The position numbers and the translations under genes are program-made. The notes under the pieces are model-generated. The model searched no databases, was not told the origin of the DNA, and worked only from the letters and a program-made list of their open reading frames with translations. From an uncultured bacterium (lineage in GTDB: Bacteria > Omnitrophota > Omnitrophia > Omnitrophales > Aquincolibacteriaceae), in assembly GCA_964562525.1 (NCBI GenBank), contig CAZLTL010000004.1, positions 6,171-70,170 of the forward strand: a stretch of 64,000 bases of DNA. Direction: 5' to 3'. This document shows positions 1 through 64,000 of this stretch, piece by piece. Each line of letters begins with the position of its first letter. Positions within the stretch are counted from its first letter, which is position 1.

Positions 1-547
1 TGTCAAAGAAGGAAAGTTTCGCGAGGATCTTTATTATCGTTTGAATGTCGTGCCTATCTTTCTCCCCGCGCTCAGAGAGCGAAGGGAAGATATTCCGCTT
101 TTGGTGAATCATTTTCTTGCGATCGCGAATAAAGAGAACGGAAAAAAAGTGAAGTACGTTTCGGACTCCGCGATGAAATATTTAATGGCTTATGCTTGGC
201 CCGGTAATATTCGAGAATTACAAAACGCAGTGGAGCGCGCGGTTTTGCTTTGCAAGGGAGATACGATCGAGCCCAATCTTTTTCCGATTCCCGGGCACAA
301 AGATTCTCCCGGTCTCACGCAGTTTGAGCCCTCGCAGATAGTCGGCGCGGCAAGTTTTTCTGAAAATATTCCGGAGGGAGATTTGCCCGCGGCAGTTCAG
401 ATTTTAGAGGAAAAGATGATTCGCGAAGCTTTGAAAAAAACCGGCGGGAATCAAAGGCGAGCTTCCAAGATGCTTGGGCTTACGGAGCGTATTCTCGGAT
501 ATAAAATCAAAAACTATCAAATTCCCGCAAAAAATATAGTTGATTAA
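1..547 (+). CDS. sigma-54-dependent transcriptional activator (NtrC/Fis family), C-terminal portion; 5' end lies outside the window
   Basis: Frame is open from nt 1 (..GKFREDLYYRLNVVPI..), which carries the bEBP signature motif. C-terminal Fis-type HTH (RRASKMLGLTERILGYKIK). Confidence 0.85.
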   Translation, partial: VKEGKFREDLYYRLNVVPIFLPALRERREDIPLLVNHFLAIANKENGKKVKYVSDSAMKYLMAYAWPGNIRELQNAVERAVLLCKGDTIEPNLFPIPGHKDSPGLTQFEPSQIVGAASFSENIPEGDLPAAVQILEEKMIREALKKTGGNQRRASKMLGLTERILGYKIKNYQIPAKNIVD

Positions 548-646
548 AAAATACAAAATTGTTGTATTTAAATTTACAAAAACGTATTTTTTGATAATTT
601 TGGCTTATTTGTTTCAAATTTGAAGAGATAGATTTTTTCCTTCTGT

Positions 647-662
647 TGGCATGCGGATTGCA
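647..662 (+). promoter_or_regulatory. candidate sigma-54 -24/-12 promoter (TGGCAT-N5-TTGCA) for glnN
   Basis: tggcatgcggattgca matches TGGCAC-N5-TTGCW. It lies ~145 nt upstream of the glnN ATG and directly downstream of a bEBP gene. An ATACAA-N5-TTGTAT palindrome at ~565-581 could be the enhancer site. Confidence 0.55.
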
Positions 663-806
663 CGAATGGGTCTGGTGAATGGGGATTCTAAGGGGACAGA
701 AAGCGAATCGCGCTCTATAAAGCGTTGATTCGATTTAAGCTTCGTAGTAGGCTTTCAGCCTTCAAATGCACTTAAATTTTAACCAACATTAATTCAGGAG
801 ATTGTC

Positions 807-2921
807 ATGAGCTGTGAGAACAAACTGCCCGGAGTATTCGGGAGCAATGTATTCAATGATAAAGTAATGCGCGAACGTCTTCCGAAAGAGACCTACAAAG
901 CTCTCAGCAAGACGATTGAAAAGGGAACTCCGCTGACTCCCGAAGTTGCGAGTGTGGTCGCAAATGCCATGAAAGATTGGGCGCTTGAAAAAGGTGCTTC
1001 CCATTTTACGCATTGGTTCCAGCCTTTGACCGGTATTACCGCTGAAAAGCACGATTCATTTATTGATCCTGACATGAAGGGCGGTATCACGCTCGAATTA
1101 ACCGGCAATATGTTGATTCAAGGTGAACCCGACGCTTCTTCGTTTCCGAGTGGTGGGTTGCGCGCAACTTTCGAAGCCCGTGGTTACACCGCATGGGATT
1201 GTACTTCTCCCGCATTTTTGAAAGAAGACGCCGCAGGGGATTTGACACTTTGCATTCCGACAGCGTTTATGTCTTACACCGGTGAATCACTGGATAAGAA
1301 AACTCCGCTTCTCCGCTCGATGGAAGCTGTTTCGAAGCAGGCTGTGCGTTTGCTCCGTGTTCTTGGCAACAAGACAGTTCAGCGCGTGACTTCAACAGTG
1401 GGTCCTGAGCAAGAGTACTTCCTGATCGATAAGAAGTTCTATGATCAACGCATCGACCTTGCTCTTTCCGGACGCACGCTCTTTGGCGCGGCATCGCCGA
1501 AAGGGCAGGAACTCGAAGACCAGTACTTTGGTTCAATCAAAGATCGTGTCGCGAAGTTCATGAAAGAACTCGACATTGAACTTTGGAAAATGGGCGTAAC
1601 CGCGAAGACGAAGCATAACGAAGTGGCTCCCGCGCAGTTTGAAATCGCGGTTGTTTTCTCGACCACAAATATTGCGGTTGATCACAATCAGCTTGTGATG
1701 GAGAGCTTGCAAAAAATCGCTCTTCGCAACGGTCTCGTTTGCTTGTTGCATGAAAAACCGTTCGCAGGTGTGAATGGTTCCGGTAAGCATAACAACTGGT
1801 CGCTCGCTACAAACGAAGGCGAAAACCTTCTTGAGCCCGGCAAAACGCCGCATGACAACCTCCAGTTCTTGGTTGTTCTTGCTGCAATCATCAAGGCTGT
1901 CGATAAGCATGCCGGTAAGCTGCGCGCTTCCGCTGCGAATACCGGTAATGATCTTCGTCTCGGTGCGAATGAAGCTCCGCCGGCGATTATCTCGGTTTTC
2001 ATGGGTACGGGTTTGACGGATATTTTGAATCAAATTGCCGCAGGTAAAAAGGCTCAGTCAACGGATTATGGTTATCTGCATATGGGCGTGGATTCACTTC
2101 CGCCGCTTCCGTTGCATAATACCGATCGCAACCGTACTTCGCCTTTTGCTTTCACCGGTAATAAATTCGAATTTCGCATGGTGCCTTCTTCGGCATCCGT
2201 TGCCGGACCGAACACGATTCTCAACACAATTTCTGCGGAAGCTTTTGATGAAGTTGCTACGCGCCTTGAAAAAGTGGCCAAGGGCGATCTCAATAAAGAA
2301 GCTGAAAAAATTGTGCGTGAATATATCAAGGCTCATGGCCGCGTGATTTTTAACGGAAATGGATATTCACAGGATTGGGTTAAGGAAGCGAAAAAGCGCG
2401 GACTTCCGAATATCAGCTCCACGGTGGATGCTCTCGATGAGATGAATACGCCTGAAGCGCATAAGCTTTTCGAAAAGTATAAAGTGCTTTCGAAAACCGA
2501 ACTGCATTCGCGTCATGAAATCTATCTTGAAAGCTATATCAAGCAAATCGGAATTGAAGCGAAATGTGCAATCCGCATGTTGAAGACGCAGTATATTCCC
2601 GCTGTGATCTGCTACACGGGTAAACTTGCGGACACGATCAATTCGCTCAAATCGACGGGCGCTTCTTATGCCGTTCAAAAAGAGCTGTTGATTAATATCA
2701 CCACTCATCTTGAATCCGCAAAAGAAAAGCTTGATAAGCTTGAAGCAACGCTTGAAAAGTGCAGCAAAATTGAGCATGCCCCTGAAAAGGCGCGTGCTTT
2801 CCGTGACAAAGTGAAGGTTGCGATGGATGATGCTCGCACGGATATCGATGCATTGGAAGTTCTGGTTTGCGCTGAGGCGTGGCCGGTGCCGACATATGCC
2901 GATATGCTCTTCAAGCTGTAA
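807..2921 (+). CDS. glnN: glutamine synthetase type III
   Basis: 704 aa, the length typical of GSIII. AGGAG RBS 7 nt upstream of the ATG. Conserved GS core. Confidence 0.88.
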
Positions 2922-2955
2922 TATTTTGCCTCTGCGCTAAAGCGCAACCGGCGAG

Positions 2956-2994
2956 AAAAAGGCCGTGGAAGAAATTCCACGGCCTTTTTGTTTC
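2956..2994 (+). terminator. rho-independent terminator after glnN
   Basis: GGCCGTGGA-agaaat-TCCACGGCC stem-loop followed by a TTTTTGTTT tract. Confidence 0.7.
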
Positions 2995-3093
2995 ATTTTC
3001 CTCTGCGTCTCAAGCGGGGTATGCGGTTGGGTGAACCCAGAGCTAAACAAATATTGCTAGAGCGGCGGGAAAACCTCTGCTAGATTATCGCTG

Positions 3094-3456
3094 ATGAAAA
3101 AGATTTTACTTATCGCTGCCATTTTAGCTCTTGTTTCAGCACAGTCTTTTGCCGCTGAGATGGAATCACCTGGTCCCTTAAGAAAACTTCAACGCGGTTT
3201 TCTCAATATCGCACTGAGCCCCATGGAGTTAACCAACGAGCTTGCGGTCGAAAAGTATGAGAATGATGACCAAATGCCGCCAAGCTGGATGACCGGAACT
3301 GTGCGGGGAATTGCTTTTACCGCGGGCCGTGCGCTTGCCGGTGTCTATGACATTGCGACCTTTCCGATTCCTTTCCCTAAAGAGTATGGGCCGATCGTGC
3401 AGCCGGAGCTGCCGTGGGATAAGCTCAAAACCTCCCCAACCGTCCAGAGTAAATAA
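3094..3456 (+). CDS. small secreted hypothetical protein (signal peptide)
   Basis: N-terminal MKKILLIAAILALVSAQSFAA signal-peptide-like segment. 120 aa with no recognisable domain. Confidence 0.5.
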   Translation: MKKILLIAAILALVSAQSFAAEMESPGPLRKLQRGFLNIALSPMELTNELAVEKYENDDQMPPSWMTGTVRGIAFTAGRALAGVYDIATFPIPFPKEYGPIVQPELPWDKLKTSPTVQSK

Positions 3457-3621
3457 TTCGCTGAAAAAAGCTCATCTGCGGCGTCGCGAACCTCACAACA
3501 TTCGTGCGGCGTAGGTTTCACTACGCCTCCTCAGTTGCTCATTCGCTCCTGGCATCTAAGCCTTTTTGAGCGAATTTATCCAAATTTTTTGAGTGGTTAT
3601 AGCTTCGGGAAAGAAATCAGA

Positions 3622-4752
3622 TTATTTGGAGAGGAATGCGATGATCTCGCGGGCGGCGGATTGGCTGGCGGATTGATTGCCGAGAATTTGATGGAGTTTT
3701 TCAAACTTTGATTTCATTGCCATCATTTTTGCTGGGGTTTTAAGATAATCAACCGCCAGTGCGGCGATTTTTTTAGGGCGGGCATCATTTTGAATAAACT
3801 CAGGAATGACGGGCTCATCTAAAAGTAAATTGCCCAAGCCTAAATATTTTACCTTCACCAGCATTCTTCCCAAAATATAAGTGGTCCATTCTGTTTTATA
3901 AAGTAAGAAAAAAGGTGTTCCGAGCAGTGCTGTCTCAAGCGTTGCGGTCCCCGAAGCGACGAGCGCGAAATCCATCGCGCGTACGGTTTCTTCAAAAGAG
4001 GTTTCATGGAATTGAACAGAGACGCCGGCTTGGCGCGCAAGTTCGGTGTAAAGTTCCGGCGGCAGTCCGGGAGCACGGTTGGCGTGGAAAACAGCTTGCG
4101 GCAGTGTCACTTGAATTAGCTTTGCCGCTTCGAGCATAACCGGAAAAATGCGCTTCAGCTCTCTTAGCCTTGACCCTGAAAAGAGTCCAATATGGACCCC
4201 ATCCTTGAGTGCCAGCTTTTTTTTGCAGTTAAAAAGGCTGGGCACAGAATTTAATTTTTCAATGAGAGGGTGCCCAACATATTCCGCTTCAACATTCCGG
4301 GCGCGGTAAAAATCTTTTTCAAACGGCAGCAAAACGAGCATTTTTTGAATATGTTTTTGAACAACCTTAACTCTGTTTTGACCCCAAGCCCAAAGTTGCG
4401 GCGCGATGTAATAATAAATCGGCGCTGTTTTTGAAACCCGCTTTGCCAACCGCAGATTGAATGCAGGGGAATCAAGACAGACGATCAAGTCAGGCTTTTC
4501 TTTTTCGATGTGCGCGACAGTTTCTTCGAATATTTTTTTATAAAGCGGATACTTGCGGATGACGTCCATGAATCCGAGCGATGCGATTTTAGTCATGTCG
4601 CGGTGGAGCGTCATGCCAGCGGCTTGCATTTGCGGCCCGCCGATACCTTGAATTTCAAGCGAGGGAATGCTTTTCTTTAGTTCGTGAATGAGTTCCGCGG
4701 CGTGATGGTCCGCGGAAGTTTCAAGCGCAGTAATGAAGATGCGTTTGTGCAT
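3622..4752 (-). CDS. lpxB: lipid-A-disaccharide synthase
   Basis: LpxB-like N-terminus MHKRIFITALETSADHHAAELIHELKK..GIGGPQM, ~376 aa. Start chosen at the internal Met (the ORF track extends 29 codons further upstream). Confidence 0.85.
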   Translation of the reverse strand: MHKRIFITALETSADHHAAELIHELKKSIPSLEIQGIGGPQMQAAGMTLHRDMTKIASLGFMDVIRKYPLYKKIFEETVAHIEKEKPDLIVCLDSPAFNLRLAKRVSKTAPIYYYIAPQLWAWGQNRVKVVQKHIQKMLVLLPFEKDFYRARNVEAEYVGHPLIEKLNSVPSLFNCKKKLALKDGVHIGLFSGSRLRELKRIFPVMLEAAKLIQVTLPQAVFHANRAPGLPPELYTELARQAGVSVQFHETSFEETVRAMDFALVASGTATLETALLGTPFFLLYKTEWTTYILGRMLVKVKYLGLGNLLLDEPVIPEFIQNDARPKKIAALAVDYLKTPAKMMAMKSKFEKLHQILGNQSASQSAAREIIAFLSK

Positions 4753-4759
4753 TCTGGTT

Positions 4760-5707
4760 TTAGCTCTGGGCTGCGCCCAACCGCGTTTGAGCTTGCTTGT
4801 CGATCGAGTCGCGAATTTGAATCGCCAGCGCCAACGCATCCCGCGCGGCGGTGTCCGGTTTCCCTAGGCCTGAGCCATCGAGAATGCTGTTAATGAAAAA
4901 CCGCAGTTCCTCTTTAAGCGGCTCACCTTTTTGGATATCAATGCTTTCTTGTTCGATTTTGTCCTCAATTTTTCGGATGATTTTACAGCTTTGCGCTTCG
5001 TAATCCAGGGAGAGATAGCCGTTTTCCTGGAAAACACGCAGACGGCGTTGTTTTTCGAAAGTCAGACGGGATGCCGTCAGATTAGCCACCGCGCCGTTTT
5101 CAAAGCGAATGCGAACATTCGCGATGTCTTCATAGGGCGTCAAAACATGAATGCCCATCGCATCAATGTTCTTGATGGGGGATTTGATCAGTCCCAGCAA
5201 AATATCGAGATCGTGGATCATGAGGTCAAGTACAACGCCGCAATCATTAATGCGGCCTGTAAAAGGTCCAAGGCGATGAATCTCGAGGAAACCCACGTTT
5301 TGAATAATTTCGGTGATACGCTTAAAGCCGGGGTTGTGCCGTTCAAGGTGTCCCACTTGCAGGGCTAAATTTTTACGTTTGGCGATTTCAATCAGCTCGT
5401 TGGCGTCTTCCAGTTTGAGCGTGATTGGTTTCTCAATCAAAGTGTGAATGCCCGCATTCAAAAAATCCTTGGCGACGGCATGATGCGTGAAAGTGGGGGT
5501 AACGATACTGACGGCGTCCACTTTACCGATGAGCTGGCGGTGATCCGTAAAAAAAGCGGTTTGATATTCATCCGCTTTGATTTTGGTTTCAGGATTGGAA
5601 TCGCAAATGCCCACCAATTCCGCTTCCGGAAGTTCATGATAAATGCGGGTATGAATTTTCCCTAGATAACCGACACCGATAACACCGACACGCAGTTTTT
5701 TTGACAT
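4760..5707 (-). CDS. Gfo/Idh/MocA-family NAD(P)-dependent oxidoreductase (possible GnnA-like UDP-GlcNAc 3-dehydrogenase; inference only)
   Basis: N-terminal Rossmann motif VGVIGVGYLGKIH. Sits immediately upstream of lpxB in the same orientation with an 8 nt gap. Confidence 0.75.
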   Translation of the reverse strand: MSKKLRVGVIGVGYLGKIHTRIYHELPEAELVGICDSNPETKIKADEYQTAFFTDHRQLIGKVDAVSIVTPTFTHHAVAKDFLNAGIHTLIEKPITLKLEDANELIEIAKRKNLALQVGHLERHNPGFKRITEIIQNVGFLEIHRLGPFTGRINDCGVVLDLMIHDLDILLGLIKSPIKNIDAMGIHVLTPYEDIANVRIRFENGAVANLTASRLTFEKQRRLRVFQENGYLSLDYEAQSCKIIRKIEDKIEQESIDIQKGEPLKEELRFFINSILDGSGLGKPDTAARDALALAIQIRDSIDKQAQTRLGAAQS

Positions 5708-5845
5708 TCGGGAATTATATATTGAGTTGTGGCGAATGACCAGTTCTCAAACCCCCGTACTTCCCGGAAGTGCGGGGGTTTGAAATGCGCTTATCCCTTG
5801 TTGCGAGGTATCATGGTAGAATGCCGTCTGTTTGAAAGGGGAAAT

Positions 5846-7630
5846 ATGGCTTATCAGTCCGAAAAAAATTCGATGGTGATTTACCGCCGATTGCTTGAAT
5901 ACATCCGTCCGCATTTGTGGCGCTTTGGCATTGCGGTGGTGTGTATGGTGGGTTATGCCATTACGGTGGCTTTGGCTTCCGCGATTCCTTATCTGACAAT
6001 CAGCGGTTTGACCAATAAGCGCGAAGTGATTTTAAGCAGCCAGGTTATTTCGCATCTTCCTTTTGAATTTGATATCCGCTTTGGCGTGATTTGGCTGCCT
6101 GTTTTAATTTTTGCCATCATCGGTTTTAAGAGTTTCTTCGATTATGTCCTCAATTATCAAATGACCAATGTGGGAATTCGCGCTGTTCGCAAAGTGCGCG
6201 AAGATTTATTCGCGCATTTAACCCGGCTTTCCAGCGATTTTTACAGCCGCGGGCGAACAGGTGATTTTTTGAGCCGTATCACGAATGATGTCAGTGCCAT
6301 TCAGGGTGGCGTGACCGATGTTTTGACTGATTTGGTAAAACAGCCGATTACGGTGCTTTTCCTTCTTCCCCCGGTTTTTCTTTGGGGTGGTCCCAGCGGT
6401 TTGATTGCGGTCGGTGTTTTCTCGATCGTCGCTTTACCGATTGTGATTTTGGGAAAATCATTGCGCCGCACCACCAAAAAAATGCAGGAACGCACCGGTG
6501 AAATCACGGCGTTTATCGGCGAAAGTCTGATGGGAATGACGATTGTGAAAGCGTTCAACCAAGAAAACCGCATGATTGATAAATTTAACTCGATCAACCG
6601 CACTGTTTTTGATCATTATAAAAAAACTATCCGCGTTACGATTTTGCAAAGACCGATGATTGAAATGATCGGCGCGGCCGGCGCGGCGCTGGCTGTGGGA
6701 ATGTCGGTGGAGCAGTTTACACCCGAGCGGTTCACCTCGTTTCTTGTCGCGCTTTTCCTGCTTTATGAGCCGGTTAAAAAAATTAGCAAAGTCAATAACA
6801 CGATTCAGCAATCGGTCGCGGCGGGGCAGCGTATTTTTGAGATTTTAGATGAAGTTCCTTCTGTGCGTGATTTGCCTAATGCGATTCACTTTAAAGAGCC
6901 TGTTCGCGAAGTAGTTTATGACAAGATTTCTTTTAAATATCAAACCGGCGGCGAGATTTTTTCTGATTTTTCGCTTTCGGTAAAAGCGGGCGAAGTCCTG
7001 GCGATTGTCGGGCAAAGCGGGTCCGGCAAAAGCACCTTAGTGAATTTGTTGCCGCGTTTTTATGATCCCTCCGCCGGTGCCGTGCGCGTGAATGGAACTG
7101 ATTTAAGAAATATGACTTTAAAGTCATTACGCGACATGATTGCGATTGTGACTCAGGATACGATTTTGTTTAACGGGACTGTGCGTGAGAATATTGCTTA
7201 TGCCAATCCTCAGGCTTCGATGGCTGAAGTCGAAACTGCGGCGCAAGCGGCGCAAGCCCATACTTTTATTTCGGCGATGCCGCAAGGTTATGACACCAAT
7301 ATCGGCGACCGTGGTATGAATCTGTCGGGGGGGCAGCGACAAAGGCTTTCAATCGCACGCGCGCTTTTAAAAAATCCGCCGATTCTTATTTTGGATGAAG
7401 CGACTTCGAACCTTGATACGCAAAGCGAGTCTGAAGTTCAAATCGCGCTCGAAAATTTAATGAAAGGGCGCACCGTGTTTGTGATTGCGCATCGCTTATC
7501 AACCGTTAAAAAAGCCAACCGAATTATTGTTATGCGTCATGGTAAGGTCATTGAAGAGGGGACGCATGATGTGCTTCTCGCCAAAAACGGAATATATAAA
7601 GACCTTTACGATCTCCAATTCTCCGCTTAA
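5846..7630 (+). CDS. msbA: ABC transporter permease/ATPase fusion, MsbA-like lipid exporter
   Basis: Six-TM N-terminal domain plus Walker A GQSGSGKST, ABC signature LSGGQRQR and Walker B ILILDEAT. Start set at the Met preceded by AAGGGG (ORF track starts 39 codons earlier). Confidence 0.8.
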   Translation: MAYQSEKNSMVIYRRLLEYIRPHLWRFGIAVVCMVGYAITVALASAIPYLTISGLTNKREVILSSQVISHLPFEFDIRFGVIWLPVLIFAIIGFKSFFDYVLNYQMTNVGIRAVRKVREDLFAHLTRLSSDFYSRGRTGDFLSRITNDVSAIQGGVTDVLTDLVKQPITVLFLLPPVFLWGGPSGLIAVGVFSIVALPIVILGKSLRRTTKKMQERTGEITAFIGESLMGMTIVKAFNQENRMIDKFNSINRTVFDHYKKTIRVTILQRPMIEMIGAAGAALAVGMSVEQFTPERFTSFLVALFLLYEPVKKISKVNNTIQQSVAAGQRIFEILDEVPSVRDLPNAIHFKEPVREVVYDKISFKYQTGGEIFSDFSLSVKAGEVLAIVGQSGSGKSTLVNLLPRFYDPSAGAVRVNGTDLRNMTLKSLRDMIAIVTQDTILFNGTVRENIAYANPQASMAEVETAAQAAQAHTFISAMPQGYDTNIGDRGMNLSGGQRQRLSIARALLKNPPILILDEATSNLDTQSESEVQIALENLMKGRTVFVIAHRLSTVKKANRIIVMRHGKVIEEGTHDVLLAKNGIYKDLYDLQFSA

Positions 7631-7793
7631 TAAATCACTGAAAATCATTCGTCTGCTTTGTTGAAAGAATCATCCGCTTGTGCGCTGTGCGTTTTTAGCA
7701 CAGCTCCGCGCGTCTTCTCCTTCGCCGCGCATCCAAATAATTTTGAGTGATTCCCCTGGGAAGCTTCCTTCTTTCGCATTCGAGTGAAGATAT

Positions 7794-7836
7794 AAAAAAA
7801 GCCCCTGCTTTTTGAGCAAGGGCTTTTTCTTTTACT
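7794..7836. terminator. bidirectional rho-independent terminator between convergent genes
   Basis: AAAAAAAGCCCCTGC-tttttga-GCAAGGGCTTTTTCTTTT: a GC stem with an A-tract upstream and a T-tract downstream. Confidence 0.75.
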
Positions 7837-7841
7837 TAAGA

Positions 7842-8270
7842 TTAAAAGTTGAACTTTACTTTGGTCGTGTCTTCGCTGTTATCTTCCGGTTCTTCAACGC
7901 GGAAACTATTGCGGTCCGCACGGCCCAGGGTGACAACTTCTGCGATACCTTTGGAAGTGTTCTCCAGAACTTTGCCGCTGCCTTTCATGACGCCTTGAAC
8001 CGTGCCTACAACGGGGGGATTTTCCGCCGTGCCTTCGGCTGTGTCCTGAAGAAGCCCTTTTGTGCTGTCATAAGTGGCTTGTTTAACGCCGCCGGCCATT
8101 TGCCCGACAGTGCTTCCATCTGATGCGGGAGTGTCATAACCCGCTTTTTTGTATTCTTTTTCCATTTTTTCAAAGTCTCGGGCTTCTTCGTCGTATTGCC
8201 CGCTCCGGCCCATGCCCATGGTCAATACGCACAACCCTATAATCAAAAAAATATTTAAAAATCCGCGCAT
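7842..8270 (-). CDS. small secreted hypothetical protein
   Basis: 142 aa with signal peptide MRGFLNIFLIIGLCVLTMG and a Gly/Thr/Glu-rich body. The terminator lies directly downstream. Confidence 0.5.
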   Translation of the reverse strand: MRGFLNIFLIIGLCVLTMGMGRSGQYDEEARDFEKMEKEYKKAGYDTPASDGSTVGQMAGGVKQATYDSTKGLLQDTAEGTAENPPVVGTVQGVMKGSGKVLENTSKGIAEVVTLGRADRNSFRVEEPEDNSEDTTKVKFNF

Positions 8271-8294
8271 ATTGGTAATCCTCTCAACCCGGAC

Positions 8295-8391
8295 GAAAGA
8301 CCATAGACTAAAGACTATAGACTCACGAAAGGTCTGTGGTCTTCGGTCTGTTGTCTATAGTCTGGTGGAAGTATACCCTTGAAGGGTATAA
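8295..8391. promoter_or_regulatory. array of four 11-bp AGAC(C/T)ATAGAC-type sites (2 direct + 2 inverted) plus a TATACCCTT-G-AAGGGTATA palindrome in the divergent promoter region
   Basis: agaccatagac (8298-8308) and agactatagac (8312-8322), with their reverse complements gtctgtggtct (8333-8343) and gtctatagtct (8353-8363). A perfect 9-bp inverted repeat lies at 8373-8391. Confidence 0.4.
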
Positions 8392-8501
8392 ATTCCCAAT
8401 ACAATTCAATATAGGAGTTATGTTATACTGCCCAATCGTTTTACTGGCAATTTTATGGTTTTAAGGAAGCAAGAATCAGGCGAAAGCGTGATTCTTTCAA
8501 T

Positions 8502-9800
8502 ATGGCAACGCAGAAAATACGCATCGGATTGTTGGGGTTAGGGCAGGTAGGCGGCGGCTTGGTCGAGATTCTTCATTCCAAGCGCGCTTGGTTTATCAGC
8601 CAGTTGGGCGTCGATTTTGAAATTCGCAAGATCGCTGTGCGTAATCTCTCCAAAAAACGCCCATTTAAGGTAGCAGCGCATCTTTTGACTAATAACCCTA
8701 AATTGGTTGTGAAAGACCCGGCCATTGACGTTGTTGTGGAATTGATCGGCGGAACAAAAGAAGCTCGCGTCTTGGTCAAGGAAGCTTTGAAAGCCGGAAA
8801 GCATGTGGTGACCGCTAATAAGGCTTTGCTTGCCGAGTATGGCGATGAAATTTTTAAATTGGCGTATCAGAAAAAACGCTGGATTTGTTTTGAAGCCAGC
8901 GTGGCCGGCGGTATTCCCGTTATGAAGGCTTTGCGCGAAGGTTTGGTCGCGAATAAGATTCAATCCATCGCTTCCATTATTAACGGAACCAGTAATTATA
9001 TTTTAAGCAGCATGACCGAGGACGGGACAGGGTTTGATGAGGCGTTGAAGCAAGCTCAGAAAAAGGGCTACGCGGAAGCCGATCCGACACTGGATATTGA
9101 TGGCACCGATGCGGCGCATAAGCTGGCAATTCTTTCGCGGTACGCGTTTAACGGCAGCATTGCTTTTGATTCGATTTACCGTGAGGGCATTACGGGAATT
9201 AAAAGCGAAGACATCCAGTTTGCGAGGCATTTCGGCTACCGCATCAAGTTGCTTGCGATTGCTAAGTGCTCTTCGGCGGGGCTTGAAGCGCGAGTGCAGC
9301 CCGCGCTGGTACCTGAAAAACATATTTTGGCGAATGTGAACGGCTCATTTAATGCGGTTCAAATTTGCGGTGATGAAGTCGGGGAAGTTCTTTTTTATGG
9401 ACGCGGCGCGGGATCGCATCCAACGGCGAGCGCGGTATTTGCTGATCTTGTGGATATTGCGAAGGGCGGCATTTATGGGCCGATCCAAAATTCGCTTTCT
9501 ATGCGGGGTACCAGCGGTGGCTTGAAGGTCCGTAGTATCGCTTCAACTGATTCGCGTTATTATTTGCGTTTTCACGTGATTGATCAGCCCGGAGTTTTGG
9601 CCGGAATTTCAAACGTGTTGGGTAAATACAAAATCAGTATTTCAGATGTAATTCAGCAAGAGCGCAGCGTGGGAAAAATTGTTCCGCTGATTATGCTGAC
9701 GCATGAAACGCATGAAAAATCAGTGCGCCAAGCTGTTCAGGTCATTGACCGGATGAAGCCGATCAAGGGCCGTTCTCAAGTGATTCGAATCGAAGGATAA
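8502..9800 (+). CDS. hom: homoserine dehydrogenase
   Basis: N-terminus [14 protein letters not shown] (NAD-binding) and a C-terminal ACT-like domain. Confidence 0.9.
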
Positions 9801-9804
9801 AGGT

Positions 9805-10920
9805 ATGACGACAGCAAAAAAATACGCGGTAAAAAAAATCGGAATTATCGAACGTTATCAGGAGTATTTGCCTGTGACGGATAAAACCCCGATTATTTCT
9901 TTGAATGAAGGCAATACCCCGCTTATCTTGGCGGAAGCTTTACCCAAAGAGCTTGGCCTCAAAAATATCCGTATTTATTATAAATTCGAAGGTTTAAATC
10001 CGACGGGTTCATTTAAAGATCGCGGCATGACGATGGCGATTTCCAAGGCCATGGAAGCTGGTGCAACAGCGGTGATGTGCGCTTCCACAGGCAATACTTC
10101 AGCGGCGGCAGCGGCTTACGCATCGCGTTGCGGCATGAAATGTTTCGTGCTGATCCCTGAAGGGAAGATTGCGAAAGGGAAGCTGGTGCAGGCTTACCGT
10201 TACGGCGCGACGACCATCATGATTCGCGGTAACTTTGATGACGCGCTTGAAATGGTAAAAGAAATGACCAAGGATGGAAAAATTACGCTGGTCAACTCTG
10301 TGAACCCTTACCGTATTGAAGGTCAAAAAACCGCGGCGTTTGAAATTATTGATGATTTGGGCGATGCCCCGGAATATCACGCGATTCCCGTGGGCAATGC
10401 GGGAAATATCACGGCTTATTGGAAGGGTTATAACGAATATAAAAAAGTCGGTAAGTCGGAAGTCTTGCCGAAAATGCTCGGCTTCCAAGCTGAAGGTTCG
10501 GCACCGATTGTTTATGACAAAATTTTTTCAAAGCCTGAAACGATTGCGACCGCGATCCGTATCGGCAATCCCGCAAGCTGGAAGGGCGCATTAGCGGCGC
10601 GCGATGAATCCGGCGGTTTAATTGACGCGGTGACTGATGAGGAAATTGGAAAAGCTTATCGTTTTATTGCCGAGCGCGAAGGTGTTTTTGCTGAGCCGGC
10701 ATCCGCTGCGGCTGTTGCGGGTGTGGTGAAGCTCGCGAAGAAAAATTACTTTAAAGAAGGTACGCGTATTGTGATTACGCTCACCGGCGCGGGGCTTAAA
10801 GATGTGGATTATGCTTTTAGTTTCAACGATGAAATCAAGGTAGCCGACGCGAAAGTGTCAGCTATCCGGGAGATTGTGGAAAATGAAGTACATACTGGTA
10901 GTTCTAGCCGGCGCTTGTGA
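9805..10920 (+). CDS. thrC: threonine synthase
   Basis: PLP-lysine motif SFKDRGMT. 371 aa. Follows hom with a 4 nt gap. Confidence 0.9.
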
Positions 10921-12082
10921 TAAGCCGGTAGCCCAATTAGGTGAACGAACTCCGCTGGATGCTGCCAAGCTTTCCAATCTGCATTTCTTTGCCAAGTCCG
11001 GCAAGGTTGGAACAGTTAAGTTGCTGACGGACAAAACTCCTTTTTCTCCCGACGCGGTTTTAATGAACGCGCTTGGCTATGATATTCAAAAAGACTATCC
11101 CGGGCGCGGTCCTTTGGATGCCGCAAATTGTGAGCTGAATCTTGAGGACAATGAAGTCGCGTTTTCCATGCACTTTGTCACAGAGGCGAATGGTGTTTTG
11201 GCGGATTCGACTGCGGGGCTGATCTCGACTAAAGAAGCGCGCGTTTTGACGCATTTCCTGAATAAAAAATTAGCCAGTGATTTTGTGCGTTTTTATTCCG
11301 GCGGAGAATACCGCAATGTAGTTGTGATTAAAGACTCCCATGGTTTCGCGGCGCTTTCCGCGCGCACCCAGGATCCCCGGATGGTAGAAGGGAAAGTCAT
11401 TCAAGATATTTTACCGAAAGGTCCCGGCGATGAAGCTTTAAAAAAGCTGATGTTTGACGCGAAATTACTTTTGCAGGATCACGAAATCAATCAAGTGCGT
11501 GTCGATTTAGGACAGAACCCGGCCAACATGATTTGGCTTTGGGGGCAGGGGCGCCGTCCCGCGCTGACGCCGTTAAAAGAAAAATATGATTTTCAATCCG
11601 GCGCTATTATTGCCGCGCGTGAATACGCTTTGGGTTTGGCGAGGTTGACGGGGTTAACCGCCGTTGAAGTCCGTCAGGAAGGCTTGGAATTCCATGAGTA
11701 TTGCGAGCGCGTGGTAAAAGCTTTTCACGAAGCCGTTGAAGAAAAAGATTTTGTGATGGTTGTTTTGCATAGCGCTGAAGAAGCTTCGCTTGCGGGAGAT
11801 TTATCGTCCAAAGTCAGCTCGCTGGAGGCGACTGATTTTTTTGTGCTTTCAAAAATTCGTGAATACCTACAGAAAAATGTGGAGGCACGTTTGTTGATTA
11901 CGCCCGGTTTTTCCGCGGCGTTTGAAGAGCGGAATTACAACCGCGAAGCGGTTCCTTTCGCGATGATCGGGAAGAATGTTTTTCCGGATGATGTTGAGAA
12001 GTTTACCGAGCTTGCGGCGAAGGCTTCTGAGTTGAAGCTGGGGAAGCCGGCCGAGCTTATGGATCTTTTATTTAAATCATAG
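10883..12082 (+). CDS. cofactor-independent phosphoglycerate mutase (ApgM) family protein, the family proposed as a non-orthologous homoserine kinase
   Basis: [10 protein letters not shown].. N-terminus typical of archaeal-type iPGM-like proteins. Sits between thrC and lysC. Start is uncertain: the ORF overlaps the thrC end. Confidence 0.65.
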
Positions 12083-12096
12083 TAGGGGTGAGGTTT

Positions 12097-13320
12097 ATGG
12101 CTCTTATTGTTCAGAAGTACGGCGGGTCTTCCGTTGCAAATGCGGAGCGTATTCGCAATGTCGCGAAGCGCGTTATCAAAACAAAAAAAGCAGGCAACAA
12201 AGTCGTTGTTGTTGTTTCAGCTATGGGTGATATGACGGATGATTTAATCACTTTATCGGAGCAAATCACCAAAAATCCGAGCGACCGCGAAATGGATATG
12301 CTGCTTTCAACCGGTGAGCAAGTTTCGGTCGCTTTGCTTGCAATGGCGATCGAAGAAATGGGGCATCCAGCCATTTCGATGACCGGTCCGCAAGTCGGTA
12401 TCATGACCGACACGCATCATTCTAAGGCGCGCATTGAAAATATTAAGGGTAGCCGCATCAAAGCCGCCTTGAAAGAAGGCAAAATTGTAATCGCAGCCGG
12501 TTTTCAGGGGCAAACAGCGACGGGCGAAATTACGACGCTGGGCCGCGGAGGATCCGATTTGACAGCCGTGGCTCTTGCCAAAGCTTTGGACGCGAAGCAT
12601 TGCGAGATTTACACCGACGTGGATGGAATTTATACGACTGATCCCCGCATTGTTCCGGATGCCCAGAAAATTGATGTGATCAGCTATGATGAAATTTTGG
12701 AATTAGCGTCGCTTGGTGCGAAGGTGATGCATTCACGTTCAATCGAAGTGGGTAAAAGATTCAATGTTCCGATTTATGTGCGAAATTCAATGAATGACAG
12801 GGAGGGTACTTTGATTACCAAAGAGAATAAAAAAATGGAAGATATCGTTGTGAGCGGAGCGGCTTTGAATGAAGACGAAGCGAAGATCACTTTGTTTGGT
12901 ATCCCTGACAGACCGGGTGTTGCCGCCAAGATTTTCAAAGATATTGCCGACGGTAATGTGAACGTCGATATGATCATTCAAAATAAAACCGAAACGGGCA
13001 AAACCGATTTGTCTTTCACGGTTTATAAAAGCGAGCTTTCCCGCGCGCTCAAAACGCTCGAGAAAATCGCAGATGAAGTCGGTGCTGATCGCGTGAGCTG
13101 CGATAAAAATATCGCGAAATTGAGCATTGTCGGAATCGGGATGCGTTCGCATACCGGTATCGCGTCCAAAATGTTTTCGGCCTTGGCGAAGAAAAAAATC
13201 AACATTGATATGATCGCGACTTCGGAAATCAAAGTGTCTTGCGTGATTGACGGCAATAAAGGCAAAGAAGCTTTGCGTGTTGTTCATGAAGCTTTTGGAT
13301 TAGGGAAGAAGCGTCGCTAA
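12097..13320 (+). CDS. lysC: aspartate kinase
   Basis: MALIVQKYGGSSV N-terminus and C-terminal tandem ACT domains. AGGGGTGAGG RBS upstream. Confidence 0.9.
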   Translation: MALIVQKYGGSSVANAERIRNVAKRVIKTKKAGNKVVVVVSAMGDMTDDLITLSEQITKNPSDREMDMLLSTGEQVSVALLAMAIEEMGHPAISMTGPQVGIMTDTHHSKARIENIKGSRIKAALKEGKIVIAAGFQGQTATGEITTLGRGGSDLTAVALAKALDAKHCEIYTDVDGIYTTDPRIVPDAQKIDVISYDEILELASLGAKVMHSRSIEVGKRFNVPIYVRNSMNDREGTLITKENKKMEDIVVSGAALNEDEAKITLFGIPDRPGVAAKIFKDIADGNVNVDMIIQNKTETGKTDLSFTVYKSELSRALKTLEKIADEVGADRVSCDKNIAKLSIVGIGMRSHTGIASKMFSALAKKKINIDMIATSEIKVSCVIDGNKGKEALRVVHEAFGLGKKRR

Positions 13321-13329
13321 GAATTTTTT

Positions 13330-14904
13330 ATGAGCGGGAAAAAGAATCAAAAAATCTGGCTCTATGACACCACCTTGCGTGATGGGACGCAGATGGAAGG
13401 GATTTCTTTGTCCGCGCATGACAAGGTTTTGATCGCGCGCCGTTTAGATGAATTTGGTATGCATTATATCGAGGGTGGCTGGCCGGGTTCTAATCCTAAG
13501 GACATGGCTTTTTTTGAAGAAATCCGCAAGGTGCCTTTGAAGCATGCCAAGATCGCGGCCTTTGGTTCGACGCGTAAAGCCAATGTTGCGGTCAAAGAAG
13601 ATAAGCAAATTCAAACTTTGCTTGATGCTAAAACGCCTGTTATCACCATTTTTGGAAAATCGTGGGATTTGCATGTGACCGACGTTTTTAAAACCACGCT
13701 CAAAGAAAATTTGAAAATGGTCGCGGAAAGCGTCGAGTATTTGAAGTCCAAGAAAAAAGAAGTGATCTATGACGCGGAACATTTTTTTGACGGCTTCAAA
13801 GCTAATCCGGAATACGCGCTGGAAGTGATCAAAACGGCCGCCGCCGCGGGCGCGGACAATATCTCTCTGTGTGATACGAATGGCGGCACTTTGCCGGAAG
13901 AGCTTGCGCATATCATGGATTTTATCCGCAAAGAAATCAAAACACCGCTTGGTATTCATTGTCACAACGACTCCGAGTTGGGCGTGGCAAATTCTTTGGC
14001 GGCTTTGCGTGCGGGAGCAGTACTCATCCAGGGAACTGTGAACGGGATCGGTGAGCGCTGTGGAAACGCCAATATTCTTAGCATTCTTGCAAATGCTCAA
14101 ATCAAGATGGGTTACGAAGCATTGCCGGAATCAAAGCTGAAAGCTTTAACGGGCCTTTCGCATTTTGTTGCAGAAATCTGCAATCAGAATTTATCGAATA
14201 ATCAGCCTTTTACGGGTCGATCAGCATTTGCCCACAAAGGCGGCGTGCATATTGATGCGATGGTGAAGAATCAGAAAACCTACGAGCATTTGAATCCGGA
14301 AAAAATTGGTAACACGCGTCATTACTTGGTTTCGGAGTTGGGCGGAAGAACCAATGTGCTTTTGAAGTCGAAAGAATTGAATTTGAATTTAGAGAAGGAT
14401 GCCCCTGAAACAAAAAAGATTTTGAGCGAAATTCAGCGGCTTGAAAATGACGGCTATCAATTTGAAGCCGCCGAAGCAAGCTTTGAAATTTTGGTGAAAA
14501 AGATTTTGGGTAAATTTAAGCCTTTCTTCGAGGTGAAGGCGGTTGCTGTGCGCAGTGAAAATATCGGCGGCGGACAGCCTAAAACGATTGCAGATGTAAA
14601 TATTGTTGCTAAAGGCAAAGAACTTTATCAGGCGGCTGAGGGCGATGGTCCGGTGAATGCGCTGGATCAGGCTTTCCGTAAGGCATTGATGGGGTCGTAT
14701 CCTGAAATTGAATCTATCCGCTTAACGGATTATAAAGTGCGCGTTGTGAATTCGCAGGCCGGAACGGCGGCGAAGGTGCGTGTGTTCATCGAGTTTCAGG
14801 ATGATGGTAAGACTTGGACGACAGTCGGTGTGCATGAAAATATCATTGAGGCGTCATGGAAGGCGCTTGTCGAAGCCATCGAATATAAACTTCTTAAAAG
14901 TTAA
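13330..14904 (+). CDS. cimA: citramalate synthase / 2-isopropylmalate synthase family (LeuA-like; the YIEGGWPGSNPKD motif suggests the CimA type)
   Basis: LYDTTLRDGTQ pyruvate-carboxylase-like TIM-barrel N-terminus and a C-terminal regulatory domain. 524 aa. Confidence 0.75.
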   Translation: MSGKKNQKIWLYDTTLRDGTQMEGISLSAHDKVLIARRLDEFGMHYIEGGWPGSNPKDMAFFEEIRKVPLKHAKIAAFGSTRKANVAVKEDKQIQTLLDAKTPVITIFGKSWDLHVTDVFKTTLKENLKMVAESVEYLKSKKKEVIYDAEHFFDGFKANPEYALEVIKTAAAAGADNISLCDTNGGTLPEELAHIMDFIRKEIKTPLGIHCHNDSELGVANSLAALRAGAVLIQGTVNGIGERCGNANILSILANAQIKMGYEALPESKLKALTGLSHFVAEICNQNLSNNQPFTGRSAFAHKGGVHIDAMVKNQKTYEHLNPEKIGNTRHYLVSELGGRTNVLLKSKELNLNLEKDAPETKKILSEIQRLENDGYQFEAAEASFEILVKKILGKFKPFFEVKAVAVRSENIGGGQPKTIADVNIVAKGKELYQAAEGDGPVNALDQAFRKALMGSYPEIESIRLTDYKVRVVNSQAGTAAKVRVFIEFQDDGKTWTTVGVHENIIEASWKALVEAIEYKLLKS

Positions 14905-14910
14905 GTTTTT

Positions 14911-15528
14911 GTGAAAAGACAGCTTCTTTCAAAAGTTTTGCCACTCGCTTTCTTGCTTCTTACTCTTTGTTCCACGGCATACGCAGATGCAGGCCTGCCG
15001 ATGATCTTTATAACTTTGCCCTCGATGCTTCTTGCACTTTTTCCGGTGATTCTGGTTGAGGCTTATATTTATTTCCGTTTCTTAAAAGTAGCGCCTAAAA
15101 AAATATTTGTAACATCTTTATTCTCTAACCTTGTTTCTACAGTTATCGGCTTCCCTTTAACATGGGGATTAAACACGATTTGTATGCTGATTATCGGTCT
15201 TTTGGCATTTTTTATTGGCCCGCTGCGAGAACCCGTATTTAGCTTATTTGAAAATCCTTTTGTCAGTTCGGTATTTTTTTATGCATGGTTAGGCCCGAAA
15301 TTTGAAGTATGGATGGTGCTTCTGGCAGTATTAGTGCACTTGATCGTCGCATTTTGGGTATCGATATTCATCGAATTTAAATTTACAAGTTGGTTTCTTA
15401 AAAGTGAGACGATTGATCAAGCTTTGCTTAAAAATACCGTTGTCCGCGCAAATCTGGTTAGCTATTTTTTGCTTATTAGCGTGTTAGTTTATGCAATTTG
15501 GCGTCATTCAAAAGGACAGCTTTTTTAA
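14911..15528 (+). CDS. hypothetical integral membrane protein
   Basis: 205 aa with multiple hydrophobic helices. Its stop overlaps the valS ATG (TAATG). Confidence 0.45.
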   Translation: MKRQLLSKVLPLAFLLLTLCSTAYADAGLPMIFITLPSMLLALFPVILVEAYIYFRFLKVAPKKIFVTSLFSNLVSTVIGFPLTWGLNTICMLIIGLLAFFIGPLREPVFSLFENPFVSSVFFYAWLGPKFEVWMVLLAVLVHLIVAFWVSIFIEFKFTSWFLKSETIDQALLKNTVVRANLVSYFLLISVLVYAIWRHSKGQLF

Positions 15529-18335
15529 TGAAAGAACTCGAAAAAAGATATAACGCTAAAGAGATCGAAGAGCGGATTTATAAGAATTGGGAAGAGAAAG
15601 GTTTCTTTCGTCCTGAATCTCAACCTCACCGTTCTTCTAAGGTTTCTCAAAATGGGTCAGATGCAAGGCGGCCGCAAGCGACCGCGGAGGCGCATCAAGG
15701 AGCATGCGCCGCACAAGGAAGCGCAGCGGGCAACGCCGCAGATGGCCATTTTCAGAAACCTTATGTCATTGTGATTCCGCCGCCGAATGTCACTGGCATT
15801 CTCCATATGGGGCATGCGCTCAACAATACCATTCAAGACGTCATGATACGCTTCAACCGCATGAAGGGCATTGAAACCCTCTGGGTGCCGGGCGTGGATC
15901 ATGCCGGTATCGCAACGCAGAATGTGGTCGAAAAGAAGCTCGCCAAAGAGGGTAAGCGCCGCTGGGATTTGGGCCGTGAAAAATTTCTCGAAGAAGTTTG
16001 GAAATGGAAAAAAGAATCCGGCGATACGATTACCCGCCAATTGCGCCGTCTCGGGGCTTCCTGCGATTGGTCGCGCGAAGCGTTTACGATGAATGAAAAT
16101 CTTTCCAAAGCGGTGCGCGAAGTTTTTGTCACGCTTCACGAAAAAGGGTTGGTCTATCAAGGTAACCGCATTATCAATTGGTGTCCGCGATGCCAAACAG
16201 CGCTTTCGGATGAAGAAGCAGAGCACAAAGATACCGAAGGCGGGCTTTATCATTTGAAATACTCCGTGGTTGGCAAGAAGGCGCCTTTCGAAAAAATGGG
16301 CGAAGATCACATCGTGGTTGCGACAACGCGCCCGGAAACCATGTTGGGCGATACGGCTGTCGCGGTCAATCCTGAAGACCCGCGCTATAAGCATTTGATC
16401 GGTAAAAAAATTCTTCTCCCGCTTGTGAATCGCGAGATTCCCGTGATTGCCGATGAATTTGTTGATCCGAAATTCGGAACCGGGATGGTGAAGGTGACGC
16501 CCGCGCATGACCCGAATGACTTTGAAATGGGCCAGCGTCACAATCTTCCGCAAATTAATGTCATGGCGCCGAATGGCAAAATGAATGAATCGGCCGGGCC
16601 GTATAACGGCATGGACCGTTTTGAAGCGCGCAAAAAAGTCATCGAAGACTTAGATGCTCAGGGGCTTTTCCTTAAGAAAGAAAAGCATATGCACGCCGTC
16701 GGGCAATGTTACCGCTGTCAAACTGTGGTGGAGCCTTATCTTTCCAAACAATGGTTTGTGAAAATGCAGCCGCTTGCTGATAAAGCTTTAAAAGAACACA
16801 AAGCAGGCAAAACAGTTTTTACACCCGACCGTTGGACCAAGGTTTATACCAATTGGCTTGAAGGAATTCGCGACTGGTGTATTTCGCGTCAGATCTGGTG
16901 GGGGCATCAAATTCCGGCTTGGTATGACGATGCCGGTAATGTTTTTGTTGCTCGCTCTGAAGCGGAAGCTTTGGCCGCGGCAAAAAAGAAAAACGGGAAA
17001 GACACGCCGTTGAAACAAGACCCGGACGTTCTAGATACCTGGTTTTCTTCGTGGCTTTGGCCTTTTTCTACTTTAGGTTGGCCCGACAAAAATCATCCTG
17101 ATTTGAAAAAGTTTTATCCGGGCTCGGATTTGATCACAGCGCCTGAAATTATTTTCTTCTGGGTGGCGCGCATGATTATGGCGGGCTGTGAGTTTTTGGG
17201 TGAAGTGCCTTTTAACCGCATTTATTTGCACGGCACCGTGCGTGATGATCAGGGCCGCAAAATGTCGAAGTCGCTCGGCAATTCAATTGATCCTTTGGAA
17301 GTGATCGAGGAAATGGGTGCTGATGCACTCCGTTGGTCGCTTGTTATGCTTTCTGCGCAGGATGTTTACCTTTCCCGCGAAAAATTTGAAGTTGGCCGTA
17401 ATTTTACTAATAAACTGTGGAATGCCTCGCGGTTTGTATTAATGGGGCTTGAAGGCTACACCGAGGGAACCACCGCACTGAAAGTCGATTCGAAAACCCT
17501 GCCGGCCGCGCACCGTTGGATTCTTTCAACCTTGGAAAAGAAAACCAAGTTGATTGAAAAAGAATTGGCGCAGTTCGGGTTGAGCCAAGCTTCGACTGAG
17601 CTTTATCATTTTGTCTGGAATGATTTTTGCGATTGGTTTATCGAGCTCGCGAAGCCGTATCTGCAAGATGAAAAGACCAAAAAAGAAACGCAGGCTGTAC
17701 TTTTTTATGTGCTCGAAAAGATTCTGCGACTTCTTCATCCGTTTATGCCGTTTACCACCGAAGAAATATGGCAGCGTTTCCGTGACTTGGCTCAGGATAA
17801 AGACCAATGGCCTGAAACGATTATGCACGCGAATTGGTCGGGCGATGTAACGGGCAGCATGAGCGATGAAACCGCTGAGAAAGAGATCGATCTTTTGCAA
17901 AGAGCGGTCACAGGTTTCCGCGATTTGCAGGTTTTACAAGGACAGTCTCTTAAGACAATGGCATGCGCTATTGTTGTTCATAATCCGCAAGTTCGCGGCT
18001 CGCTTGAAAGGCAATTACCCCAAATTGTTAAGCTCGCAAAAGTTCAATCGATTAGTTTTATCGATGCCAAAGACATGGATCTGTATTCCATGCGAGCCTA
18101 TCCGGATTTTTCTGTTTTAGTTCCGAAGGCGAGTGATTCTCAAAAAGAAACTGAGATGCTTGAGAAAAAAATCGCGGAACTCAAACCGTGGATTGAATCC
18201 ATGGAGAAAAAACTTTCGAACGAGAACTTCGTTGCGCGCGCACCCAAACAAGTGATTGACGGCGAAAAAGCCAAACTCGAAGATGCCAAAAAACTTCTCG
18301 TATCCTGCCAAGAACAGCTCGCTAAGCTCAAATAA
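15528..18335 (+). CDS. valS: valine--tRNA ligase
   Basis: HIGH motif PPPNVTGILHMGHAL and KMSKS motif KMSKSLGN. C-terminal coiled coil. Contains an unusual ~43 aa insertion before the HIGH region. Confidence 0.9.
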   Translation: MKELEKRYNAKEIEERIYKNWEEKGFFRPESQPHRSSKVSQNGSDARRPQATAEAHQGACAAQGSAAGNAADGHFQKPYVIVIPPPNVTGILHMGHALNNTIQDVMIRFNRMKGIETLWVPGVDHAGIATQNVVEKKLAKEGKRRWDLGREKFLEEVWKWKKESGDTITRQLRRLGASCDWSREAFTMNENLSKAVREVFVTLHEKGLVYQGNRIINWCPRCQTALSDEEAEHKDTEGGLYHLKYSVVGKKAPFEKMGEDHIVVATTRPETMLGDTAVAVNPEDPRYKHLIGKKILLPLVNREIPVIADEFVDPKFGTGMVKVTPAHDPNDFEMGQRHNLPQINVMAPNGKMNESAGPYNGMDRFEARKKVIEDLDAQGLFLKKEKHMHAVGQCYRCQTVVEPYLSKQWFVKMQPLADKALKEHKAGKTVFTPDRWTKVYTNWLEGIRDWCISRQIWWGHQIPAWYDDAGNVFVARSEAEALAAAKKKNGKDTPLKQDPDVLDTWFSSWLWPFSTLGWPDKNHPDLKKFYPGSDLITAPEIIFFWVARMIMAGCEFLGEVPFNRIYLHGTVRDDQGRKMSKSLGNSIDPLEVIEEMGADALRWSLVMLSAQDVYLSREKFEVGRNFTNKLWNASRFVLMGLEGYTEGTTALKVDSKTLPAAHRWILSTLEKKTKLIEKELAQFGLSQASTELYHFVWNDFCDWFIELAKPYLQDEKTKKETQAVLFYVLEKILRLLHPFMPFTTEEIWQRFRDLAQDKDQWPETIMHANWSGDVTGSMSDETAEKEIDLLQRAVTGFRDLQVLQGQSLKTMACAIVVHNPQVRGSLERQLPQIVKLAKVQSISFIDAKDMDLYSMRAYPDFSVLVPKASDSQKETEMLEKKIAELKPWIESMEKKLSNENFVARAPKQVIDGEKAKLEDAKKLLVSCQEQLAKLK

Positions 18336-19143
18336 AAGCGCCGCGCTTTCCAAAGCAACGCTTGAATCTATCCGTCTGGCCTTAAACGAAGATATCGGTT
18401 CCGCGGATATCACTTCACAATTATTGATTTTGTCATCCGCAAAAGGAAAAGCCGTCATCTTTTCCAAATCCGCCGGAGTTTTTTCCGGTCTGACCTCCGC
18501 CCAAGCTGTTTGTAAGCTGACCGGTGTTTCCATTCGGTTCTTTGTCAAAGAAGGCGCGTTGCTTAAAAAGAATCAGCGCGTGATCGAGTTGTCCGGAAAA
18601 ATGCATGCAATTTTAAAAGCCGAGCGCGTTTTGCTGAATTTAATCGGGCATTTATCCGGCATCGCAACTCAAACGGCTCAGTTTGTTCAAAAGGTTGAAG
18701 GGACAAAATGCCGAATCATTGATACGCGCAAAACCACGCCCCTTTGGCGCGAGCTCGAAAAAGCCGCCGTGCTTGCGGGCGGGGGTTTCAATCACCGTTT
18801 TGGTTTGTTTGATTATGTTTTGGTGAAAGAGAATCATCGCCGTTTCGGAAATTTAAAGAAACTGCGCGGAAAATTTGAAATCGAAGTGCGCGACTTCGAT
18901 GAACTTATGGAAGCTTTTGATTTGGGCGCGGAAGTTGCGATGCTCGATCACTTTACACCCGCTCAGGCGAAGAAAGCCGTCCAGCTCCGTAACCGCATCA
19001 GCCCGCAAACTTTTCTTGAAGCTTCGGGCAATATGACGCTCAAAACCGTGCGCGCTTACGCTGTGGCCGGTGTGGACACCATTTCAGTCGGCGCCCTAAC
19101 ACACTCTGTGTCTACCCATGATTTCAGTCTCATCGTTATTTAA
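18283..19143 (+). CDS. nadC: nicotinate-nucleotide pyrophosphorylase (quinolinate phosphoribosyltransferase)
   Basis: QPRTase family pattern (..LALNEDIG..DITS.., TIM-barrel C-terminus). The only ATG starts (18256 or 18283) overlap the valS 3' end by 53-80 nt. Confidence 0.75.
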   Translation: MPKNFSYPAKNSSLSSNKSAALSKATLESIRLALNEDIGSADITSQLLILSSAKGKAVIFSKSAGVFSGLTSAQAVCKLTGVSIRFFVKEGALLKKNQRVIELSGKMHAILKAERVLLNLIGHLSGIATQTAQFVQKVEGTKCRIIDTRKTTPLWRELEKAAVLAGGGFNHRFGLFDYVLVKENHRRFGNLKKLRGKFEIEVRDFDELMEAFDLGAEVAMLDHFTPAQAKKAVQLRNRISPQTFLEASGNMTLKTVRAYAVAGVDTISVGALTHSVSTHDFSLIVI

Positions 19144-19221
19144 ATTCTGCAACCCTGAGGCTTGCCTCAGGAGCTGTGGTCGTATGACCATTCCAGCGCA
19201 TGACTTCAGCCTCTTAATCGC

Positions 19222-21282
19222 ATGAGCGAAGCCAATCTGTTCAAGCTTGCCTCCGACATGAAGCCTTGCGGTGATCAGCCGCAGGCGATCGAGAAGCTCC
19301 TCAAAGGTTTTAAGTCCGGCATGAAAGAGCAGGTTTTGCTTGGCGTCACCGGCTCCGGTAAAACCTTTACGATGGCGAATGTGATCGCTCAGCTGGGACG
19401 GCCCGCATTGGTGCTTTCGCATAATAAAACGCTCGCGGCTCAGCTTTACTCCGAAATGAAAGAGTTTTTCCCCGAGAACTCGGTGGAGTATTTCGTCTCC
19501 TATTACGATTATTACCAGCCCGAAGCCTATATTGCGCATTCCGATACTTACATCGAAAAAGACGCATCCATCAACGATAACCTCGACCGCCTACGTCTTG
19601 CAGCGACGAGCGCGGTTCTGTCGCGGCCGGATTGTATTATTGTTTCGAGCGTTTCTTGTATTTATGGTTTAGGCGCGCCGGAAGATTGGCAAAACATGTT
19701 AATCGCGATTGAATCCGGCGAAACCAAATCGATGGATGATTTCTTGATCGGGCTTATTCGCATTCAATATGAAAGATCAGTGGGCGAATTTAAACGCGGT
19801 TCATTCCGCGTGCGCGGCGGGAAAGTTGATATTTTTCCGGCCTATAGCGAACACCCATTGCGGGTGGAGTTTTCCGACACCCAGATCGAATCGATTTGGT
19901 CTCTGGACCCGATCAATTTTCAGCCGCAAAAGCAATTACCTAAGTTGGCGATTTATCCCGCCAAGCATTTCGTTACTTCCAATGATCGTGTCCAAACTGC
20001 GATGGCAGCTATTGAAGCGGAGCTGATTCAAAGATTGCGTGAGCTGAATTTACAGAACAAAGATTTAGAAGCCAAGCGGCTCGAATCCCGCACGCGCTAT
20101 GATTTAGAAATGCTGAAAGAGCTGGGATATTGCTCGGGCATTGAAAATTATTCGCGTCATCTCGCGGGACGCGAACCGGGCTCGACACCGGCAACCTTGG
20201 TGGATTATTTTCCGAAAGATTTTATTTTGATGATCGATGAATCGCATCAAACCATTCCGCAAATTCGCGGCATGTTTAACGGCGACTTTGCTCGCAAGAA
20301 AAACCTGGTGGAGTTTGGCTTTCGTTTGCCATCGGCTTTAGACAATCGCCCGCTTAAATTTGATGAGTTTGAAAGAAAAGTCGGACAAGTGCTTTATGTT
20401 TCGGCAACGCCCGGGCCTTATGAAATGGGCCGCAAAGATCAGGTTGTTGAACAGGTCATTCGCCCGACGGGATTAGTGGACCCGCTTGTGGAAGTTCGTA
20501 AAACCGACGGGCAAATTGATGATTTGATCGCGGAAATTAAAATCCGCGCCAAAAAACAAGAGCGCGTCATGGTGACCACTATCACCAAAAAAATGGCCGA
20601 AGATCTCAGCCGTTATTTAAGCGATTTAGGGATTAAGGTCAGCTATATTCATTCCGAGTTTGACGCATTTGAACGTGTTGAAATTTTACGCGACCTGCGG
20701 CTCAATAAATATGACTGCATTATCGGCGTGAATCTTTTGCGTGAAGGTTTGGACTTGCCCGAAGTATCACTAGTGGCAATTTTGGACGCGGACAAAGAAG
20801 GTTTTTTACGTAGCGATGTGTCACTAATTCAGATCGCAGGCCGCGCGGCGCGCCATCTTCACGGTCTTGTGATTATGTATGCTGACCGCGTTACGGATTC
20901 GATGAAGCGCGCGATGGGGGAAATGGACCGCCGCCGCAAAATTCAGCTTCAATACAACGCCGATAACAATATTAAGCCGACCACGATTATCAAAGAAATA
21001 CGCAACGGCATTGAAAAATGGAAAAAAGCCGAAGATTTAACGCATCAGGTTGTCGGAGAGTCAGATGAAGATTACCGCAGTAAAAGTTATTTATCTTCTT
21101 TGAAAGTAAAAATGGAGCAAGCCGCCGCGGCGCTTGAATTTGATAAAGCCGCTTATTACCGCGATAAAATCCGTGAATTCGAAAAAGACCAGGGAATCAC
21201 CGAAAGCACGCTCGGCAACTTTCAGCCTTCCGCGCCCATGGTACCTCAGCCGCGTAAAGGCAAAGGCCGTAAACGCTCTTAA
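19222..21282 (+). CDS. uvrB: excinuclease ABC subunit B
   Basis: Walker A GVTGSGKT, helicase motifs and a C-terminal UVR domain (AAYYRDKIREFE). 686 aa. Confidence 0.95.
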   Translation: MSEANLFKLASDMKPCGDQPQAIEKLLKGFKSGMKEQVLLGVTGSGKTFTMANVIAQLGRPALVLSHNKTLAAQLYSEMKEFFPENSVEYFVSYYDYYQPEAYIAHSDTYIEKDASINDNLDRLRLAATSAVLSRPDCIIVSSVSCIYGLGAPEDWQNMLIAIESGETKSMDDFLIGLIRIQYERSVGEFKRGSFRVRGGKVDIFPAYSEHPLRVEFSDTQIESIWSLDPINFQPQKQLPKLAIYPAKHFVTSNDRVQTAMAAIEAELIQRLRELNLQNKDLEAKRLESRTRYDLEMLKELGYCSGIENYSRHLAGREPGSTPATLVDYFPKDFILMIDESHQTIPQIRGMFNGDFARKKNLVEFGFRLPSALDNRPLKFDEFERKVGQVLYVSATPGPYEMGRKDQVVEQVIRPTGLVDPLVEVRKTDGQIDDLIAEIKIRAKKQERVMVTTITKKMAEDLSRYLSDLGIKVSYIHSEFDAFERVEILRDLRLNKYDCIIGVNLLREGLDLPEVSLVAILDADKEGFLRSDVSLIQIAGRAARHLHGLVIMYADRVTDSMKRAMGEMDRRRKIQLQYNADNNIKPTTIIKEIRNGIEKWKKAEDLTHQVVGESDEDYRSKSYLSSLKVKMEQAAAALEFDKAAYYRDKIREFEKDQGITESTLGNFQPSAPMVPQPRKGKGRKRS

Positions 21283-21331
21283 TTGGGCGTTTATCACCCT
21301 AAAATAAGCCTAAAATAACCCCGTCGGGGGA

Positions 21332-21359
21332 TTGATTTTAGTTTTTATTTTGGTATAAT
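21332..21359 (+). promoter_or_regulatory. candidate sigma-70 promoter for the tRNA (TTGATT-16-TATAAT)
   Basis: ttgatt at 21332-21337 and tataat at 21354-21359, ~80 nt upstream of the tRNA 5' end. Confidence 0.4.
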
Positions 21360-21438
21360 ACTCCTTATCTCACTTCGATCTCTCCTTTCTACCAACTTTT
21401 TTGGAACGAGAAAAATCGTCTTTATTTTATTGATTTGT

Positions 21439-21515
<77 letters not shown>

Positions 21516-21525
21516 TATAACGCTA

Positions 21526-21560
21526 AGAGCCACAGTCACTTAAGACTGTGGCTCTTTTGC
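21526..21560 (+). terminator. hairpin terminator after the tRNA (probably island-borne)
   Basis: AGAGCCACAGTC-acttaa-GACTGTGGCTCT followed by TTTTGCTTTG. Confidence 0.6.
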
Positions 21561-21582
21561 TTTGTAATCCATAAAATACCCC

Positions 21583-21604
21583 CTGTTAACACTTTTGTTA
21601 ACAG
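21583..21604. repeat. half-copy of the island GTTAACA-palindrome element (GTTAACACTTTTGTTAACAG)
   Basis: Shares GTTAACACTTTTG with the full repeats at 28323, 30077 and 30584. Sits 68 nt after the tRNA 3' end and 26 nt before the first island gene. Confidence 0.5.
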
Positions 21605-21629
21605 TTCATCCATTGAAGCGTGAACCTAT

Positions 21630-22460
21630 ATGACAGAATGTATTTCTCAAGCCCTTAAAGACCTTTTGCCGGAGCATCCGCACAAGCGATATGCCCCTAT
21701 AGAGGTTTGCATTTATTGCGGCAGCAAACAAAATTTAAGTGATGAGCATATTATCCCGTATGGTTTTGGCGGTAGATGGGTGCTTCCCAAAGCTAGCTGT
21801 TTTAATTGTGCAAAAAAAACGAGTCAATTTGAAATGGTTTGTCTTCGTACAATGTATGGGCCATTACGCCAGCTATACGATCTCCCTAGCAGAAAAGGGA
21901 AAGCAGATAAGTTACCTTTAAAAATTAAATATGTGCCATCTAATGAATGGCAAACAGTTTTGGTGGATCAGGTTGATTATCCTTTTTTAGTTGGTTTCCC
22001 TTATTTCTCATTGCCTAATCTGGTTTCAGGTGCGAAAGATGCGGAGAGAACTGGAGCAACAACCAAGCGCATATGGATACGGGGCGCTTCTGCATATGTA
22101 AATTTCGATGAGCATCTAAAAGCTTTAAGTCAGCGATTAAAAGCGTACGAGTTATTTCCAGAGTTTCATCTTCATGTTAAAGAATTTTGTCAGATGCTTG
22201 TTAAGACGGCTTATTCATATGCAGTGGCTGAGCTGGGTTATGGCGTATTTAAGCCTTTTCTGTTACCGCACATCGTCCAAGATGAGTTATCCAATTGTGC
22301 AGACTTTATCGGTAGCTTAGAAAAAGATGAGATTCCGGGGAAAGCACTTCACGAATTATTTATCTGCAATACTATGAGAGGCGATATCGCGGTAAGAGTG
22401 CGCTTTTTAGCAAAATTAGGCACGCCAACTTATTTTGTTGTTGTGGGATCAGTTAATTGA
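21630..22460 (+). CDS. HNH-nuclease-domain protein with a C-terminal domain of unknown function
   Basis: N-terminal CIYCGSK..SDEHIIPYGFGG..CFNCAKKT matches the C-x2-C / D-H-I-x-P / N / C-x2-C HNH pattern. The ~200 aa C-terminal region has no recognisable motif. Confidence 0.55.
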   Translation: MTECISQALKDLLPEHPHKRYAPIEVCIYCGSKQNLSDEHIIPYGFGGRWVLPKASCFNCAKKTSQFEMVCLRTMYGPLRQLYDLPSRKGKADKLPLKIKYVPSNEWQTVLVDQVDYPFLVGFPYFSLPNLVSGAKDAERTGATTKRIWIRGASAYVNFDEHLKALSQRLKAYELFPEFHLHVKEFCQMLVKTAYSYAVAELGYGVFKPFLLPHIVQDELSNCADFIGSLEKDEIPGKALHELFICNTMRGDIAVRVRFLAKLGTPTYFVVVGSVN

Positions 22461-22473
22461 GGAATTTGATTAA

Positions 22474-23214
22474 ATGATTTGTCGGTATTGCAATCAGGAA
22501 ACAAAGCTCATAAAGTCCCATATAGTTCCCGAGAAGTTTTATTTGCAGGCGTTAGACCGGACTCAAAAAAACGACAAGCTTATTATCATTGATAAGCGAA
22601 AAAAATATACACCTGCATCTCCAATCGGACTTTATGACCTTGGCATTTTATGCGCTTCATGTGACGGTAAGCTTGGTGTCTTTGACAACGCCGCACAGTT
22701 GTTATTTCTAAAAGACATTCAACGATACAAGTCCCCAGATAAAGATTTGTATGTTTTGCCCTTATCTGCTTTTGACTACCAAAAAATAAAATTATTCATT
22801 GTTTCAGTGCTGTGGAGAGCATCAATATCTACACTAGAAGCTTTTGAGGCTGTTCAGCTCGGCTATAAATACGAAAAAATAGCATTAGATATTATAAAAG
22901 ATCCATCAAAAGATGATGATGACACATTTGCTTTTTTTGTTTTGAAATTTAAGAATAAGCCCAACTTAAGAATGGATGGGATATTTGTGCCTCCAATGAG
23001 GAACAAAATCGATGGTATAAATAGCTATAGGTTTGTTTTTGCCGGGTATGTTTTTCATATTAAAGTTGATAGTCGCAAGTATCCTCCTCTATTTCATGGT
23101 CTTTGTTTGAGTTCAAAGAGAGACTTTTTAATAATCGAGACCAGCCCTGAGAATGAAAAATTCACATTGGAACATATGAACGGAATACGGATTGCTAGGC
23201 AAAATTTACAGTAA
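22474..23214 (+). CDS. HNH-nuclease-domain protein, paralog of the upstream gene
   Basis: CRYCNQ..KSHIVPEKF..CASCDGK HNH-like N-terminus. GAGGA RBS 10 nt upstream. AT-rich with an unknown C-terminal domain. Confidence 0.55.
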   Translation: MICRYCNQETKLIKSHIVPEKFYLQALDRTQKNDKLIIIDKRKKYTPASPIGLYDLGILCASCDGKLGVFDNAAQLLFLKDIQRYKSPDKDLYVLPLSAFDYQKIKLFIVSVLWRASISTLEAFEAVQLGYKYEKIALDIIKDPSKDDDDTFAFFVLKFKNKPNLRMDGIFVPPMRNKIDGINSYRFVFAGYVFHIKVDSRKYPPLFHGLCLSSKRDFLIIETSPENEKFTLEHMNGIRIARQNLQ

Positions 23215-23621
23215 ATTACAAACACACCTAAATAAAAGGTTCTGGATACCGTGGGGACAGGTCGATTTTCTTCATCTTTAAGGGACATGATCCCGAATGT
23301 GCGGGATATGTGTGGGGGGGGATGTAAAAAGTAAAATGCCTCTTGCTTGGAAACCGAACCGTTAGCCATTTTTTTGCGAAACTGAGTTTTAAGATAGCCT
23401 GTCTTTAGCAAACGCTGTAAAGCCTTATAGCAAAATAAGCTATAACCCATTTCAACAAGTTTTTTATGCCTTCCCGAAATAAAAATATTTTCTAGCGAAA
23501 AATAATTTTATTTAAAAAAGTTAAAAAACTCCTCTTTTCACCACATTAGTGTAGTGAGAGCCATCGTTAACTCTTATGTTTAAGAGAATGACGAGGGTTT
23601 TTAAAAGAAGAGGAAAAATAT

Positions 23622-23837
23622 ATGAAGAAAAAAGCACGCACTCCGCTCAAATCAATCCGCATTTACTGCACCACAGTCTGTTCCAGTCAGTTAAAAGAAG
23701 TTCGCTTGTGTTCTATGAGCGATTGTCCGCTTTATATCTATCGGTTTGGGCGAAATCCATCCAGATCAGGCATTGGTGGGACCTTAGATAAGATTACTCG
23801 AAAAAATGATGTTGAGTCGGGCAAAACTACAAAATAA
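23622..23837 (+). CDS. small Cys-rich (putative zinc-ribbon) protein; alternative frame 23576-23791 is equally possible
   Basis: 71 aa with C-x3-C ... C-x4-C spacing. AGAGGAAAAATAT RBS before the ATG. Confidence 0.3.
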   Translation: MKKKARTPLKSIRIYCTTVCSSQLKEVRLCSMSDCPLYIYRFGRNPSRSGIGGTLDKITRKNDVESGKTTK

Positions 23838-23847
23838 GGGCATTTCC

Positions 23848-24078
23848 ATGAATAAATCAGAATCATATTCGACCCAAAATTTATATGAGGCGGCCTTTTG
23901 TTTCTGCAAGGGTTTTAAACTTGCCGGTAAACGCCGGGAAGGTAGCAAGGTAACTGTTCTTTTTGAAGGTAAAAATGTGCGCGAAGAAGCCATTAAATTT
24001 TACAACGGTGGAAAAATCGAAGCCAAGGCGCTTACCGATGCGTACCGAACTCTCAAAGATTATATTTTCGAGAGATAA
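23848..24078 (+). CDS. small conserved mobile-element protein (DUF5659-like, recalled from memory)
   Basis: YSTQNLYEAAFCFCKGFKL..FYNG..DAYRTLKDYI pattern that I associate with a small phage/ICE-borne family. Start Met is uncertain. Confidence 0.4.
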   Translation: MNKSESYSTQNLYEAAFCFCKGFKLAGKRREGSKVTVLFEGKNVREEAIKFYNGGKIEAKALTDAYRTLKDYIFER

Positions 24079-24105
24079 GCTGCAAAAAAATGAGGAGAAA
24101 AAAGA

Positions 24106-24609
24106 ATGGCTCTTTTCAATTCAATCCACTCAAGCATGTGGGAAGATGACAAATTCCGTAAACTTGCAGATCTCAAATCTAGACTTTTATTTATCTATGC
24201 TTTTACCAATCATAGATGTTCAGTTTCTGGAATATACAAAATTTCCATCGAAACGATGAGTTTTGAGCTGGGGTTTTCCCCAGACTGTATAACGCAACTG
24301 CAAGAAGTCATTGATGTCGGTTTGGTTTCATACGACTTCAATAAAAATGTGATTTGGGTGCATGGAAAAATGAAGTTTGATAAGTCGTGGCGAGCAAAAA
24401 TGAGATTAAAATCGATTCAACGCAGCATAGATGAGTTTTCTAAATGTTCATTTATGAGCGATGTTTATTCTCGCTATCCCTTTTTAATTGAACTTGCACT
24501 TGAGTCAGACAAAAGAATGACAGAGCTCCGGGGAAGTCTGGCGCCAGAGGTAGAGTCAGCTTTAGAGGCAGAGGAAGCGAAAGAGGAAGAGATAAGAGGG
24601 TCTATATAG
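24106..24609 (+). CDS. hypothetical protein (island cargo; possibly a replication/regulatory winged-helix protein, speculative)
   Basis: 167 aa. GAGGAG RBS 11 nt upstream. Acidic C-terminal tail. Confidence 0.45.
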   Translation: MALFNSIHSSMWEDDKFRKLADLKSRLLFIYAFTNHRCSVSGIYKISIETMSFELGFSPDCITQLQEVIDVGLVSYDFNKNVIWVHGKMKFDKSWRAKMRLKSIQRSIDEFSKCSFMSDVYSRYPFLIELALESDKRMTELRGSLAPEVESALEAEEAKEEEIRGSI

Positions 24610-24612
24610 GGT

Positions 24613-24846
24613 ATGGATACCGTCTCCGTTGTTGGTAGTTATTTAAATATGCGCGAAGCTGGAAAATACATTGGCCAGAGTTATCGCTGGATGCAAAGAA
24701 ATTACATTGATTTGATCAAGAACGGAGTTCCTGTGTTTCGATTACCCAAAGACTCGCCTAAAGGCCGGTTAGTGTTTGAAAGGGCCGGTTTGGATCAATA
24801 CATGTTTCAATGTCGCATTGAAGGTAACTTTGAAACCTTTGGGTAA
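24613..24846 (+). CDS. excisionase/AlpA-like helix-turn-helix DNA-binding protein
   Basis: 77 aa. LNMREAGKYIGQSYRWM..GVPVFRLPK..GRLVFERAGLDQYM resembles the HTH_17/Xis family. Located directly upstream of the integrase. Confidence 0.55.
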   Translation: MDTVSVVGSYLNMREAGKYIGQSYRWMQRNYIDLIKNGVPVFRLPKDSPKGRLVFERAGLDQYMFQCRIEGNFETFG

Positions 24847-24903
24847 CCTACCCAAAGGTCTAATAAGAAACTCAGCAATACAAATGGGATTAAGAAAGAG
24901 AGG

Positions 24904-24924
24904 GTGTTAACAGTGTTTGTTAAC
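24904..24924. repeat. half-copy of the island GTTAACA-palindrome element (GTGTTAACAGTGTTTGTTAACG)
   Basis: Matches the first half of the full repeat TGTTAACAGTAGTTGTTAAC. Confidence 0.45.
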
Positions 24925-24938
24925 GAAAAGGAACAAAG

Positions 24939-25076
24939 TCAGCGTTTTTCAGCTTCTTTGGTGAGGATTAGCTGTACCAAGTTAGACAGGGAGCGACCTT
25001 CGCGCTTGGCACGGGCCTCCAGCTTCTTTTTAAGCTCGTCTGTAACCTTGAATGAGAGTGTTTGGTCTTTTTTCAT
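24939..25076 (-). CDS. ribbon-helix-helix (CopG/Arc-like) DNA-binding protein, 45 aa (not in the ORF track because it is under 60 aa)
   Basis: Translation MKKDQTLSFKVTDELKKKLEARAKREGRSLSNLVQLILTKEAEKR shows the classic RHH beta-strand plus two helices pattern. Divergent from the integrase gene. Confidence 0.55.
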   Translation of the reverse strand: MKKDQTLSFKVTDELKKKLEARAKREGRSLSNLVQLILTKEAEKR

Positions 25077-25154
25077 GTAAGTAAATGTAAGTAATTATAT
25101 GTTGCTTTCTCGGGATAATCCTCTAAAATAAAGTAAGTAAAAGTAAGTAATTAT
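25077..25154. repeat. two 22-bp direct repeats (GTAAGTAAaTGTAAGTAATTAT / GTAAGTAAaaGTAAGTAATTAT) in the int/RHH divergent promoter region
   Basis: 25077-25098 and 25133-25154 match at 21 of 22 positions. Each is itself a tandem GTAAGTAA unit. Confidence 0.6.
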
Positions 25155-25162
25155 GAGGATAT

Positions 25163-26197
25163 ATGGCTAGCATCTTTAAACGGAATAAAACCTGGTATGT
25201 GTCCTTCCTCGCAAGTGGAAAGCAGGTAGTTAAGAGCTTGAAAACTAGCGATGAGAAGCTCGCTAGGCATTTGAAGAAGGAATTTGAGGTGAAGTCCCGC
25301 CTTAAAGAACTTCGCACTGAAAAACGCATTTCAGTCGAGGAATATTGCAAGCAATACCTAGATGAAGTGACATATCGGAAGCAATCGACCAATGTTGCTG
25401 ATTATTCCCGGATTCGAGACTTTTTAGGAACGCATGGAAAGAAAACCATCAACAGCATTAACTACGATGACATCAGGGCTTATCTGAAACGCTATGAGTC
25501 TAAATCTCCCAAGACCTATAACGAGGTTATTCTGACCCTGAAACGATTTTTTAGACTGGCCGTCGAGCGAAGCTATATCCTGAAAAATCCGGTAGTAGGT
25601 TTTCGCCATAAAAAAGTTCCTCAAACATTGCCGCGCTTTCTGACAGACGAAGAATACGGCACTTTGGAGAAATTATCCATAGATGAGGGTATCTATCCAA
25701 TGGTGGTTGTGGCCAGGTACACGGGATTGAGGCTGGCAGAGCTCTTACATCTTGAATGGCAAGATTTTGATTGGGGACGGAAACTGGTTAGGGTGCTGAA
25801 CAAACCCAAATTCAATCATACGGTTAAAAATTATCATACGCGAGTTGTGCCGGTTTCTGATGAGTTGAGAGATAAGTTATTGCCCTATATCAAATCAGAA
25901 GGGCTTTGTTTTCCCGGCCCCGAAGGAAGTCCCTATTACCATGAGGGGCCTCGAAAACTCATCCGCCGAATTATTGATAAGTCAGGCTTGCGCGAAGGCC
26001 GACGCATGGGATGGCACGAATTTCGTCATACTTTTGCTTCACGATTAGCTCAGGAAGGTATTTCTCTCTATAAAATTTCTAAGTGGCTTGGACACTCCGA
26101 TTTTAAAACCACACAGATTTATGCTCATTTCGCTCCTATATACGATGATGATATAGAAAAGCTATCTATAAAGCCTATTTTCTCAAAAATCGCTTAA
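25163..26197 (+). CDS. site-specific tyrosine recombinase (phage-type integrase)
   Basis: N-terminal arm-binding-like domain (KRNKTWYVSF). Catalytic R..H-x-x-R..Y residues (LRLAEL, HEFRHTFAS, IYAH). GAGGAT RBS. Confidence 0.9.
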   Translation: MASIFKRNKTWYVSFLASGKQVVKSLKTSDEKLARHLKKEFEVKSRLKELRTEKRISVEEYCKQYLDEVTYRKQSTNVADYSRIRDFLGTHGKKTINSINYDDIRAYLKRYESKSPKTYNEVILTLKRFFRLAVERSYILKNPVVGFRHKKVPQTLPRFLTDEEYGTLEKLSIDEGIYPMVVVARYTGLRLAELLHLEWQDFDWGRKLVRVLNKPKFNHTVKNYHTRVVPVSDELRDKLLPYIKSEGLCFPGPEGSPYYHEGPRKLIRRIIDKSGLREGRRMGWHEFRHTFASRLAQEGISLYKISKWLGHSDFKTTQIYAHFAPIYDDDIEKLSIKPIFSKIA

Positions 26198-26322
26198 TAG
26201 CTCCTTGCGTTTTGTCGATGCTCTATAGGCAGTCTGTAAAAGGAGGCTTTTAAACCTATTTTGAATAGTGTAATATCTACATATCACCAATACACTTACA
26301 TCAAAAAAAGCACTATTTAGCA

Positions 26323-27039
26323 ATGACCAGCAGCATTAAAAATTCAAAGCTCGATAATTTTCAGTTAGTTGCTTTTTGTCCAGGAATACAAATAGCGGAT
26401 AAATTAAAAGCTGCGAGTGAAATAAATAATGCGGCGCGGGGTCTTTTTGATGGTGATCCCACGATTTTTCCAATCCCAGGCGAAGCGCCTCCCGAAGTTC
26501 CTCGCATTATATTAAAATCAAAAGATAATTTGCGTCTTTTTCAAGTTGCGGGCAATCGTATTGATTTTATTTATAAATTATCCGATGCAGAAAGAGAATC
26601 TGAAGTATTGAAGGTAGGCAAGGAACTATTTCAAATTTTCTCATCTATTTGTGCAGCCATATTGGAACAAAACGGAACAAAATTTACAAGAACAGCATTG
26701 GTTACTAATTGGGCAATTTTCTTAGAGGAAGAATCTCCTAATTATTTGGTAAAAACATATACAAAAGAACCGGCAATTTTTAATTCACCAGCAGCTTTTG
26801 AACTTCATAACCTTAATAAAAGTGCATTTTCCAAGTGTAAAGTAAACCAATGGTTAAGAATAAAATCGGCCCAAACTCCTCAGGGAACTCCGAATGTTTT
26901 AAATGTAATTGTAGATATAAATTCATTAGCGGAAGAAGCATATGAAGTTAATACAGATTTTTTAAGTTCTTTTCTCTCAGAGGCGATCAATGAGACTTCA
27001 AAGATTATCAAGTCTCATTTTGGAACGATTTTAAAATGA
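26323..27039 (+). CDS. hypothetical protein, cassette gene 1 of 3
   Basis: 238 aa with no recognisable motif. Stop overlaps the next start (ATGA). Confidence 0.45.
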   Translation: MTSSIKNSKLDNFQLVAFCPGIQIADKLKAASEINNAARGLFDGDPTIFPIPGEAPPEVPRIILKSKDNLRLFQVAGNRIDFIYKLSDAERESEVLKVGKELFQIFSSICAAILEQNGTKFTRTALVTNWAIFLEEESPNYLVKTYTKEPAIFNSPAAFELHNLNKSAFSKCKVNQWLRIKSAQTPQGTPNVLNVIVDINSLAEEAYEVNTDFLSSFLSEAINETSKIIKSHFGTILK

Positions 27040-27686
27040 GAACCATTCGCCTTTCTGAAAAGTCTATTTTTGGCAATTGTGCAGTTCAAACAGTGAATGC
27101 ACCTCAAAACTCTTCTTCTCCTGAGCCCAATCTTTTTTTGAAAAACTGTGTAAATGAGGATCTGTTTAAAATTCTTGTTCAAAGGGTTGATGGTTCGCAA
27201 AATTTTCAAATTGAAGATATATCCAATTTGCCCGTAGTTACTGTCCGCGAAGCTCCCTCATTAATATTTGGAGCTTATGTAATGCAGCTGGTAAACCATG
27301 TTTCTCGTCCTGAAAGTTTTCATATTGTCGCAAGTGGGGATTCGGTCATTGATATGTCGACAATTATCTGTGATTTTAAAAAATTGATACCCCAAGAGAA
27401 AGCAGATGAGCGGGAGCTTCTTTTTTTAGAGGCGGCAAAGCGATTTAAACAATTTCCTCAAGTCAAAGCGATTTATATTCAGGAGTGCCGTGAAGATTTG
27501 TTTATTTATGGTTTGTTGGATATTAAAGAATACGATGATGATCTGATGGATTCATTACTTGATGAAGAATATGAGATAAGGCAACAATTTAAAGATTTTA
27601 TACTTTCTTTCTTCTATCCCCCTATTGGAGACACCGACCGAAAAGATGTAGTACATCCTGCTTCACGTTGCATTTTTTCGAGGTAG
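27036..27686 (+). CDS. hypothetical protein, cassette gene 2 of 3
   Basis: 216 aa, acidic, no recognisable motif. Translationally coupled on both sides. Confidence 0.45.
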   Translation: MRTIRLSEKSIFGNCAVQTVNAPQNSSSPEPNLFLKNCVNEDLFKILVQRVDGSQNFQIEDISNLPVVTVREAPSLIFGAYVMQLVNHVSRPESFHIVASGDSVIDMSTIICDFKKLIPQEKADERELLFLEAAKRFKQFPQVKAIYIQECREDLFIYGLLDIKEYDDDLMDSLLDEEYEIRQQFKDFILSFFYPPIGDTDRKDVVHPASRCIFSR

Positions 27687-28321
27687 TTGTGGCAGATTAC
27701 TCTGTGCATTATGCCCAAGCTACTCACAACAGATTGACCGCGACCAAACTTGTTGATGAACCACCTCACCACGATTGGGGAATAACGGCCGCCTTTTACT
27801 CAGCCATCCATTATTTTGAATGCTGGCTGTTTGGCGAAACGGAAAAACACACCGAAACGAGTATTCCGGTAGACCCAAATAATAACAGATGGAAATTCTC
27901 ACCGCATGCGTGGCGAGAGAAATTAGTTGAGCAGAAAATGTCACGAAATGCGTTTAAAGCCTTCCGAAAGTTGAGGGAAAATAGTGAGACTTCAAGATAT
28001 TTGACATTTTCAATGGCCCCAATCTCGATGCCCGCGGCACAGTTTTTCAAACCAGAGGCAGCAAAAAAAATAGTCGCAGTAGAGCTTGAAACATTTCTCT
28101 CCGAACTTAGAATCCCATGGAGAAAATTTGTTTATTCTTTAGAGTTGGATCAGTCTATTGGCCCCTTGGCGCCATTTATTATCAGAAGCATGTTTGCTTC
28201 ATTTAGTGACCAAACACAATTTCTTCAAACATCCAAATCCGATTTAACCAAGATTTTTGGCGCACAAACGTCGGCGTTGATACGAGCAGTTGAAGCTAAA
28301 GGTTTTAGTTTCTCGGTCTAA
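27668..28321 (+). CDS. hypothetical protein, cassette gene 3 of 3
   Basis: 217 aa. Overlaps gene 2 by 19 nt. No recognisable motif. Confidence 0.45.
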   Translation: MHFFEVVVADYSVHYAQATHNRLTATKLVDEPPHHDWGITAAFYSAIHYFECWLFGETEKHTETSIPVDPNNNRWKFSPHAWREKLVEQKMSRNAFKAFRKLRENSETSRYLTFSMAPISMPAAQFFKPEAAKKIVAVELETFLSELRIPWRKFVYSLELDQSIGPLAPFIIRSMFASFSDQTQFLQTSKSDLTKIFGAQTSALIRAVEAKGFSFSV

Positions 28322-28322
28322 A

Positions 28323-28368
28323 TTTGTTAACAATAGTTGTTAACACTTTTGATGGTAAATAGCGGTAA
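28323..28368 (+). repeat. island repeat copy A (TTTGTTAACAATAGTTGTTAACACTTTTGATGGTAAATAGCGGTAA)
   Basis: Starts 2 nt after the stop of cassette gene 3, with a TATAAT at 28385-28390 downstream. Precedes the transglutaminase-like gene. Confidence 0.7.
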
Positions 28369-28397
28369 GATCTTTAGATTAGAGTATAATTCAGCTT

Positions 28398-29549
28398 ATG
28401 TTTTTTTATTCGATTTCGTTCTTCCGCCTGCTGCGAATTGCTTTACCCTCATTGATAGTTCTTATGTTTTTACAAACTTATCTTCATGCGCAAGAGAACG
28501 TGGGCTCTATACCAACAAGCTCCATTCTAGAAAAGGTCGAAGAATTAGCAAACACGCCAGAAGCTAATATTGATCTTGAAAAAGAAATCTTTGAGCTTCT
28601 AAAGATTACTAATCGGGATTTGCTGGGTAAAGATATTGATATTCAAATTTATCAATCTCAAATTAGTGAGTTGGCACAGGAGTTAGCGGTTTATTTGGAA
28701 GGCGAGAGTGATCCTTACAAACGTATAAATAGAATGAATGAGTTTCTTTTTAAAGAAAAAAAGTTTTCAGCTGATTTTGGCAAAATCAACCCGAATGCAC
28801 CGCTACTAACTTCTGTTCTTGATGGCAATCCTGGGATGTGTGACACGTTGTCACTCCTTTATCGATTGGTGGGATTGCGACTTGGAATGCCACTGGAAAG
28901 TATTTTTCTTACAAACCATACGTTTGTACGCTATGTCTCGAATGGTTTTAGCATCAATATCGAAGCCACTGATGCCGGAAAATCGTATAACGATGACTGG
29001 TATGTTGAACAGTTCAAGCTCTCTGGTTCTAAAACAGATTTTTTTTCTGTCCCTGGAGCCAAGGCAACTATTTTTGCTTATTTGATTAACCTTGGCGCCC
29101 ATTATAGAACGCACGGTCGTCTTGATGATTCAATCGCAATCCACCGCAAGGTAGTCGATTTGTATCCAAATATATTTTTGGCTCACATCAATTTGGGGTG
29201 GGGCTACTTGGGTAAAAAAATGTTTGATGAGGCCATAAAGGAATATGAGGTCGCCTTGACTTTGTTTCCGAATGAATCTCTTGCTTGGCGTATGTTAGGA
29301 GCTGCGAGCGTTCAGAAAAATATGAAAACAGATGCAATAGCATATTTGGAGAAGGCGCTTGCTCTTAATAAAGATGATGAAGAGGCAAAAGATTATCTTC
29401 GTATTGCAAAACAGTTGCCGGATGCAAATCGTAAAGGGAGAGATTGGGGAATGGACTCATATTATAAAGAGCTGGGTATCGCTCCCAAGAGTAAAAAAAT
29501 AAAGGAGGAGGTTGCAAATGAGAATCGACCAGTGGTCAACCAATGGTAA
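28398..29549 (+). CDS. secreted transglutaminase-like cysteine-protease-fold protein with C-terminal TPR repeats
   Basis: Signal peptide. Core GMCDTLSLLY..LGMP..FLTNHTFVRY resembles the transglutaminase-like Cys/His core. C-terminal TPR-like repeats (EAIKEYEVALTLFP.., AIAYLEKALALN). Confidence 0.6.
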   Translation: MFFYSISFFRLLRIALPSLIVLMFLQTYLHAQENVGSIPTSSILEKVEELANTPEANIDLEKEIFELLKITNRDLLGKDIDIQIYQSQISELAQELAVYLEGESDPYKRINRMNEFLFKEKKFSADFGKINPNAPLLTSVLDGNPGMCDTLSLLYRLVGLRLGMPLESIFLTNHTFVRYVSNGFSINIEATDAGKSYNDDWYVEQFKLSGSKTDFFSVPGAKATIFAYLINLGAHYRTHGRLDDSIAIHRKVVDLYPNIFLAHINLGWGYLGKKMFDEAIKEYEVALTLFPNESLAWRMLGAASVQKNMKTDAIAYLEKALALNKDDEEAKDYLRIAKQLPDANRKGRDWGMDSYYKELGIAPKSKKIKEEVANENRPVVNQW

Positions 29550-29553
29550 TACG

Positions 29554-30054
29554 ATGCATAGCAGAAAACTCATAACACTTTTTTTTCTTGTGGCGGGGTG
29601 TATTTGCTTTGCAGGGCTTAGTGCGGCAAAAGATAATGATGTTGTTTACCAGTCAGGTGTCCATGAGAGCAAAGTGGGAAACGTGGATATAAATTATCTT
29701 TTTCAAAACTATGTTGGAACAATAGAAGCAGATAGGGCGTTAAAAGAGCGGGCAAGCGAAAAAGACGTTGTAAGAAATCAAATCAAAGAGCAAATCGAAG
29801 CTCTAAAAGCTCAGGCTGATGATAGCGATGCTTTGTATGAAAAGGTATCAGAGTTGAAGAAATATGATGATGAAACGCTTGCGTCGATTGCCGAAGAACG
29901 AAAAGTGGTTTTAGGGCAGATATTTCAGAAAATAAATTCATCTATATCAGAATATGGGCAAAGAGAAGGGTATTCAATTATTTATAATGCTGGCTCCCGA
30001 AAGAAAGGCAAGTCGATAACAAAAGATATTTTGAAGCTATTGAATAATTCATAA
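29554..30054 (+). CDS. OmpH/Skp-like periplasmic chaperone
   Basis: Signal peptide followed by a coiled-coil region and a C-terminus ..GYSIIYNAGSRKKGKSITKDILKLL resembling the Skp C-terminus (..AVAYNSSDVKDITADVLKQV). Confidence 0.55.
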   Translation: MHSRKLITLFFLVAGCICFAGLSAAKDNDVVYQSGVHESKVGNVDINYLFQNYVGTIEADRALKERASEKDVVRNQIKEQIEALKAQADDSDALYEKVSELKKYDDETLASIAEERKVVLGQIFQKINSSISEYGQREGYSIIYNAGSRKKGKSITKDILKLLNNS

Positions 30055-30076
30055 GATATTGTGATGCGCTTGGATA

Positions 30077-30134
30077 CCCAGCGGTCTATTTGTTAACAGT
30101 AGTTGTTAACACTTTTGATGGCAAATAGCGGTTA
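30077..30134 (+). repeat. island repeat copy B (ACCCAGCGGTCTATTTGTTAACAGTAGTTGTTAACACTTTTGATGGCAAATAGCGGTTAA)
   Basis: Differs from copy C at only two positions across ~58 bp. Precedes the 30161 gene. Confidence 0.7.
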
Positions 30135-30160
30135 AAAGTGAATGAAAAAAAGGGGGAGGG

Positions 30161-30529
30161 ATGATTTCATTTTTAAGAAAATTTCTACCGAATCAAGATT
30201 TGAAAGTTGCATTTAAAAATGTAATGGAAATAAGGATGGGGGCGCCTTTTAATGGCGCAGATTTGGAGCTAACAGGTAGTTGGATTCCTGATCTTCCTCA
30301 GGGGGGATGGCAAGATTTAACAGCATGTAGTAGCGACAAGCGATATGTAGGTCTTGTGCGCTGGGAGCATCTCGAAGGAAGTCCAAACTTCGTTGTTTAC
30401 ACAATTGATACCAAAAGGAAAGACTTCACAAAAGCTGATCGCGTAGCTGGCTGCTGCAAGAAAATATGGTGGGATGAAAATTCTCAGAAATTTGAATTTG
30501 ATCGTTTTTTGTATGTAAAAACCAAATGA
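30161..30529 (+). CDS. hypothetical protein (island cargo)
   Basis: 122 aa. Strong AGGGGGAGGG RBS. Confidence 0.45.
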   Translation: MISFLRKFLPNQDLKVAFKNVMEIRMGAPFNGADLELTGSWIPDLPQGGWQDLTACSSDKRYVGLVRWEHLEGSPNFVVYTIDTKRKDFTKADRVAGCCKKIWWDENSQKFEFDRFLYVKTK

Positions 30530-30583
30530 AGCCACAGAAATCTTGCTATTTGCTCTAGATGTCGCTTAGCAATTTTTGACTTA

Positions 30584-30641
30584 CCCAACGGTCTATTTGT
30601 TAACAGTAGTTGTTAACACTTTTGATGGTAAATAGCGGTAA
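30584..30641 (+). repeat. island repeat copy C
   Basis: ACCCAACGGTCTATTTGTTAACAGTAGTTGTTAACACTTTTGATGGTAAATAGCGGTAA. Last copy, ~105 nt before attR. Confidence 0.7.
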
Positions 30642-30735
30642 ATATCGGTCAAACTCGGATAAATAAATTTTCAAAAAATTCTCCTAACTCCTTTATTTTT
30701 GGTTATATCGGTCAATGTTGGATAATATCGGTAAA
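30642..30735. repeat. three ATATCGGT(C/A)AA direct repeats (candidate integrase arm-type sites) proximal to attR
   Basis: atatcggtcaaactcggataa (30642), atatcggtcaatgttggataa (30705) and atatcggtaaa (30725). Confidence 0.5.
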
Positions 30736-30748
30736 TGTTTTGAAGCTC

Positions 30749-30798
30749 GCTCATAACCCAAAGGTCCCAGGTTCAAATCCTGGCCCCGCTACCATATA
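30749..30798 (+). repeat. attR: 50-bp exact direct repeat of the tRNA-fMet 3' half (anticodon loop to CCA plus TATA)
   Basis: gctcataacccaaaggtcccaggttcaaatcctggccccgctaccatata is identical to 21470-21519. Confidence 0.9.
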
Positions 30799-30801
30799 GA
30801 A

Positions 30802-30836
30802 AACCCGATTGGGCTTTAGCCCAGTCGGGTTTTTTC
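30802..30836 (+). terminator. rho-independent terminator (probably the original tRNA terminator)
   Basis: AACCCGATTGGGC-ttta-GCCCAGTCGGGTT followed by TTTTTC. Confidence 0.65.
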
Positions 30837-30885
30837 ATTTTCGCTCTTGATTGACTTAGAGCGCTCAAAACCAGTACCATCTTGC

Positions 30886-32022
30886 ATGATATTTCAGCGT
30901 CTTTTTATTCTCCTGCTTTTGTGTTTGGTCCCGCTCTCTTCATTCGCGGAGACTCCTGAGCGAGGCCTTTTTGTTTCGGTGATTGAAAACCCGCCCGTAC
31001 TGACAAGTCAAGAAGCCATGCGCGAAATGATTGCCTTTGCGAAAAAAGCGGGCATGAAAAAGTTATTTGTGCAGATTTACCGAGAGGGGAAGGCTTGGTT
31101 TCCTTCCTCGGTCGGAGATTCCGCGCCGTATCAGGATGCTTTACTAAAAGTTAGCGAAGATCCGTTTGCATTTTTGATTCGTGAAGCTCAGGCTGAGGGC
31201 CTTGAGGTGCATGCTTGGATTAATCTACTTAGCCTTGGCGCGAACGCGGAAGCGCCTATTCTCAAAAAATATGGCCGCGAAGTATTGACCCGGAACAAAG
31301 AGGATAAAAAAGAAATCATAGATTATCTTATTGATAGCCAGTATTGGCTTGAACCCGGTGATTTGCGGGTTCGTTCTGAGTTAGCGAAACTGGTTTCGGA
31401 AATTGTTTCAACTTATCCTAAGCTGAACGGTATTCAGTTGGACTATATTCGTTATCCCGATACGAAACCTGCTTATGGATATACGATGATTAATTTGAGG
31501 CGGTTTCAAAAAGCCACGGGATTGAATAAGCTAAGCGAAAAAGATCAAACCTGGCGGAAATGGAAGCGCGATCAGGTGACCGAGCTTGTGCGGCTCTTGG
31601 TTGCGCGCGCCCGCGGAATCAATCCCGGCATTCAGGTTTCTACGACGGGTTGCGCGCCCTATGTCCGCGCGCGTGAAGAAGCTTTTCAAGATTGGGCGGA
31701 ATGGATTAATCTCGGATATGTTGATTTTGTTGCAATGATGAATTATCCCGATGATTTGAATGAATTTAAAAAATACGTGGCTGGCGCAAAAAAGAAAGCC
31801 AGCGATTTTAAAAAGGTTTATTTGGCTGTGGGGGCCTATAAGTTTTTGGAAAACCCAACCGGTTTTGACGGTATTTGGGCGGCGTGCGAGCAGGAGTCAA
31901 GTCGTGGATGCGTTGCTTTTTATTATGGGAATTTTGTGGAAGCGCCGGCGCTTAAAGAGACCTTTTTGAGTACCTTGCCTGTTTCTCAGGGGTCAGAAGA
32001 AGAATCACGGATTACGGTATAA
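30886..32022 (+). CDS. glycoside-hydrolase-like family 10 (DUF187/YngK-like) lipoprotein
   Basis: Signal peptide MIFQRLFILLLLCLVPLSSFA. Pattern ..KKLFVQIYREGKAWFPS..HAWINLL.. fits the GHL10 family. Confidence 0.55.
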   Translation: MIFQRLFILLLLCLVPLSSFAETPERGLFVSVIENPPVLTSQEAMREMIAFAKKAGMKKLFVQIYREGKAWFPSSVGDSAPYQDALLKVSEDPFAFLIREAQAEGLEVHAWINLLSLGANAEAPILKKYGREVLTRNKEDKKEIIDYLIDSQYWLEPGDLRVRSELAKLVSEIVSTYPKLNGIQLDYIRYPDTKPAYGYTMINLRRFQKATGLNKLSEKDQTWRKWKRDQVTELVRLLVARARGINPGIQVSTTGCAPYVRAREEAFQDWAEWINLGYVDFVAMMNYPDDLNEFKKYVAGAKKKASDFKKVYLAVGAYKFLENPTGFDGIWAACEQESSRGCVAFYYGNFVEAPALKETFLSTLPVSQGSEEESRITV

Positions 32023-32061
32023 TAGGTTCCTGAAATTTTCTTACAATAAACGGAGAAATTT

Positions 32062-32658
32062 ATGAAAAAAGGATTATTGATCGGTCTTGGAATTGTTGTT
32101 TTGCTGGCTGTTCTTTTCACTTCGGTTTTTGGAGGAACTTATAACAAACTGGTTACGGCTGAAGAAAATGTGAAGAAAGCTTGGTCGCAGGTTGAAAATG
32201 TTTATCAGCGTCGTCTTGACCTTATTCCGAACCTGGTGGAAACGGTGAAGGGGTATGCCGCGCATGAAAGTGATACTTTGCAGGCGATCACGGAAGCCCG
32301 CGCGAGTGTCGGCCAAATGAAGGTGACTTCGGATGTTGTGAATAACCCTGAAGCTTTTCAGAAATTTCAGGAATCCCAAGGTGCGATGACTTCTTTCTTG
32401 TCGAGGCTGCTTATGGTTTCAGAACGTTATCCTGATTTGAAAGCTAATCAAAACTTTCTTGATCTGCAAGCGCAGCTGGAAGGGACAGAGAACCGTATCT
32501 CGGTTGAACGCGGCCGTTACAATGAGGCCGCGCAGTCGTTCAATACTTTGCGCCGCACTTTCCCCACGGTCATTCTTGCCGGCTGGATGGGTTTCAAAGA
32601 AAAAGTTTATTTTGAAGCCGATAAGGGCGCAGAAAAAGCTCCACAAGTTAAGTTTTAA
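32062..32658 (+). CDS. LemA family protein
   Basis: N-terminal TM followed by ..YNKLV..EENVKKAWSQVENVYQRRLDLIPNLVETVKGYAAHE. Classic LemA. Confidence 0.85.
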   Translation: MKKGLLIGLGIVVLLAVLFTSVFGGTYNKLVTAEENVKKAWSQVENVYQRRLDLIPNLVETVKGYAAHESDTLQAITEARASVGQMKVTSDVVNNPEAFQKFQESQGAMTSFLSRLLMVSERYPDLKANQNFLDLQAQLEGTENRISVERGRYNEAAQSFNTLRRTFPTVILAGWMGFKEKVYFEADKGAEKAPQVKF

Positions 32659-32664
32659 TTTTTC

Positions 32665-33504
32665 GTGAGTCTTTCTGTTTTGAAAACGGAGCGGAGCTTT
32701 AAATCTCGGCTCCGTTTTTTTCTTCTTGGATTTGTTTTAGCTTCCACTTGCTCTTTTTCTGCTTTCGCTGAATTTCAAATTCCTGACAAACCCGATGGTT
32801 ATGTGACCGATACGATCGGCCTTCTTTCTCCGCAAAGCCGTGGACAAATAGAAAGTGCTTTGCGTCAGTTTGAAGCTGAAACTTCGAACCAGGTTGTTGT
32901 GGCAATTTTTTCAACTCTCGATGGATTCTCTCTTGAAGATGTGTCGATTCGTATGGCGCAAAAATGGAAAGCCGGACAAAAGGGCCGCGATAACGGCGTG
33001 CTTTTTTTAGTGTTTCGTGATGATCGCCAAATGCGCATTGAAGTGGGGTATGGGCTCGAAGGGGTTTTAACCGATTTGCTTTGCAGTCAAATTATTCGTA
33101 ATGACGTGGTTCCTCATTTTCGTTCCGGAGATTATGAACGCGGCATTTTTGAAGGTGTGAGGGCGATTATGGATGCTGCGCGCGGTGAGTATCAGCCCAT
33201 GACCGCGGTACAACAAAACAATGACGGCTCTGCCTTTGCTATTTTGTTTGCGATCGTCGTAGTTGTTTTTTTTGCCGATTTAATTCGCTATGGTGTTTAT
33301 GCAAAAACACACGCGGCTTCCCAGCGGTATGGTTTTTGGGAATGGTTTTTTCTTTTCGCAATTCTTTGGTTTATTCTCAGAATTTTAATCGAAAGCTCTT
33401 TGCGCTCGGGCGGCCGCGGCTGGTCCAGCGGAGGAGGATCTTCCGGAGGTTTTTCGGGAGGCGGCGGGAGTTTTGGTGGCGGCGGAGCTTCAGGGCGATG
33501 GTAA
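32665..33504 (+). CDS. TPM-domain (YgcG-like) membrane protein with a Gly/Ser-rich C-terminal tail
   Basis: GYVTDTIGLLSPQSRGQIESAL..VVVAIFSTLDGFSLED..GVLFLVFRDDRQMRIEVGYGLEG. Ends in the tail GGGSSGGFSGGGGSFGGGGASGRW. Confidence 0.8.
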   Translation: MSLSVLKTERSFKSRLRFFLLGFVLASTCSFSAFAEFQIPDKPDGYVTDTIGLLSPQSRGQIESALRQFEAETSNQVVVAIFSTLDGFSLEDVSIRMAQKWKAGQKGRDNGVLFLVFRDDRQMRIEVGYGLEGVLTDLLCSQIIRNDVVPHFRSGDYERGIFEGVRAIMDAARGEYQPMTAVQQNNDGSAFAILFAIVVVVFFADLIRYGVYAKTHAASQRYGFWEWFFLFAILWFILRILIESSLRSGGRGWSSGGGSSGGFSGGGGSFGGGGASGRW

Positions 33505-33540
33505 ATACGATATTCAAAAAGAAATATGCCGTCAGCTCGG

Positions 33541-33572
33541 ACAGTCCTCAGGCTTCGCCTTGCGGAACTCGC
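33541..33572. repeat. intergenic repeat ACAGTCCTC..GCTTCGC..TGCGGAACTCGC, copy 1
   Basis: About 28 of 32 positions match a copy at 36647-36674. Confidence 0.5.
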
Positions 33573-33693
33573 TTTCGGCTTATTTCTTCTTTGAATATTT
33601 CCGCCACTGGGGTGGTGAGAGAGGTAAGCGGAACTTTGTCTGTAAGAGATTTGTGCTTGTAAACTCGCACTGAAGAATAAGAGAGATTATAAA

Positions 33694-34167
33694 ATGGTTA
33701 AATTTCAATGGTTTCCGGACAGGGATGCTTCGCCGCGGTTTTTCTTTTCAAACAATGAAAAGAAAAAAATCAGCGAGGCGATTGCGGATTTAGAAAAAAA
33801 GACTTCGGCGGAGCTGCGGGTTCATGTCGAAACGAAAAACCCCAAGCTGTCTATTTTAGAGCAAGCGCGAAATGCTTTTGAGCGTTTAGGAATGACTCAG
33901 ACTGTTGAAAAAAACGGCGTGTTGATTTTTATTTGCTCTGACAGCCATGAGTTTGCCGTTTTAGGTGATGCGGGAATTGACCGCCGTGTTCCTCCTCATT
34001 TTTGGGAAGATGTCTCAAGACGTATGTCGGAGAAATTTGCCCAAAGCTTTTTTGTTCAGGGGGTTTGCGAGGGAATTCATCTTGCCGGTGAAAAGCTACA
34101 AGCTTATTTTCCTTTTCGCCCGGATGACAGCAACGAATTGCCTAATACGGTGTCTCATTCTGTTTGA
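33694..34167 (+). CDS. TPM-domain protein (cytoplasmic YgcG-like)
   Basis: ..KISEAIADLEKKTSAELRVHVE..NGVLIFICSDSHEFAVLGDAGI. Third member of the LemA-TPM-TPM triad. Confidence 0.7.
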   Translation: MVKFQWFPDRDASPRFFFSNNEKKKISEAIADLEKKTSAELRVHVETKNPKLSILEQARNAFERLGMTQTVEKNGVLIFICSDSHEFAVLGDAGIDRRVPPHFWEDVSRRMSEKFAQSFFVQGVCEGIHLAGEKLQAYFPFRPDDSNELPNTVSHSV

Positions 34168-34278
34168 CAGAGAGTGCTTTCGAGTTGAATCCTCAGTTGC
34201 CATTTAGTTCGCCGCACTTTACAATGGTAAGACTTAGTCTTAACTAGCTTTGTTTCCTTCAATACTAGGCAGAGTGAT

Positions 34279-34506
34279 ATGTTTCTTAGCGATCTCAAAG
34301 TCAGCGACAAAGCGGTGATCCGTGGCTTTCAAGGCGAAAGCATTTTGCAGGAGCGGCTCATGGAGCTGGGCGTGGTGCCGGGTACTGCTGTGTTGTTAAA
34401 AAGATTTGCGCCTTTGGGCGACCCCATGGAAATTATTGTGCGTGGGTATAGCCTTTCCATTCGCAAGGAAGACGCCAAGCAAATTTTAGTTGAACCGCTT
34501 CTCTAA
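34279..34506 (+). CDS. feoA: ferrous iron transport protein A
   Basis: 75 aa SH3-like FeoA (LSDLKVSDKAVIRGF..LMELGVVPGT). Confidence 0.85.
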   Translation: MFLSDLKVSDKAVIRGFQGESILQERLMELGVVPGTAVLLKRFAPLGDPMEIIVRGYSLSIRKEDAKQILVEPLL

Positions 34507-34510
34507 TGTT

Positions 34511-36508
34511 ATGAATTCTCCCGCTGCTTCTGAATCAATTCCCTTAGTTGCTTTAATTGGCAATCCCAATGTCGGTAAGACGACGCTATTCAATGCTTTG
34601 ACCGGTCTTCGGCACAATACCGCCAATTACCCCGGTGTTACGGTTGAAAAAAAATGGGGTAAGGTTAAGTTGAGCGCGGCCTCATTGGAGGTTGATTTGA
34701 TTGATTTGCCCGGGACTTACAGCTTAAATCCCAAGTCACCCGATGAAGAAATCGTTCAACACGTTCTAACAGGTCATCAAGCCGGAACGAAAAGGCCGGA
34801 CTTGGCGGTGTTGGTGGTGGACGCGAATAATCTTAATCGGAATCTTTATCTGACGCTCCAAGTCATGGGACTGGGTCTTCCGGTTGTGCTTGTGTTGAAT
34901 ATGTGGGATGAGGCGCTGCAAAGCGGCAAGAAAATTGATTTGGAAAAAATTAAATCCGAATTGGGTGTCGCGGTGGTGACCACGGAAGCTCAGCTCGGCA
35001 TCGGGATCGAGAGTTTGCGCTCTGCGATCGCGGACGGTTTAAAAAATCAAACAAAACCCAAGGCCGGCGCTGATTTTTCAAAAAAGACCCCCACGGAATG
35101 TTATTCCCTGATCGACCGCTTAGCTTCTCTGTTTGTAAAGGAGCCCGCGGAAGAGGTGAAAACGATTTCGCATAAAATCGACGATGTTTTAACGCATCCA
35201 TTTTTCGGCTGGATTGTTTTTGCTTCAGTGATGGGGGTTATTTTTCAGTCGATTTTTTCCTGGGCGACGCCGCTCATGGATTTAATTTCAAGCGGTGTGG
35301 AATGGCTCGGCCGTTTGGCGGCATCGGTTATTCCGGACGGGCAGTTGGAAAGTCTTGTCGTTGACGGTGTGATTGCAGGTGTTGGAAACGTGATTGTTTT
35401 TGTGCCTCAGATTTTTCTGCTCTTTTTCTTTATCGCCGTGTTTGAAGATTTTGGCTATATGGCCCGCGCGGCTTTCGTGCTTGATCGAATTATGAAAAAA
35501 GTGGGGCTCAACGGAAAAACATTTCTTCCGCTCCTGAGTTCCTTTGCCTGCGCCATTCCCGGTATTATGGCAACGCGCACCATTCCGGATAAAAAAGATC
35601 GGCTCGCGACCATTTTGGTTGCGCCGCTCATGAGCTGCAGCGCGCGCTTACCGGTTTACGCTTTGATGATCAGTGCATTCATCCCTCAGGAAAGGGTGTT
35701 TGGGGTTTTTGATTTAAAGGGTGTGACGCTTTTTGCGATGTATTTTTTAAGCATCGCCACAGGCCTCACGATGGCGGCCATTTTTAGAAAGAGTTTGCTG
35801 AGAGGTAACCAGTCGCCCTTTTTGTTGGAGCTGCCGCCTTACCGTATTCCGCGCCTTCAAAATGTTTTGCTTGTGATGTGGGACCGCGGCAAAGAATTTA
35901 TTAAGAATGCCGGAACTACAATTTTCTTTCTTTCGATTATTCTTTGGTTTTTAGTCAGCTATCCGAAAAGTGACGCGGTCAAAGTCAAGTATGAAGGATT
36001 GCGCCAGCAAGCTTCGCAGTCGCTGCAGGCGGAAGCGCTTCAACAACAATGGGATCATCTTGAAAACGAAGAGGCGGGGGAGCAACTGCGCTCGAGTTTT
36101 GCCGGAAGATTAGGACGTTTGATTGAGCCTGTGATTCAGCCTCTTGGATTTAATTGGAAAATCGGCATTGGATTAGTTTCTTCTTTTGCGGCGCGTGAAG
36201 TTTTGGTGAGTACGCTTGCGATTATTTACAATGTCGGTGACGAGGCCGATGAGAACTCAGCGGATTTGATTTCGGCGCTGCGTGCGGAAAAAGATCCGCT
36301 GACGGGCCAACCCGTGTATACGCCTCTCGTTGCTGTTGGCATCATGGTTTTCTTTGTACTGGCTTGCCAATGTATGTCGACTGTCGCGATTGTGAAACGC
36401 GAAACCGGCGGATGGGGTTGGCCCCTTTTTATGGTGGGGTATATGACCGCATTAGCATGGCTGGGAGCGTTCGCTGTTCACCAGATAGGTAAGTTGTTGG
36501 GGTTTTAA
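34511..36508 (+). CDS. feoB: ferrous iron transport protein B
   Basis: N-terminal G-domain GNPNVGKTTLFNALTG. Polytopic C-terminal domain with gate motifs. Confidence 0.9.
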   Translation: MNSPAASESIPLVALIGNPNVGKTTLFNALTGLRHNTANYPGVTVEKKWGKVKLSAASLEVDLIDLPGTYSLNPKSPDEEIVQHVLTGHQAGTKRPDLAVLVVDANNLNRNLYLTLQVMGLGLPVVLVLNMWDEALQSGKKIDLEKIKSELGVAVVTTEAQLGIGIESLRSAIADGLKNQTKPKAGADFSKKTPTECYSLIDRLASLFVKEPAEEVKTISHKIDDVLTHPFFGWIVFASVMGVIFQSIFSWATPLMDLISSGVEWLGRLAASVIPDGQLESLVVDGVIAGVGNVIVFVPQIFLLFFFIAVFEDFGYMARAAFVLDRIMKKVGLNGKTFLPLLSSFACAIPGIMATRTIPDKKDRLATILVAPLMSCSARLPVYALMISAFIPQERVFGVFDLKGVTLFAMYFLSIATGLTMAAIFRKSLLRGNQSPFLLELPPYRIPRLQNVLLVMWDRGKEFIKNAGTTIFFLSIILWFLVSYPKSDAVKVKYEGLRQQASQSLQAEALQQQWDHLENEEAGEQLRSSFAGRLGRLIEPVIQPLGFNWKIGIGLVSSFAAREVLVSTLAIIYNVGDEADENSADLISALRAEKDPLTGQPVYTPLVAVGIMVFFVLACQCMSTVAIVKRETGGWGWPLFMVGYMTALAWLGAFAVHQIGKLLGF

Positions 36509-36615
36509 TGGAATGTCGCAACTGTAAATCCGAAATTGATGACGAAGCTTTTAATAAAGGCGAATGTCCGAAATGCGGAGTGGAACTAGTCTATGGTTCC
36601 CCGGGCTGCGGATAG
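36508..36615 (+). CDS. 35-aa Cys4 zinc-ribbon peptide coupled to feoB (TAATG overlap); not in the ORF track
   Basis: MECRNCKSEIDDEAFNKGECPKCGVELVYGSPGCG: two C-x2-C pairs. Confidence 0.45.
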   Translation: MECRNCKSEIDDEAFNKGECPKCGVELVYGSPGCG

Positions 36616-36646
36616 ATTCCGCTTAATCGCTATTCTGCTCGCTCAA

Positions 36647-36674
36647 ACAGTCCTCGCTTCGCTGCGGAACTCGC
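36647..36674. repeat. intergenic repeat ACAGTCCTC..GCTTCGC..TGCGGAACTCGC, copy 2
   Basis: Matches 33541-33572. Embedded in a longer imperfect palindrome (cgctattctgctcgc ... gcagagcagcgataacg). Confidence 0.5.
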
Positions 36675-36757
36675 CGCAGAGCAGCGATAACGCTCCATAG
36701 GGATTTTGCTATTCGCCTTCGGCTCATAGCGACTGGAATTTTGCTAGCCGCAAAATA

Positions 36758-37123
36758 TCACTGAATGGCGAATTGTTTTAACGCGGATAAATCGAGATGC
36801 TCGAGCGCTGATATGTGGGTGGCTTCTAAATCCACCTGCGGGGCTTTGCCCGCGTCATAAGCTTCTTTCCAGCGCAACGCGCATAAGCACCATTTATCAC
36901 CCGGTTTGAGTCCGGGAAAACCCCAATCTTCTACAGGCGTCGAAAGGTCATTGCCGCGTGATTTTGAAAATTCAAGAAACTCCGCTGTGGCAACCATGCA
37001 GACAATATGCAGGCCATAATCATCGGGACCTGTATTACAAAATCCGTCACGGTAAAATCCCGTAACAGGGTCTTGGCAGCAGCTTTTTAGCGGAGTTCCG
37101 AGGACGTTTTTTGCGGTGCTCAT
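36758..37123 (-). CDS. DUF2237 family protein
   Basis: ..LGTPLKSCCQDPVTGFYRDGFCNTGPDD..WCLCALRWKEA, a pattern I recognise as DUF2237. Confidence 0.7.
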   Translation of the reverse strand: MSTAKNVLGTPLKSCCQDPVTGFYRDGFCNTGPDDYGLHIVCMVATAEFLEFSKSRGNDLSTPVEDWGFPGLKPGDKWCLCALRWKEAYDAGKAPQVDLEATHISALEHLDLSALKQFAIQ

Positions 37124-37188
37124 GGGCGGTATCTTAATGCATACTTTGTTTCTTGTCCCTTGTTGTTTGTAACCTTATAATTTGCGCC

Positions 37189-38655
37189 ATGAAAATTAAA
37201 GCCGGTCTTTTTATACTGGTGTTTCTACTCACTTTGGGCGGACGCATCTCGGCTGATGAAGCTTGGGAGCGCGTCCAAAAAACAGGCGAGTTGCGCTGGG
37301 GCGGCGATGCTGCGGGCGGCGCGCCTTATGTCTTTCCTGATGCTGATCAGCCCGATAGCTTGATTGGCTTTGAAATTGATTTGGTGGAAGCTCTCGCCAA
37401 GAAGCTGGGCGTGAAAGCAAAGTTTGTCAGTGTTCAATGGGATCAACTGGTGCCCGCGCTTTTGCGCGATGATTTTGACGCGGTGTTTAACGGTCTTGAA
37501 GTGACGCAGGATCGTCTTGCCGCGATTGATTTTTCGATTCCGTATTATTTCTTCTCCGAACAAATTACCGTGCGCGCTGAAAACAATGCCATTCGCACCT
37601 TCAACGATTTGCACGGCAAAAAAGTTGGCACGCTTTCGGCAACGCTGGCGCATAAGATTCTCGAAGATGATGGCAAGATCACCGCCATCGGTTATCCCTC
37701 GCCGGTGGAAGCTTACCGCGATCTTGAAATCGGTCGTCTCGATGCCGTGTTTATGGATGTTCCGATTGCGGCGTTTTATGCGGCCGGTAACCCCAAGTTA
37801 AAAAATCTTTCCGATCTTGCTGGCGAGGGGATTTACGCCGCGGGCGTGCGTAAAGATTCGCCGCAGCTGAAAATGAAAATTAACGAAGCCTTGATTCAGA
37901 TGATTCAATCGGGGGAGTTAAAGAAAATCTATCTCAAATGGAATATGTGGAATGAAAAGCAAGAGAAGCTAGCTGATCCCAAACAATGGGATGTGAAAAG
38001 AGAGCATGAAAAAAATCCCGTCTTAAAATTCGGGCGGCTTTTATTGCAGGGCGCGGGCATGACTTTGATTTTGTCTTTTCTTTCGATGGGGATTGCGGTC
38101 GTTGTCGGCTCGGCGATTTGCGCCGGTAAACTTTACGGTAATTGGTTTGTGCGCGGTTTTTGCAACGTGTATGTCGAAGTCGTGCGCGGTACACCGCTTC
38201 TGATTCAACTTTATTTGCTTTATTATGGTTTGCCGAATCTCGGCATTCAGTTACCGGCCTTTGCCGCGGCGATTTTAGGTTTAGGTTTCAATTATGCCGC
38301 CTACGAGGCTGAAATCTATCGCGCGGGGCTTTTATCTCTTCCTAAAGGACAGGAAGAGGCCGCTCGATCGCTAGGTATGACTGGCTGGCAGGCGCATCGA
38401 TTTGTATTGGTACCTCAGGCCGTGCGCACCATTTTGCCGCCTTCGACAAATGATTTTATTGCGCTGTTTAAAGATACTTCGCTGGTTTCGATTATTACCG
38501 TCATGGAACTGACACGCGCATACACAACGGCCGCGACCACGACTTACCGTTTTCTTGAACTCGGTCTCGCCACTGCGGCGCTTTATTTTTTGATGAGCTT
38601 TCCTTTGTCTTTGTGGTCACGAAAATTAGAAGGGAATTCAATAAGACATGTGTAA
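37189..38655 (+). CDS. amino-acid ABC transporter, fused periplasmic substrate-binding (family 3) and permease protein
   Basis: N-terminal SBP_bac_3-like domain (GFEIDLVEALAKKLG). C-terminal permease with the EAA-like motif EAARSLGMTGWQ. Confidence 0.8.
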   Translation: MKIKAGLFILVFLLTLGGRISADEAWERVQKTGELRWGGDAAGGAPYVFPDADQPDSLIGFEIDLVEALAKKLGVKAKFVSVQWDQLVPALLRDDFDAVFNGLEVTQDRLAAIDFSIPYYFFSEQITVRAENNAIRTFNDLHGKKVGTLSATLAHKILEDDGKITAIGYPSPVEAYRDLEIGRLDAVFMDVPIAAFYAAGNPKLKNLSDLAGEGIYAAGVRKDSPQLKMKINEALIQMIQSGELKKIYLKWNMWNEKQEKLADPKQWDVKREHEKNPVLKFGRLLLQGAGMTLILSFLSMGIAVVVGSAICAGKLYGNWFVRGFCNVYVEVVRGTPLLIQLYLLYYGLPNLGIQLPAFAAAILGLGFNYAAYEAEIYRAGLLSLPKGQEEAARSLGMTGWQAHRFVLVPQAVRTILPPSTNDFIALFKDTSLVSIITVMELTRAYTTAATTTYRFLELGLATAALYFLMSFPLSLWSRKLEGNSIRHV

Positions 38656-38807
38656 GTGTCGAACTGACATAGCCGTCGGCTTTCTTCGTCGTCCTGCATC
38701 GACAATGTTCATCGACATTGCCTGCTTCGGACTTCTTGAAATCCTAGGCTCTCTCAGTTCTTTGACTTTACACCTGCTTATGAAATCCCTTCTTGGAAAA
38801 CAAAAGC

Positions 38808-39509
38808 ATGCTTCCGTACATTAAAGTTAAAAATTTGGGAAAAAGTTACGGAAAGAATGAAATCATCCGGGATTTGTCTTTGGACATTAGTTCGGGCGAG
38901 GTGATTGTTTTTAAAGGTCCGTCCGGAATCGGTAAAAGCACATTATTGCGCTCGCTGACCTATCTCGAGCCTTTTCAAAAAGGCAGTATTGAAGTCGGCA
39001 AGTATGTTTTAAATGCGAATTTGGACCGCCGCAAAGAACGCGAAACGATTCGCGCGGTGAGGACGCAGCTTGGCTTTGTGTTTCAGTTTTTCAATTTATT
39101 TCCGCATTTAACCGTGATTGAAAATTTGACGCTGGCGCCTATTCAGGTTTTGAGAAAATCAAAAGAAGAAGCGTTGGAAGAGGCGCGAAAACTTTTGAAG
39201 AAAGTTGGGCTGGAAGAGAAGGCGAATTTTCATCCCGAACAACTATCGGGCGGACAGCGGCAGCGCGTTGGGATTGCAAGGGCGCTTGCGATGAAACCGA
39301 AAGCCATTCTTTTTGATGAACCGACTTCAAGTCTCGACCCTGAAATGAAAGGCGAGATCGTGCGAGCAATGAGCGATCTCGCGGCTGAGGGAATGACGAT
39401 GTTGATTGTGACGCATGAGCCCGCCGTTGTGGAAGGAATCGCATCCCGGATTATCCAGTTCAGCACAGGGCTTGAAGTTGTTTCCGACAAAAAAACACGG
39501 TTTCAATAA
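38808..39509 (+). CDS. amino-acid ABC transporter ATP-binding protein
   Basis: Walker A GPSGIGKST, LSGGQRQRV and ILFDEPTSSLD. Confidence 0.85.
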   Translation: MLPYIKVKNLGKSYGKNEIIRDLSLDISSGEVIVFKGPSGIGKSTLLRSLTYLEPFQKGSIEVGKYVLNANLDRRKERETIRAVRTQLGFVFQFFNLFPHLTVIENLTLAPIQVLRKSKEEALEEARKLLKKVGLEEKANFHPEQLSGGQRQRVGIARALAMKPKAILFDEPTSSLDPEMKGEIVRAMSDLAAEGMTMLIVTHEPAVVEGIASRIIQFSTGLEVVSDKKTRFQ

Positions 39510-39560
39510 ACACGGTTTTGTTTAACCGCTGAAAATAGAAACCGTTAATGAAAGAAGCTC

Positions 39561-40352
39561 ATGGTTGACTCCTCCCCGAAATTTCCCGCGAGCCTTTTAC
39601 TCTTATCTCAAGTGCAGCCGCTTCCGTTTATTACAGTTGAAGATTTAAGGAATGTTTTTGTTTTTCATAAGCCCGGATTGACCGCGCATTCGGCAAAAGG
39701 TTATGTCAGCCACTTCAGCACAGCCTCAGCTAGGCACGAAGGTTTTTCCTTGCGGGATTATTTTTCACAGGCGGGTTTGGATAAGCAGTATCCGCCGGAT
39801 GAAATGATTTGCTTCGGGCGGCTTGATCGAGATACGTCAGGTTTGTTAGTGTTGGCAAAAAGAAATCTTCACCCCAAATTCATTGATCAGGTTTTGCTTA
39901 ATCCGAATTTTAAAAAAACGGGACCCAAAGTGACTAAGGTTTATTGCGCCAAGGTGAAAGGGCAAATCGACGCTGAAAAATTAAGCCGTGTCCGTTCGCT
40001 TCAAATTCCCGGGGCGAATGAAGTTCCCGTTGAAGTGCGCGTGGAAAGCGCGCGTGTGCTTTCTGTGGTTAAGGAGGAGCATCTCTTGCTCAGCTCATTT
40101 GTGGAAATGGAAGTCAATGAGGGCAAGCATCATCAGGTTAAGAAAATGTTTTACGCTTTGGGACATCCCGTGCGCCTAGGCGGCTTGCATCGCACGCGTT
40201 TTGGCTTTTTAACTTTGGCATCGGCGCCGGATCCCGGTTCCGCTGAAATGGAAACGGGGAGCATTCGGGCTCTTTTTCCGGCTGAAAAGGAAGGGTTGGT
40301 TGAACTCTATAATGAGTGGCTTGGGTTAATGCGGAAGGAACATCAGATATAG
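39561..40352 (+). CDS. pseudouridine synthase (RsuA/RluE-type, no S4 domain seen)
   Basis: Catalytic motif FGRLDRDTSGLLVLAKR. Confidence 0.7.
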   Translation: MVDSSPKFPASLLLLSQVQPLPFITVEDLRNVFVFHKPGLTAHSAKGYVSHFSTASARHEGFSLRDYFSQAGLDKQYPPDEMICFGRLDRDTSGLLVLAKRNLHPKFIDQVLLNPNFKKTGPKVTKVYCAKVKGQIDAEKLSRVRSLQIPGANEVPVEVRVESARVLSVVKEEHLLLSSFVEMEVNEGKHHQVKKMFYALGHPVRLGGLHRTRFGFLTLASAPDPGSAEMETGSIRALFPAEKEGLVELYNEWLGLMRKEHQI

Positions 40353-40473
40353 ATGTTAAAAATATAGCAAGATATAGCATTCCATTGTTAAATAGTCTTA
40401 AGTATGTCATCTTTGGACTGTGAGCGCAGATTTTAAACAAGACGAGTTTTGTAACTGATTACGGAGTGAGATT

Positions 40474-40866
40474 TTGAAACTTTTTACGAAGAAGCAGCGC
40501 CTGATGCCCGAATGGATCGATAAGATTGAGGAGCTCAAGTCGGTTCGGATTTTACGCATGAAAGGCGACCTAAATACGTTTGCGGTCGCGCAGCTTGAGC
40601 GCTTCGCCGCAATTGTACGCCGCAAAAAGGGTTATGAGTTCAAACACCTTCTTTTAGATTTTACCCAGGTAACAAGCATTGATTTCGCCGCGGTGGCAGC
40701 TTTGGTCCGTACTCTGCGCGAGCATCAAAAGCGCAGTGAAAACCTAGGGCTGGTCAACTTGAAATCCGAGCTGCAGCATATTCTTTGGCTTGCTAAAGTG
40801 GGACATCTTTTCCCTTCTTATGCCAACGAAGCGGATGCCCTTAAAGACTTCGAAACCCGCTTTTAA
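40474..40866 (+). CDS. STAS-domain protein (anti-sigma-factor antagonist-like)
   Basis: 130 aa with a SpoIIAA-like pattern (..LRMKGDLNTFAVAQLERF..LLLDFTQVTSIDFAAVAAL). Confidence 0.65.
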   Translation: MKLFTKKQRLMPEWIDKIEELKSVRILRMKGDLNTFAVAQLERFAAIVRRKKGYEFKHLLLDFTQVTSIDFAAVAALVRTLREHQKRSENLGLVNLKSELQHILWLAKVGHLFPSYANEADALKDFETRF

Positions 40867-40970
40867 ACTTTCCTCTTTGCGCTGATTTTCCACGCTTTCT
40901 CCTGTTTAGGATTTAAACTCATTCCGAGTTATAATGAGCCTTCTTCATTTTATTTATTCGGGAGATTATT

Positions 40971-43115
40971 ATGAACCACGTTCTTGATAAGAAATCATCC
41001 GCATCTGATCTGTCGCATCTTTTTTCACCCCGTTCGATTGCGGTCATTGGCGCTTCGCGTCGCCCTGAAACTGTTGGCTATGCAATGGTAGACAACTTAG
41101 TTCGCGGAGGATTCAAAGGGGAAATTTATTTGGTGAATCCCAAAGCCGATGAGATTTGCGGTCTGAAGTGTTTTCATTCTGTCGAAGCTATTCCCGAATC
41201 CTTTGATCTCGCTGTTGTGATTGTTCCGCCGACTGCTGCCGCTGAAACCCTGAAGGCTTGCGGAGAAAAAGGCGCAAAGGCTGCCATTGTGATTACGGCG
41301 GGCTTTCGCGAAATCGGAGCGGAAGGCCGGAAGTTGGAAGATGCACTTTGCGCGGTCGCGCGCGATTATGACATTGCCATGCTGGGGCCCAATTGTTTGG
41401 GGATGATCAATACCGACCCTGATTTTTTAGTGAACGCCAGTTTCGCTCGTACGATGCCGGTGGCGGGTAATATTGCTTTTATTTCTCAAAGCGGCGCGCT
41501 GTGCACGGCAGTTTTGGATTATGCGAAAGGCGCGGCGATCGGTTTTTCAAAATTTGTCAGCCTGGGAAATAAATCCGCGCTGAATGAAATGGATATGCTC
41601 ACGTATCTTAAGAATGATCCGAAGACGCATGTGATTCTGCTTTACGTCGAAGATTTGGTGGACGCACGTAAATTTATCGAGGCTAGCCGCGAAATTACCG
41701 GTGAGCTTGAAAAATCAAAACCCATTTTAGTGATTAAATCGGGCCGCACCGCTCAAGGCGCGAAAGCGGCGCAATCGCACACGGGTTCGTTGATGGGCGC
41801 GGATGAAGTGTATGACGCGATTTTTGCGCAAGCGGGTGTTTTGCGCATGGACAGCATTCAGCAAATGTTTGATCTTGCGATTGCGTTTTCGCAGCAGCCT
41901 TTTCCAAAGGGCCCGAACACCGCGATCATTACCAATGCCGGCGGTCCCGGAATTATGGCGACGGATACGTGTATCCGTGCGGGCCTGAGCCTTGCCAAGT
42001 TAACACCCGAAACAGAAGCCGCGCTGGCGAAGGTGCTTCCGCCGACGGCCAACATTCATAATCCGATCGATGTGATCGGTGATGCGCGCGCGGACCGTTA
42101 TGAAGAGGCGCTTAAGGTCGTCGCGAAAGATCCGAATGTGGACAGTATCCTCGTTATTTTAACACCGCAGGCGATGACCGCGATTGAAGAAACTGCGCGG
42201 GTGATTGTGAAAGCAGCTAAAGAAATTAAAGTACCGATTATTTCCTGCTTCATGGGGATTGCTGACGTTTCGACCGGCGTCAAAATTTTGGAAGAGAACG
42301 GGATTCCGCATTATCGCTTTCCCGAAAACGCGGGGCAGGTCTTGGGTTTGATGAACCGGTATCAGGAATGGATTCAGCGCCCACGTACTTCCGTGAAAGC
42401 TTTTCAGGTGGACTCCGCGGCGGTGAAGAAAATTATTCAGGAAACCAAGCAAAGCGGACAAAGCATGGTTCCGATTGATCGCGCGATGGCGATTTTTGAA
42501 GCCTATGGATTTCCGGTGCTGCCGTATGGTTTTGCGCGCACGGCGCAGGAAGCGGCTCAACTTGCGGAAAAAATTGGTTTTCCGACCGTAGTCAAAACGA
42601 TTTCACCGCAAATTGTGCATAAATTTGATTTTGGCGCTGTGCGTTTAAATTTGAACGACGCGCAAGAAGTTGCCCAGGCTTGCAATTTGATGACCGCAAA
42701 ATTTAAGCAAGTTTTTCCGGAAGGGAAATTGGACGGATTTTTTGTGCAGAAAATGTCGGCAAAAGGTTTGGAAGTGATTTTGGGCATGAACCGCGATGCG
42801 GCCCTGGGCGCGACTTTGATGTTTGGTCTCGGCGGAATTTACGTCGAGGTTTTAAAAGATGTAACTTTCCGTTTGGCGCCTTTGCGTAAGCGCAGCGCGG
42901 AATTGATGGTTCAGGAGATTCGCGGTTATCGTATGCTGAAAGGTGTGCGCGGGGAAAAGGCCTCGGATATCGCAAAAATCACGGAATGTATTGAAAGACT
43001 TTCGCAGTTGGCTTGCGATCATCCTGAAATTCAGGAAATCGACATGAACCCACTGATGGTGCACGCCGAAGGACTGGGCGCTTCGGTATTGGACGCGCGA
43101 ATTATTTTAAAATAA
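40971..43115 (+). CDS. acetate--CoA ligase (ADP-forming) family protein, fused alpha/beta (CoA-binding + succinyl-CoA-synthetase-like + ATP-grasp)
   Basis: IAVIGASRRPETVGY CoA-binding N-terminus and a C-terminal ATP-grasp. 714 aa. Confidence 0.8.
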   Translation: MNHVLDKKSSASDLSHLFSPRSIAVIGASRRPETVGYAMVDNLVRGGFKGEIYLVNPKADEICGLKCFHSVEAIPESFDLAVVIVPPTAAAETLKACGEKGAKAAIVITAGFREIGAEGRKLEDALCAVARDYDIAMLGPNCLGMINTDPDFLVNASFARTMPVAGNIAFISQSGALCTAVLDYAKGAAIGFSKFVSLGNKSALNEMDMLTYLKNDPKTHVILLYVEDLVDARKFIEASREITGELEKSKPILVIKSGRTAQGAKAAQSHTGSLMGADEVYDAIFAQAGVLRMDSIQQMFDLAIAFSQQPFPKGPNTAIITNAGGPGIMATDTCIRAGLSLAKLTPETEAALAKVLPPTANIHNPIDVIGDARADRYEEALKVVAKDPNVDSILVILTPQAMTAIEETARVIVKAAKEIKVPIISCFMGIADVSTGVKILEENGIPHYRFPENAGQVLGLMNRYQEWIQRPRTSVKAFQVDSAAVKKIIQETKQSGQSMVPIDRAMAIFEAYGFPVLPYGFARTAQEAAQLAEKIGFPTVVKTISPQIVHKFDFGAVRLNLNDAQEVAQACNLMTAKFKQVFPEGKLDGFFVQKMSAKGLEVILGMNRDAALGATLMFGLGGIYVEVLKDVTFRLAPLRKRSAELMVQEIRGYRMLKGVRGEKASDIAKITECIERLSQLACDHPEIQEIDMNPLMVHAEGLGASVLDARIILK

Positions 43116-43291
43116 TTCGTCGATTGATTTCGTAACGATTAGTTATTGTAAAAAAACTTCTTCAGCCATTCGTCATCGCCTTTGATGGACACAATGGTTC
43201 GCTTAATCTGCTGCTGACAGCCCGCAATCTTGAACGAATACTTCTTTTTTGTGAAAAGCGAGCTTTTCGGAAGTTTGCGATTGGACATAGG

Positions 43292-43645
43292 CTAAGTCTC
43301 CTTTGTTTTTTGTTGGAATTGAACAGCGAAGCAGGACTGAGATTCGGAATAAGCCGGAGAAGAAATAGGGCGTTTAAATTCCGACGGAACTTCAAGTTCG
43401 AGAAGAAAAATCAAATCTAAGTCACGGATGGGCATGAGATAATCGAGACGCATCCAAAAACGGCTTTTGAGCCGAGGCGAGTAGCATTCGCCGTAACCTT
43501 CAGCGGCGCTGAGACCGAGAAACCGAAAAAAATCACCCTGAATGACTTCTTCTCCGTACTCGCCGTGCCTTTTTAAAGCAGCACATTCAACGAGTTTGAG
43601 CCAATCACCGCATTCGGGCGCTTTTTTTTGGGCCATAAACCTCAT
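43292..43645 (-). CDS. hypothetical protein
   Basis: 117 aa ORF with no recognisable motif. A 49-aa ORF (43139-43288, minus strand) follows it. Confidence 0.3.
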   Translation of the reverse strand: MRFMAQKKAPECGDWLKLVECAALKRHGEYGEEVIQGDFFRFLGLSAAEGYGECYSPRLKSRFWMRLDYLMPIRDLDLIFLLELEVPSEFKRPISSPAYSESQSCFAVQFQQKTKET

Positions 43646-44129
43646 CAGTTGAAGCGTGATGTTTTACCCATCAAAATCATCGGCGCAAATTCAAAAAAAT
43701 TGAAGTGATTTTCGTGTAAAAATCAATTTCTGTTTAAATTAAAAATCACACAGCCAACAACACTTTCCGTGCCATATTTCTTTACGAGACTGCTAACACC
43801 CGAAAAAATTCTCTAAAAACTAATTTTGACCTAAGCGCTTTTTCATTGAAGAAGAAGCTTTGGTTTAATTCGAACTTAGGAGGCGAAATAGCTTAAGCCT
43901 TTGAACTAGGGGCTAGTTTTTGGTTTTTACCAAAAAAAGGTTCAGTTTTTAGATTGGTATGACGATAGCAGTAGTAAGCTAAATAGGCTATTTTTGCTAT
44001 TAATTGATGGTTTTATATATTTGTTGATATGTTTATTGACTAATTATGTTTTTATGATACGTTTTACTTTGAAGAGCAATTTGAGAGTTTGGAAACAAAT
44101 TTAGCAACCGATAAGGAGCAGAGGAGAGC

Positions 44130-44330
44130 ATGAAAAAATTATTAGCAAAATTCAATAAATCGTTTAACAGCCAAAAAGGCCAATCGATGGTCGAGTACGC
44201 CTTGATTCTTGCCTTGATTGTAGGCGCGGCGGCTTTGATCATGAGTCCCATCGGACAATCCGTTACAGCGGCATTTCAGGGTATTATCGCAGGGTTTGCG
44301 ACTGGCGGTGGTGGTGCACCCGCGAACTAA
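44130..44330 (+). CDS. flp: Flp family type IVb pilin
   Basis: 66 aa with the prepilin motif G-QSMV-EY followed by a hydrophobic helix. Preceded by a ~480 bp AT-rich leader. Confidence 0.8.
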   Translation: MKKLLAKFNKSFNSQKGQSMVEYALILALIVGAAALIMSPIGQSVTAAFQGIIAGFATGGGGAPAN

Positions 44331-44354
44331 GCATTCTTATCAATTTCCGCTCTC

Positions 44355-44813
44355 ATGATCGGTTGGCTATTCCCTTCGCGTAAGGGGTTTCCTCGCAACC
44401 AAAAAGGGCAAGTTCTAGTTGAACTTGCCCTTTGCGGTGCGATTTATGCTTTATTGATCATGGGAACCTTTGATGCTTCGAGAGTGTTATTTCGTTTGCA
44501 TCAATTGACCCAAGTCGCGCGCGAAGGCGCCCGCATCGCAAGTATGACAGCCGGGATCGATAATGCGTCCGGTCAAGGCGTGGTTGATGGACGTATTAAT
44601 CAAATTCTGACTAAAATGAATTTGCTAAATAGTCCCGGACTTTTAGTTTCAATCACCCCGGTTGTTGTCACGTCCGACGACGGCGTTGAAACAAAGTTAG
44701 TTGAAGTTCAATTGTCGCAGAATGTGGCTAGTATTATCGGCGGCGCTTCGTTGATCCCCGGTTTGGCGAGTCAGACCATCTCGGTGACGATCGCAATGCC
44801 GCAATTTGTTTAG
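44355..44813 (+). CDS. TadE-like pseudopilin
   Basis: TadE N-terminal motif GQVLVELALCGAIYALLIMGTFDASR. Confidence 0.75.
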   Translation: MIGWLFPSRKGFPRNQKGQVLVELALCGAIYALLIMGTFDASRVLFRLHQLTQVAREGARIASMTAGIDNASGQGVVDGRINQILTKMNLLNSPGLLVSITPVVVTSDDGVETKLVEVQLSQNVASIIGGASLIPGLASQTISVTIAMPQFV

Positions 44814-44835
44814 CGGCTGAAAGCAAAAAATCAAT

Positions 44836-46413
44836 ATGTTCGGGCTTCAGATAAAACAAGGTCAAGCGGGGCAGGCTCTGATTGAAGCCGCATTAGCGCT
44901 TCCCGTATTGCTGATGTTAAGTTTTCTGATGATTGACGTGGGTACCGGTTTTTTTGTCCGAAACACCATGAACAATGTCGCACGTGATGAAGCCCGAATT
45001 TTAGCCACCGACCCAAAACTTAACCCAAATTACCGCCCTCCCGTAGGATCAACGCAAACTCCGCAGCAAGCTGTGGCTCAGGCAATCAGTGACGCTAAAA
45101 CCCGTATTACAATTCGCATCGCGCCGATTGCCGGTATGGGGAAACCACTTTCAGTAAGTAATGATGGGATTCAAATTTTGGTTCCCGGTGTTAATGGAAC
45201 CCCGGGCAATTTAACGGATAATCCCGTTGAGGTCCGGATTACGCGGCAATTGAATTTGATTTCAGCGAACTTTATACCCGACGCGGCGGCGGACCGCATT
45301 ATCAATACATCCGTTAGCGCTTCGGCTTTTGTTGAAAAAGGCACTATTTCCGGCGACATTAATCTTGTGACAGAGAATGGCAGGTCAATTACCACTGAAA
45401 CGGATTTGTGTCAGGAGGGAGAGATTTGTACTTGTGAGACAGATAAAACCCTTTGCACCCGCGAAGAACTTTGCAAGTTTTACGATAACGAAAGGGCGAA
45501 GTGCACACTTAAAGAAAGATGCGATTTCTTTGGAGAATGTGGTTGCAAGTATGATATCTCTAAGTGTAGCAATGAAGAACTTTGTGAAAAAGGGAATACT
45601 CGATCTTGCTGCGTTGCTTATGGTGGAGAAGGTGGAAATGGAAAAAAACCGAATGGCGAGCCAGCTTGTTCGGATTCTGACTATTGCTGGTATGGGACAG
45701 GAAATAAAATAAGCGATAGATGCTGTAAGGTTGCCTGGAACTATTTTTGCCCGGGAAACAATTCTTGTGAGCAATATAAATATTATTTATCTTTATTATT
45801 TCCAGACCCTCTAAAGCTAGGTGCTTACGAAAAGTACTATGTGAATTATTTTTGTTGTCCGCTAAATCCAGCTCCTGCCGAGTGTTGTGATTTCAGCACT
45901 CAGTATTGTAGTAATTCTACAAAATGCGAGAGAAGCGATATTAATGCTTGTTGCCAACTAGAACCTGGTCAGCCTGGATCAGAAAAATGTCACTGCCAAT
46001 ATGACATTAACCGCTGTAGTAGCGGTTCCGAATTTTGCCAATACTATCCGAATAGTGACCAATGTTGTCAGTTTGATCAAACGAAATGTAATGGAGAGCA
46101 GCTTTGTCGATTAAAAGGTGATCTTGCATCTTGCACAACGGATTGTTTAAAGTGCTCATATGCTTCCGCTAAGGATCCGGATGCTTGTTGCCGATGTAGG
46201 AGTGATTGGTGCAGTGATAACAATATATGCACCTATTATGATCAGAGCACTCGCTGCCGGTGTTTACCTGGGGGCGAAGGAACAACTAGCGAGTGTTGCG
46301 TGTATAGGCGGGATACGTCTTTGGCTTGCTGTCAGGCGAATATGAATCAGTGTAAGCCCGTCGATGTTTGCAGTGTGTATCCCGATCAGCCGAAATGTAA
46401 GGTTGAGGGGTAG
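44836..46413 (+). CDS. TadE-like N-terminal domain fused to a ~330 aa extremely cysteine-rich repeat domain (putative pilus-associated adhesin)
   Basis: N-terminus GQALIEAALALPVLLMLSFLMIDVGTGFFVRNTM is TadE-like. The C-terminal part has ~52 Cys with a recurring C-x5-7-C..CC pattern and internal repeats (CKYDISKCSNEELC / CQYDINRCSSGSEFC). Confidence 0.7.
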   Translation: MFGLQIKQGQAGQALIEAALALPVLLMLSFLMIDVGTGFFVRNTMNNVARDEARILATDPKLNPNYRPPVGSTQTPQQAVAQAISDAKTRITIRIAPIAGMGKPLSVSNDGIQILVPGVNGTPGNLTDNPVEVRITRQLNLISANFIPDAAADRIINTSVSASAFVEKGTISGDINLVTENGRSITTETDLCQEGEICTCETDKTLCTREELCKFYDNERAKCTLKERCDFFGECGCKYDISKCSNEELCEKGNTRSCCVAYGGEGGNGKKPNGEPACSDSDYCWYGTGNKISDRCCKVAWNYFCPGNNSCEQYKYYLSLLFPDPLKLGAYEKYYVNYFCCPLNPAPAECCDFSTQYCSNSTKCERSDINACCQLEPGQPGSEKCHCQYDINRCSSGSEFCQYYPNSDQCCQFDQTKCNGEQLCRLKGDLASCTTDCLKCSYASAKDPDACCRCRSDWCSDNNICTYYDQSTRCRCLPGGEGTTSECCVYRRDTSLACCQANMNQCKPVDVCSVYPDQPKCKVEG

Positions 46414-46446
46414 TTGTTTTTAACTGATTGAGATGAGGTTGTTTTT

Positions 46447-47226
46447 GTGAGGCTTTCTCCTAAACTTATTTTGTTTGTTGCCATGCTGAGCGCGTTCATC
46501 GCGTTTACGATGATTTTTCGTATTTTTTCAGAGCTTAAAAAAGATCCGCGAGGAATAAATGTTGTTACGGCGGTGCGGGATTTAGAAGTGGGTGAGACGA
46601 TTGAAAAATCGGATATCCAGATTCAATTGGCACCCAAAGGAACCAATATTAATTCTGTTTTTACCGAATTGGAGCAGGTTGAGGGGAAGGTCCTGCGTAA
46701 TCCCATTCGCCGCGGCGCGCTGATTCAGTCTTTTGATGTTGCCGACGAAGCAGATAGTGTTGCGGGGCTTATTCCCGAAAATTATCGCGCTTCCACGCTT
46801 AGTTTCGTGTTGCCGATAGAAACTTCCCGCCTGCTTAAATTTGGAAGACGTGTTGATATTTTATTTACGGATACCTCGACCAAAGATTTTGAGACTAAGA
46901 CGATTATGCAAAACATTCTTGTGATTAAAGCGGGCCCTTCGAAGCCGCCCGCCAAAGCGAAGCCCGGTACGGAAGAATTCAGCCCCACGATGGATGTGAC
47001 AATCGCAGTGCGCCCTGAAGGTGCCGAAATTTTAGCGTACTCGATGAAGAAGGGTAAACTCGACCTGAGTGTCCGCTCTTTAACTGAGAAGAATGCGGAT
47101 GAGGTTTACATGAATTTACGGGATGTGATGGGCGTGAAGCCTGCGCCTATTTTTATGCAGCCTGCCGCCGTTGACAATGAGGTTGAGATTTACCGCGGTG
47201 TGAAAAAAGAAAAGGTCATTGTGTGA
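46447..47226 (+). CDS. cpaB: Flp pilus assembly protein CpaB/RcpC
   Basis: N-terminal TM followed by a SAF-like domain (VVTAVRDLEVGETIEKSDI). Confidence 0.8.
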   Translation: MRLSPKLILFVAMLSAFIAFTMIFRIFSELKKDPRGINVVTAVRDLEVGETIEKSDIQIQLAPKGTNINSVFTELEQVEGKVLRNPIRRGALIQSFDVADEADSVAGLIPENYRASTLSFVLPIETSRLLKFGRRVDILFTDTSTKDFETKTIMQNILVIKAGPSKPPAKAKPGTEEFSPTMDVTIAVRPEGAEILAYSMKKGKLDLSVRSLTEKNADEVYMNLRDVMGVKPAPIFMQPAAVDNEVEIYRGVKKEKVIV

Positions 47227-48980
47227 GAAAGCTAAATTTTCTTTTCAGCGTAGCCACTCTTTTTGTTTTCAATGCGAATGTTTTGTTGAGCCAGCCCGTG
47301 ACTGAAGCCGCTCCCTCCGATCTCAATCAGTCGGATGCGGGCATGGAGCAAACAGCATCGGATACTGTTTTGAGAAATTCCGCTATGGTTGAATCGATCG
47401 GGAATGAAGATTGGCAAACAGAAAATATCGCGGGACGCAAAGACATTCATATCGTTGTCGGAAACAGTCATCTGCTTCAACTCGACCGCGCCATGACGCG
47501 CATCGCGATTTCTGATCCGGAAGTGGCTGACGCGGTTGTGGTGAATAGGCGGGAAATTTTGATCTCTTCCAAAAAACGCGGCTCTTCGAATTTGCTCGTC
47601 TGGGACCGTCAGGGAAAAATTTTTATTTATACGCTCATTATTGTCGGCGATCCCGTCGCACTTAAGTCCGCGCTAACCTCGATTTCGCCTGATAATCCCG
47701 TTGAAGTTTTTTCAACTGAAAAAGGCTATGTTGTAAGCGGAAATGTGGATACGGTCCAGGTTCAGAAGCAAATCGCGGAAACATCCAAAGCTTTTTCGGC
47801 CGATAGCATCAGCATTGTTACGGTCAATGAAGCGAAACAAATCCTGCTGGAAATTCAGGTAGTTGAAGTTGACCGCAGTAAAAACAGCGAGTTTGGAATA
47901 GACGGAGCTTATTTAGCTGAAAAATTCGGGTTCACTTTTATGCCCGGCGGATTAGGGCCTATTTCAGCGGTTGTGAATGATGCCGGCGACAGAACGGTTT
48001 TGGGAGTACCTGAGGAAGGTGTTAAAGCATTGTTTACCGGAACCTACAGTGATCCGAAAAGATCAGTCAATACGGTCATTCGTGCGCTGGAAACGCAAAG
48101 TTTGGTGAAGGTGATTTCTCGCCCCAACATTTTGGTACGTGACGGAGCTGAAGCCAAAATTTTAGTGGGTGGACAATTCCCGATTCCGCAGGTAACGCAG
48201 ACAACCACAAGCGTGACCTACAAAGAATTTGGTACAAAGTTGACTTATACACCGACAATTTTGCCGCAAGAAATGATTCGTTTCGAAATTCAAACGGAAG
48301 TGAGCGAACTCGATTCCGCTAACGGAATTCAGGCCAATGGATTTTCCTTGCCGGCGATTACAAGCCGAATCGCGAATACCACCGTTGAAATCAAGGACAA
48401 GGAAACTTTGGTTATTGGCGGCATGATTTCGCAGCGGAACACGAACATTGAATCAGGGACGCCTTATCTCAGAAAGGTGCCCTTGCTGGGCAAATTATTT
48501 AAAAATACGGACAAGCAATCAAATAATGTTGAGCTGGTCATTATGATGACGCCACATATTCTGGATTCGACCCAGCGCGGCGCAAAAATGAACGGATTGC
48601 AGGACGAGTCATTGATCAGTGAATTGAAAGAATTGCCAAGACCCCCTTTTGAAGATGAAAAAGCGCTTGCGATCGAAGAAGCTTTGATGCGATTTGAGAA
48701 CATGCCGTCGGAGAAGCCGCCCGTTGATTCCCGAGCGTATGAGCGTACGGAACTTCGCGAAAAGATAGAAGATAAAAAAAATAAAAAACGCGCTAAAAAA
48801 GAAGCCCGCATCGAGAAAAAAAGGGTTGAGCAAGCTGCTGTAACCTCACAAAAACCCTTGTTTTCAAAAAAAGATGAGATTGAAAAGATGAAAGTAGAGA
48901 CGAAAGAAAATGTCGTTAATGCTGCGGATGAAAGCAAGGTGGTCGTAAAAGACGACGTGAAATGGGAAATTCGTGGTTAA
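47223..48980 (+). CDS. cpaC: Flp pilus secretin CpaC/RcpA with a Lys/Glu-rich C-terminal extension
   Basis: Secretin domain ..ETQSLVKVISRPNILVRDGAEAKILVGGQFPIP... The C-terminal ~90 aa is K/E-rich. Confidence 0.85.
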   Translation: MRKLNFLFSVATLFVFNANVLLSQPVTEAAPSDLNQSDAGMEQTASDTVLRNSAMVESIGNEDWQTENIAGRKDIHIVVGNSHLLQLDRAMTRIAISDPEVADAVVVNRREILISSKKRGSSNLLVWDRQGKIFIYTLIIVGDPVALKSALTSISPDNPVEVFSTEKGYVVSGNVDTVQVQKQIAETSKAFSADSISIVTVNEAKQILLEIQVVEVDRSKNSEFGIDGAYLAEKFGFTFMPGGLGPISAVVNDAGDRTVLGVPEEGVKALFTGTYSDPKRSVNTVIRALETQSLVKVISRPNILVRDGAEAKILVGGQFPIPQVTQTTTSVTYKEFGTKLTYTPTILPQEMIRFEIQTEVSELDSANGIQANGFSLPAITSRIANTTVEIKDKETLVIGGMISQRNTNIESGTPYLRKVPLLGKLFKNTDKQSNNVELVIMMTPHILDSTQRGAKMNGLQDESLISELKELPRPPFEDEKALAIEEALMRFENMPSEKPPVDSRAYERTELREKIEDKKNKKRAKKEARIEKKRVEQAAVTSQKPLFSKKDEIEKMKVETKENVVNAADESKVVVKDDVKWEIRG

Positions 48981-50589
48981 GATAAGGTCTTTTCTTCATT
49001 TTAAAAATCAGCGTGGAATCGTTTTCATTTACAGCGTATTTTTTTTTATTGTCGCTATCGGGTTTGTGGCTTTGGCCGCTGATCTTGGACACGCTTATAT
49101 TGTTTCAACTGAGCTAAAATCTGTCGCGGATGCTGCGGCTTTGACCGCGGCAGCCAGTTTTTTGACTGAAATGCGACAACGGGCTGAGGCGGATGACGAT
49201 TTGACTGACGCGAGCGTCGCGGACGCGGTTAAAGCCGCGACAACAGCGGCAGCGAACGCGATTATTCAAAGGAGTCGCATGATCAGCCAAGGAGCGGTTG
49301 CTGTGAATTTGAAATTTGGAAGTTATAATACCGCCAGCAACCAAACATACAATGAGCAGACGGGAAGCTTATTTACGGAGCTTTCAACGGCGAGCTTATC
49401 GAGTATTTCTGCCTTTCAAGTTCAAGTTTCGCGTTCGGGCGGAGGTATGCCGACTATTTTTGCACGGACTTTCGGTGTTAATTTTATTTCAATGTCACGG
49501 AGTTCGGTTTCTATTTTGGCGCCGCGGAACTTTCTTATGGTGATTGATACTTCTGGCTCTATGGATGACATCACTTATGTCAGGACAACCACTATGAATG
49601 GCGATGGGACCGTCAGTCCGCCTGCCACGGTTTGGCCGCCTGAAGAGAGCTTTATCAGCAGGCCCACAGTGACCGCTAATTTTCCGATTCTATTTTCGCC
49701 GCAGGCTCCCGCAACGACAGATGCTTTTGCCAATTTTGAAGTGGTGCCGCCTGAGCCCTTGAGCGTTGTTTTGCAGTCGTCGCTTGAATTTTTAGACGGG
49801 ATTGCGGACACTTCGACGTTAGGGGATCGAGCCGGGGTTTATTATTTCGCGCGCAACACCAGTGCAAAAATCAACCAGGTGAATAATTCAATCATTCCGA
49901 TTACCACGCAAAATATTACGGATGTTTTTGAACCGCTTTTGACGAACCGTGCCCTCTACGATGGGTTGCGCCTTTTCAATAAGGCAACGGCTTTACCGAA
50001 TGGATCTTTTCTTGGCGCGGATGATTTTGCTTATGAATACCCAACGTCGGGAGCGGGAATATTTCCGTATCTTCCTGCGACCGAGCAATTTAACGGTCCC
50101 ATCGCGATTCCGCAAGGGAATACGAACATCGGCGACGCGATTAAATTTGCTTTAACTAATTTAAGTAATTCGCCGAGTAATACCACTCAGAGCATTACGA
50201 CCATTATCTTATTTACGGACGGAATGCCGGATTGCGCTCCGACAGCTCCCGGTGCGCCGGTTAAGTGCTATGGAACGGGCGCGACGGCTGACGAGCTGGA
50301 GGCTGCGCGGAATTATGTTTTTCAGCAAGCGCAAATAGCTATTGATAAAAATATTCGCATTTATCCGATTACTTACGGCAACTTTGGTTATGATGGTTCC
50401 GATCCAGACTCCGATGAGGCTGCGGAGGCCGCGAAAGCGACGCTGCTTTTTGACGCCATTGCGCAAATGTCCGGATTAACGGAACATTTTCATATCGCCA
50501 ACACCGCGAATCCTGACGAGATCGATGCCGAGTTGGACGACATTTTTGAGCAAATCAAATTATTGGTCCCGTTTTCTTTGGTGGGATAG
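48973..50589 (+). CDS. TadG-like pilus assembly protein with a vWA domain
   Basis: N-terminal TadG-type TM/pseudopilin-like segment. MIDAS motif DTSGSMDD. Confidence 0.7.
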   Translation: MVKIRSFLHFKNQRGIVFIYSVFFFIVAIGFVALAADLGHAYIVSTELKSVADAAALTAAASFLTEMRQRAEADDDLTDASVADAVKAATTAAANAIIQRSRMISQGAVAVNLKFGSYNTASNQTYNEQTGSLFTELSTASLSSISAFQVQVSRSGGGMPTIFARTFGVNFISMSRSSVSILAPRNFLMVIDTSGSMDDITYVRTTTMNGDGTVSPPATVWPPEESFISRPTVTANFPILFSPQAPATTDAFANFEVVPPEPLSVVLQSSLEFLDGIADTSTLGDRAGVYYFARNTSAKINQVNNSIIPITTQNITDVFEPLLTNRALYDGLRLFNKATALPNGSFLGADDFAYEYPTSGAGIFPYLPATEQFNGPIAIPQGNTNIGDAIKFALTNLSNSPSNTTQSITTIILFTDGMPDCAPTAPGAPVKCYGTGATADELEAARNYVFQQAQIAIDKNIRIYPITYGNFGYDGSDPDSDEAAEAAKATLLFDAIAQMSGLTEHFHIANTANPDEIDAELDDIFEQIKLLVPFSLVG

Positions 50590-50596
50590 AGGAAAG

Positions 50597-51814
50597 ATGG
50601 AAAACTATAAATTAAAGATTGCGATGCTTTTTCCCGCGGATGATAGCTTTCATTTTTTGGAGGCATTTTTCCGCAAGCATCCCGATTTGAGTTGCACCAT
50701 TGAACGCTGTCCGCTTGACATTTCACCTGAGCAGATTTTCTTGCGTCACGCGCCGCAAATGGTCGTCGCCGATTTGGTTAATCTTTCCGATGAGGAGCAG
50801 TTCCAGCTCAAAGATAAATTTAAAAAGATAAGTGAAGTCGTTCCTCTGGTCGGACTTATGGATGAAAAACTTAAGAGCCGCGCGCTTGAATACGTTAAAA
50901 TCGGAATGCGTGATTTTATACAAGTTCCGTTTGATGAAGATGATCTTGTTCAGGTTATAGCTCGTTTTCGTCAGGGCGCCCTGCCTTCGGCATTGAGAAA
51001 AACCGGCAAAGCCTATACGTTTCTGAACTTTAAAGGCGGCGTGGGAAATACTTTTTTAGCCGTGAATACCGCTGTGACTTTGGCGCGGATGTCGCAAAAA
51101 AAAGTACTTTTGTGGGATATGGCGCTTCAGTCCGGAGATATCCCGTTTTTTCTCAATTGCAATCCCAAGTTTTCGTTGGTTGAGATTATTCAAAACTTGG
51201 ATCAAGTGGATGAAAGCTATCTAAAAGGAGTTTTACCTCCGACAGAACACGGAGTTTCAATTTTGCCCGCTCCGCGCAGAATTGAAGACATGGACCAGTT
51301 GACGCCGCAAAGCGTAGAAAAGGCTCTGCATATCTTTTTGGGCTATTTTGACCACATTATTATTGACGGCGGCAACCGTTTAAGTGATCCGCTGATGCCG
51401 ATTATTGACGGTTCATGTCATGTTTTCTTGACCAGCACCTTGGAGCTAATCGCGCTGCGCGGTGCGTCGCGCTGCATCGGACTTCTGGAGCAATTGCGTT
51501 GTTCGCCTGAAAAAATTAAAGTTGTCGTAAACCGCTTTAATTCGAAATATGAAGCGATCTCTAAAGAAAAAGCGGAAGAAATTTTAAAGTATGAAATCGC
51601 TCATTTTTTCAGCAATGATTATTCCGGCGTGTGCCAAAGCGTTAATTTAGGACAAGCGGTGATTGATGCTGCGCCGGGTTCGCCGCTGAATCAACAGTTT
51701 AAAGCTTTTGTTAAAAAAATACTCAATCACTTTGTCGAAGAAAAAAACAGCAACAATTTTTTTGCGGGCTTAAACAAAGTGTTTAAAAAAGGGTCGTCCC
51801 ATGTCGCTGGCTGA
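50597..51814 (+). CDS. cpaE: CpaE/TadZ ParA-MinD-like ATPase with an N-terminal receiver-like domain
   Basis: Deviant Walker A FLNFKGGVGNTFLA. GAGGAAAG RBS before the Met at 50597. Confidence 0.8.
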   Translation: MENYKLKIAMLFPADDSFHFLEAFFRKHPDLSCTIERCPLDISPEQIFLRHAPQMVVADLVNLSDEEQFQLKDKFKKISEVVPLVGLMDEKLKSRALEYVKIGMRDFIQVPFDEDDLVQVIARFRQGALPSALRKTGKAYTFLNFKGGVGNTFLAVNTAVTLARMSQKKVLLWDMALQSGDIPFFLNCNPKFSLVEIIQNLDQVDESYLKGVLPPTEHGVSILPAPRRIEDMDQLTPQSVEKALHIFLGYFDHIIIDGGNRLSDPLMPIIDGSCHVFLTSTLELIALRGASRCIGLLEQLRCSPEKIKVVVNRFNSKYEAISKEKAEEILKYEIAHFFSNDYSGVCQSVNLGQAVIDAAPGSPLNQQFKAFVKKILNHFVEEKNSNNFFAGLNKVFKKGSSHVAG

Positions 51815-53114
51815 TCGTATCCGCCAAAACGCGCCGATCGGTAAATCTCCGCTGGCTTCTTCGTCTCCCGAATCTTCGATTCAAAACTCAGCTTTCCAAA
51901 GTCTCAAGTTTCGAATGCACCAAAAGCTGATTGAAAGGCTTGATTTGGAAGTCATCAGCCGCCTGTCTCCGGAAGAGGCGCATAATCAAGTAACCGAGTT
52001 TGTTAAAAAACTGGTTATGGAAGAAAAAGTTGCGTTAAACGCGGAACAGCAGCAAGGCTTGATCAAGGAAATCGTTGATGAGACTTTTGGTTTGGGACCG
52101 CTTGAGCCTTTGCTGGCAAAGCCGACGGTGGATGAAATTCTTGTCAATGGTTCTCAGCGGATTTTTGTGGAAGAGTTTGGAAAACTAATTTTGACAAACG
52201 TGAAATTTCGCGATGACGCGCATTTGCGGAACGTGATTAACCGTATTGTTGCCAGCGTGGGGCGTCGTATTGATGAGGCTTCACCCATGGTGGACGCGCG
52301 TCTTCCCGATGGATCGCGTGTTAACGCAATTATTCCGCCGCTTGCTTTGAATGGACCGGTGCTTTCCATTCGTCGATTTAAAAAAGACCCATTGAAAGTT
52401 CATGATCTTGTCCGTTCCGGCTCGATGAATGAAAAAATGGCGGAGTATTTGCAGCTGGCCGTCGAGAATAAACTTAATATCCTAATTTCCGGCGGAACGG
52501 GAACGGGAAAAACTACCTTATTGAACGTTGTTTCTGCGTTTATTCCAAGCGGGGAGCGCATCATTACGATTGAGGACGCGGCGGAACTTCAGCTTCAGCA
52601 GCCGCATGTCGTTCGTCTTGAAACTCGCCCCGCCAACGCGGAGGGGAAAGGGCAGGTTCTCCAGCGTGATCTTTTGCGTAACTCTTTGCGTATGCGTCCG
52701 GACCGCATTGTGATCGGTGAAGTTCGCGGCGCGGAAGCGCTGGACATGTTGCAAGCCATGAATACGGGCCATGAAGGATCGCTGACAACGGTGCATTCCA
52801 ATTCGCCCCGTGACGCACTAAGTAGAATTGAGACCATGGTTTTGCTTGGAAATTCCAATTTGACACATGTTTCAATCATCCGTCAAATTGCTTCCGCTCT
52901 GCATTTAATTGTTCAAATTAAGCGGTACGCGGACGGCAGCCGAAAGATATCGACGATATCCGAGGTTACGGGCATGGAAGGGGATGTGATCAGTCTTCAG
53001 GATATTGTTCAATTTGAAGAGAAGGGTGTTGATGATCGAGGTAAAGTTGTGGGACAGTTTACTTTTTCGGCTTTAAAGCCAAGGTTTTTGAACAAGGCTC
53101 ATAAACAGCACTAA
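51801..53114 (+). CDS. cpaF: CpaF/TadA type II/IV secretion ATPase
   Basis: Walker [10 protein letters not shown] and Asp/His boxes. Confidence 0.9.
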
Positions 53115-53123
53115 GTCGCTTCC

Positions 53124-54092
53124 ATGAATACTCTTTTCATTGCGGCTTTATTTTTAGCGATCGCGGCCTTCCTCTTTATTTATTTTTTCTTGGACAAAAC
53201 CGCTGGCGATTCTGCTTTTCGTGAAGCTCGTTTGAATGCCCGCCTTGCTGAGATGACAAGGAAAAACACCGAAAGCGTTGAGAAAAAAAATCGCTATAGC
53301 GATATCCGCGCGTTGAATCGGATTTTAATGCGGCAAGCTTTTGTCACTCGGCTCAATCGAATGCTGCAGGTGAGCGGGTGGGGCATTTCGATGGGTGTTT
53401 TTATTCTGGGGTCCTTGCTCGGGGCGTTTTTGGCTTTTGGCTTCCTTTACAAGGCGGGCATCACACCTTGGGTCGCTGCCCCTGCCGCTGCCATCATGCT
53501 TTGGTTTATCCCAACCGCAATTCTTAAATACAGATATAACCTCTATCTGGACTTATTTAGCCAGCGTTTTCCCGCCGCGCTTCAAATTATTCACGGAGCG
53601 ATCGGTGTTGGATTTGGTTTGTCGCAAGCGTTATCGAGAGTTGCCAAGGACGCCCCCCATCCCGTGAATAAAGAGTTCGCGGGAATTCTTGCCGAAATTC
53701 AACTTGGTGAAAATTTAATCAACGCGCTTTCTAATCTTTATAAAAGAATTCCAACTTCAGATGTTAAAACATTCGTGATCGCAATCTCAATTCAGCATGA
53801 TTCCGGCGGGAACCTTTCCGAGTTGATCGGTAATCTTGAGAAAACAATCAACGCCAGGGTGCTATTACGCAAAGAATTAAGCGCTCTCACCGCGCAGGCC
53901 AAGATGAGCGGTAAAGTTTTAGTCGCGATTCCTTTTTGTTTAGCCGCGATACTTTATTTAATCAACCCTGAGTATTTAAAGCCGCTTTTCGAAGAAGAGA
54001 TGGGCCGCAAAGTGATCATGTACACTTTAGCTCAAATCGTGATTGGCACGCTTGTGATTCGGAAAATGGTCAATATGAAATTGACGGTCTAA
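53124..54092 (+). CDS. tadB: TadB (T2SS-F family inner-membrane platform protein)
   Basis: T2SSF-like domain with TM pattern. Confidence 0.85.
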   Translation: MNTLFIAALFLAIAAFLFIYFFLDKTAGDSAFREARLNARLAEMTRKNTESVEKKNRYSDIRALNRILMRQAFVTRLNRMLQVSGWGISMGVFILGSLLGAFLAFGFLYKAGITPWVAAPAAAIMLWFIPTAILKYRYNLYLDLFSQRFPAALQIIHGAIGVGFGLSQALSRVAKDAPHPVNKEFAGILAEIQLGENLINALSNLYKRIPTSDVKTFVIAISIQHDSGGNLSELIGNLEKTINARVLLRKELSALTAQAKMSGKVLVAIPFCLAAILYLINPEYLKPLFEEEMGRKVIMYTLAQIVIGTLVIRKMVNMKLTV

Positions 54093-54096
54093 AGGC

Positions 54097-54897
54097 ATGC
54101 ATCTTTTTTTTATCGCCTCAGTTATGTTGAGTGTCGCTCTTGGCTCCGGAATATGGGCTTGGTTGACGATCTATGAGCAAAGCCGGCGTATGAAAAAGCG
54201 CATGGCGGAACTTTCCGCGCAGGAAAATCTTCAAGAGCGCACCGTGAAGCTTGAAAAGCCGACCCCCAAGAACTACAGCTTTGAAAATTTAATTTTTCTT
54301 TTTGGACCTACGGGGCTTGCTATCGCTTGGCAGCAGGTGGTACCCGGACCTGTCGTGCCCAAATTGATGATTGCGATCGCAGTTTCCGTGTTTTTGAAAA
54401 TTATTTGGAAGAGACATCAAATCAACCGTTATCGAATCCGGATTGAAGAAGCATTGCCCACAACTTTGGATCTTCTGGTGGTTTGTATTGAGGCTGGTAT
54501 GTCGCTGGCATCGGCGTTGGTTCGGGTTGCCGAAGAAACTAGGGGGGGACCGCTCTCGGATGAGCTTAAGAAAACTTTTTATGAAATGAACGTTGGGCTT
54601 TCCATGGAGCAGGCTTTCCGCAATCTTGCGGTGCGTACGAATGTTGTGGACGTTGGGTCGCTTGTGACAACGATTATTGAAGCCGAACAAATTGGGATGA
54701 AGCTTGGAGAAACTTTGCGCAGCCACTCCGCCATGCTAAGGGAGACGATCCGTATGCGGACGCGTGAAAAGATTTTAAAGATTCCTGTTAAAGTGTTGTT
54801 TCCGCTGGTTTTCTTTTTTATGCCCGCAATTTTTTCGATTGTTCTGGCTCCTGCGGTTATTAAACTGATACCTGTATTTCAAAGTATGGGGAAATAA
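54097..54897 (+). CDS. tadC: TadC (T2SS-F family inner-membrane platform protein)
   Basis: T2SSF-like domain. Follows tadB. Confidence 0.85.
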   Translation: MHLFFIASVMLSVALGSGIWAWLTIYEQSRRMKKRMAELSAQENLQERTVKLEKPTPKNYSFENLIFLFGPTGLAIAWQQVVPGPVVPKLMIAIAVSVFLKIIWKRHQINRYRIRIEEALPTTLDLLVVCIEAGMSLASALVRVAEETRGGPLSDELKKTFYEMNVGLSMEQAFRNLAVRTNVVDVGSLVTTIIEAEQIGMKLGETLRSHSAMLRETIRMRTREKILKIPVKVLFPLVFFFMPAIFSIVLAPAVIKLIPVFQSMGK

Positions 54898-54898
54898 T

Positions 54899-55240
54899 AT
54901 GAAATTGATTTCCGATCGGACAAAAAATGTTTTAGTCCAAGATTTAAAAGTTGCCGATAAGCCCTGGTCGCGTATTCAGGGACTTCTTTTTAAGCCTATG
55001 CTTTCGCCTGAGCAAGGGCTCGCGCTTATTCCGTGTAATTCCATTCACTCTCTGGGGATGCGTTATTCAATGGATGTGATTTATTTAGATAAGAAAAACA
55101 AAGTGCTTAAATGCACGCATGATTTTCGTCCCAATTCTCTGGGGCCGCTCGTATGGAAGGCGAAGACGGTTATTGAGATGCCCGCTGGAAAACTTCGCGG
55201 CTTAGATGTTCAAGTCGGGGATCAACTGACTTACGCTTAA
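54899..55240 (+). CDS. DUF192 family protein
   Basis: 113 aa with ..GLLF..L..GLALIPCNSIHSLGMRYSMDVIYLD pattern. Starts 2 nt after the tadC stop. Confidence 0.65.
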   Translation: MKLISDRTKNVLVQDLKVADKPWSRIQGLLFKPMLSPEQGLALIPCNSIHSLGMRYSMDVIYLDKKNKVLKCTHDFRPNSLGPLVWKAKTVIEMPAGKLRGLDVQVGDQLTYA

Positions 55241-55295
55241 ATTTATTTTTCAGAAACCTCCCGCAATCTATCTTTGGCGTTTGCTATAATGCAGC

Positions 55296-56963
55296 ATGGA
55301 TTTTTTCAAAGATACGATTCAACTGCTGCACCTTTCTGAAGCCGCCACGGCGATTCTCGTTTTAAGTTTGACGATTGTGCTGGGGCTCGCCTTCGGCAAA
55401 ATTAATTTCCGCGGCGTGCGCTTCGGCGTCGCGGGCGTGATGTTTTCCGGTCTTTTGCTGGGCCATTTTAAAATTAACTTTTCACCTGAGTTGGCGGAGT
55501 TTATCCGTGAATTCGGTTTGATGCTTTTTGTTTACACAATCGGTGTGGAGGTGGGACCCGCTTTTTTCTCATCGTTGCGCAAAGAGGGTGCGAAACTCAA
55601 CCTTATCGCTTTTGTTTTAGTTTCATCCGGGGCATTGATTGCTTTTGGGTTGGCAAAATATTTCGATATTCCGGCTCCCGCGGCGGCCGGTCTTTTTTCC
55701 GGTGCATCGACGAATACCCCCAGTCTTGCTGCGGGCCAGCAGCTGCTTAAAGGCATGGCTGATATGACGCCCGATATGCTCAAAATGCCGGGCTTGGGCT
55801 ATGCCGTGGCTTATCCGTTCGGAATTTTGGGGGTGATTATTACTTTCGTGACCCTTCGCTTGTTTTGTCGCGTTGATCCTTCTGCGGAAGCGGAGGCTTA
55901 TCAGGCTGCGCATTTAAAAGAAAATCCCCAGCTTGAAACCGTTGATTTAAAAATTGAGAACTCGGATTTGGACGGGATGCGTATTCGCGAGATTTTACCT
56001 TTCCGCGATGTGATTATTTCGCGGGTCGTTCATGACGGGAAAGTTCGCGTGGCTTTGCCTAAAACAGCGATTCATACGGGGGATATGATCCGCGTTGTCG
56101 GAACGAAACCTCAGTTAGAAGCGTTGTGTTTCGCAATCGGTGCGCAAACAGATTTTGAGAAACATTCCGACAGCTCGGTACAAATGCGCCGCATGGTCGT
56201 GACCAAGACGGAGTTATCCGGGAAACTGATCAGCGAGTTGGATGCGTCTCATTATGGCGTGACGATTACCCGTGCGCGGCGGGGAGACCTTGAATTTCCG
56301 GGTACAGGCAATGTTAAAATCGCATTCGGTGATATTTTGAGCGTGGTGGGACATGAAGATGATTTGAAAAAGTTTCGCGGTGTTCTCGGCGATCATCCCA
56401 AAATTTTAGATCATCCTCATCTCATTCCTGCGTTTGTCTGTCTTGCCTTGGGTGTTCTTTTGGGCAGTTTGCCTTTGCAGATTCCGGGCATTCCCGCGCC
56501 GCTTAAAATCGGTTTGGCGGGCGGTGTTTTAATCGCGGCGTTGCTTTTAAGTTATATCGGAAAAATCGGCCCGCTTGTTTGGTATTTGCCCGCGAGCGGA
56601 AGCTTGATGCTGCGTGAAATCGGAATTGCTCTTTTTCTTGCCTGCGTGGGGCTTCGTTCAGGCGACAAATTAGTCGAAACGTTTTCTTCCGGTCCTGGGC
56701 TTTTGTGGCTTGGCTGCGGCGTGACGATTACGATTGTTCCGCTGATGCTGACAGCGTTTTTTCTGCGGCTTAAACTGAAAATGAATTATTTGTCTTTGTG
56801 CGGCTTACTTTCAGGCTGTTACACCAGTCCCTCCACTTTGGCTTACGCGAATCAGCTGGCGGCTTCGAGCGCGCCCGTTGTTTCCTACGCCGCGGTTTAT
56901 CCGCTGGTGATGATTTTGCGCGTGATAGCGGCCGAGCTGCTCATTCTCTTTTTAATGAAATAG
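55296..56963 (+). CDS. YidE/YbjL (AspT/AAE family) putative transporter with tandem TrkA-C domains
   Basis: Duplicated membrane domains flank two central RCK_C/TrkA_C-like regions. 555 aa. Confidence 0.75.
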   Translation: MDFFKDTIQLLHLSEAATAILVLSLTIVLGLAFGKINFRGVRFGVAGVMFSGLLLGHFKINFSPELAEFIREFGLMLFVYTIGVEVGPAFFSSLRKEGAKLNLIAFVLVSSGALIAFGLAKYFDIPAPAAAGLFSGASTNTPSLAAGQQLLKGMADMTPDMLKMPGLGYAVAYPFGILGVIITFVTLRLFCRVDPSAEAEAYQAAHLKENPQLETVDLKIENSDLDGMRIREILPFRDVIISRVVHDGKVRVALPKTAIHTGDMIRVVGTKPQLEALCFAIGAQTDFEKHSDSSVQMRRMVVTKTELSGKLISELDASHYGVTITRARRGDLEFPGTGNVKIAFGDILSVVGHEDDLKKFRGVLGDHPKILDHPHLIPAFVCLALGVLLGSLPLQIPGIPAPLKIGLAGGVLIAALLLSYIGKIGPLVWYLPASGSLMLREIGIALFLACVGLRSGDKLVETFSSGPGLLWLGCGVTITIVPLMLTAFFLRLKLKMNYLSLCGLLSGCYTSPSTLAYANQLAASSAPVVSYAAVYPLVMILRVIAAELLILFLMK

Positions 56964-56973
56964 GGAGAGAGCG

Positions 56974-57195
56974 ATGAGTGTGAATTTAATGCTTGGAAAT
57001 TTATTGATCGCTTTTGGAGTGATGAAGTTGGGGTTGTACTTCTTTGGTAAGAAGTTGACGCTGGCCCGTCTTGAAGCTTTGAAAGCCCGTTTTGGAGACC
57101 GTAAGGGTGCCTGGCTTTATCTTTTTATTTACGCTGTGCTGCCGATTGCTTTTGGTATTGCCATGCTTTTCCGCGAATACCGTTTGCCGCATTAA
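56974..57195 (+). CDS. small two-TM membrane protein
   Basis: 73 aa, hydrophobic. Confidence 0.4.
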   Translation: MSVNLMLGNLLIAFGVMKLGLYFFGKKLTLARLEALKARFGDRKGAWLYLFIYAVLPIAFGIAMLFREYRLPH

Positions 57196-57770
57196 ACCGG
57201 AAAAATACTCGAAAAAAACTCTCCGCGCCCGCTTACGTTGGCTTTAAGAAAAACCTGCGTCAAATATTGTTTTACTGTCTTTTCTGAAATGCGAAGGATG
57301 TCCGCGATCTCCGAGTTCGAGAGCCCTTTTAATAGCAGTCTTGCGATTTCATTTTCGCGATCGGTGAGCTTGAGCTCCGCGAGCCCCCGGTCTGCACAAT
57401 GCTGGACAGATAAATTTTCCGTTGTGACTTTCTTGATCGCTTTCATCAGAGATTCAAATTTAAAAGGCTTTTCCAGAAGATAATTTGCGCTGGCGTTGAG
57501 AGCGTCGCGTGCGTGCTCAAGGCTATTAAACGCGGTGATTAAAATACAGGGAGTTTGAATGCTGCGGCCGCGTAATTTGCGGATGAGTTCAATTCCGCTG
57601 ATGCCCGGTAAACGTATGTCTGTGATTAATACATCAAATGCACCCGGCGTGATGGCTTCCAGTAGCTCTTCCGCCCGGTCGAAAAAAGAGCATGAATGCC
57701 CTTCGGAACGAAGCCTTTCACCAAAAATCTGCCGAGCGTCGCGATCGTCTTCGACATAACCTATTTTCAC
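57192..57770 (-). CDS. response regulator, NarL/FixJ (LuxR-type HTH) family
   Basis: REC domain with DVLITDIRLPGISG. C-terminal GerE/LuxR-type HTH. Confidence 0.85.
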   Translation of the reverse strand: MKIGYVEDDRDARQIFGERLRSEGHSCSFFDRAEELLEAITPGAFDVLITDIRLPGISGIELIRKLRGRSIQTPCILITAFNSLEHARDALNASANYLLEKPFKFESLMKAIKKVTTENLSVQHCADRGLAELKLTDRENEIARLLLKGLSNSEIADILRISEKTVKQYLTQVFLKANVSGRGEFFSSIFPV

Positions 57771-58732
57771 AGTAGCGACTCCGCGGGAATTTCAATTTTT
57801 ACGAACGCGCGTGATCCGTTATTCGCAATTTCAAGCGTGCCGCCGATATTTTCAAGCGTGTCGCGGGCAAGCATCAGTCCAATTCCCATTCCCGTTGAGC
57901 TGCGCACCGCTTTTTTGGCGTTCACCTCAAGCACGTAATCCGGAAAGTTTGCGCCGTTATTGATGATTTCAATGACGGCAAAGCCATGTTTGGAGCAATC
58001 CATTTGAGCGTTAAGTTGGATCTCCGCGTTCAGCTGTTTTTTTGAACAAGCTTGAATCGCATTTTGAAAAAGAATCGTAAAACATTGCTCGAGTAAAAGC
58101 GGATGAACATGCGCGATGAAAGGTTTAATGTTTTCTGAATAACGTATGGATGCCGCGTTTAAATCGTTATAAACCGATTGGTTCAGAAACGAGTGCAGCC
58201 AATCCGTGAAAACGGTGCGCTGTCTCGCGCTGATTTCATCCCAAGGTCCGCTCATGCGTTTAAGTTGTTCAGCTGTGTCGTTTAAACGCTGCAGGTTTCT
58301 TTCCGCGATTTCACGGTCGGTTTGCGGGAGGTGATGGATGGATTTTTCCAAAAGCGCACTTAGATTATGAATGGGGTTGCGGATTTCATGCAGCACATGC
58401 GCAAGCAGGGTGTTCGCCAAAAGCCGTGAGCGAAGGTTGTAATTTTGCGTTGAAAGCGATTGGTTTAACGATTGGTTGCGTTGAAATAACGTGACGCCGA
58501 TTCCCGCTAGAACGCCCAAAACAACCGGAACAATCAAATCAAAGCCTTTGTGCATGAACCAAAGCACAGGATGGTCTTTTGTGCCTACGACATCAAACCA
58601 ATACTCAAGTCCGGCATAAATTAAGCCAACAGCCAGACCGACCACCGGCCCCCAACATTTGGAATTACTGCAAAAAGGACTCCGACTTTGGTCGGATGCG
58701 CTTTGTCTGAATAAAGACGAAAATAAACTCAT
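57767..58732 (-). CDS. sensor histidine kinase (two TM segments)
   Basis: H-box LAHVLHEIRNPIHNL and a HATPase_c region (GMGIGL). Overlaps the response regulator gene by 4 nt. Confidence 0.8.
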   Translation of the reverse strand: MSLFSSLFRQSASDQSRSPFCSNSKCWGPVVGLAVGLIYAGLEYWFDVVGTKDHPVLWFMHKGFDLIVPVVLGVLAGIGVTLFQRNQSLNQSLSTQNYNLRSRLLANTLLAHVLHEIRNPIHNLSALLEKSIHHLPQTDREIAERNLQRLNDTAEQLKRMSGPWDEISARQRTVFTDWLHSFLNQSVYNDLNAASIRYSENIKPFIAHVHPLLLEQCFTILFQNAIQACSKKQLNAEIQLNAQMDCSKHGFAVIEIINNGANFPDYVLEVNAKKAVRSSTGMGIGLMLARDTLENIGGTLEIANNGSRAFVKIEIPAESLL

Positions 58733-59327
58733 GCGAAAATTATATAAGTGTTCATGGTGTTGGCAAATTGTCGCATTCGCCGTGTTTTTTGGCTACAGCG
58801 GATTAGCCGGAGCAGACGGGTATGAAACAAATGCGGCTTCGAAAGGCGAGGTCCGTTTTGAGACGTCATCCACTTTACATGGCGTGGAAGGCCATGCCGA
58901 GGAGTGGAGCGGTAAAGTTGAATTTAATCCCCTGACAGGGCAAGCCGTGGTGCCCTTTGAAATTCGCGTGCCTATTCGCTCGCTGAGTACTTCTCATAAA
59001 GCGAGAGATAAGGCCATGCTTAAAATGTTTGAAGATAAAAAGTTTCCGGATGCTGTTTGGAAAGTGGAGTCTTGGTCTTGCCTGGATTATAAGGCTGAAA
59101 AGGGAGGCCAATGCCACGCGACGGGAACACTCAGTATGCATGGGAATAGCATTGCGAATGAAGCTGATGTGATGCTTCAGCTGACTTCTGACGGATTTGA
59201 GGCTAAAACCGCTTTTGATTTAACGACCAATTCATTCGGCTTAAAACCGCCCTCGGTTTTGGGCGTGATTCGGGTTGCCAAGCTGGTCAAAGTTTTTGTT
59301 CAAACACAATGGAAGAAAACTGCGTGA
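58731..59327 (+). CDS. YceI-like domain protein (secreted)
   Basis: Signal peptide. ..VRFETSSTLHGVEGHAEEWSGKV.. fits the YceI family. The start is uncertain because it abuts the divergent kinase start. Confidence 0.6.
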   Translation: MRKLYKCSWCWQIVAFAVFFGYSGLAGADGYETNAASKGEVRFETSSTLHGVEGHAEEWSGKVEFNPLTGQAVVPFEIRVPIRSLSTSHKARDKAMLKMFEDKKFPDAVWKVESWSCLDYKAEKGGQCHATGTLSMHGNSIANEADVMLQLTSDGFEAKTAFDLTTNSFGLKPPSVLGVIRVAKLVKVFVQTQWKKTA

Positions 59328-60493
59328 AAAATTCTTTTCCGGCATTACAAAACGGTGATGTGTGGGACGCGATTGTGATCGGTGCCGGAATTGCCGGAGG
59401 CGTGACTGCGCTCCAATTGGGCGACGCGGGCTGGCGTGTTTTACTGGTTGAAAAAACGTCTTTTCCGCGCGAGAAAGTTTGCGGCGGATTCATGGGGCCA
59501 GAGAACAGTGAGTTGCTCAAAACAACGGGCATTTGGGAAAAACTTAAAAAAACAGATCTGATTCCGCTTGAACAAATGTGGCTGACCTCGCCGCGGGGTG
59601 CGTCCGTGCGCATGGGATTTCCTCAAGCTTCAGGACCCGGACTCGCGGTTTGCCGTAAAAATTTGGATGCGGCCATTGTGGAATGCGCTCAAGAGCGTGG
59701 CGTTGTGTTTGCCGCTCCCGCACATGCGGAACAGGCCGCGCCCGGCGTTTATATGATTCACTCTCCGCATCAGGCGGAACCCGTTAAAGTTTTCGCGCGG
59801 CATGTGATTGATGCGCGCGGCGGAGCTGCTTTGAAAGAAGCTGCGACTGTGGGTTTTGGAATGGCGGCCTACTTTGAAGGTGTGCGGTGGATGAAAAATC
59901 GCGTCATTTTGCATTTTGCCAATGACGGGCATTTTGGCTTGGATCCCGTTTTGGGAGACCGCGTCACCGGCTGCTTCGTTGCGACACAAGCCATGCTGGA
60001 TCGTGTCGGAAAGAATCCGCAAAAATTATTTGAAGATTTTTGTGCGCAAAACCGTTTTTTGGCTTCGCAAATGAAAAGGGCAAAGCAAGTTTCAAGTTGG
60101 CAGGGGATCCCGCTGAAGCTTTCAAGTAAGCCCGTTTTTTTTGAGAAAGGCGTGTTCCGGGTTGGGGATGCGGTTGCGACCGTGGATCCGGTGGTCGGCG
60201 GAGGCATGACTTTGGCTTTGCAAGGAGCTTCTATGCTCGCGGAGTCGCTTTTAGAGTACGATGTTAACCGTGTGGATGAGGTTCGGGCAGCGCGCGCTTA
60301 TGCGCGAAGATGGAATCAGTCGTTTGGTTGGAAGCTGCCTGTCTCCCATCTTTGGGGACGAGTGGGGCATCATCCTTTTTTTACGGAAGGAATGCTGCGG
60401 CTTATAAGTATGCAGAGAAATCTTTTAAAAAAATTATTTGAGTGGCATCACTCCGCGTTACCGGCGGTAAAAAAATTAGAAGGGGTCGCATGA
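59309..60493 (+). CDS. FAD-dependent oxidoreductase (geranylgeranyl-reductase / flavin monooxygenase-like)
   Basis: GAGIAGGVTALQLGDAGWRVLLVEK FAD-binding motif. Confidence 0.8.
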   Translation: MEENCVKNSFPALQNGDVWDAIVIGAGIAGGVTALQLGDAGWRVLLVEKTSFPREKVCGGFMGPENSELLKTTGIWEKLKKTDLIPLEQMWLTSPRGASVRMGFPQASGPGLAVCRKNLDAAIVECAQERGVVFAAPAHAEQAAPGVYMIHSPHQAEPVKVFARHVIDARGGAALKEAATVGFGMAAYFEGVRWMKNRVILHFANDGHFGLDPVLGDRVTGCFVATQAMLDRVGKNPQKLFEDFCAQNRFLASQMKRAKQVSSWQGIPLKLSSKPVFFEKGVFRVGDAVATVDPVVGGGMTLALQGASMLAESLLEYDVNRVDEVRAARAYARRWNQSFGWKLPVSHLWGRVGHHPFFTEGMLRLISMQRNLLKKLFEWHHSALPAVKKLEGVA

Positions 60494-61581
60494 AAGAAAG
60501 TCATTGGATTGCGGTTGAAACCGCGTTGCCTCAAATGAAGGTGACGCAAAAGGATGCTTGGCTTTGTGCTCAGGGAAGGCCCGGAACGGACGCGAAAACT
60601 CAGAGTTGGTATAAGCGCTTTTTACATGACCCCGGAATTGAAACACGCCATTTTGCGCTTGAGAATTTGGCTCAGGTTTATTTTGAATCACCGGATGAGT
60701 CGCACGCGCGCTTTCAAAAAGAAGCCGTGAGGTTGGGCGCGGAAGCTTTATTGAAGTCGCTTAAATCAGCCGGTCTTAAACCGCAAGATTTGGACGCGCT
60801 TGTGACGACCACGTGCACAGGCTATCTTTGTCCGGGTTTAAGTTCTTACATTGCCGAAGCGGCAGGTTTGCGCGCGGATATTCATGCCGTTGATTTAGCG
60901 GGAACGGGCTGCGGCGCGGCAATTCCCGCGCTTCGCAACGCGGATCATTTTTTGAAAAACAGCCCGGAATCGTTTGCCGCGGTTTTGTGCGTTGAAGTTT
61001 GTTCGGCCGCGATTGATTGGGGCAGTGAAATTGATTTAATTCTATCGAACGCGATTTTTGCGGACGGCGCGGCTTGCGCTGTTTTAACGAATCATCCCTC
61101 CCGTAAAGGATTGCTCCAACATGGATTTGATTCCATTCTCTGGCCGGAATACCGCGAGCATTTACGGTTTAAAACACGGAACAGCCGTTTATCGAATGTG
61201 ATTCATCCAGAAGTACCAAAAATTGCTGCACGAGCGGTGCAGTCTTTGGCTTCAAAAATAACCGCGCAATCCGAAAAAGATTTTCAGACATTTGCGGTTC
61301 ATCCCGGTGGGCGCAAAGTGTTGGATGCGGTGGAAGACGCGGTGCCGGCGATGAAAGACAAACTGGAAGCTTCCCGAGCGGTTTTAAAGCGCTGCGGCAA
61401 TATGTCTTCACCCAGCGTGCTGTTTGTGATGCGTGAATTATTGGATACCGGACGGATTTTAAAAAATGAAAAAACCATGCTGTTTGCTTTCGGCGCCGGC
61501 TTTACCGCCTTCGCGAGCTCCGTTCAAGCTGTTGAATTGCCGATTTCTTTGCGGACAGCGCAGAAAGAGGTTCTCGTATGA
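60490..61581 (+). CDS. type III polyketide synthase (chalcone/stilbene synthase family)
   Basis: Active-site Cys in TTCTGYLCPG. His in FAVHPGGRKVLD. Asn in GNMSSPSVLFV. Confidence 0.85.
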   Translation: MKESHWIAVETALPQMKVTQKDAWLCAQGRPGTDAKTQSWYKRFLHDPGIETRHFALENLAQVYFESPDESHARFQKEAVRLGAEALLKSLKSAGLKPQDLDALVTTTCTGYLCPGLSSYIAEAAGLRADIHAVDLAGTGCGAAIPALRNADHFLKNSPESFAAVLCVEVCSAAIDWGSEIDLILSNAIFADGAACAVLTNHPSRKGLLQHGFDSILWPEYREHLRFKTRNSRLSNVIHPEVPKIAARAVQSLASKITAQSEKDFQTFAVHPGGRKVLDAVEDAVPAMKDKLEASRAVLKRCGNMSSPSVLFVMRELLDTGRILKNEKTMLFAFGAGFTAFASSVQAVELPISLRTAQKEVLV

Positions 61582-62345
61582 CAGTAGCTTATGACAAAAA
61601 AGCCAAACACAAACTATTGGATGAAGTCGGATTTCGCGAGCATTTTAAAGCGGAGAGCTGGGCTGAATTTAACCGCCAGTTTTTTGATGGACTGGCTCCT
61701 AAGTATGACAAGTTGAATGAAGTTCTTAGTTTGGGCCAGCATCACCGGATTAAACAAACCGCGATTCAAAAAATCGGAATCAAACCCGGCGACCGAATAT
61801 TGGATCTTTGCACCGGCAGCGGCGATGTCGCGCTTTGGATCGCGAAGCATTATCCGCAATGCGAAGTGGTTGGCGGTGATGTGTCGCAGAAAATGCTTGA
61901 GATCGCTTCGCGGCGAGGAGCGGGATTACCGAACTTAAAATTTCAAACCGCGGATTGCATGGCTTTGCCTTTTCAGTCGGGAACTTTTGATGTTGTGATC
62001 GTGAGCTTTGGTTTAAGGAACTTGGATGATTTAAAAGCCGGGCTTTTGGAAATGAAGCGCGTTGCCAAGTCAGGTGCCAAAGTAGTGAATTTGGATTTGG
62101 GCCGTCCGCAAGGCCGGTTTTTAAACTGGGTGCATGAAATTTATTTCCGGAGAATTATTCCGTTTCTTGGGAAACATATTTTTCATCGCGGGGAATTTAA
62201 TTCTTTCGCGTATTTGCCGAATTCCGGAAAATATTTTCCGAATCAGCGCGAATTAACCGCAATTTTTCAGGAGTTGGGTTTTCAGAATGTCAGGAATTAT
62301 GACTATATGTTGGGTGCCATAGCACAGCAAGTTGCAGTGGTATAA
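61578..62345 (+). CDS. class I SAM-dependent methyltransferase (UbiE/MenG-like)
   Basis: ILDLCTGSGDV (motif I) and VVIVSFGLRNLDD. Confidence 0.85.
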   Translation: MTVAYDKKAKHKLLDEVGFREHFKAESWAEFNRQFFDGLAPKYDKLNEVLSLGQHHRIKQTAIQKIGIKPGDRILDLCTGSGDVALWIAKHYPQCEVVGGDVSQKMLEIASRRGAGLPNLKFQTADCMALPFQSGTFDVVIVSFGLRNLDDLKAGLLEMKRVAKSGAKVVNLDLGRPQGRFLNWVHEIYFRRIIPFLGKHIFHRGEFNSFAYLPNSGKYFPNQRELTAIFQELGFQNVRNYDYMLGAIAQQVAVV

Positions 62346-62352
62346 TGTGCGC

Positions 62353-63024
62353 ATGAATTTCCGCGTTTTACTTTTAATCTCAATTTTGTGTCTGACCGCT
62401 TTCAATGTCGGTGCCACTCCGCTTGAAGACGAAGATGCGGGTTTTTGGATTCGCACGGACGCAGAAAAGAAACTGAACGAAAAGTGGAAGATGAGCTTAG
62501 GGGAAGAGATTCGCTTTCGCGAGCATGCCGGCTTCACTTACGCGGACACTCACGCAGGGGCATCTTGGTTGGCTTGTAAGTATTTTTTGGCCGGTGCGGA
62601 GTATTTACAGGTCAGACAAACAAGACTCTCTAAAGGAAAAGACCGCTGGTTTTGGGAAGCACGGCCGCGAATTTATGTGACACCGCAAATCACGATTAAA
62701 GGCTGGAAATTGGAAGACCGCAACATGCTCGAGTTTCGTGTCAAAGAGCAAATCCGCGACAGTTTGCGCTATCGTCAGCAGATTTCCATCACCGCCCCTT
62801 GGAAATGGACCCGGTTTCAAATTCAGCCGGCTTTTTTTGACGAGCTTTTTTTTGAGACGCATCGTAATGGTCTGACCGAGAATCGTTTGTTTTCCGGGGT
62901 CAAGGTGCAATATTGGAAACCTTTCACAGGCATGATTGGATATATGCGGCAAACAACAAAAAGCTCGGCCGGAGACTGGTTTGACTCGAATATCCTCGTG
63001 ACTACGGTTAAAGCCACGTTCTGA
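62353..63024 (+). CDS. DUF2490-like secreted/outer-membrane-associated protein
   Basis: Signal peptide. Pattern recalled from memory as DUF2490-like; low certainty. Confidence 0.45.
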   Translation: MNFRVLLLISILCLTAFNVGATPLEDEDAGFWIRTDAEKKLNEKWKMSLGEEIRFREHAGFTYADTHAGASWLACKYFLAGAEYLQVRQTRLSKGKDRWFWEARPRIYVTPQITIKGWKLEDRNMLEFRVKEQIRDSLRYRQQISITAPWKWTRFQIQPAFFDELFFETHRNGLTENRLFSGVKVQYWKPFTGMIGYMRQTTKSSAGDWFDSNILVTTVKATF

Positions 63025-63118
63025 ATTTGCCGTTAAACACCTGTATCTCTGATTTTCTTAACTTATAAAAACGGAAAATAAATCCCTATAGGACGGTTTC
63101 GTCCCTATAATGCCTCTC

Positions 63119-64000
63119 ATGAATACAACAAACAAAACACCGGATCCTGCTGTTCCGGTTCAAAATCAGCATACTTTTGATGGTCTTGGCATAGCGCCGA
63201 TGATCTTGGACATTCTCGATAAACTGAAATTTAAGCATCCCACGCCAATTCAGCACCAGTCTTTGCCTGCTGCAATTGAAGGGAAAGACTTAATCGGTAT
63301 CGCACAAACCGGTACAGGTAAAACTCTGGCCTTCGCCATTCCGATGGTGCAACGTTTAGCGGCCTTGAAAGGGAAGGGGCTGGTTATTGTCCCTACTCGC
63401 GAACTTGCTGCTCAGGTTGAAGAAACTCTGCATAAACTGACTCCCAAATTTAATATGCGCACGGCGCTTTTAATCGGCGGAGCTTCGATGCATATGCAAG
63501 TTCAGTCATTGCGCCGCGGAGCCAATATTATTATTGCAACTCCGGGTCGTTTGCTTGACCACATGGAACAGCGCACGGTCAGGCTCGATGATGTAAAAGT
63601 TTTAGTTCTCGACGAAGCGGACCGCATGTTTGACATGGGGTTTGAGCCGCAAATTCGCCAAGTAATGAAGCAAATTCCAAAAGAACGGCAAACCATGCTT
63701 TTTTCAGCGACCATGCCGCCGAAAATTATGCAATTGGCTTCAACCTATCTTCAGCTTCCGGCTTATGTAGAAATTGCTAAGCCCGGAACAACTTCGGATC
63801 TTGTGACACAAGAGCTTTACATTGTTAATAAGGAAAACAAAAATGGCTTGCTTGTGAAACTTCTTGAAAGCTCCAAGGGGAGCGTTCTTATTTTTTCACG
63901 CACAAAAATTGGTGCGGTCAAGATTGCACGCGGACTTCATCATGCGGGCATTAATGCCGCGCAAATTCACTCCGATCGCACACTGGGGCAGCGTCGCGAA
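63119..64000 (+). CDS. DEAD-box ATP-dependent RNA helicase, N-terminal part; 3' end lies outside the window
   Basis: Q-motif region, motif I AQTGTGKT, motif Ia PTRELA, DEAD box VLDEADRM and SAT. Open to the window end. Confidence 0.9.
   Translation, partial: MNTTNKTPDPAVPVQNQHTFDGLGIAPMILDILDKLKFKHPTPIQHQSLPAAIEGKDLIGIAQTGTGKTLAFAIPMVQRLAALKGKGLVIVPTRELAAQVEETLHKLTPKFNMRTALLIGGASMHMQVQSLRRGANIIIATPGRLLDHMEQRTVRLDDVKVLVLDEADRMFDMGFEPQIRQVMKQIPKERQTMLFSATMPPKIMQLASTYLQLPAYVEIAKPGTTSDLVTQELYIVNKENKNGLLVKLLESSKGSVLIFSRTKIGAVKIARGLHHAGINAAQIHSDRTLGQRRE

Follow-up and report, generated by a model that had tools for sequence, protein, structure and literature searches.

Two adjacent HNH_5-type proteins in a tRNA-Met island: members of separate families and candidate defence cargo

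The island and its first two genes

Genes for HNH nucleases are common on genomic islands, so that the general picture offered by the locus described here is an ordinary one. The question arises from the presence of two such genes side by side. Just inside the left border of a tRNA island in the window (the whole stretch of DNA that was analysed, 64,000 nucleotides from an uncultured bacterium of the Omnitrophota), two open reading frames each begin with an HNH-like motif, and a sequence-only reading had taken them for paralogs and possible paired defence effectors. Do they form one system, are they nucleases, and what might they do for the island or its host? The features on which the answer depends are the following.

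21439-21515, forward strand: tRNA-Met (CAT), integration target of the island (ARAGORN)
21470-21519: attL, 50-bp perfect direct repeat of the tRNA 3' end (repeat search, 100% identity)
21584-21603: two TGTTAACA palindromes, 27 nt ahead of the start codon of ORF1
21630-22460, forward strand: ORF1, 276 aa (ORF list)
22459-22463, forward strand: GAGGA, ribosome-binding site of ORF2 (read directly from the sequence)
22474-23214, forward strand: ORF2, 246 aa (ORF list)
25163-26197, forward strand: tyrosine integrase of the island (precomputed Pfam Phage_integrase match on an identical Logan contig)
30749-30798: attR, right border of the island, formed by the other 50-bp repeat copy (repeat search)

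Both genes lie on the same strand between 21630 and 23214, where they had been placed, and the tRNA-Met gene together with the 50-bp repeat bears out the statement that they are the first genes past attL, ORF1 and then ORF2. The island measures 9.3 kb between the repeats, and the gene upstream of ORF1 is presumably uvrB-like, as recognised by eye. The GC content of the island is 38.7%, against 46.9% in both flanks, and that of the pair is 38.0% (ORF1, 40.4%; ORF2, 35.6%). The description of the pair as the most AT-rich stretch of the window did not hold: it ranks approximately 52nd among 1,249 windows of equal size, and the AT-richest part lies at 26.0-27.6 kb, with 35% GC. Since each ORF aligns over its full length to a conserved family, both are taken as real genes. 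They are probably co-transcribed, given the 13-nt gap that separates them and the position of the ORF2 ribosome-binding site, which stands 10 nt before the ATG and overlaps the stop codon of ORF1.

All 9 copies of TGTTAACA in the window fall inside the island, against 0.65 expected, and the motif is also found at the equivalent positions of a sister island (L105). It is specific to the island and would serve either as an operator or as an arm-type site for Int/Xis. Promoter and terminator scans gave nothing beyond shuffled expectation except for the tRNA terminator hairpin and this palindrome. The sister island occupies the same tRNA-Met att site and carries an integrase with 83% amino acid identity, a Xis-like gene that is 60% identical and the closest relative of ORF1 (67%). 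The cargo that follows its integrase includes a Dsr1-like protein (PADLOC, E 4e-50), indicating that this type of island carries defence cargo. In the island of the window, PADLOC gave no match for the remaining ORFs, no structural (phage) genes are present in this chromosomal element, and neither a methylase domain, a match to a restriction-modification model nor an ATPase partner was found among the ORFs scanned.

The N-terminal modules and the families behind them

The relatives of ORF1 and ORF2 are referred to here as family 1 and family 2, respectively. The HNH-like part of each protein lies at its N-terminus.

21708-21833, forward strand: HNH_5 module of ORF1, residues 27-68 (column counts, Pfam match, PDB alignment, prediction)
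22480-22686, forward strand: HNH_5-like module of ORF2, residues 3-71 (column counts, HNH_5 matches, prediction)

The motifs that had been pointed out are all present in the translations, VCIYCGSK…DEHIIPYGFGG…CFNCAKK in ORF1 and ICRYCNQ…KSHIVPEKF…CASCDGK in ORF2. Common to both families is a predicted N-terminal zinc-ribbon His-Me finger as in HNH_5 (PF14279), C-x2-C…[DE]-H-[IV]-[IV]-P…C-x2-C. HNH_5 is the named family nearest to the two ORFs, together with groups 1 and 8 of the His-Me finger superfamily (PMC5714182). Group 8 consists of 158 bacterial proteins with HNH_5 only, to which no function was assigned (Jablonska et al. 2017, PMC5714182). Regarding formal membership, the proposal of an HNH domain stands for ORF1, which matches HNH_5 over residues 27-64 with 28.8 bits (E 1.2e-6) and so narrowly exceeds the curated gathering cut-off of Pfam, 27.5 bits for the score of the whole protein. 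By the same rule it is not borne out for ORF2 itself, for which no match was found in Pfam (E<=1) or NCBIfam. In family 2, HNH_5 is matched by 33/150 members at E<=0.1 (best, 3.9e-4), all under the cut-off, while every other Pfam family, Endonuclease_7 and HNH_2 included, is matched by no more than 3 of the 150. ORF2 therefore resembles HNH_5 without being a member of it. Neither ORF matches any model of PADLOC-DB v2.0.0 at E<=1, in agreement with the earlier statement that they could not be assigned to a known defence system.

Column counts define the modules further. Invariant in family 1 (119-120 sequences) are C27-x2-C30, E39-H40, P43, G47-G48, C57-x2-C60 and E68; the module of family 2 (150 members) reads C3-x2-C6, [S/A]15-H16, P19, C60-x2-C63, [E/D]64 and [D/E]71, with a variable insert of about 35 aa between the two strands in ORF2. 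The four cysteines of a structural zinc site flanking the finger (C27/C30/C57/C60 in family 1, C3/C6/C60/C63 in family 2) are found in at least 97% of the sequences, and the putative general-base histidine is present in all of them (H40 in 119/119, H16 in 148/148). The set of metal ligands departs from that of canonical HNH domains, each family keeping one of the two. Family 1 retains an invariant E39 before the histidine and has A/S/C61 instead of the canonical Asn/His after the second CxxC, a position at which canonical HNH_5 has Asn. In family 2 it is the Asp/Glu before the histidine that is replaced, by S/A15, and a near-invariant E/D64 occupies the canonical Asn position. An extra invariant acidic residue is found at helix position i+7 in each family (E68; D/E71). 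The AF2 models predict strands at residues 37-40 and 50-56 and a helix at 58-75 in ORF1, and strands at 12-18 and 53-60 and a helix at 61-79 in ORF2, a beta-beta-alpha arrangement placed as expected for HNH in both. From these columns and models it is concluded that each protein carries a predicted His-Me finger of HNH_5 type whose ligand set is non-canonical. That these fingers are catalytic is plausible.

Family 1 comprises at least 210 homologs that align over their full length, are about 280 aa long and have identities of 45-67%; they are named 'HNH endonuclease' or 'hypothetical' in their sources and in most cases carrying a precomputed PF14279 match. Its hosts belong to Planctomycetota, Nitrospirota, Desulfobacterota, Omnitrophota, Zixibacteria and the Alpha-, Beta- and Gammaproteobacteria. 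ORF1 as a single sequence has no match in the PDB. The best PDB matches of the family-1 profile, the HNH nicking endonuclease of phage GVE2 (4h9d) and Cas9/IscB-like HNH domains (8zq9, 8w2z, 9lgi), have E-values of 0.08-0.6 and are therefore not significant alone; the alignment covers both CxxC motifs, [DE]H, P and GG. These proteins keep CxxCN, unlike family 1, and they also differ in architecture, those of the 4h9d type being stand-alone domains of 112 aa and the Cas9/IscB-like ones parts of very large effectors.

For family 2, a profile built from the first 20 homologs of ORF2 retrieved at least 8,583 cluster representatives (50% identity) at E<=1e-3, 2,226 of them at E<=1e-30. Its members are found across phyla and on plasmids, and their length is mostly about 240-255 aa among the best 150 of the 8,583 representatives. 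A signature helix, F-x2-S-x-L-W-R, is present in ORF2. With this number of representatives and no match of ORF2 in Pfam, NCBIfam or PADLOC, family 2 is a very large family that no database model covers, and it makes ORF2 the more interesting part of the locus. PDB searches by sequence gave no match for ORF2 alone and nothing relevant for the family-2 profile. No description of either family was found in the literature.

What distinguishes both families from HNH_5 is about 200 aa of additional conserved protein without a model or a PDB fold match. The C-terminal parts of ORF1 and ORF2, in which no motif had been recognised by eye, likewise matched no known family or fold in the databases searched. 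Each protein is modelled by AF2 as one compact body (pLDDT 92 and pTM 0.90 for ORF1; pLDDT 86 and pTM 0.86 for ORF2), and Foldseek searches of both models against the PDB returned no fold match at E<0.1.

An alternative view of these data is that the HNH modules are catalytically dead and act as zinc-finger DNA binders, that is, as regulators, anti-defence or partition-type factors of mobile elements. Several observations fit with this idea: of the canonical HNH residues, the loop Asn as well as the Asn/His of the helix are missing from family 1 and the Asp/Glu that precedes the histidine from family 2, neither protein has a structural match to any nuclease, and the palindrome pair specific to the island lies directly upstream of ORF1. 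The missing immunity or methylase partner would also be easier to explain for a harmless protein. However, the general-base histidine is retained in every sequence counted, and each family has two acidic residues that never vary, at position i or i+7 of the helix. An invariant histidine with such an acidic pattern is typical of active His-Me fingers, and both I-PpoI and Serratia nuclease are His-Me fingers that use a single protein metal ligand. In addition, full-length conservation of 45-67% identity across phyla indicates strong selection on the whole body of family 1. Dead modules are therefore regarded as unlikely, though this is the alternative that best withstands the evidence.

Co-occurrence and genomic neighbourhoods

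The idea of a paralogous pair did not survive comparison of the two proteins. By BLASTP they align over 62 aa of the N-terminal module only (E 0.002). Profile-profile comparison with hhalign gave a probability of 15% over 22 columns with small profiles and of 27% with profiles of 120 and 167 sequences, confident only around the two CxxC and H-I-I-P. Paralogy beyond the N-terminus was accordingly rejected, the CxxC…H..P…CxxC module being all that BLASTP and hhalign find in common. The look-alike motifs 'LWIRGAS' and 'LWRASIS' were left uncounted as a shared feature because one lies in a strand and the other in a helix. Judged by these alignments, ORF1 and ORF2 are members of two separate families and not useful paralogs.

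The pairing was assessed at 26 distinct family-1 loci, made up of 17 GTDB genomes, the window, the sister island and 7 metagenome contigs. A family-2 neighbour is present at two of them, the window and a locus of a Zixibacteria MAG (L022), where the two genes are adjacent in the opposite order. Conversely, no family-1 gene was found near family 2 at any of 82 loci covering 407 kb. ORF2 is absent from the sister island, where instead a gene of 142 aa overlaps the beginning of the ORF1 homolog. The conserved co-occurrence that would define a two-gene system is thus not observed across genomes, a check that the sequence-only reading had itself proposed, and ORF1 and ORF2 are not a conserved system.

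These counts bear directly on the proposal that the two genes form one two-component system, either a heteromeric nuclease with half-degenerate sites or an effector with its regulator. The compact gene arrangement, with 13 nt between the ORFs and a ribosome-binding site overlapping the ORF1 stop, would suit such a system, as would the second adjacency in the Zixibacteria MAG and the loss of complementary metal ligands in the two families. Moreover, another HNH_5-type neighbour is found at 4/26 family-1 loci, well above chance. Yet the partner family is missing at 24/26 family-1 loci and at 82/82 family-2 loci, and the closest relative island does without ORF2. At two of the family-1 loci (L011 and L015) the HNH_5-type neighbour, one or two genes away, is a different protein from other families that has canonical residues ('CDCCN', 'CKSCN'), and unrelated defence genes are in any case expected to cluster in such islands. 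The adjacency of family 1 to HNH_5-type genes, far from random, is attributed to shared variable or defence islands. Some cooperation between ORF1 and ORF2 is possible, but a dedicated two-component system is improbable.

The surroundings of family 1 are heterogeneous, and no conserved partner, be it a methyltransferase, an immunity gene or any other, was found among them. In one context the neighbours are a HigB/A-like pair, a C5-methyltransferase with Vsr and a large TIR protein, and in another an integrase, a MobA relaxase, a Fic protein and a methyltransferase; some loci have Hypoth_Ymh, FRG, a TIR protein and an IS200 transposase. A Schlafen/AlbA_2 protein together with Fic is found at a further locus and IS110 elsewhere, and plasmid-borne members lie near DUF262, IS5, HipA and PDDEXK proteins. 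No tRNA adjoins the family-1 gene in 17 other loci, and tRNA-linked islands were consequently discarded as the general home of the family.

Family 2 lacks a common partner as well, none being found among 110 neighbour proteins from 32 loci. These neighbours include type I S subunits, IIG enzymes, Mrr, ResIII, a C5-methylase, DpnII and matches to mad2/mad5. At one locus (L076) the family-2 gene is located between a methyltransferase and its specificity subunit, at another (L071) it follows a methyltransferase and an NYN protein, and on a Sphingomonas plasmid it belongs to an island with a type ISP enzyme, a DUF4238 protein and SbcCD-like genes. Plasmid islands with family 2 also carry a restriction endonuclease. 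Other copies of the gene follow clpB or lie between femAB and a mur ligase; in fact, many homologs of both families stand amid housekeeping genes (ClpB, Mur ligase, the ribosomal/rpoA operon, ValRS), in surroundings devoid of defence genes. A methyltransferase is lacking at most homolog loci, and the adjacent cognate methyltransferase that defines a type II restriction-modification system is not seen among the scanned ORFs of the island. Members of both families stand alone, in settings that are variable, mobile or rich in defence genes, and by qualitative association with these neighbours a defence role of both families is plausible. Therefore, of the earlier notion of paired defence effectors, the pairing has to be abandoned and the defence part is retained at that strength.

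A further explanation, held to be improbable, is that of selfish or element-serving nucleases, of homing type or working for the transfer, replication or addiction of the island. HNH proteins are common as homing endonucleases, two related islands retain ORF1 together with their Int/Xis backbone and differ in the rest of their cargo, and family 2 has matches in three PHROG families of unknown function (best, phrog_19960 at 3e-17), in two IMG/VR contigs and in one uncharacterised BFVD protein (TM 0.72); against it, homologs of ORF1 or ORF2 are absent from 50,697 phage genomes and family 1 from IMG/VR, no integrase was seen at 23/26 family-1 loci, and the size of the proteins and their conserved 200-aa C-terminal bodies are unlike those of the short HNH homing or terminase-associated proteins. 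None of the homologs seen, of either family, lay within an intron or intein or in a packaging or structural module of a phage, the locations by which homing and terminase-associated HNH proteins are recognised. Together with the phage-genome and IMG/VR results, this disfavours ordinary phage homing endonucleases, the very outcome that the earlier reading had named as fatal to its own proposal.

A proposed role

The reading favoured here, to which a probability of roughly 0.55 is given, is that the tRNA-Met island carries ORF1 and ORF2 as defence cargo, each of them a His-Me-finger nuclease that stands alone and is independent of the other. That they are independent cargo genes is considered most likely because they represent two separate families which are almost never found together. 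We infer their nuclease activity, their defence role and the way in which they would tell self from non-self, and the steps outlined next are based on genomic context and on what is generally known of HNH nucleases in defence. The two genes may have been stacked by chance in the attL-proximal cargo slot of the 9.3-kb island. In each protein the zinc-stabilised His-Me finger of HNH_5 type at the N-terminus would provide the active site for cleavage, and the other 200 aa or so, which are specific to each family, would set target choice or activation by directing or gating the finger. Each protein on its own would most likely protect the host or the island against invading DNA. Since no methyltransferase, immunity gene or partner is conserved beside either family, such a nuclease would have to spare self DNA unaided. 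It might do so by restricting its action to DNA that is modified or foreign, in the manner of type IV restriction, or alternatively by staying latent until infection, as in abortive infection.

A more far-reaching and rather tentative version of this proposal is that family 2, and perhaps family 1, are new single-gene anti-phage immunity proteins that combine a re-wired His-Me finger (S-H…CxxC-[E/D] in family 2; E-H without the helix Asn in family 1) with a new sensor or recognition fold. Under such a reading, the adjacency of HNH_5-type genes would reflect a modular superfamily built of an HNH_5 head plus a variable body. Family 2 can reasonably be put forward as a candidate single-gene defence family that has gone unrecognised, given its presence in restriction-modification operons and defence islands and its lack of models. 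If the activity of these proteins is true, their non-canonical ligand sets and invariant histidine would extend the definition of a functional His-Me finger. Correcting the idea of a pair also matters for cloning, as ORF1 and ORF2 have each to be judged alone.

Known defence systems offer partial parallels to independent nucleases of this kind. HNH defence effectors have been described as pairs of an AAA_15/21 ATPase and an HNH protein, for whose annotation PF14279 was used (PMC11464382). PtuB of Septu, which works with the PtuA ATPase, is like ORF1 and ORF2 in being an HNH nuclease type encoded in defence islands, but the ATPase partner of Septu-type effectors has no counterpart among the scanned ORFs of the present island. 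At one family-2 locus (L060) an AAA_15/21 gene is present, but 1 kb away. Closer in organization may be McrA of type IV restriction, an HNH nuclease that is encoded alone, recognises its target through a separate part and is accompanied by no cognate methyltransferase, as proposed by analogy for ORF1 and ORF2. In McrA-type enzymes the HNH domain is located at the C-terminus, and no sequence or fold similarity between McrA and either ORF was found.

A last comparison concerns DUF4238 (PF14022), a single-gene anti-T7 system of unknown mechanism (Rousset et al. 2022, PMC9122126). In size it is similar to family 2, and two of its motifs resemble those of that family, H-x-[IV]-P-x-F-[YL] near the N-terminus and F-x2-S-[IV]-x-[WF]-R in a helix further on; unlike family 2, it has no cysteines. 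Homology between the two was rejected, with an hhalign probability of 0.9% and non-significant hmmsearch results in both directions. The link had first been suggested by these short motifs and by the adjacency of the two genes on the Sphingomonas plasmid, and the Pfam model of DUF4238 is touched by 1/150 family-2 members, at E 0.015.

Cargo genes of the tRNA-Met island and its sister

At the level of cargo, the slot that follows the tyrosine integrase (Int) is filled by three overlapping genes of the same strand, located where the window is richest in AT (35% GC). None of the three products was matched in Pfam and PADLOC searches, and the genes are regarded as a candidate three-gene cargo system of unrecognised type.

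26323-27039: 238-aa protein
27036-27686: 216-aa protein
27668-28321: 217-aa protein

In the sister island carried at the same tRNA-Met site by L105 (a Logan SRR7589087 contig of 8030 nt), which shares 83% identity in Int and 67% in the homolog of the HNH_5 protein ORF1, this slot 3' of the integrase is occupied by a gene whose product aligns with positions 306-1164 of the PADLOC Dsr1 profile.

L105 4172-4900: 242-aa protein, before the Dsr1-like gene
L105 4872-7718: Dsr1-like protein, 948 aa (PADLOC Dsr1 model, E 4e-50)

Since the 242-aa protein is encoded upstream, this cargo may be a Dsr1 variant with its N-terminal effector swapped. Further genes and ORFs of the window island include the following.

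23094-23450 (-): antisense ORF, 118 aa
23806-24078: DUF5659 protein, slightly under the Pfam cut-off (E 7e-5; 23.0 vs 23.6 bits)
24613-24846: Xis-like protein, 77 aa, 60% identical to its L105 counterpart
24939-25076 (-): ribbon-helix-helix (RHH) protein, 45 aa
28398-29549: 383-aa protein with transglutaminase-like and TPR domains

The N-terminus of the 383-aa protein is, by eye, hydrophobic and signal-like. The antisense ORF shares 121 nt with the 3' end of ORF2, the family-2 HNH-type gene, and is annotated as a gene on the identical Logan contig; it is probably spurious, because it had no match in a Pfam search.

Palindromes and a repeat in the island

The palindrome TGTTAACA occurs nine times in the 64-kb window, always within the island, against 0.65 expected. 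The majority of copies are arranged as pairs with a spacing of 12-13 nt, 5' of island genes and close to both att ends, and the sister island carries them at equivalent positions.

Window: 21584-21603, 24905-24912, 28325-28345, 30091-30111, 30598-30618
L105: 110, 2750, 7727-7747

These palindromes could serve either as operators for a regulator encoded on the island, possibly the RHH protein, or as arm-type sites for Int/Xis. A palindrome pair is also contained in a 61-nt repeat present in three copies that are 79-95% identical.

61-nt repeat copies: 28309-28369, 30075-30135, 30582-30642

Each copy is followed by a gene block, the final one lying immediately before attR, a layout reminiscent of cargo cassettes accreting at the attR arm.

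Neighbours of the two HNH-type families elsewhere

Family-2 genes were found within restriction-modification (R-M) loci. In L076 (192-4426), the gene is flanked on one side by an HSDR_N_2/N6_Mtase/Eco57I methyltransferase and on the other by a specificity subunit, while in L071 (1683-7144) an HSDR_N_2/N6_Mtase/Eco57I-type methyltransferase and an NYN-domain protein precede it and a 461-aa protein with no match in a Pfam search follows. This placement is the classic one for R-M-linked accessory defence genes.

Some family-1 genes, in turn, adjoin other proteins built as an HNH_5 head plus a body of about 250 aa, in which the canonical CxxCN is kept.

L011 5847-6854: family-1 neighbour region
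L015 6762-7502: family-1 neighbour region
L116 3837-4811: family-1 neighbour region

A C-terminal helix motif, [IL]AKIA[FYC], is common to family 1, to these HNH_5-head neighbours and to an HNH-less neighbour in L116. This is a hint that they belong to a broader modular superfamily with a C-terminal body that Pfam does not model. In L114 (a GCA_040960315.1 contig), a lone family-1 homolog lies between the ribosomal-protein/rpoA/rplQ operon and uvrA; the window island adjoins a gene that by eye is uvrB-like. The proximity to these uvr genes is probably a coincidence.

Follow-up and report, generated by a model that had tools for sequence, protein, structure and literature searches.

The 64,000-nt window (the whole stretch of DNA that was analysed) contains a genomic island of ~9.3 kb (21470-30798) with a GC content of 0.35-0.42, compared with 0.45-0.50 in its flanks. 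The island is bounded by a direct repeat that overlaps a tRNA-Met gene (Table 1), and its gene content comprises a tyrosine integrase, a DnaD-like replication protein, and an excisionase-sized gene. Within this att-bounded, low-GC element lies a cassette of three small genes, ORF1 to ORF3, which adjoins the integrase. A preliminary description had placed the trio directly downstream of the integrase, and the measured gap from the integrase end to ORF1 is 125 nt. The same description had the block bounded downstream by repeat copy A, and this edge was recovered: the core of the repeat starts 2 nt past the ORF3 stop codon, upstream of the next gene (28398). Two more copies of the repeat occur at 30089-30135 and 30596-30642, and copy A is no part of the conserved cassette at other loci. 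A promoter and terminator scan around the cassette returned a site count not above that of shuffled sequence, and Rfam detected tRNA only, with no described RNA family (RNA antitoxins included) in the cassette.

Table 1 Features of the island and of the three-gene cassette, in positions of the window.
Feature	Position	Strand	Description
tRNA-Met	21439-21515		
attL	21470-21519	.	perfect direct repeat of 50 nt, within tRNA-Met and at its end
Tyrosine integrase of the cassette-carrying island	25163-26197	+	Pfam Phage_integrase, E 1.4e-28
ORF1	26323-27039	+	238 aa, ATG start
ORF2	27036-27686	+	216 aa, ATG start, pI 4.8 (4.84)
ORF2 conserved C-terminal domain	27408-27686	+	residues ~125-216, ~90 aa
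GAGG ribosome-binding site	27680-27683	+	5 nt upstream of ORF3 GTG; read from sequence
ORF3	27689-28321	+	210 aa, GTG start, pI 8.9 (8.93)
ORF3 C-terminal helical extension	28124-28318	+	residues ~146-210
Repeat copy A	28323-28369	.	~47 nt, GTTAAC-containing: TTTGTTAACAaTAGTTGTTAACACTTTTGATGGtAAATAGCGGTAA
attR	30749-30798	.	second copy of the 50-nt repeat

The three genes are tightly packed, with spacings of -4 nt between ORF1 and ORF2 and +2 nt between ORF2 and ORF3. ORF1 and ORF2 share an ATGA at 27036-27039, in which the ATG of ORF2 lies over the ORF1 stop codon. This overlap had been reported before, together with a second one of 19 nt at 27668 between ORF2 and ORF3 that does not exist and was proposed because the first possible start codon had been taken. 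The open frame does span 27668-28321, but the TTG at 27668 was rejected as the start of ORF3: all 48 of 48 homologues start with M-A-D/E-Y/F..., aligning with the GTG at 27689, 2 nt past the ORF2 stop codon (TAG, 27684-27686). A public gene call for an identical sequence likewise gives a 210-aa product from the GTG.

All three genes are real, to judge by homologues from unrelated taxa with E-values of 1e-40 to 1e-80. None of them matches anything in Pfam, NCBIfam, PADLOC, or PDB sequences; the PADLOC-DB v2 models of known and candidate defence proteins gave no match for the trio at E ≤ 1, and sequence and profile searches with all three families against PDB sequences returned nothing. The Pfam, NCBIfam, and PADLOC scans also took in 66, 49, 132, and 19 relatives and assigned them to no family, the sole trace being TIGR04255. 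The earlier view of the trio as a previously undescribed module is in line with these results. The accompanying statement that the proteins are domainless, with no recognizable motif, holds at the level of sequence but fails for ORF3, in which the predicted structure reveals a HEPN fold.

In the AF2 model of ORF3 (pLDDT 94.1, pTM 0.88), residues 1 to ~145 form a predicted HEPN-fold domain, i.e., a four-helix bundle with helices at 4-21, 28-47, 86-107, and 122-140 and an insert at 48-85 (helix 72-83), followed by tail helices at 142-203. The best Foldseek matches of this model in the PDB are HEPN domains, namely 2hsb, the sacsin HEPN 3o10, 1wol, 4nqf, HepT (7bxo/6m6u), and AbiV (9bj7). The closest, 2hsb (AF_0298), has a probability of 1.0 and a TM-score of 0.72 on the target, at a Foldseek E-value of just 0.09. 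The link of ORF3 to HEPN proteins is one of predicted fold. In hhalign comparisons with HepT and small PF05168-type HEPN proteins the probability stayed below 1, and PF05168 was touched by one of the 49 ORF3 relatives (E 0.083), ORF3 itself having no Pfam match. AF_0298 and AbiV, the best structural neighbours, lack sequence-profile similarity to ORF3 as well (no Pfam HEPN or HEPN_AbiV match, nothing by hhalign). Relative to these two proteins, the window ORF3 carries an extra helical tail of 65 aa; the C-terminal extension is found in 16 of the 49 ORF3 homologue clusters (about one third) and is missing from a short form of ~150 aa.

HEPN domains feature an insert between helices 2 and 3, an acidic residue in helix 2, and an arginine with a polar residue (PMC3710099). 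In the 49-sequence alignment of ORF3, F36, Y37, H41, E44, H54, E56, H73, R76, L95, S99, R103, Y104, and L105 are invariant, and R93, R96, and E100 nearly so. E44 is an invariant acidic residue within helix 2, as in HEPN domains, and R96 is conserved at ≥90% and followed by D or E. The canonical Rx4-6H motif at the end of helix 3 is missing: no histidine lies 5-7 residues past R96, and invariant S99, R103, and Y104 occupy the stretch in which it would be expected. The stretch RWKFSPH was rejected as an Rx5H motif, its arginine being variable in the alignment, so that the hint in the preliminary description at a HEPN-like Rx4-6H protein was right as to the fold and wrong as to the canonical motif. 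H73, which lies inside this stretch, is invariant and was kept as a candidate alternative histidine. A histidine supplied by the insert has been described for AF0298 and AbiV, both predicted to be active (PMC3710099). ORF3 likewise keeps the motif arginine, lacks the motif histidine, and has conserved histidines (H54 and H73) in the insert, which fit this variant, although its own invariant set (H41, E44, H54, E56, H73, R76, R103, and Y104) differs from that of AF_0298 and AbiV. By helix topology, the conserved residues of ORF3 would cluster in space. AbiV has been reported as an rRNA-cleaving RNase toxin of a TA-type defence system (bioRxiv 10.1101/2024.05.05.592566). We propose that ORF3 is an RNase-type effector or toxin.

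ORF2 consists of a hypervariable N-terminal half and a conserved C-terminal domain (consensus KVKSIYVQxYREELQIxVLL..YDxDLMDxLLDxEYDIRKxF...FxFFYPP...K.DFIHPxAxCIYxR), with mean pairwise identities of 19% and 56%, respectively. No Pfam match, NTP_transf_2 included, was obtained for 19 ORF2 relatives, and ORF2 displays no recognizable antitoxin or DNA-binding domain. A degenerate minimal nucleotidyltransferase (MNT) was also considered and rejected, as hhalign of the C-terminal domain against three MNTs gave a probability of 0.1 and the GS...DxD motif is missing. ORF2 is proposed to be an adaptor or antitoxin.

ORF1 is an alpha+beta protein in its AF2 model (pLDDT 92.7, pTM 0.90), in which the secondary-structure order beta-alpha-beta3-alpha occurs twice; hhalign detected no internal sequence repeat. 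Comparison of the model with PDB folds gave nothing convincing (TM ≤ 0.3), and viral predicted structures yielded a single match (E 7e-10), with TBP and VETF-L, which would be expected of a TBP-like pseudo-dimeric fold, appearing among the viral structure matches at low TM only. Similarity to phrog_24110, a family of unknown function, is weak (E 6.7e-5). The family shares the signature FDGxPxILPIPxDAPxEIPRIIL at residues 42-64 and is large: a profile search retrieved 2,164 representatives of 50% identity clusters at E ≤ 1e-3 and 351 at E ≤ 1e-30, with lengths among the matches listed that all fall at ~180-330 aa, mostly 220-250 aa. None of the 67 ORF1 homologue clusters contains a Pfam domain. 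TIGR04255, an uncharacterized and sporadically distributed family of similar size for which a literature search found nothing published, was matched weakly by two of the 132 ORF1-family representatives (E down to 6.7e-4); the window ORF1 (no match at E ≤ 1) and the remaining 130 are unmatched, and this family adds no function. Very tentatively, ORF1 may act as a regulator or sensor partner.

The order ORF1-ORF2-ORF3 recurs on the same strand, the genes spaced by -4 to +12 nt, in ~18 non-redundant loci, i.e., in every locus with room for it, and the middle gene is always the ORF2 homologue. These loci come from unrelated bacteria and metagenomes; the hosts, labelled for a few loci only, are Desulfobacteraceae, Aerophobetes, and Aminicenantes MAGs and one Nitrospirota MAG. 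The trio is accordingly conserved as a neighbourhood and does not break up into homologues scattered singly, the outcome that the preliminary description had named as refuting it. The flanking genes vary between loci, and therefore the trio moves as a unit.

Some loci have an AAA-like ATPase gene on one side of the trio and genes for a DUF1156 methylase, DUF8076, and an SNF2 helicase on the other. An ATPase, a DUF1156 N6-methylase, and a helicase form the core of DUF499/DUF1156 "Hma"/BREX-related restriction-modification (R-M)-like systems, and such genes flank the trio in L002-L010, L018, and L024. Neither the window nor most other loci contain this core, and where it is present the trio is an embedded passenger and no part of it. 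Backup HEPN effectors embedded in ATPase/DUF1156/helicase loci of this kind have been described (PMC12839542). Other neighbours include MNT/HepT pairs (true pairs near the trio in L014 and L044), AbiEii, PD-(D/E)XK genes, a Type ISP R-M gene, and transposases. The context suggests a defence or accessory function, against which counts one locus (L012) where the neighbours look like housekeeping genes.

Relatives of ORF1 also head paralogous cassettes with other partners. The third gene of such cassettes encodes a PIN (30 bits) or a GNAT domain (27.8 bits), both above the gathering cut-off, and the middle gene of the GNAT cassette ends in a TacA1-antitoxin-like segment (E 1.3e-3). Downstream of further ORF1 relatives lie genes for 2-TM or 3-TM proteins or, in another case, for an alpha/beta hydrolase, and some relatives form a direct pair with a membrane protein and lack the antitoxin-like gene in the middle. 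On ~3-kb ColE1-type enterobacterial plasmids, an ORF1-like gene and a TM gene are the sole cargo beyond replication and mobilization functions; such plasmids, with a 2-TM gene, occur in Salmonella and E. coli. The E. coli relatives bear the RefSeq name "hypothetical protein", and a literature search with the plasmid protein accessions returned nothing. Ten variant-cassette proteins searched against PADLOC gave noise only. In 4-gene variants ORF2 carries a C-terminal extension, and neither of two candidate identities for it, an MNT or a second ORF2 core domain, was supported. The partner-swapping picture comes from only ~8 variant loci in a family of ~2,000 clusters.

On balance, we lean towards reading the cassette as a tripartite toxin-antitoxin-like module of the abortive-infection type, carried as cargo by the 9.3-kb tRNA-Met island. 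The small adjacent genes, with acidic ORF2 placed before basic ORF3 across a gap of 2 nt, have the layout of a type II TA system, and the pI values of the two products follow the charge pattern typical of antitoxin-toxin pairs. ORF3 would be the effector: it is basic, has a predicted HEPN fold akin to those of AF_0298 and AbiV, and probably has an alternative RNase site that H54 and H73, from the insert between helices 2 and 3, complete together with R96 and E44. Once released, it could cleave cellular or invader RNA and bring about growth arrest. The case for ORF2 as the neutralizer of an ORF3 toxin is one of position, by analogy with the PIN and TacA-like/GNAT cassettes. The conserved C-terminal domain of ORF2 would bind ORF3 in a complex and keep it inactive, and the hypervariable N-terminal half of ORF2 may determine specificity or be the part on which the trigger acts. 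ORF1 would be the constant partner that controls the effector pair, either as a sensor or regulator or as an extra neutralizing or stabilizing subunit.

The proposed module resembles several known systems in part. AbiV is neutralized by RNA (type III TA), whereas two protein genes precede the HEPN gene here. The HEPN-MNT system (HepT-MntA, type VII) is alike in that a small HEPN-fold protein is encoded right after a small acidic partner; it shares genomic islands with the trio (L014, L044), and HepT structures are among the fold matches of ORF3. However, ORF2 is not a nucleotidyltransferase (GSx10-11DxD is missing), ORF3 lacks RX4HXY, and an extra conserved gene, ORF1, heads the operon. Among TA systems, omega-epsilon-zeta and paaR-paaA-parE are tripartite. 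Such systems and toxin-antitoxin-chaperone (TAC) modules share with the trio three small co-transcribed genes and a constant extra component before or beside the antitoxin-toxin pair; they differ in that ORF1 has no similarity to Omega, PaaR, or SecB and no detected DNA-binding domain, and in that its family also pairs with membrane proteins. CBASS, Thoeris, Avs, and the Panacea-type hyperpromiscuous antitoxins likewise combine a constant component with swappable effectors, but show no homology to the trio, in which a nucleotide cyclase, TIR, STAND, or DUF4065 domain is absent.

With its molecular parts unchanged, the cassette could alternatively serve as an addiction (post-segregational killing) module that stabilizes its island or plasmid and has no anti-phage role. 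This would suit its place directly beside the integrase within an excisable island, the acidic/basic pairing of ORF2 and ORF3, and the ORF1-like and TM pairs that are the only genes outside replication and mobilization on 3-kb plasmids, a classic site of addiction modules. High-copy ColE1-type plasmids, however, have little need for addiction modules, and at several loci the trio lies in or beside R-M-like and Abi/TA clusters and not mobility genes. We consider addiction rather unlikely as the explanation, although the two roles are not exclusive.

It is improbable that no toxin system is involved at all and that ORF3 is a non-catalytic HEPN-like binder of ligands or nucleic acids within a complex that serves the mobile element in regulation or RNA processing. 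The missing canonical histidine and the lack of a sequence-level match to any toxin family would agree with such a role, and HEPN domains that lack the motif can act as binders with no catalytic activity (PMC3710099). However, the 13 invariant residues of ORF3, with many His, Glu, and Arg among them, point to an active site more than to a scaffold, the same operon position is filled in paralogous cassettes by membrane proteins or by the toxin domains PIN and GNAT, and HEPN proteins of the AF0298/AbiV type with an alternative histidine are predicted to be active, AbiV being a reported RNase.

We find it quite improbable that ORF1 is an antitoxin chaperone or stabilizer, by analogy with the SecB-like component of TAC systems, beside an otherwise ordinary type II pair of ORF2 and ORF3. 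TAC systems provide a known tripartite precedent (PMC9098466), and their chaperones work with TA pairs of more than one toxin family, much as ORF1 relatives accompany TA-like pairs of several families (HEPN-like, PIN, and TacA-like/GNAT). Yet the best 50 Foldseek PDB matches of ORF1 include no SecB-like structure, Pfam SecB is not matched, and ORF1 heads the operon where a TAC-like chaperone gene would come last; the direct pairs of ORF1 relatives and membrane proteins, which have no antitoxin-like gene, fit a controller of effectors better.

A structural, replication, or packaging module of an integrated phage or satellite, for which the integrase, the DnaD-like protein, and the excisionase-sized gene of the island and the weak phrog_24110 and single viral structure matches of ORF1 could speak, is close to refuted, with zero relatives of the trio in 2.9 million viral contigs (IMG/VR) or 50,697 phage genomes (INPHARED), phage-like genes absent from most trio loci, and occurrences within R-M-like operons and, for the ORF1 family, on 3-kb plasmids.

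If the tripartite toxin-antitoxin-like model holds, the TA and abortive-infection repertoire would gain from the trio a new tripartite architecture along with three protein families that lack annotation. ORF3 would extend the list of HEPN effectors that function in the absence of the canonical Rx4-6H histidine, and so would bear on the 2013 prediction that HEPN domains of the AF0298/AbiV type use an alternative histidine. As cargo of a tRNA-Met island that recurs in R-M-like loci, the cassette is also useful for the annotation of defence islands. The ORF1 family, with its 2,164 clusters and no Pfam or PADLOC model, appears to be a hub for swappable effectors. More tentatively, ORF1 might found a large unnamed sensor/controller family (>2,000 clusters) that defines a new modular class of Abi/TA systems. 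In such a class a constant protein of the alpha+beta type, to which none of the solved structures searched is related, would be coupled directly or via hypervariable adaptors such as ORF2 to exchangeable effectors (non-canonical HEPN, PIN, and GNAT proteins, small pore-forming membrane proteins, and hydrolases), with members in MAGs from four or more bacterial phyla, in one MAG labelled as archaeal, and on minimal enterobacterial plasmids. The ~3-kb plasmids of Salmonella and E. coli make this family directly testable in a model organism.

The integrase gene of the window is followed directly by three genes in tandem, as the preliminary description reported together with an ATGA overlap of ORF1 and ORF2 and a repeat copy 2 nt past the ORF3 stop codon, both of which we confirm. 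The 19-nt overlap of ORF2 and ORF3 that it also proposed does not exist, as TTG 27668 is ruled out as the ORF3 start: every homologue begins M-A-D/E-Y/F, aligning with GTG 27689. This codon lies 2 nt downstream of the ORF2 TAG and 5 nt downstream of GAGG, giving spacings of -4 and +2 nt, and the public gene call for an identical ORF3 sequence is the same 210-aa GTG product. Searches of Pfam, NCBIfam, PADLOC and PDB sequences returned no match for any of the three proteins, in line with the earlier view of them as domainless. The accompanying statement that no structural motif is recognisable in them holds for these sequence searches but not for ORF3, whose predicted model is a HEPN fold.

Features of the window and of the other contigs (L numbers) carrying the trio or ORF1 relatives
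Feature	Contig	Position	Strand	Remark
tRNA-Met	window	21439-21515		contains most of attL
attL, attR	window	21470-21519, 30749-30798		perfect 50-nt direct repeat
Partial inverted GTTAAC element	window	21584-21603		shorter palindromic version, 5' of the HNH_5 gene
HNH_5 gene	window	21630-22460		left end of island
Adjacent gene	window	22474-23214		left end of island
22-nt direct repeat	window	25077-25098, 25133-25154		just 5' of integrase start codon
Tyrosine integrase	window	25163-26197	+
ORF1	window	26323-27039	+	238 aa
ORF2	window	27036-27686	+	216 aa
ORF3	window	27689-28321	+	210 aa
GTTAAC element copy	window	28323-28369		upstream of gene 28398
Right part of island	window	28398-30529		housekeeping-looking genes
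GTTAAC element copy	window	30089-30135		upstream of gene 30161
GTTAAC element copy	window	30596-30642		before attR
Two genes preceding the trio	L002	1116-4707
Two genes preceding the trio	L006	1996-4738
Full-length and fragmentary ComM-like gene	L013	3887-5419, 10225-10722		Nitrospirota MAG
Four-gene variant	L014	5731-7459
Four-gene variant	L028	1021-2655
Four-gene variant	L032	933-2586
Apparently solitary ORF1 relative	L042	368-1093
Apparently solitary ORF1 relative	L043	3-572

The trio is cargo of an integrative island at tRNA-Met, because the 9.3-kb segment around it has att-like repeats, low GC and a matching gene content. One repeat copy consists of the 3' 46 nt of the tRNA gene plus 4 nt and the second lies 9.3 kb downstream; GC between them is 0.35–0.42 vs 0.45–0.50 outside. 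Ahead of the trio the segment encodes an HNH_5 protein, a second HNH-like protein, a DUF5659 protein, a DnaD-like replication protein, a 77-aa protein of excisionase size and the integrase, and 3' of it a TPR/transglutaminase-like gene, an OmpH-like gene and a 122-aa gene.

Linkage of the three genes had been set beforehand as the test of a conserved unit, and their homologues proved to share order and strand in all loci with enough sequence (~18 non-redundant loci, E values 1e-15 to 1e-83), with intergenic gaps of -4 to +12 nt given the MADY start of ORF3. These loci were obtained via exact-protein look-ups and pattern scans, and the contigs were then searched with HMMs of the three families; homologue clusters number 67 for ORF1 (word-seeded profile search) and 49 for ORF3. 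The few available organism labels comprise Desulfobacteraceae, Aerophobetes and Aminicenantes MAGs, a Nitrospirota MAG and one Aenigmatarchaeota label.

Genes flanking the trio vary by locus. In one flank type a DUF1156 methylase, DUF8076 and an SNF2 helicase accompany the trio, and an AAA-like protein of 869 aa lies upstream; MNT/HepT pairs, PD-(D/E)XK genes and transposases surround the trio in L014, a Type ISP R-M gene and another MNT/HepT pair in L044, HD, AbiEii and a split Mg-chelatase-like gene in the Nitrospirota locus, and housekeeping-looking genes in a single locus (L012). The R-M-like loci, where the trio rides as a passenger, are of the DUF499/DUF1156 'Hma' / BREX-related kind. 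Backup HEPN effectors embedded in such loci have been described, and the trio does not appear in the part of that description consulted (PMC12839542). Ahead of the trio in the R-M-like loci (L002, L006) stand an 869- or 586-aa protein, for which Pfam shows only a faint AAA_22 match, and a 329-aa protein that Pfam does not match; these may represent the ATPase component of a DUF499-type 'Hma'/BREX-related system or additional unknown components. In the Nitrospirota locus, trio, HD and HTH proteins are bracketed by two Mg-chelatase/ComM-like genes, one full-length and one fragmentary, with AbiEii just past the fragment, an arrangement that suggests an island inserted in comM. Three loci carry four genes, an additional PF05168-type small HEPN gene (114–116 aa, RxRNxADY, E 4e-4) sitting between the ORF3 homologue and an ORF2 that is extended C-terminally by ~115 aa (L014, L032) or ~60 aa (L028).

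The ORF1 family extends far beyond the trio. An exhaustive profile search yielded 2,164 representatives at 50% identity, 351 of them at E<=1e-30, and the matches listed are mostly 220–250 aa long. None of 132 representatives matched Pfam and two weakly matched TIGR04255, on which we found no literature. The ORF1 model (pLDDT 92.7, pTM 0.90) runs twice through the order beta-alpha-beta3-alpha, with no internal repeat detected in the sequence; it has no convincing match among solved structures but does match one viral predicted structure (E 7e-10, TM 0.54/0.61), and TBP-type proteins appear only weakly. Divergent ORF1 genes stay first in their operons while the partners vary: in L047 they are a 156-aa protein and a PIN domain, in L048 a 121-aa protein with a TacA1-antitoxin-like end and a GNAT acetyltransferase, and in L049 and L051 3-TM proteins, in L051 with an alpha/beta hydrolase next. 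On ~3-kb ColE1-type plasmids (27 PLSDB records from Salmonella, E. coli, Klebsiella, Shigella and Rahnella), the only cargo beyond replication and mobilisation is an ORF1-like gene (217–225 aa) and an overlapping small gene (121–163 aa, two C-terminal TM helices), all 'hypothetical'. Examples are L055 (NZ_CP055028.1), L057 (NZ_CP050720.1, pSE95-4), L058 and L059; L055 and L056 additionally carry a VbhA antitoxin gene. The Salmonella-type pair (L057) occurs in 6 of 5,426 complete E. coli genomes, each time on a small plasmid and annotated 'hypothetical protein'. No PADLOC model covers these cassettes or plasmid pairs. One divergent clade (~27% identity; L042, L043) is apparently solitary, a co-oriented downstream partner being absent.

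Across ~8 variant loci, a small sample of ORF1-family neighbourhoods, toxin-type domains hold operon position 3 and antitoxin-like adaptors position 2. This is our chief argument that ORF3 would be the effector and ORF2 its neutraliser. We therefore interpret the trio, with moderate confidence, as a toxin-antitoxin or abortive-infection-type module; each individual role is assigned with less confidence than this overall reading. ORF3 would act as a HEPN-type RNase with an alternative active site, ORF2 would restrain it through its conserved C-domain, and ORF1 would be the constant controller, either a sensor/regulator or an extra neutralising subunit. ORF3 would then be set free by some cue, for instance infection by a phage or disappearance of the element, and would arrest growth. 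ORF2 is acidic (pI 4.8) and ORF3 basic (pI 8.9), and conservation of ORF2 is confined to its C-terminal ~90 residues (mean identity 56% vs 19% for the N-terminal half). The idea of ORF2 as a degenerate nucleotidyltransferase failed when the two were compared. Considering carriage on islands and plasmids alongside the R-M-like and AbiEii flanks, a role in addiction instead of phage defence, compatible with the toxin-antitoxin reading, appears rather unlikely.

The all-helical AlphaFold model of ORF3 (49-sequence alignment, pLDDT 94.1, pTM 0.88) has, among solved structures, low-rmsd matches exclusively to HEPN domains, with weak E-values (best 0.09): AF_0298 (2hsb; probability 1.0, TM 0.72 on target) ranks first, and sacsin HEPN, ST0689, 4nqf, HepT toxins and AbiV follow. 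No sequence-profile link to HepT or PF05168 was found. Thirteen residues are invariant (F36, Y37, H41, E44, H54, E56, H73, R76, L95, S99, R103, Y104, L105) and R93, R96 and E100 nearly so; they include the helix-2 acidic HEPN residue (E44) and the helix-3 arginine with a polar residue directly after it (R96-D/E), both features of HEPN domains as set out in PMC3710099. The canonical Rx4-6H, for which an alignment check of the third protein had been proposed, is not there, its histidine being missing throughout the family alignment. A non-toxic regulatory complex with ORF3 as a non-catalytic HEPN-like protein is nevertheless improbable; the insert between helices 2 and 3 bears the invariant histidines H54 and H73, and an insert-histidine variant described for AF0298 and AbiV is predicted to be still catalytic (PMC3710099), AbiV being reported as an rRNA-cleaving toxin (bioRxiv 10.1101/2024.05.05.592566). 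About one third of ORF3 homologues, including the window copy, have an extra ~65-aa helical tail, the others being ~150 aa long.

The cassette most resembles HEPN-based toxin-antitoxin and abortive-infection systems (AbiV, HepT-MntA) and tripartite toxin-antitoxin operons, yet it matches the profile of no described family and belongs to none of these. It lacks the canonical Rx4-6H and an MNT, and its third component is neither SecB-like nor DNA-binding. A TAC-like chaperone role for ORF1 is slightly less probable still than a non-toxic complex. That the genes are a structural or replication module of a phage or satellite is hardly credible: ORF1 weakly matches the unannotated phage family phrog_24110 (E 6.7e-5) and its model the one viral predicted structure, but the viral contigs and phage genomes searched contain no relatives. 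What is new here are three protein families and a tripartite arrangement with effector swapping; a tentative, less likely proposition takes the ORF1 family as defining a new, broad class of modular defence systems.

Other features of the island deserve mention. The HNH_5 gene product and its neighbour, which matches phrog_19960 (E 3e-17), have a common N-terminal CxxC...H-I-[IV]-P motif (BLASTP E 0.002) and may form a further nuclease-type accessory or defence pair. In the right part, TPR plus transglutaminase-like, OmpH/Skp-like and 122-aa unknown genes look like housekeeping genes, each with a repeat copy ahead of it, and the island may be composite. That repeat is ~47 nt long, comprises two half-sites with GTTAAC (TTTGTTAACAGTAGTTGTTAACACTTTTGATGG.AAATAGCGGTAA) and is present in three copies of 79–95% identity; it might serve the island as a common operator or promoter. 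The copies of the 22-nt direct repeat GTAAGTAAA[TA]GTAAGTAATTAT are 95% identical, and the integrase or a regulator may bind there.

Follow-up and report, generated by a model that had tools for sequence, protein, structure and literature searches.

Short repeats in both arms, placed at fixed distances from a tRNA core, are a feature of the lambda-family heterobivalent integrases (lambda Int, KplE1 IntS, P4, HP1 and Tn916 Int), and the same arrangement is found in the island described here. Further likenesses are an extra N-terminal beta-sheet domain, predicted for the island's integrase by structural modelling, neighbouring phased sites that plausibly serve an excisionase, and a cluster of sites upstream of int, which suggests autoregulation. 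Arm-type sites of KplE1 IntS double as int operators, and autoregulation has been shown in that system (PMC2951348). The island differs from this family in its strict tandem pairs, which have a 13-bp period (P arm and upstream of int) or a 12-bp period (P' arm), in the presence of at least five specificities within one integrase family, in a conserved palindromic pseudo-core beside the int-upstream pair, and in putative extra truncated P-arm modules in its interior.

Tandem accretion of ICEs, IMEs and CIMEs at tRNA genes is similar in that related elements are stacked at one tRNA site, as in the tandem or remnant islands of L027 (with an IS element) and L012 among the relatives, and in that the cargo is modular and largely of defence type. 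Classical accretion leaves internal att sites with cores, whereas the internal copies of the element studied here (A, B and one denoted Z) have lost the core and the proximal arm, and a further gene block begins within 25-30 bp of each. Integron attC arrays also consist of a series of gene blocks in one orientation after the integrase, with the same short element between them and strain-variable content. In mosaic lambdoid phages, short conserved intergenic 'linker' sequences coincide with the breakpoints of exchanged modules; the linker of the island, by contrast, is a recognisable piece of an attachment arm and is repeated within one element.

In this study, the element and its setting were analysed in the window and in related islands. 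We consider it probable (roughly 0.7) that the element represents integrase arm-type sites of a tRNA-Met island and that its internal copies are seams between cargo blocks.

Methods

The window is the whole 64-kb stretch of DNA that was analysed, and all positions refer to it. The comparison set consisted of about 15 related islands, most of them from MAGs of Candidatus Omnitrophota; their loci are labelled L003, L005 and so on. The tools behind each feature are given in Table 1 or with the result concerned.

Results

Island ends and arm architecture

The island spans 9.3 kb (21470-30798), and its borders were identified by repeat search as identical 50-bp copies, in direct orientation, of the 3' end of tRNA-Met. 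This identity places the predicted crossover region of the integrase in the anticodon/3' segment of tRNA-Met and not in the repeated element. A hairpin equivalent to that following the tRNA (Table 1) lies 3' of the core in L003, L023 and L031.

Table 1 Features of the tRNA-Met island and its surroundings in the window
Feature	Position	Strand	Basis and remarks
tRNA-Met (CAT)	21439-21515	+	ARAGORN, Rfam
attL copy of 50-bp core repeat	21470-21519	+	3' part of tRNA-Met; direct repeat
Terminator-like hairpin	21525-21556	+	Island-supplied, directly after tRNA; start of P' arm
P' arm pair TGTTAACA-CTTT-TGTTAACA	21584-21603	+	12-bp period; 114 bp from core start
Xis-like excisionase-type protein, 77 aa	24613-24846	+	Sequence comparison
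Pseudo-core ACCTTTGGG-TAACCTA-CCCAAAGGT	24835-24859	unassigned (.)	Near-perfect palindrome
Pair upstream of RHH/int	24905-24924	+	13-bp period; adjoins pseudo-core
RHH (CopG-like) gene, 45 aa	24939-25076	-	Pfam RHH_5/RHH_1
Tyrosine integrase	25163-26197	+	Pfam Phage_integrase, E=1.4e-28
Proposed arm-binding domain of integrase, residues 1-~50	25163-25312	+	beta-beta-beta-alpha
Copy A, putative internal truncated P-arm module (pair + units 1-2)	28309-28369	+	Profile E=1e-10
Copy B, putative internal truncated P-arm module (pair + units 1-2)	30075-30135	+	Profile E=1e-11
Copy C, putative distal P arm	30582-30642	+	Profile E=4e-17
Proximal P arm	30623-30740	+	Two clusters of four ~10-bp-phased (C/T)GGTMAA units: 30623-30662, 30700-30740
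attR copy of 50-bp tRNA-Met core repeat	30749-30798	+	Direct repeat
Native terminator after attR core	30798-30835		Terminator scan

The three full copies and two half-sites that a sequence-only reading of the window had reported are all present (Table 1), the full copies being recovered by repeat search as direct repeats of 46-61 bp. Copies B and C share 95% identity over 61 nt; copy A reaches 79% over 61 nt, yet matches at 44/46 positions across the core TTTGTTAACA...GCGGTAA. The motif GTTAACA occurs 22 times on both strands of the window against 5.3 +/- 2.6 expected, with 19 of the 22 inside the island, and GTTAAC-N7-GTTAAC occurs four times against 0.1 expected. A profile of the element gave no significant match elsewhere within the 64 kb; viral contigs were also scanned and contained 0 matches. 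The earlier statement that a copy stands at every gene-block junction was too broad, as the element is missing at 23215-23620 and between int and the gene that follows it, and both half-sites precede int, whereas the element had been described as lying downstream of it.

In the related islands, tandemly paired repeats of 8-9 bp recur at three fixed places, namely, the P arm, the P' arm and the region upstream of RHH/int. The P-arm pair has a 13-bp period and starts 151-152 bp upstream of the core (151 bp for copy C), a distance that holds in the window, L003, L005, L010/11, L016, L017, L026, L031 and L012. Across the window and relatives, the distance from the core start to the P' pair is 114-118 bp; position and 12-bp period are shared by L003, L023 and L031, and in L033 and L043 a pair of the respective local type, also with a 12-bp period, is found close to the left end. 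The third pair is found upstream of RHH/int in >12 loci, and in loci without RHH (L003, L006) its distance upstream of int is 84-94 bp; in L012, a pair abuts the int stop codon. The arms thus placed flank a core of which each island end carries a copy, as arm-type sites do. Within the P-arm module, the pair is followed by TTTTGATGG and then by ~10-bp-phased CGGTAAAT units, and the phased units of the proximal arm are conserved across all pair types. An IHF-consensus reading of TTTTGATGG was rejected, its spacing being off by one. All four pairs are kept in L003, which lacks Xis, RHH and the small left-end proteins and whose ORFs besides Int are two of cargo type only (269 aa, Fic).

The pseudo-core beside the third pair resembles the core in the tRNA-Met anticodon stem-loop. 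Its core-type motif CCCAAAGGT occurs four times against 0.46 expected and differs from the pair sequence, and CTACCCAAAGGTC follows the stop codon of the xis-like gene in nearly all relatives. The pair at 24905 is probably an autoregulatory or arm-type site of the integrase.

Repeat types and their tracking by the integrase

The repeat sequence switches in concert at the two or three positions that each contig has, as seen for the types TGTTAACA, GTGACAAT, TGCCAACA and TGTTAGCA; the types TGTTAATA and TGCTAATA were each seen at one position. Whereas the spacers vary, the repeats and the period of the pairs are retained, and the int-upstream pair of the relatives changes type together with the P-arm pair. 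The palindrome noted in the sequence-only reading is real in the lineage of the window, but in relatives the corresponding positions hold direct repeats that are not palindromic; since the repeat switches together at all its places, the palindrome is incidental.

This bears on the idea that the copies are a structural RNA or DNA element, such as a terminator or a cruciform built of TGTTAACA palindromes and CTTTTG, or a MITE- or REP-like mobile repeat. The pair does fold into an 8-9 bp hairpin followed by a U-rich stretch, the P' copy reaching -9.4 kcal/mol (z=-5.9), and a terminator scan flags 21604-21583 on the minus strand. However, the hairpin is absent at the same positions in the GTGACAAT type, the hairpins of copies A-C are weak and AU-rich (z only -0.9 to -1.75), and Rfam finds only the tRNA, with no match to the element. 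Folding of the copies and of a GTGACAAT-type arm did not give the stable, conserved, GC-containing hairpin of an intrinsic terminator, which was rejected. A mobile repeat accords poorly with an element that is confined to the islands, keeps a fixed distance from the core and has neither terminal inverted repeats nor target duplications. These structural explanations are very improbable.

The integrase has ~57 extra N-terminal residues compared with Xer proteins, and matches to Xer-type PDB entries begin only at residue 58-106. This N-terminal domain was modelled as beta-beta-beta-alpha (AF2, pLDDT 81); a Foldseek search of the model against the PDB returned no significant match, with AP2-type domains only at E~0.5, and the Pfam arm-binding families did not match the integrase. 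Its best PDB relatives are XerC, XerD and XerA, and a match to IntI4 is confined to residues 264-323.

At least five site types were distinguished, each with its own N-terminal integrase signature. The first ~30 residues of the integrase track the repeat type, and RHH, the Xis-like protein and the other small proteins do not. Residues 1-32 of Int share 82% identity within a type against 62% between types (maximum 75%), a co-variation that is partly confounded by phylogeny and by the fact that the upstream pair is physically linked to the 5' end of int. The integrase of L014 is a mosaic, in which the N-domain fits the pair type of its own island and the next domain resembles the other clade, while the TGTTAGCA-type integrases of L012 and L043 have rather different N-termini. 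The site thus co-evolves with the integrase N-domain and is distinct from the core-type sequence. Identity of the Xis-like protein is 62.5% within types and 60.7% between types; its motif GQSYRWMQRNY is invariant or nearly so across relatives of both pair types (RHW in L031), and the protein has no Pfam match. RHH identity reaches 76% between pair types, and the RHH beta-strands are nearly identical in L031 (TGTTAACA type) and L014 (GTGACAAT type). Neither DUF5659, the Zn-ribbon protein nor o167 tracks the pair type across relatives. RHH and the Xis-like protein were rejected as binders of the pair on account of this absent co-variation; the Xis-like protein is instead proposed to bind the phased CGGTMAA units. 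The fixed arm positions and the tracking by the integrase N-terminus tie the element to the integrase system of the island.

Alternatively, the copies could be promoters or operators through which RHH, the Xis-like protein, the zinc-ribbon protein or a repressor Int would control the downstream cargo. Copy A sits 28 bp upstream of a TPR/transglutaminase-like gene and copy B 25 bp upstream of a 122-aa gene; both are intact in the window, and at 25-28 bp from cargo start codons a regulatory role is conceivable. Copies A and B and the internal copy of L027 all share the orientation of the gene that follows and lie 5-30 bp ahead of its start codon, the TATAAT noted at 28385 does follow copy A, the 44/46 core of copy A is better conserved than its 5' flank, and arm-type sites can double as operators, as in KplE1. 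A sigma-70 scan, however, found no consistent -35/-10 within or after the copies, and the promoter reading was rejected, promoter-like sites in the island being fewer than in shuffles (17 vs 25). Since none of RHH, the Xis-like protein and the zinc-ribbon protein follows the repeat changes and the integrase N-terminus does, control by these proteins lacks support. Moreover, one 13-bp repeat is missing from the counterpart of copy B (B') in L037-L042, where the gene that follows is still intact (99.5% identity), and most islands express cargo without such copies. An operator function for the copies is therefore rather improbable.

Internal copies and cargo blocks

Internal copies are occasional. 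They occur in the window, L003, L027-30, L012 and L037/38 and are absent from L004, L005, L010, L026, L031, L032, L033 and L035; most related islands carry several kb of cargo without any internal copy. In L037, four copies stand in series, each ahead of a gene block.

A 2.3-kb TPR-OmpH-o122 block of the window is about 99.7% identical in L037, where it has a different genomic context. The cargo differs at 5/2026 positions (0.25%), copy A by 3 differences in 46 bp (SNPs) and the proximal arm at 6/106, whereas copy C is identical (61/61). The left neighbours of the block are unrelated in the two loci, with the breakpoint at copy A; the shared block starts right after the last SNP of copy A (28367) and ends between 30642 and 30659, which is the same relative position in copy C. 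The upstream genes of L037 have no orthologues in the window or the other loci, and o122 and TPR383 are near-orphans with homologues only in L037-type contigs. Apart from the loss of the 13-bp repeat in B', no single-cassette polymorphism was seen between relatives. The same block with different left neighbours bears out the view that internal copies lie at seams between exchangeable gene blocks. Patchy distribution by lineage, the strain differences of copies A and B, and a block bounded directly after the copies together point to seams of modular cargo accretion and exchange.

Internal copies Z, A and B all terminate within ~6 nt of each other, after AGCGGT, and this common end point is not readily explained by random deletions. 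Copies B, C and Z have a core-like half-site, TACCCAACGGTC, 4 bp before the pair, with a core-like extension, TACCCAGCGGTC, ahead of the pair in copy B. Comparison of the sequence after copies A, B and Z with the proximal arm, core and P' arm, by eye and by alignment, gave no convincing homology. Simple tandem accretion predicts internal cores, and cores are absent next to copies A and B.

The shared end point, the equivalent boundaries of the window/L037 block in copies A and C, the four serial copies of L037 and the half-site ahead of the pair would all suit true cassette recombination sites, at which circular molecules of genes plus module are inserted just after unit 2 to give an integron-like array at the attR end. 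Several findings speak against such sites. Cleavage at this point is not known for any recombinase, and the copies are not accompanied by an inverted core-type site with a shared overlap; the sister pair GTGACAAT-N5-GTGACAAT is a direct repeat and so cannot be an inverted core-type site. Internal copies are missing from most islands, and the internal copy of L003 is not truncated at the common point. The clear cases are all from a single, closely related lineage and could share the boundary by descent, and one homologous crossover close to an end of the 46-bp homology would produce the same pattern of SNPs (a chance of roughly 5-10%).

Comparison with integrons leads in the same direction. The island integrase is not IntI, having only the short local match to IntI4, and the element has no imperfect inverted repeats (R''/L''...L'/R'). 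The folded hairpin with GTTRRRY of attC has no counterpart across the family, the hairpin being confined to the TGTTAACA lineage, while the GTGACAAT, TGCCAACA and TGCTAATA pairs are direct repeats and most relatives lack copies. Of the cassette layout proposed from the sequence, the seams between exchangeable blocks stand, and crossover at the element does not, given a core located elsewhere, direct repeats in sister lineages and mostly copy-less islands. We regard true cassette sites as unlikely. It is similarly doubtful that the truncated P-arm module, present in up to four copies (L037), is a dedicated cassette junction, at which blocks bearing one copy would be inserted, excised or swapped just after unit 2, whether the agent were the island's integrase/Xis complex or another activity.

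Discussion

Arm-type sites with internal copies as seams remain the preferred reading, and the following model is based on comparative sequence analysis. The element would be the distal P-arm module of attP/attR for a lambda-type, arm-dependent tyrosine integrase. Its two tandem TGTTAACA repeats, with their 13-bp period, would be read by the N-terminal beta-sheet domain of the integrase, and the phased CGGTAAAT units are probably occupied by the Xis-like protein or a bending factor, which would bring arm-bound integrase to the core in the tRNA anticodon stem-loop. Copy C would then be the functional P arm and the site at 21584 the P' arm, while through the site at 24905, beside the pseudo-core, the integrase probably regulates the RHH/int region. 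Copies A and B would be supernumerary P-arm modules, coreless and cut off after unit 2, left as seams when the attR end gained further cargo blocks. As short, near-identical patches common to the islands, the copies may also serve as exchange points for whole cargo blocks. The parts of this model that are proposed from sequence patterns are thus the binding of the integrase to the DNA, the function of the phased units and the molecular mechanism of accretion.

The analysis provides a sequence-level model of an attachment site, comprising core and arms, a pseudo-core and a set of at least five switchable arm specificities. It also describes a previously undescribed family of small islands of Candidatus Omnitrophota that carry cargo and defence genes. 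To our knowledge, no genetic system exists for Candidatus Omnitrophota. The concerted switches of site and N-terminus amount to a natural specificity table for an arm-binding domain, which could guide engineering. Should the common truncation point be the product of a site-specific step, this would be a new route to cassette arrays, and if the cassette-junction reading were true, the Omnitrophota tRNA-Met islands would hold an integron-like, arm-site-based cargo array. The truncated arm copies offer a readable record of cargo gain and exchange at the attR end of these islands.

Related loci

Relatives of the island integrase comprised approximately 20 proteins at 66–83% identity and further ones at 45–57%. 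Their sources were MAGs and metagenomes, and the named records were Candidatus Omnitrophota or loosely labelled MAGs. Approximately 40 loci (designated L plus a number) formed the set for comparison, and the 122-aa orphan protein (o122) was used to reach contigs L037–L042 from other samples. The integrase relatives were labelled Omnitrophota, 'Deltaproteobacteria' and 'uncultured proteobacterium', and a TPR-OmpH-o122 contig (L040, GCA_003524705.1; proteins P0121 and P0122) was filed under an 'Anaerolineae bacterium' MAG. Such discordant labels may reflect mis-binned island contigs or inter-phylum spread.

Repeated element and island organisation

A repeat search of the window returned three direct repeats (copies A, B and C) and two shorter paired sites (Table), so the repeated element described in the sequence-only reading does exist; its placement at every gene-block junction was too strong a claim. 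Copies B and C were 95% identical over 61 nt; A was 79% identical over 61 nt, yet near-identical across a 46-nt core. GTTAAC-N7-GTTAAC was observed 4 times against 0.1 expected in 64 kb, and a profile of the element gave no significant match outside the island in the 64-kb window.

Table. Features of the island in the window, in order
Feature	Position	Description
attL repeat	21470-21519	perfect 50-bp direct repeat of tRNA-Met 3' part (island edge)
Terminator hairpin	21525-21556	island-supplied, directly 3' of the reconstituted tRNA-Met
Short paired site	21584-21603	paired TGTTAACA only, 12-bp period
HNH_5 protein (276 aa) and 246-aa ORF	21630-23214	neighbours; Cys-rich motifs at start of both
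Zn-ribbon protein, DUF5659, 167-aa protein
Xis-like protein		77 aa
Pseudo-core	24835-24859	ACCTTTGGG-TAACCTA-CCCAAAGGT, near-perfect palindrome
Short paired site	24905-24924	paired TGTTAACA only, 13-bp period
RHH		45 aa, opposite strand
22-bp direct repeats	25077-25098, 25133-25154	GTAAGTAAATGTAAGTAATTAT, 95% identical, spacing given as 56 bp
Tyrosine integrase (Int)		followed by three ORFs without family
Copy A	28309-28369	followed by transglutaminase-like/TPR and OmpH-like proteins
Copy B	30075-30135	followed by 122-aa orphan
Copy C	30582-30642	followed by phased repeats, then attR
Unit clusters	30623-30662, 30700-30740	four (C/T)GGTMAA each, ~10-bp phase, between pair and core
attR repeat	30749-30798	second copy of the 50-bp repeat
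Native terminator	30798-30835	tRNA-Met terminator left at attR

The HNH_5 protein was 67% identical to a protein at the left end of L031, and the arrangement of an island-supplied terminator at attL with the native one at attR also recurs in L003, L023 and L031. The 22-bp repeats occupy the divergent RHH–int intergenic region and are likely candidates for an RHH operator. Cargo of the relatives (L005, L026, L027, L032, L033 and L003) was rich in defence and stress modules, including Abi_2, Fic, a reverse transcriptase beside a PRTase, RES toxin, UmuD-like/Y-family polymerase pairs and type I restriction-modification, and, in L005, putative ImmA-like and PIN-like genes. The window island differs in carrying envelope-type genes (transglutaminase-like/TPR, OmpH).

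Attachment-site anatomy

At all loci reaching the island right end (window, L003, L005, L010/11, L016, L017, L026, L031 and L012), the P-arm pair of tandem repeats, each 8–9 bp long, started 151–152 bp upstream of the tRNA core CTCATAACCCAAAGGTC. The pair was followed by TTT(T/C)GATGG, four (C/T)GGTMAA units phased at ~10 bp, ~45 bp of sequence, a second four-unit cluster and the core. The opposite arm also holds a pair, of 12-bp period, 114–118 bp away from the start of the core in the window, L003 and L023; in L031 and L033, whose contigs begin within the tRNA, it is located just inside the left end. More than 12 loci have a third pair, which falls after the Xis-like gene and before RHH/int; where RHH was absent (L003 and L006), it lay only 84–94 bp upstream of int. 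Judged from its sequence, this layout is that of an attP, with a P arm, a P' arm and an int-proximal site.

In nearly all relatives, whatever their arm-site type, CTACCCAAAGGTC lay beside the int-proximal site, directly 3' of the stop codon of the Xis-like gene, and was mostly preceded by an imperfect inverted partner. The window pseudo-core resembles the anticodon stem-loop of tRNA-Met (TTGGG-CTCATAA-CCCAAAGGTC), the point at which the 50-bp identity starts. Equivalents were recorded in L004, L005, L008, L010, L023, L026, L027, L031, L032, L033, L006 and L003. The same motif (TACCCA(A/G)CGGTC) stands 4 bp ahead of the pair in copies B, C and Z, the last being a truncated copy in L037. The combination of a pseudo-core and an arm-type pair beside int suggests bivalent integrase binding and autoregulation. 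Such autoregulation is established for IntS of KplE1, where the arm-type and core-type sites overlap the IntS promoter (PMC2951348). The palindrome could be a core-type operator of the integrase, or a site of exchange between left and right halves of related islands.

Pair types and the integrase N-terminus

The pair repeat was TGTTAACA in the window type, and the clade of protein P0011 (L004, L027–30 and L014) carried GTGACAAT-N5-GTGACAAT at the same positions. Further types were TGCCAACA (L033/34), TGCTAATA (L035), TGTTAATA (L006) and TGTTAGCA (L012 and L043). Each island held one type at all positions on its contig; across islands, spacers were free to vary, and the repeats and 13/12-bp periods were retained. 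Palindromy is not an intrinsic property of the repeat, as sister lineages have non-TGTTAACA repeats at the same positions. Because the repeat sequence differs by lineage, these lineages lack the RNA/DNA hairpin of the TGTTAACA pair, and readings as a terminator, a cruciform or inverted core sites were ruled out by the missing hairpin.

The concerted type switches require a sequence-specific, island-encoded binder. An operator for the RHH, Xis-like or zinc-ribbon protein had been proposed, and none of the three tracks pair type. The RHHs of L031 (TGTTAACA) and L014 (GTGACAAT) were near-identical in the beta-strand, the window RHH was strongly unlike that of L031, and RHH identity between types reached 76%. 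The Xis-like motif GQSYRWMQRNY showed little or no variation in any type (RHW in L031), and identity of the Xis-like protein was 62.5% within and 60.7% between types. For DUF5659, the Zn-ribbon protein and the 167-aa protein, similarity within a type was not above that between types.

Sequence comparison across types revealed that the Int N-terminus tracks pair type, reading IFKRNKTWYVS..GKQ[VI]VKSL with TGTTAACA, IYKR.R.WY..YMETGKQV[YH]KSL with GTGACAAT, IFKR.QIW.ISDFSTGKQIVKSL with TG(T/C)TAATA and LFKRGKNWHIAYYEEGKRIYRSL with TGCCAACA. Identity over residues 1–32 was 82% within and 62% between types (maximum 75%); from residue 61 to the end it was 81% within types and averaged 75% between them, reaching 89%. 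The L014 Int is a mosaic, the N-terminal part fitting its own GTGACAAT sites and the next domain resembling the TGTTAACA-type L008/L010 proteins. All pairs were kept in L003, a 3.7-kb mini-island without Xis, RHH and the small left-end genes, in which Int is accompanied only by a Fic gene and a 269-aa ORF; in L012, the pair abuts the int stop codon. Approximately 57 residues precede the part of Int that aligns with XerC/D/A, and were predicted to form three strands and a helix (pLDDT 81), the topology of arm-binding domains, but Foldseek and Pfam searches returned no significant match. We consider the pairs most likely to be arm-type sites of the integrase. The (C/T)GGTMAA units were kept in all arm-site types, as was the Xis-like motif; CGGTMAA units are natural candidate sites for an excisionase or bending factor.

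Internal copies

Contigs L037–L042 carry a block, TPR-OmpH-[B']-o122-[C']-arm-core (B' and C' being the L037 copies), at 98.5–99% identity to window 28324–30658. Its left neighbour, a 516-aa gene with the truncated copy Z in front, is not that of the window, no integrase was found within 10 kb, and the flank past the core also differs. Near-identity was bounded just after copy A (last SNP 28367) and just after units 2–4 of copy C (first SNP 30659), and the similarity of Z, A and B to the terminal arm stops within ~6 nt after AGCGGT. Between the window and L037, 5 differences were counted in 2026 bp of cargo genes, 3 in 46 bp of copy A, 0 in 61 bp of copy C and 6 in 106 bp of the proximal P arm; thus, the working copy C is conserved and the two strains have diverged in the internal copies. 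Copy B' (L037 9941–9979, also in L038–L042) was exactly one 13-bp repeat shorter than copy B, with flanking genes ~99.5% identical between samples, and the loss looks like slippage between its two repeats. A regulatory role is conceivable for A and B, with Int as a roadblock or repressor 25–28 bp upstream of cargo start codons, but it is weakened by B', which is short of one repeat with its downstream gene still intact.

A terminal-P-arm profile detected one strong copy per island, and significant truncated extra copies were limited to the window (A, E=1e-10; B, E=1e-11), L003, L012 and the L037/L038 contigs. L003 has one internal copy, then more degenerate units and the Fic gene, and L027–30 have a degenerate copy (GCGACAATA/GCGACAACA) ahead of the last cargo gene. 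No internal copy was found in the 1–5 kb cargo of eight lineages (L004, L005, L010, L026, L031, L032, L033 and L035), so the internal copies are dispensable.

The family also includes tandem or remnant islands. In L012, a distant relative that targets another core (CTGGGTTCAAATCC...), ~0.9 kb of unannotated sequence, with reading frames apparently on the opposite strand, follows a full P arm and core and precedes a second pair directly on a second core (1015–1200 and 2127–2200). This tandem remnant has an arm deletion, its second arm being joined to the core via CTGG microhomology. In L027 (4596–6700), an rve-family IS element lies between a GTGACAAT-type attR core and the TGTTAACA-type P' pair of the next island, and a tRNA-Met-like sequence with a ~75-nt insertion lies at 6597.

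Discussion

The internal copies are most likely seams at which a cargo block was joined to the distal P arm at an island attR end, and the boundaries of block exchange between islands lie at the copies. Two routes fit their origin. In one, related islands would accrete in tandem, the internal core and backbone would then be lost, and homologous exchange would follow via the 46–61 bp patches. Known processes suffice for this route and tandem arrays are seen in the family, but the common truncation point and the missing cores are hard to account for. The other is a site-specific step immediately downstream of unit 2, which would account for both, but it draws on a single closely related lineage and we know of no enzyme for such a step; we consider it improbable.

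In mode of action, the element is comparable to the clusters of arm-type sites used by lambda-family integrases; in its behaviour, the island resembles other tRNA-borne integrative islands. The likeness to integron cassette sites breaks down on integrase type and site structure. To our knowledge, three features of this island family are non-standard: strict pairs of 13/12-bp period that show five or more specificities within one integrase family, a conserved pseudo-core beside the int-proximal pair, and truncated P-arm modules repeated at cargo seams.
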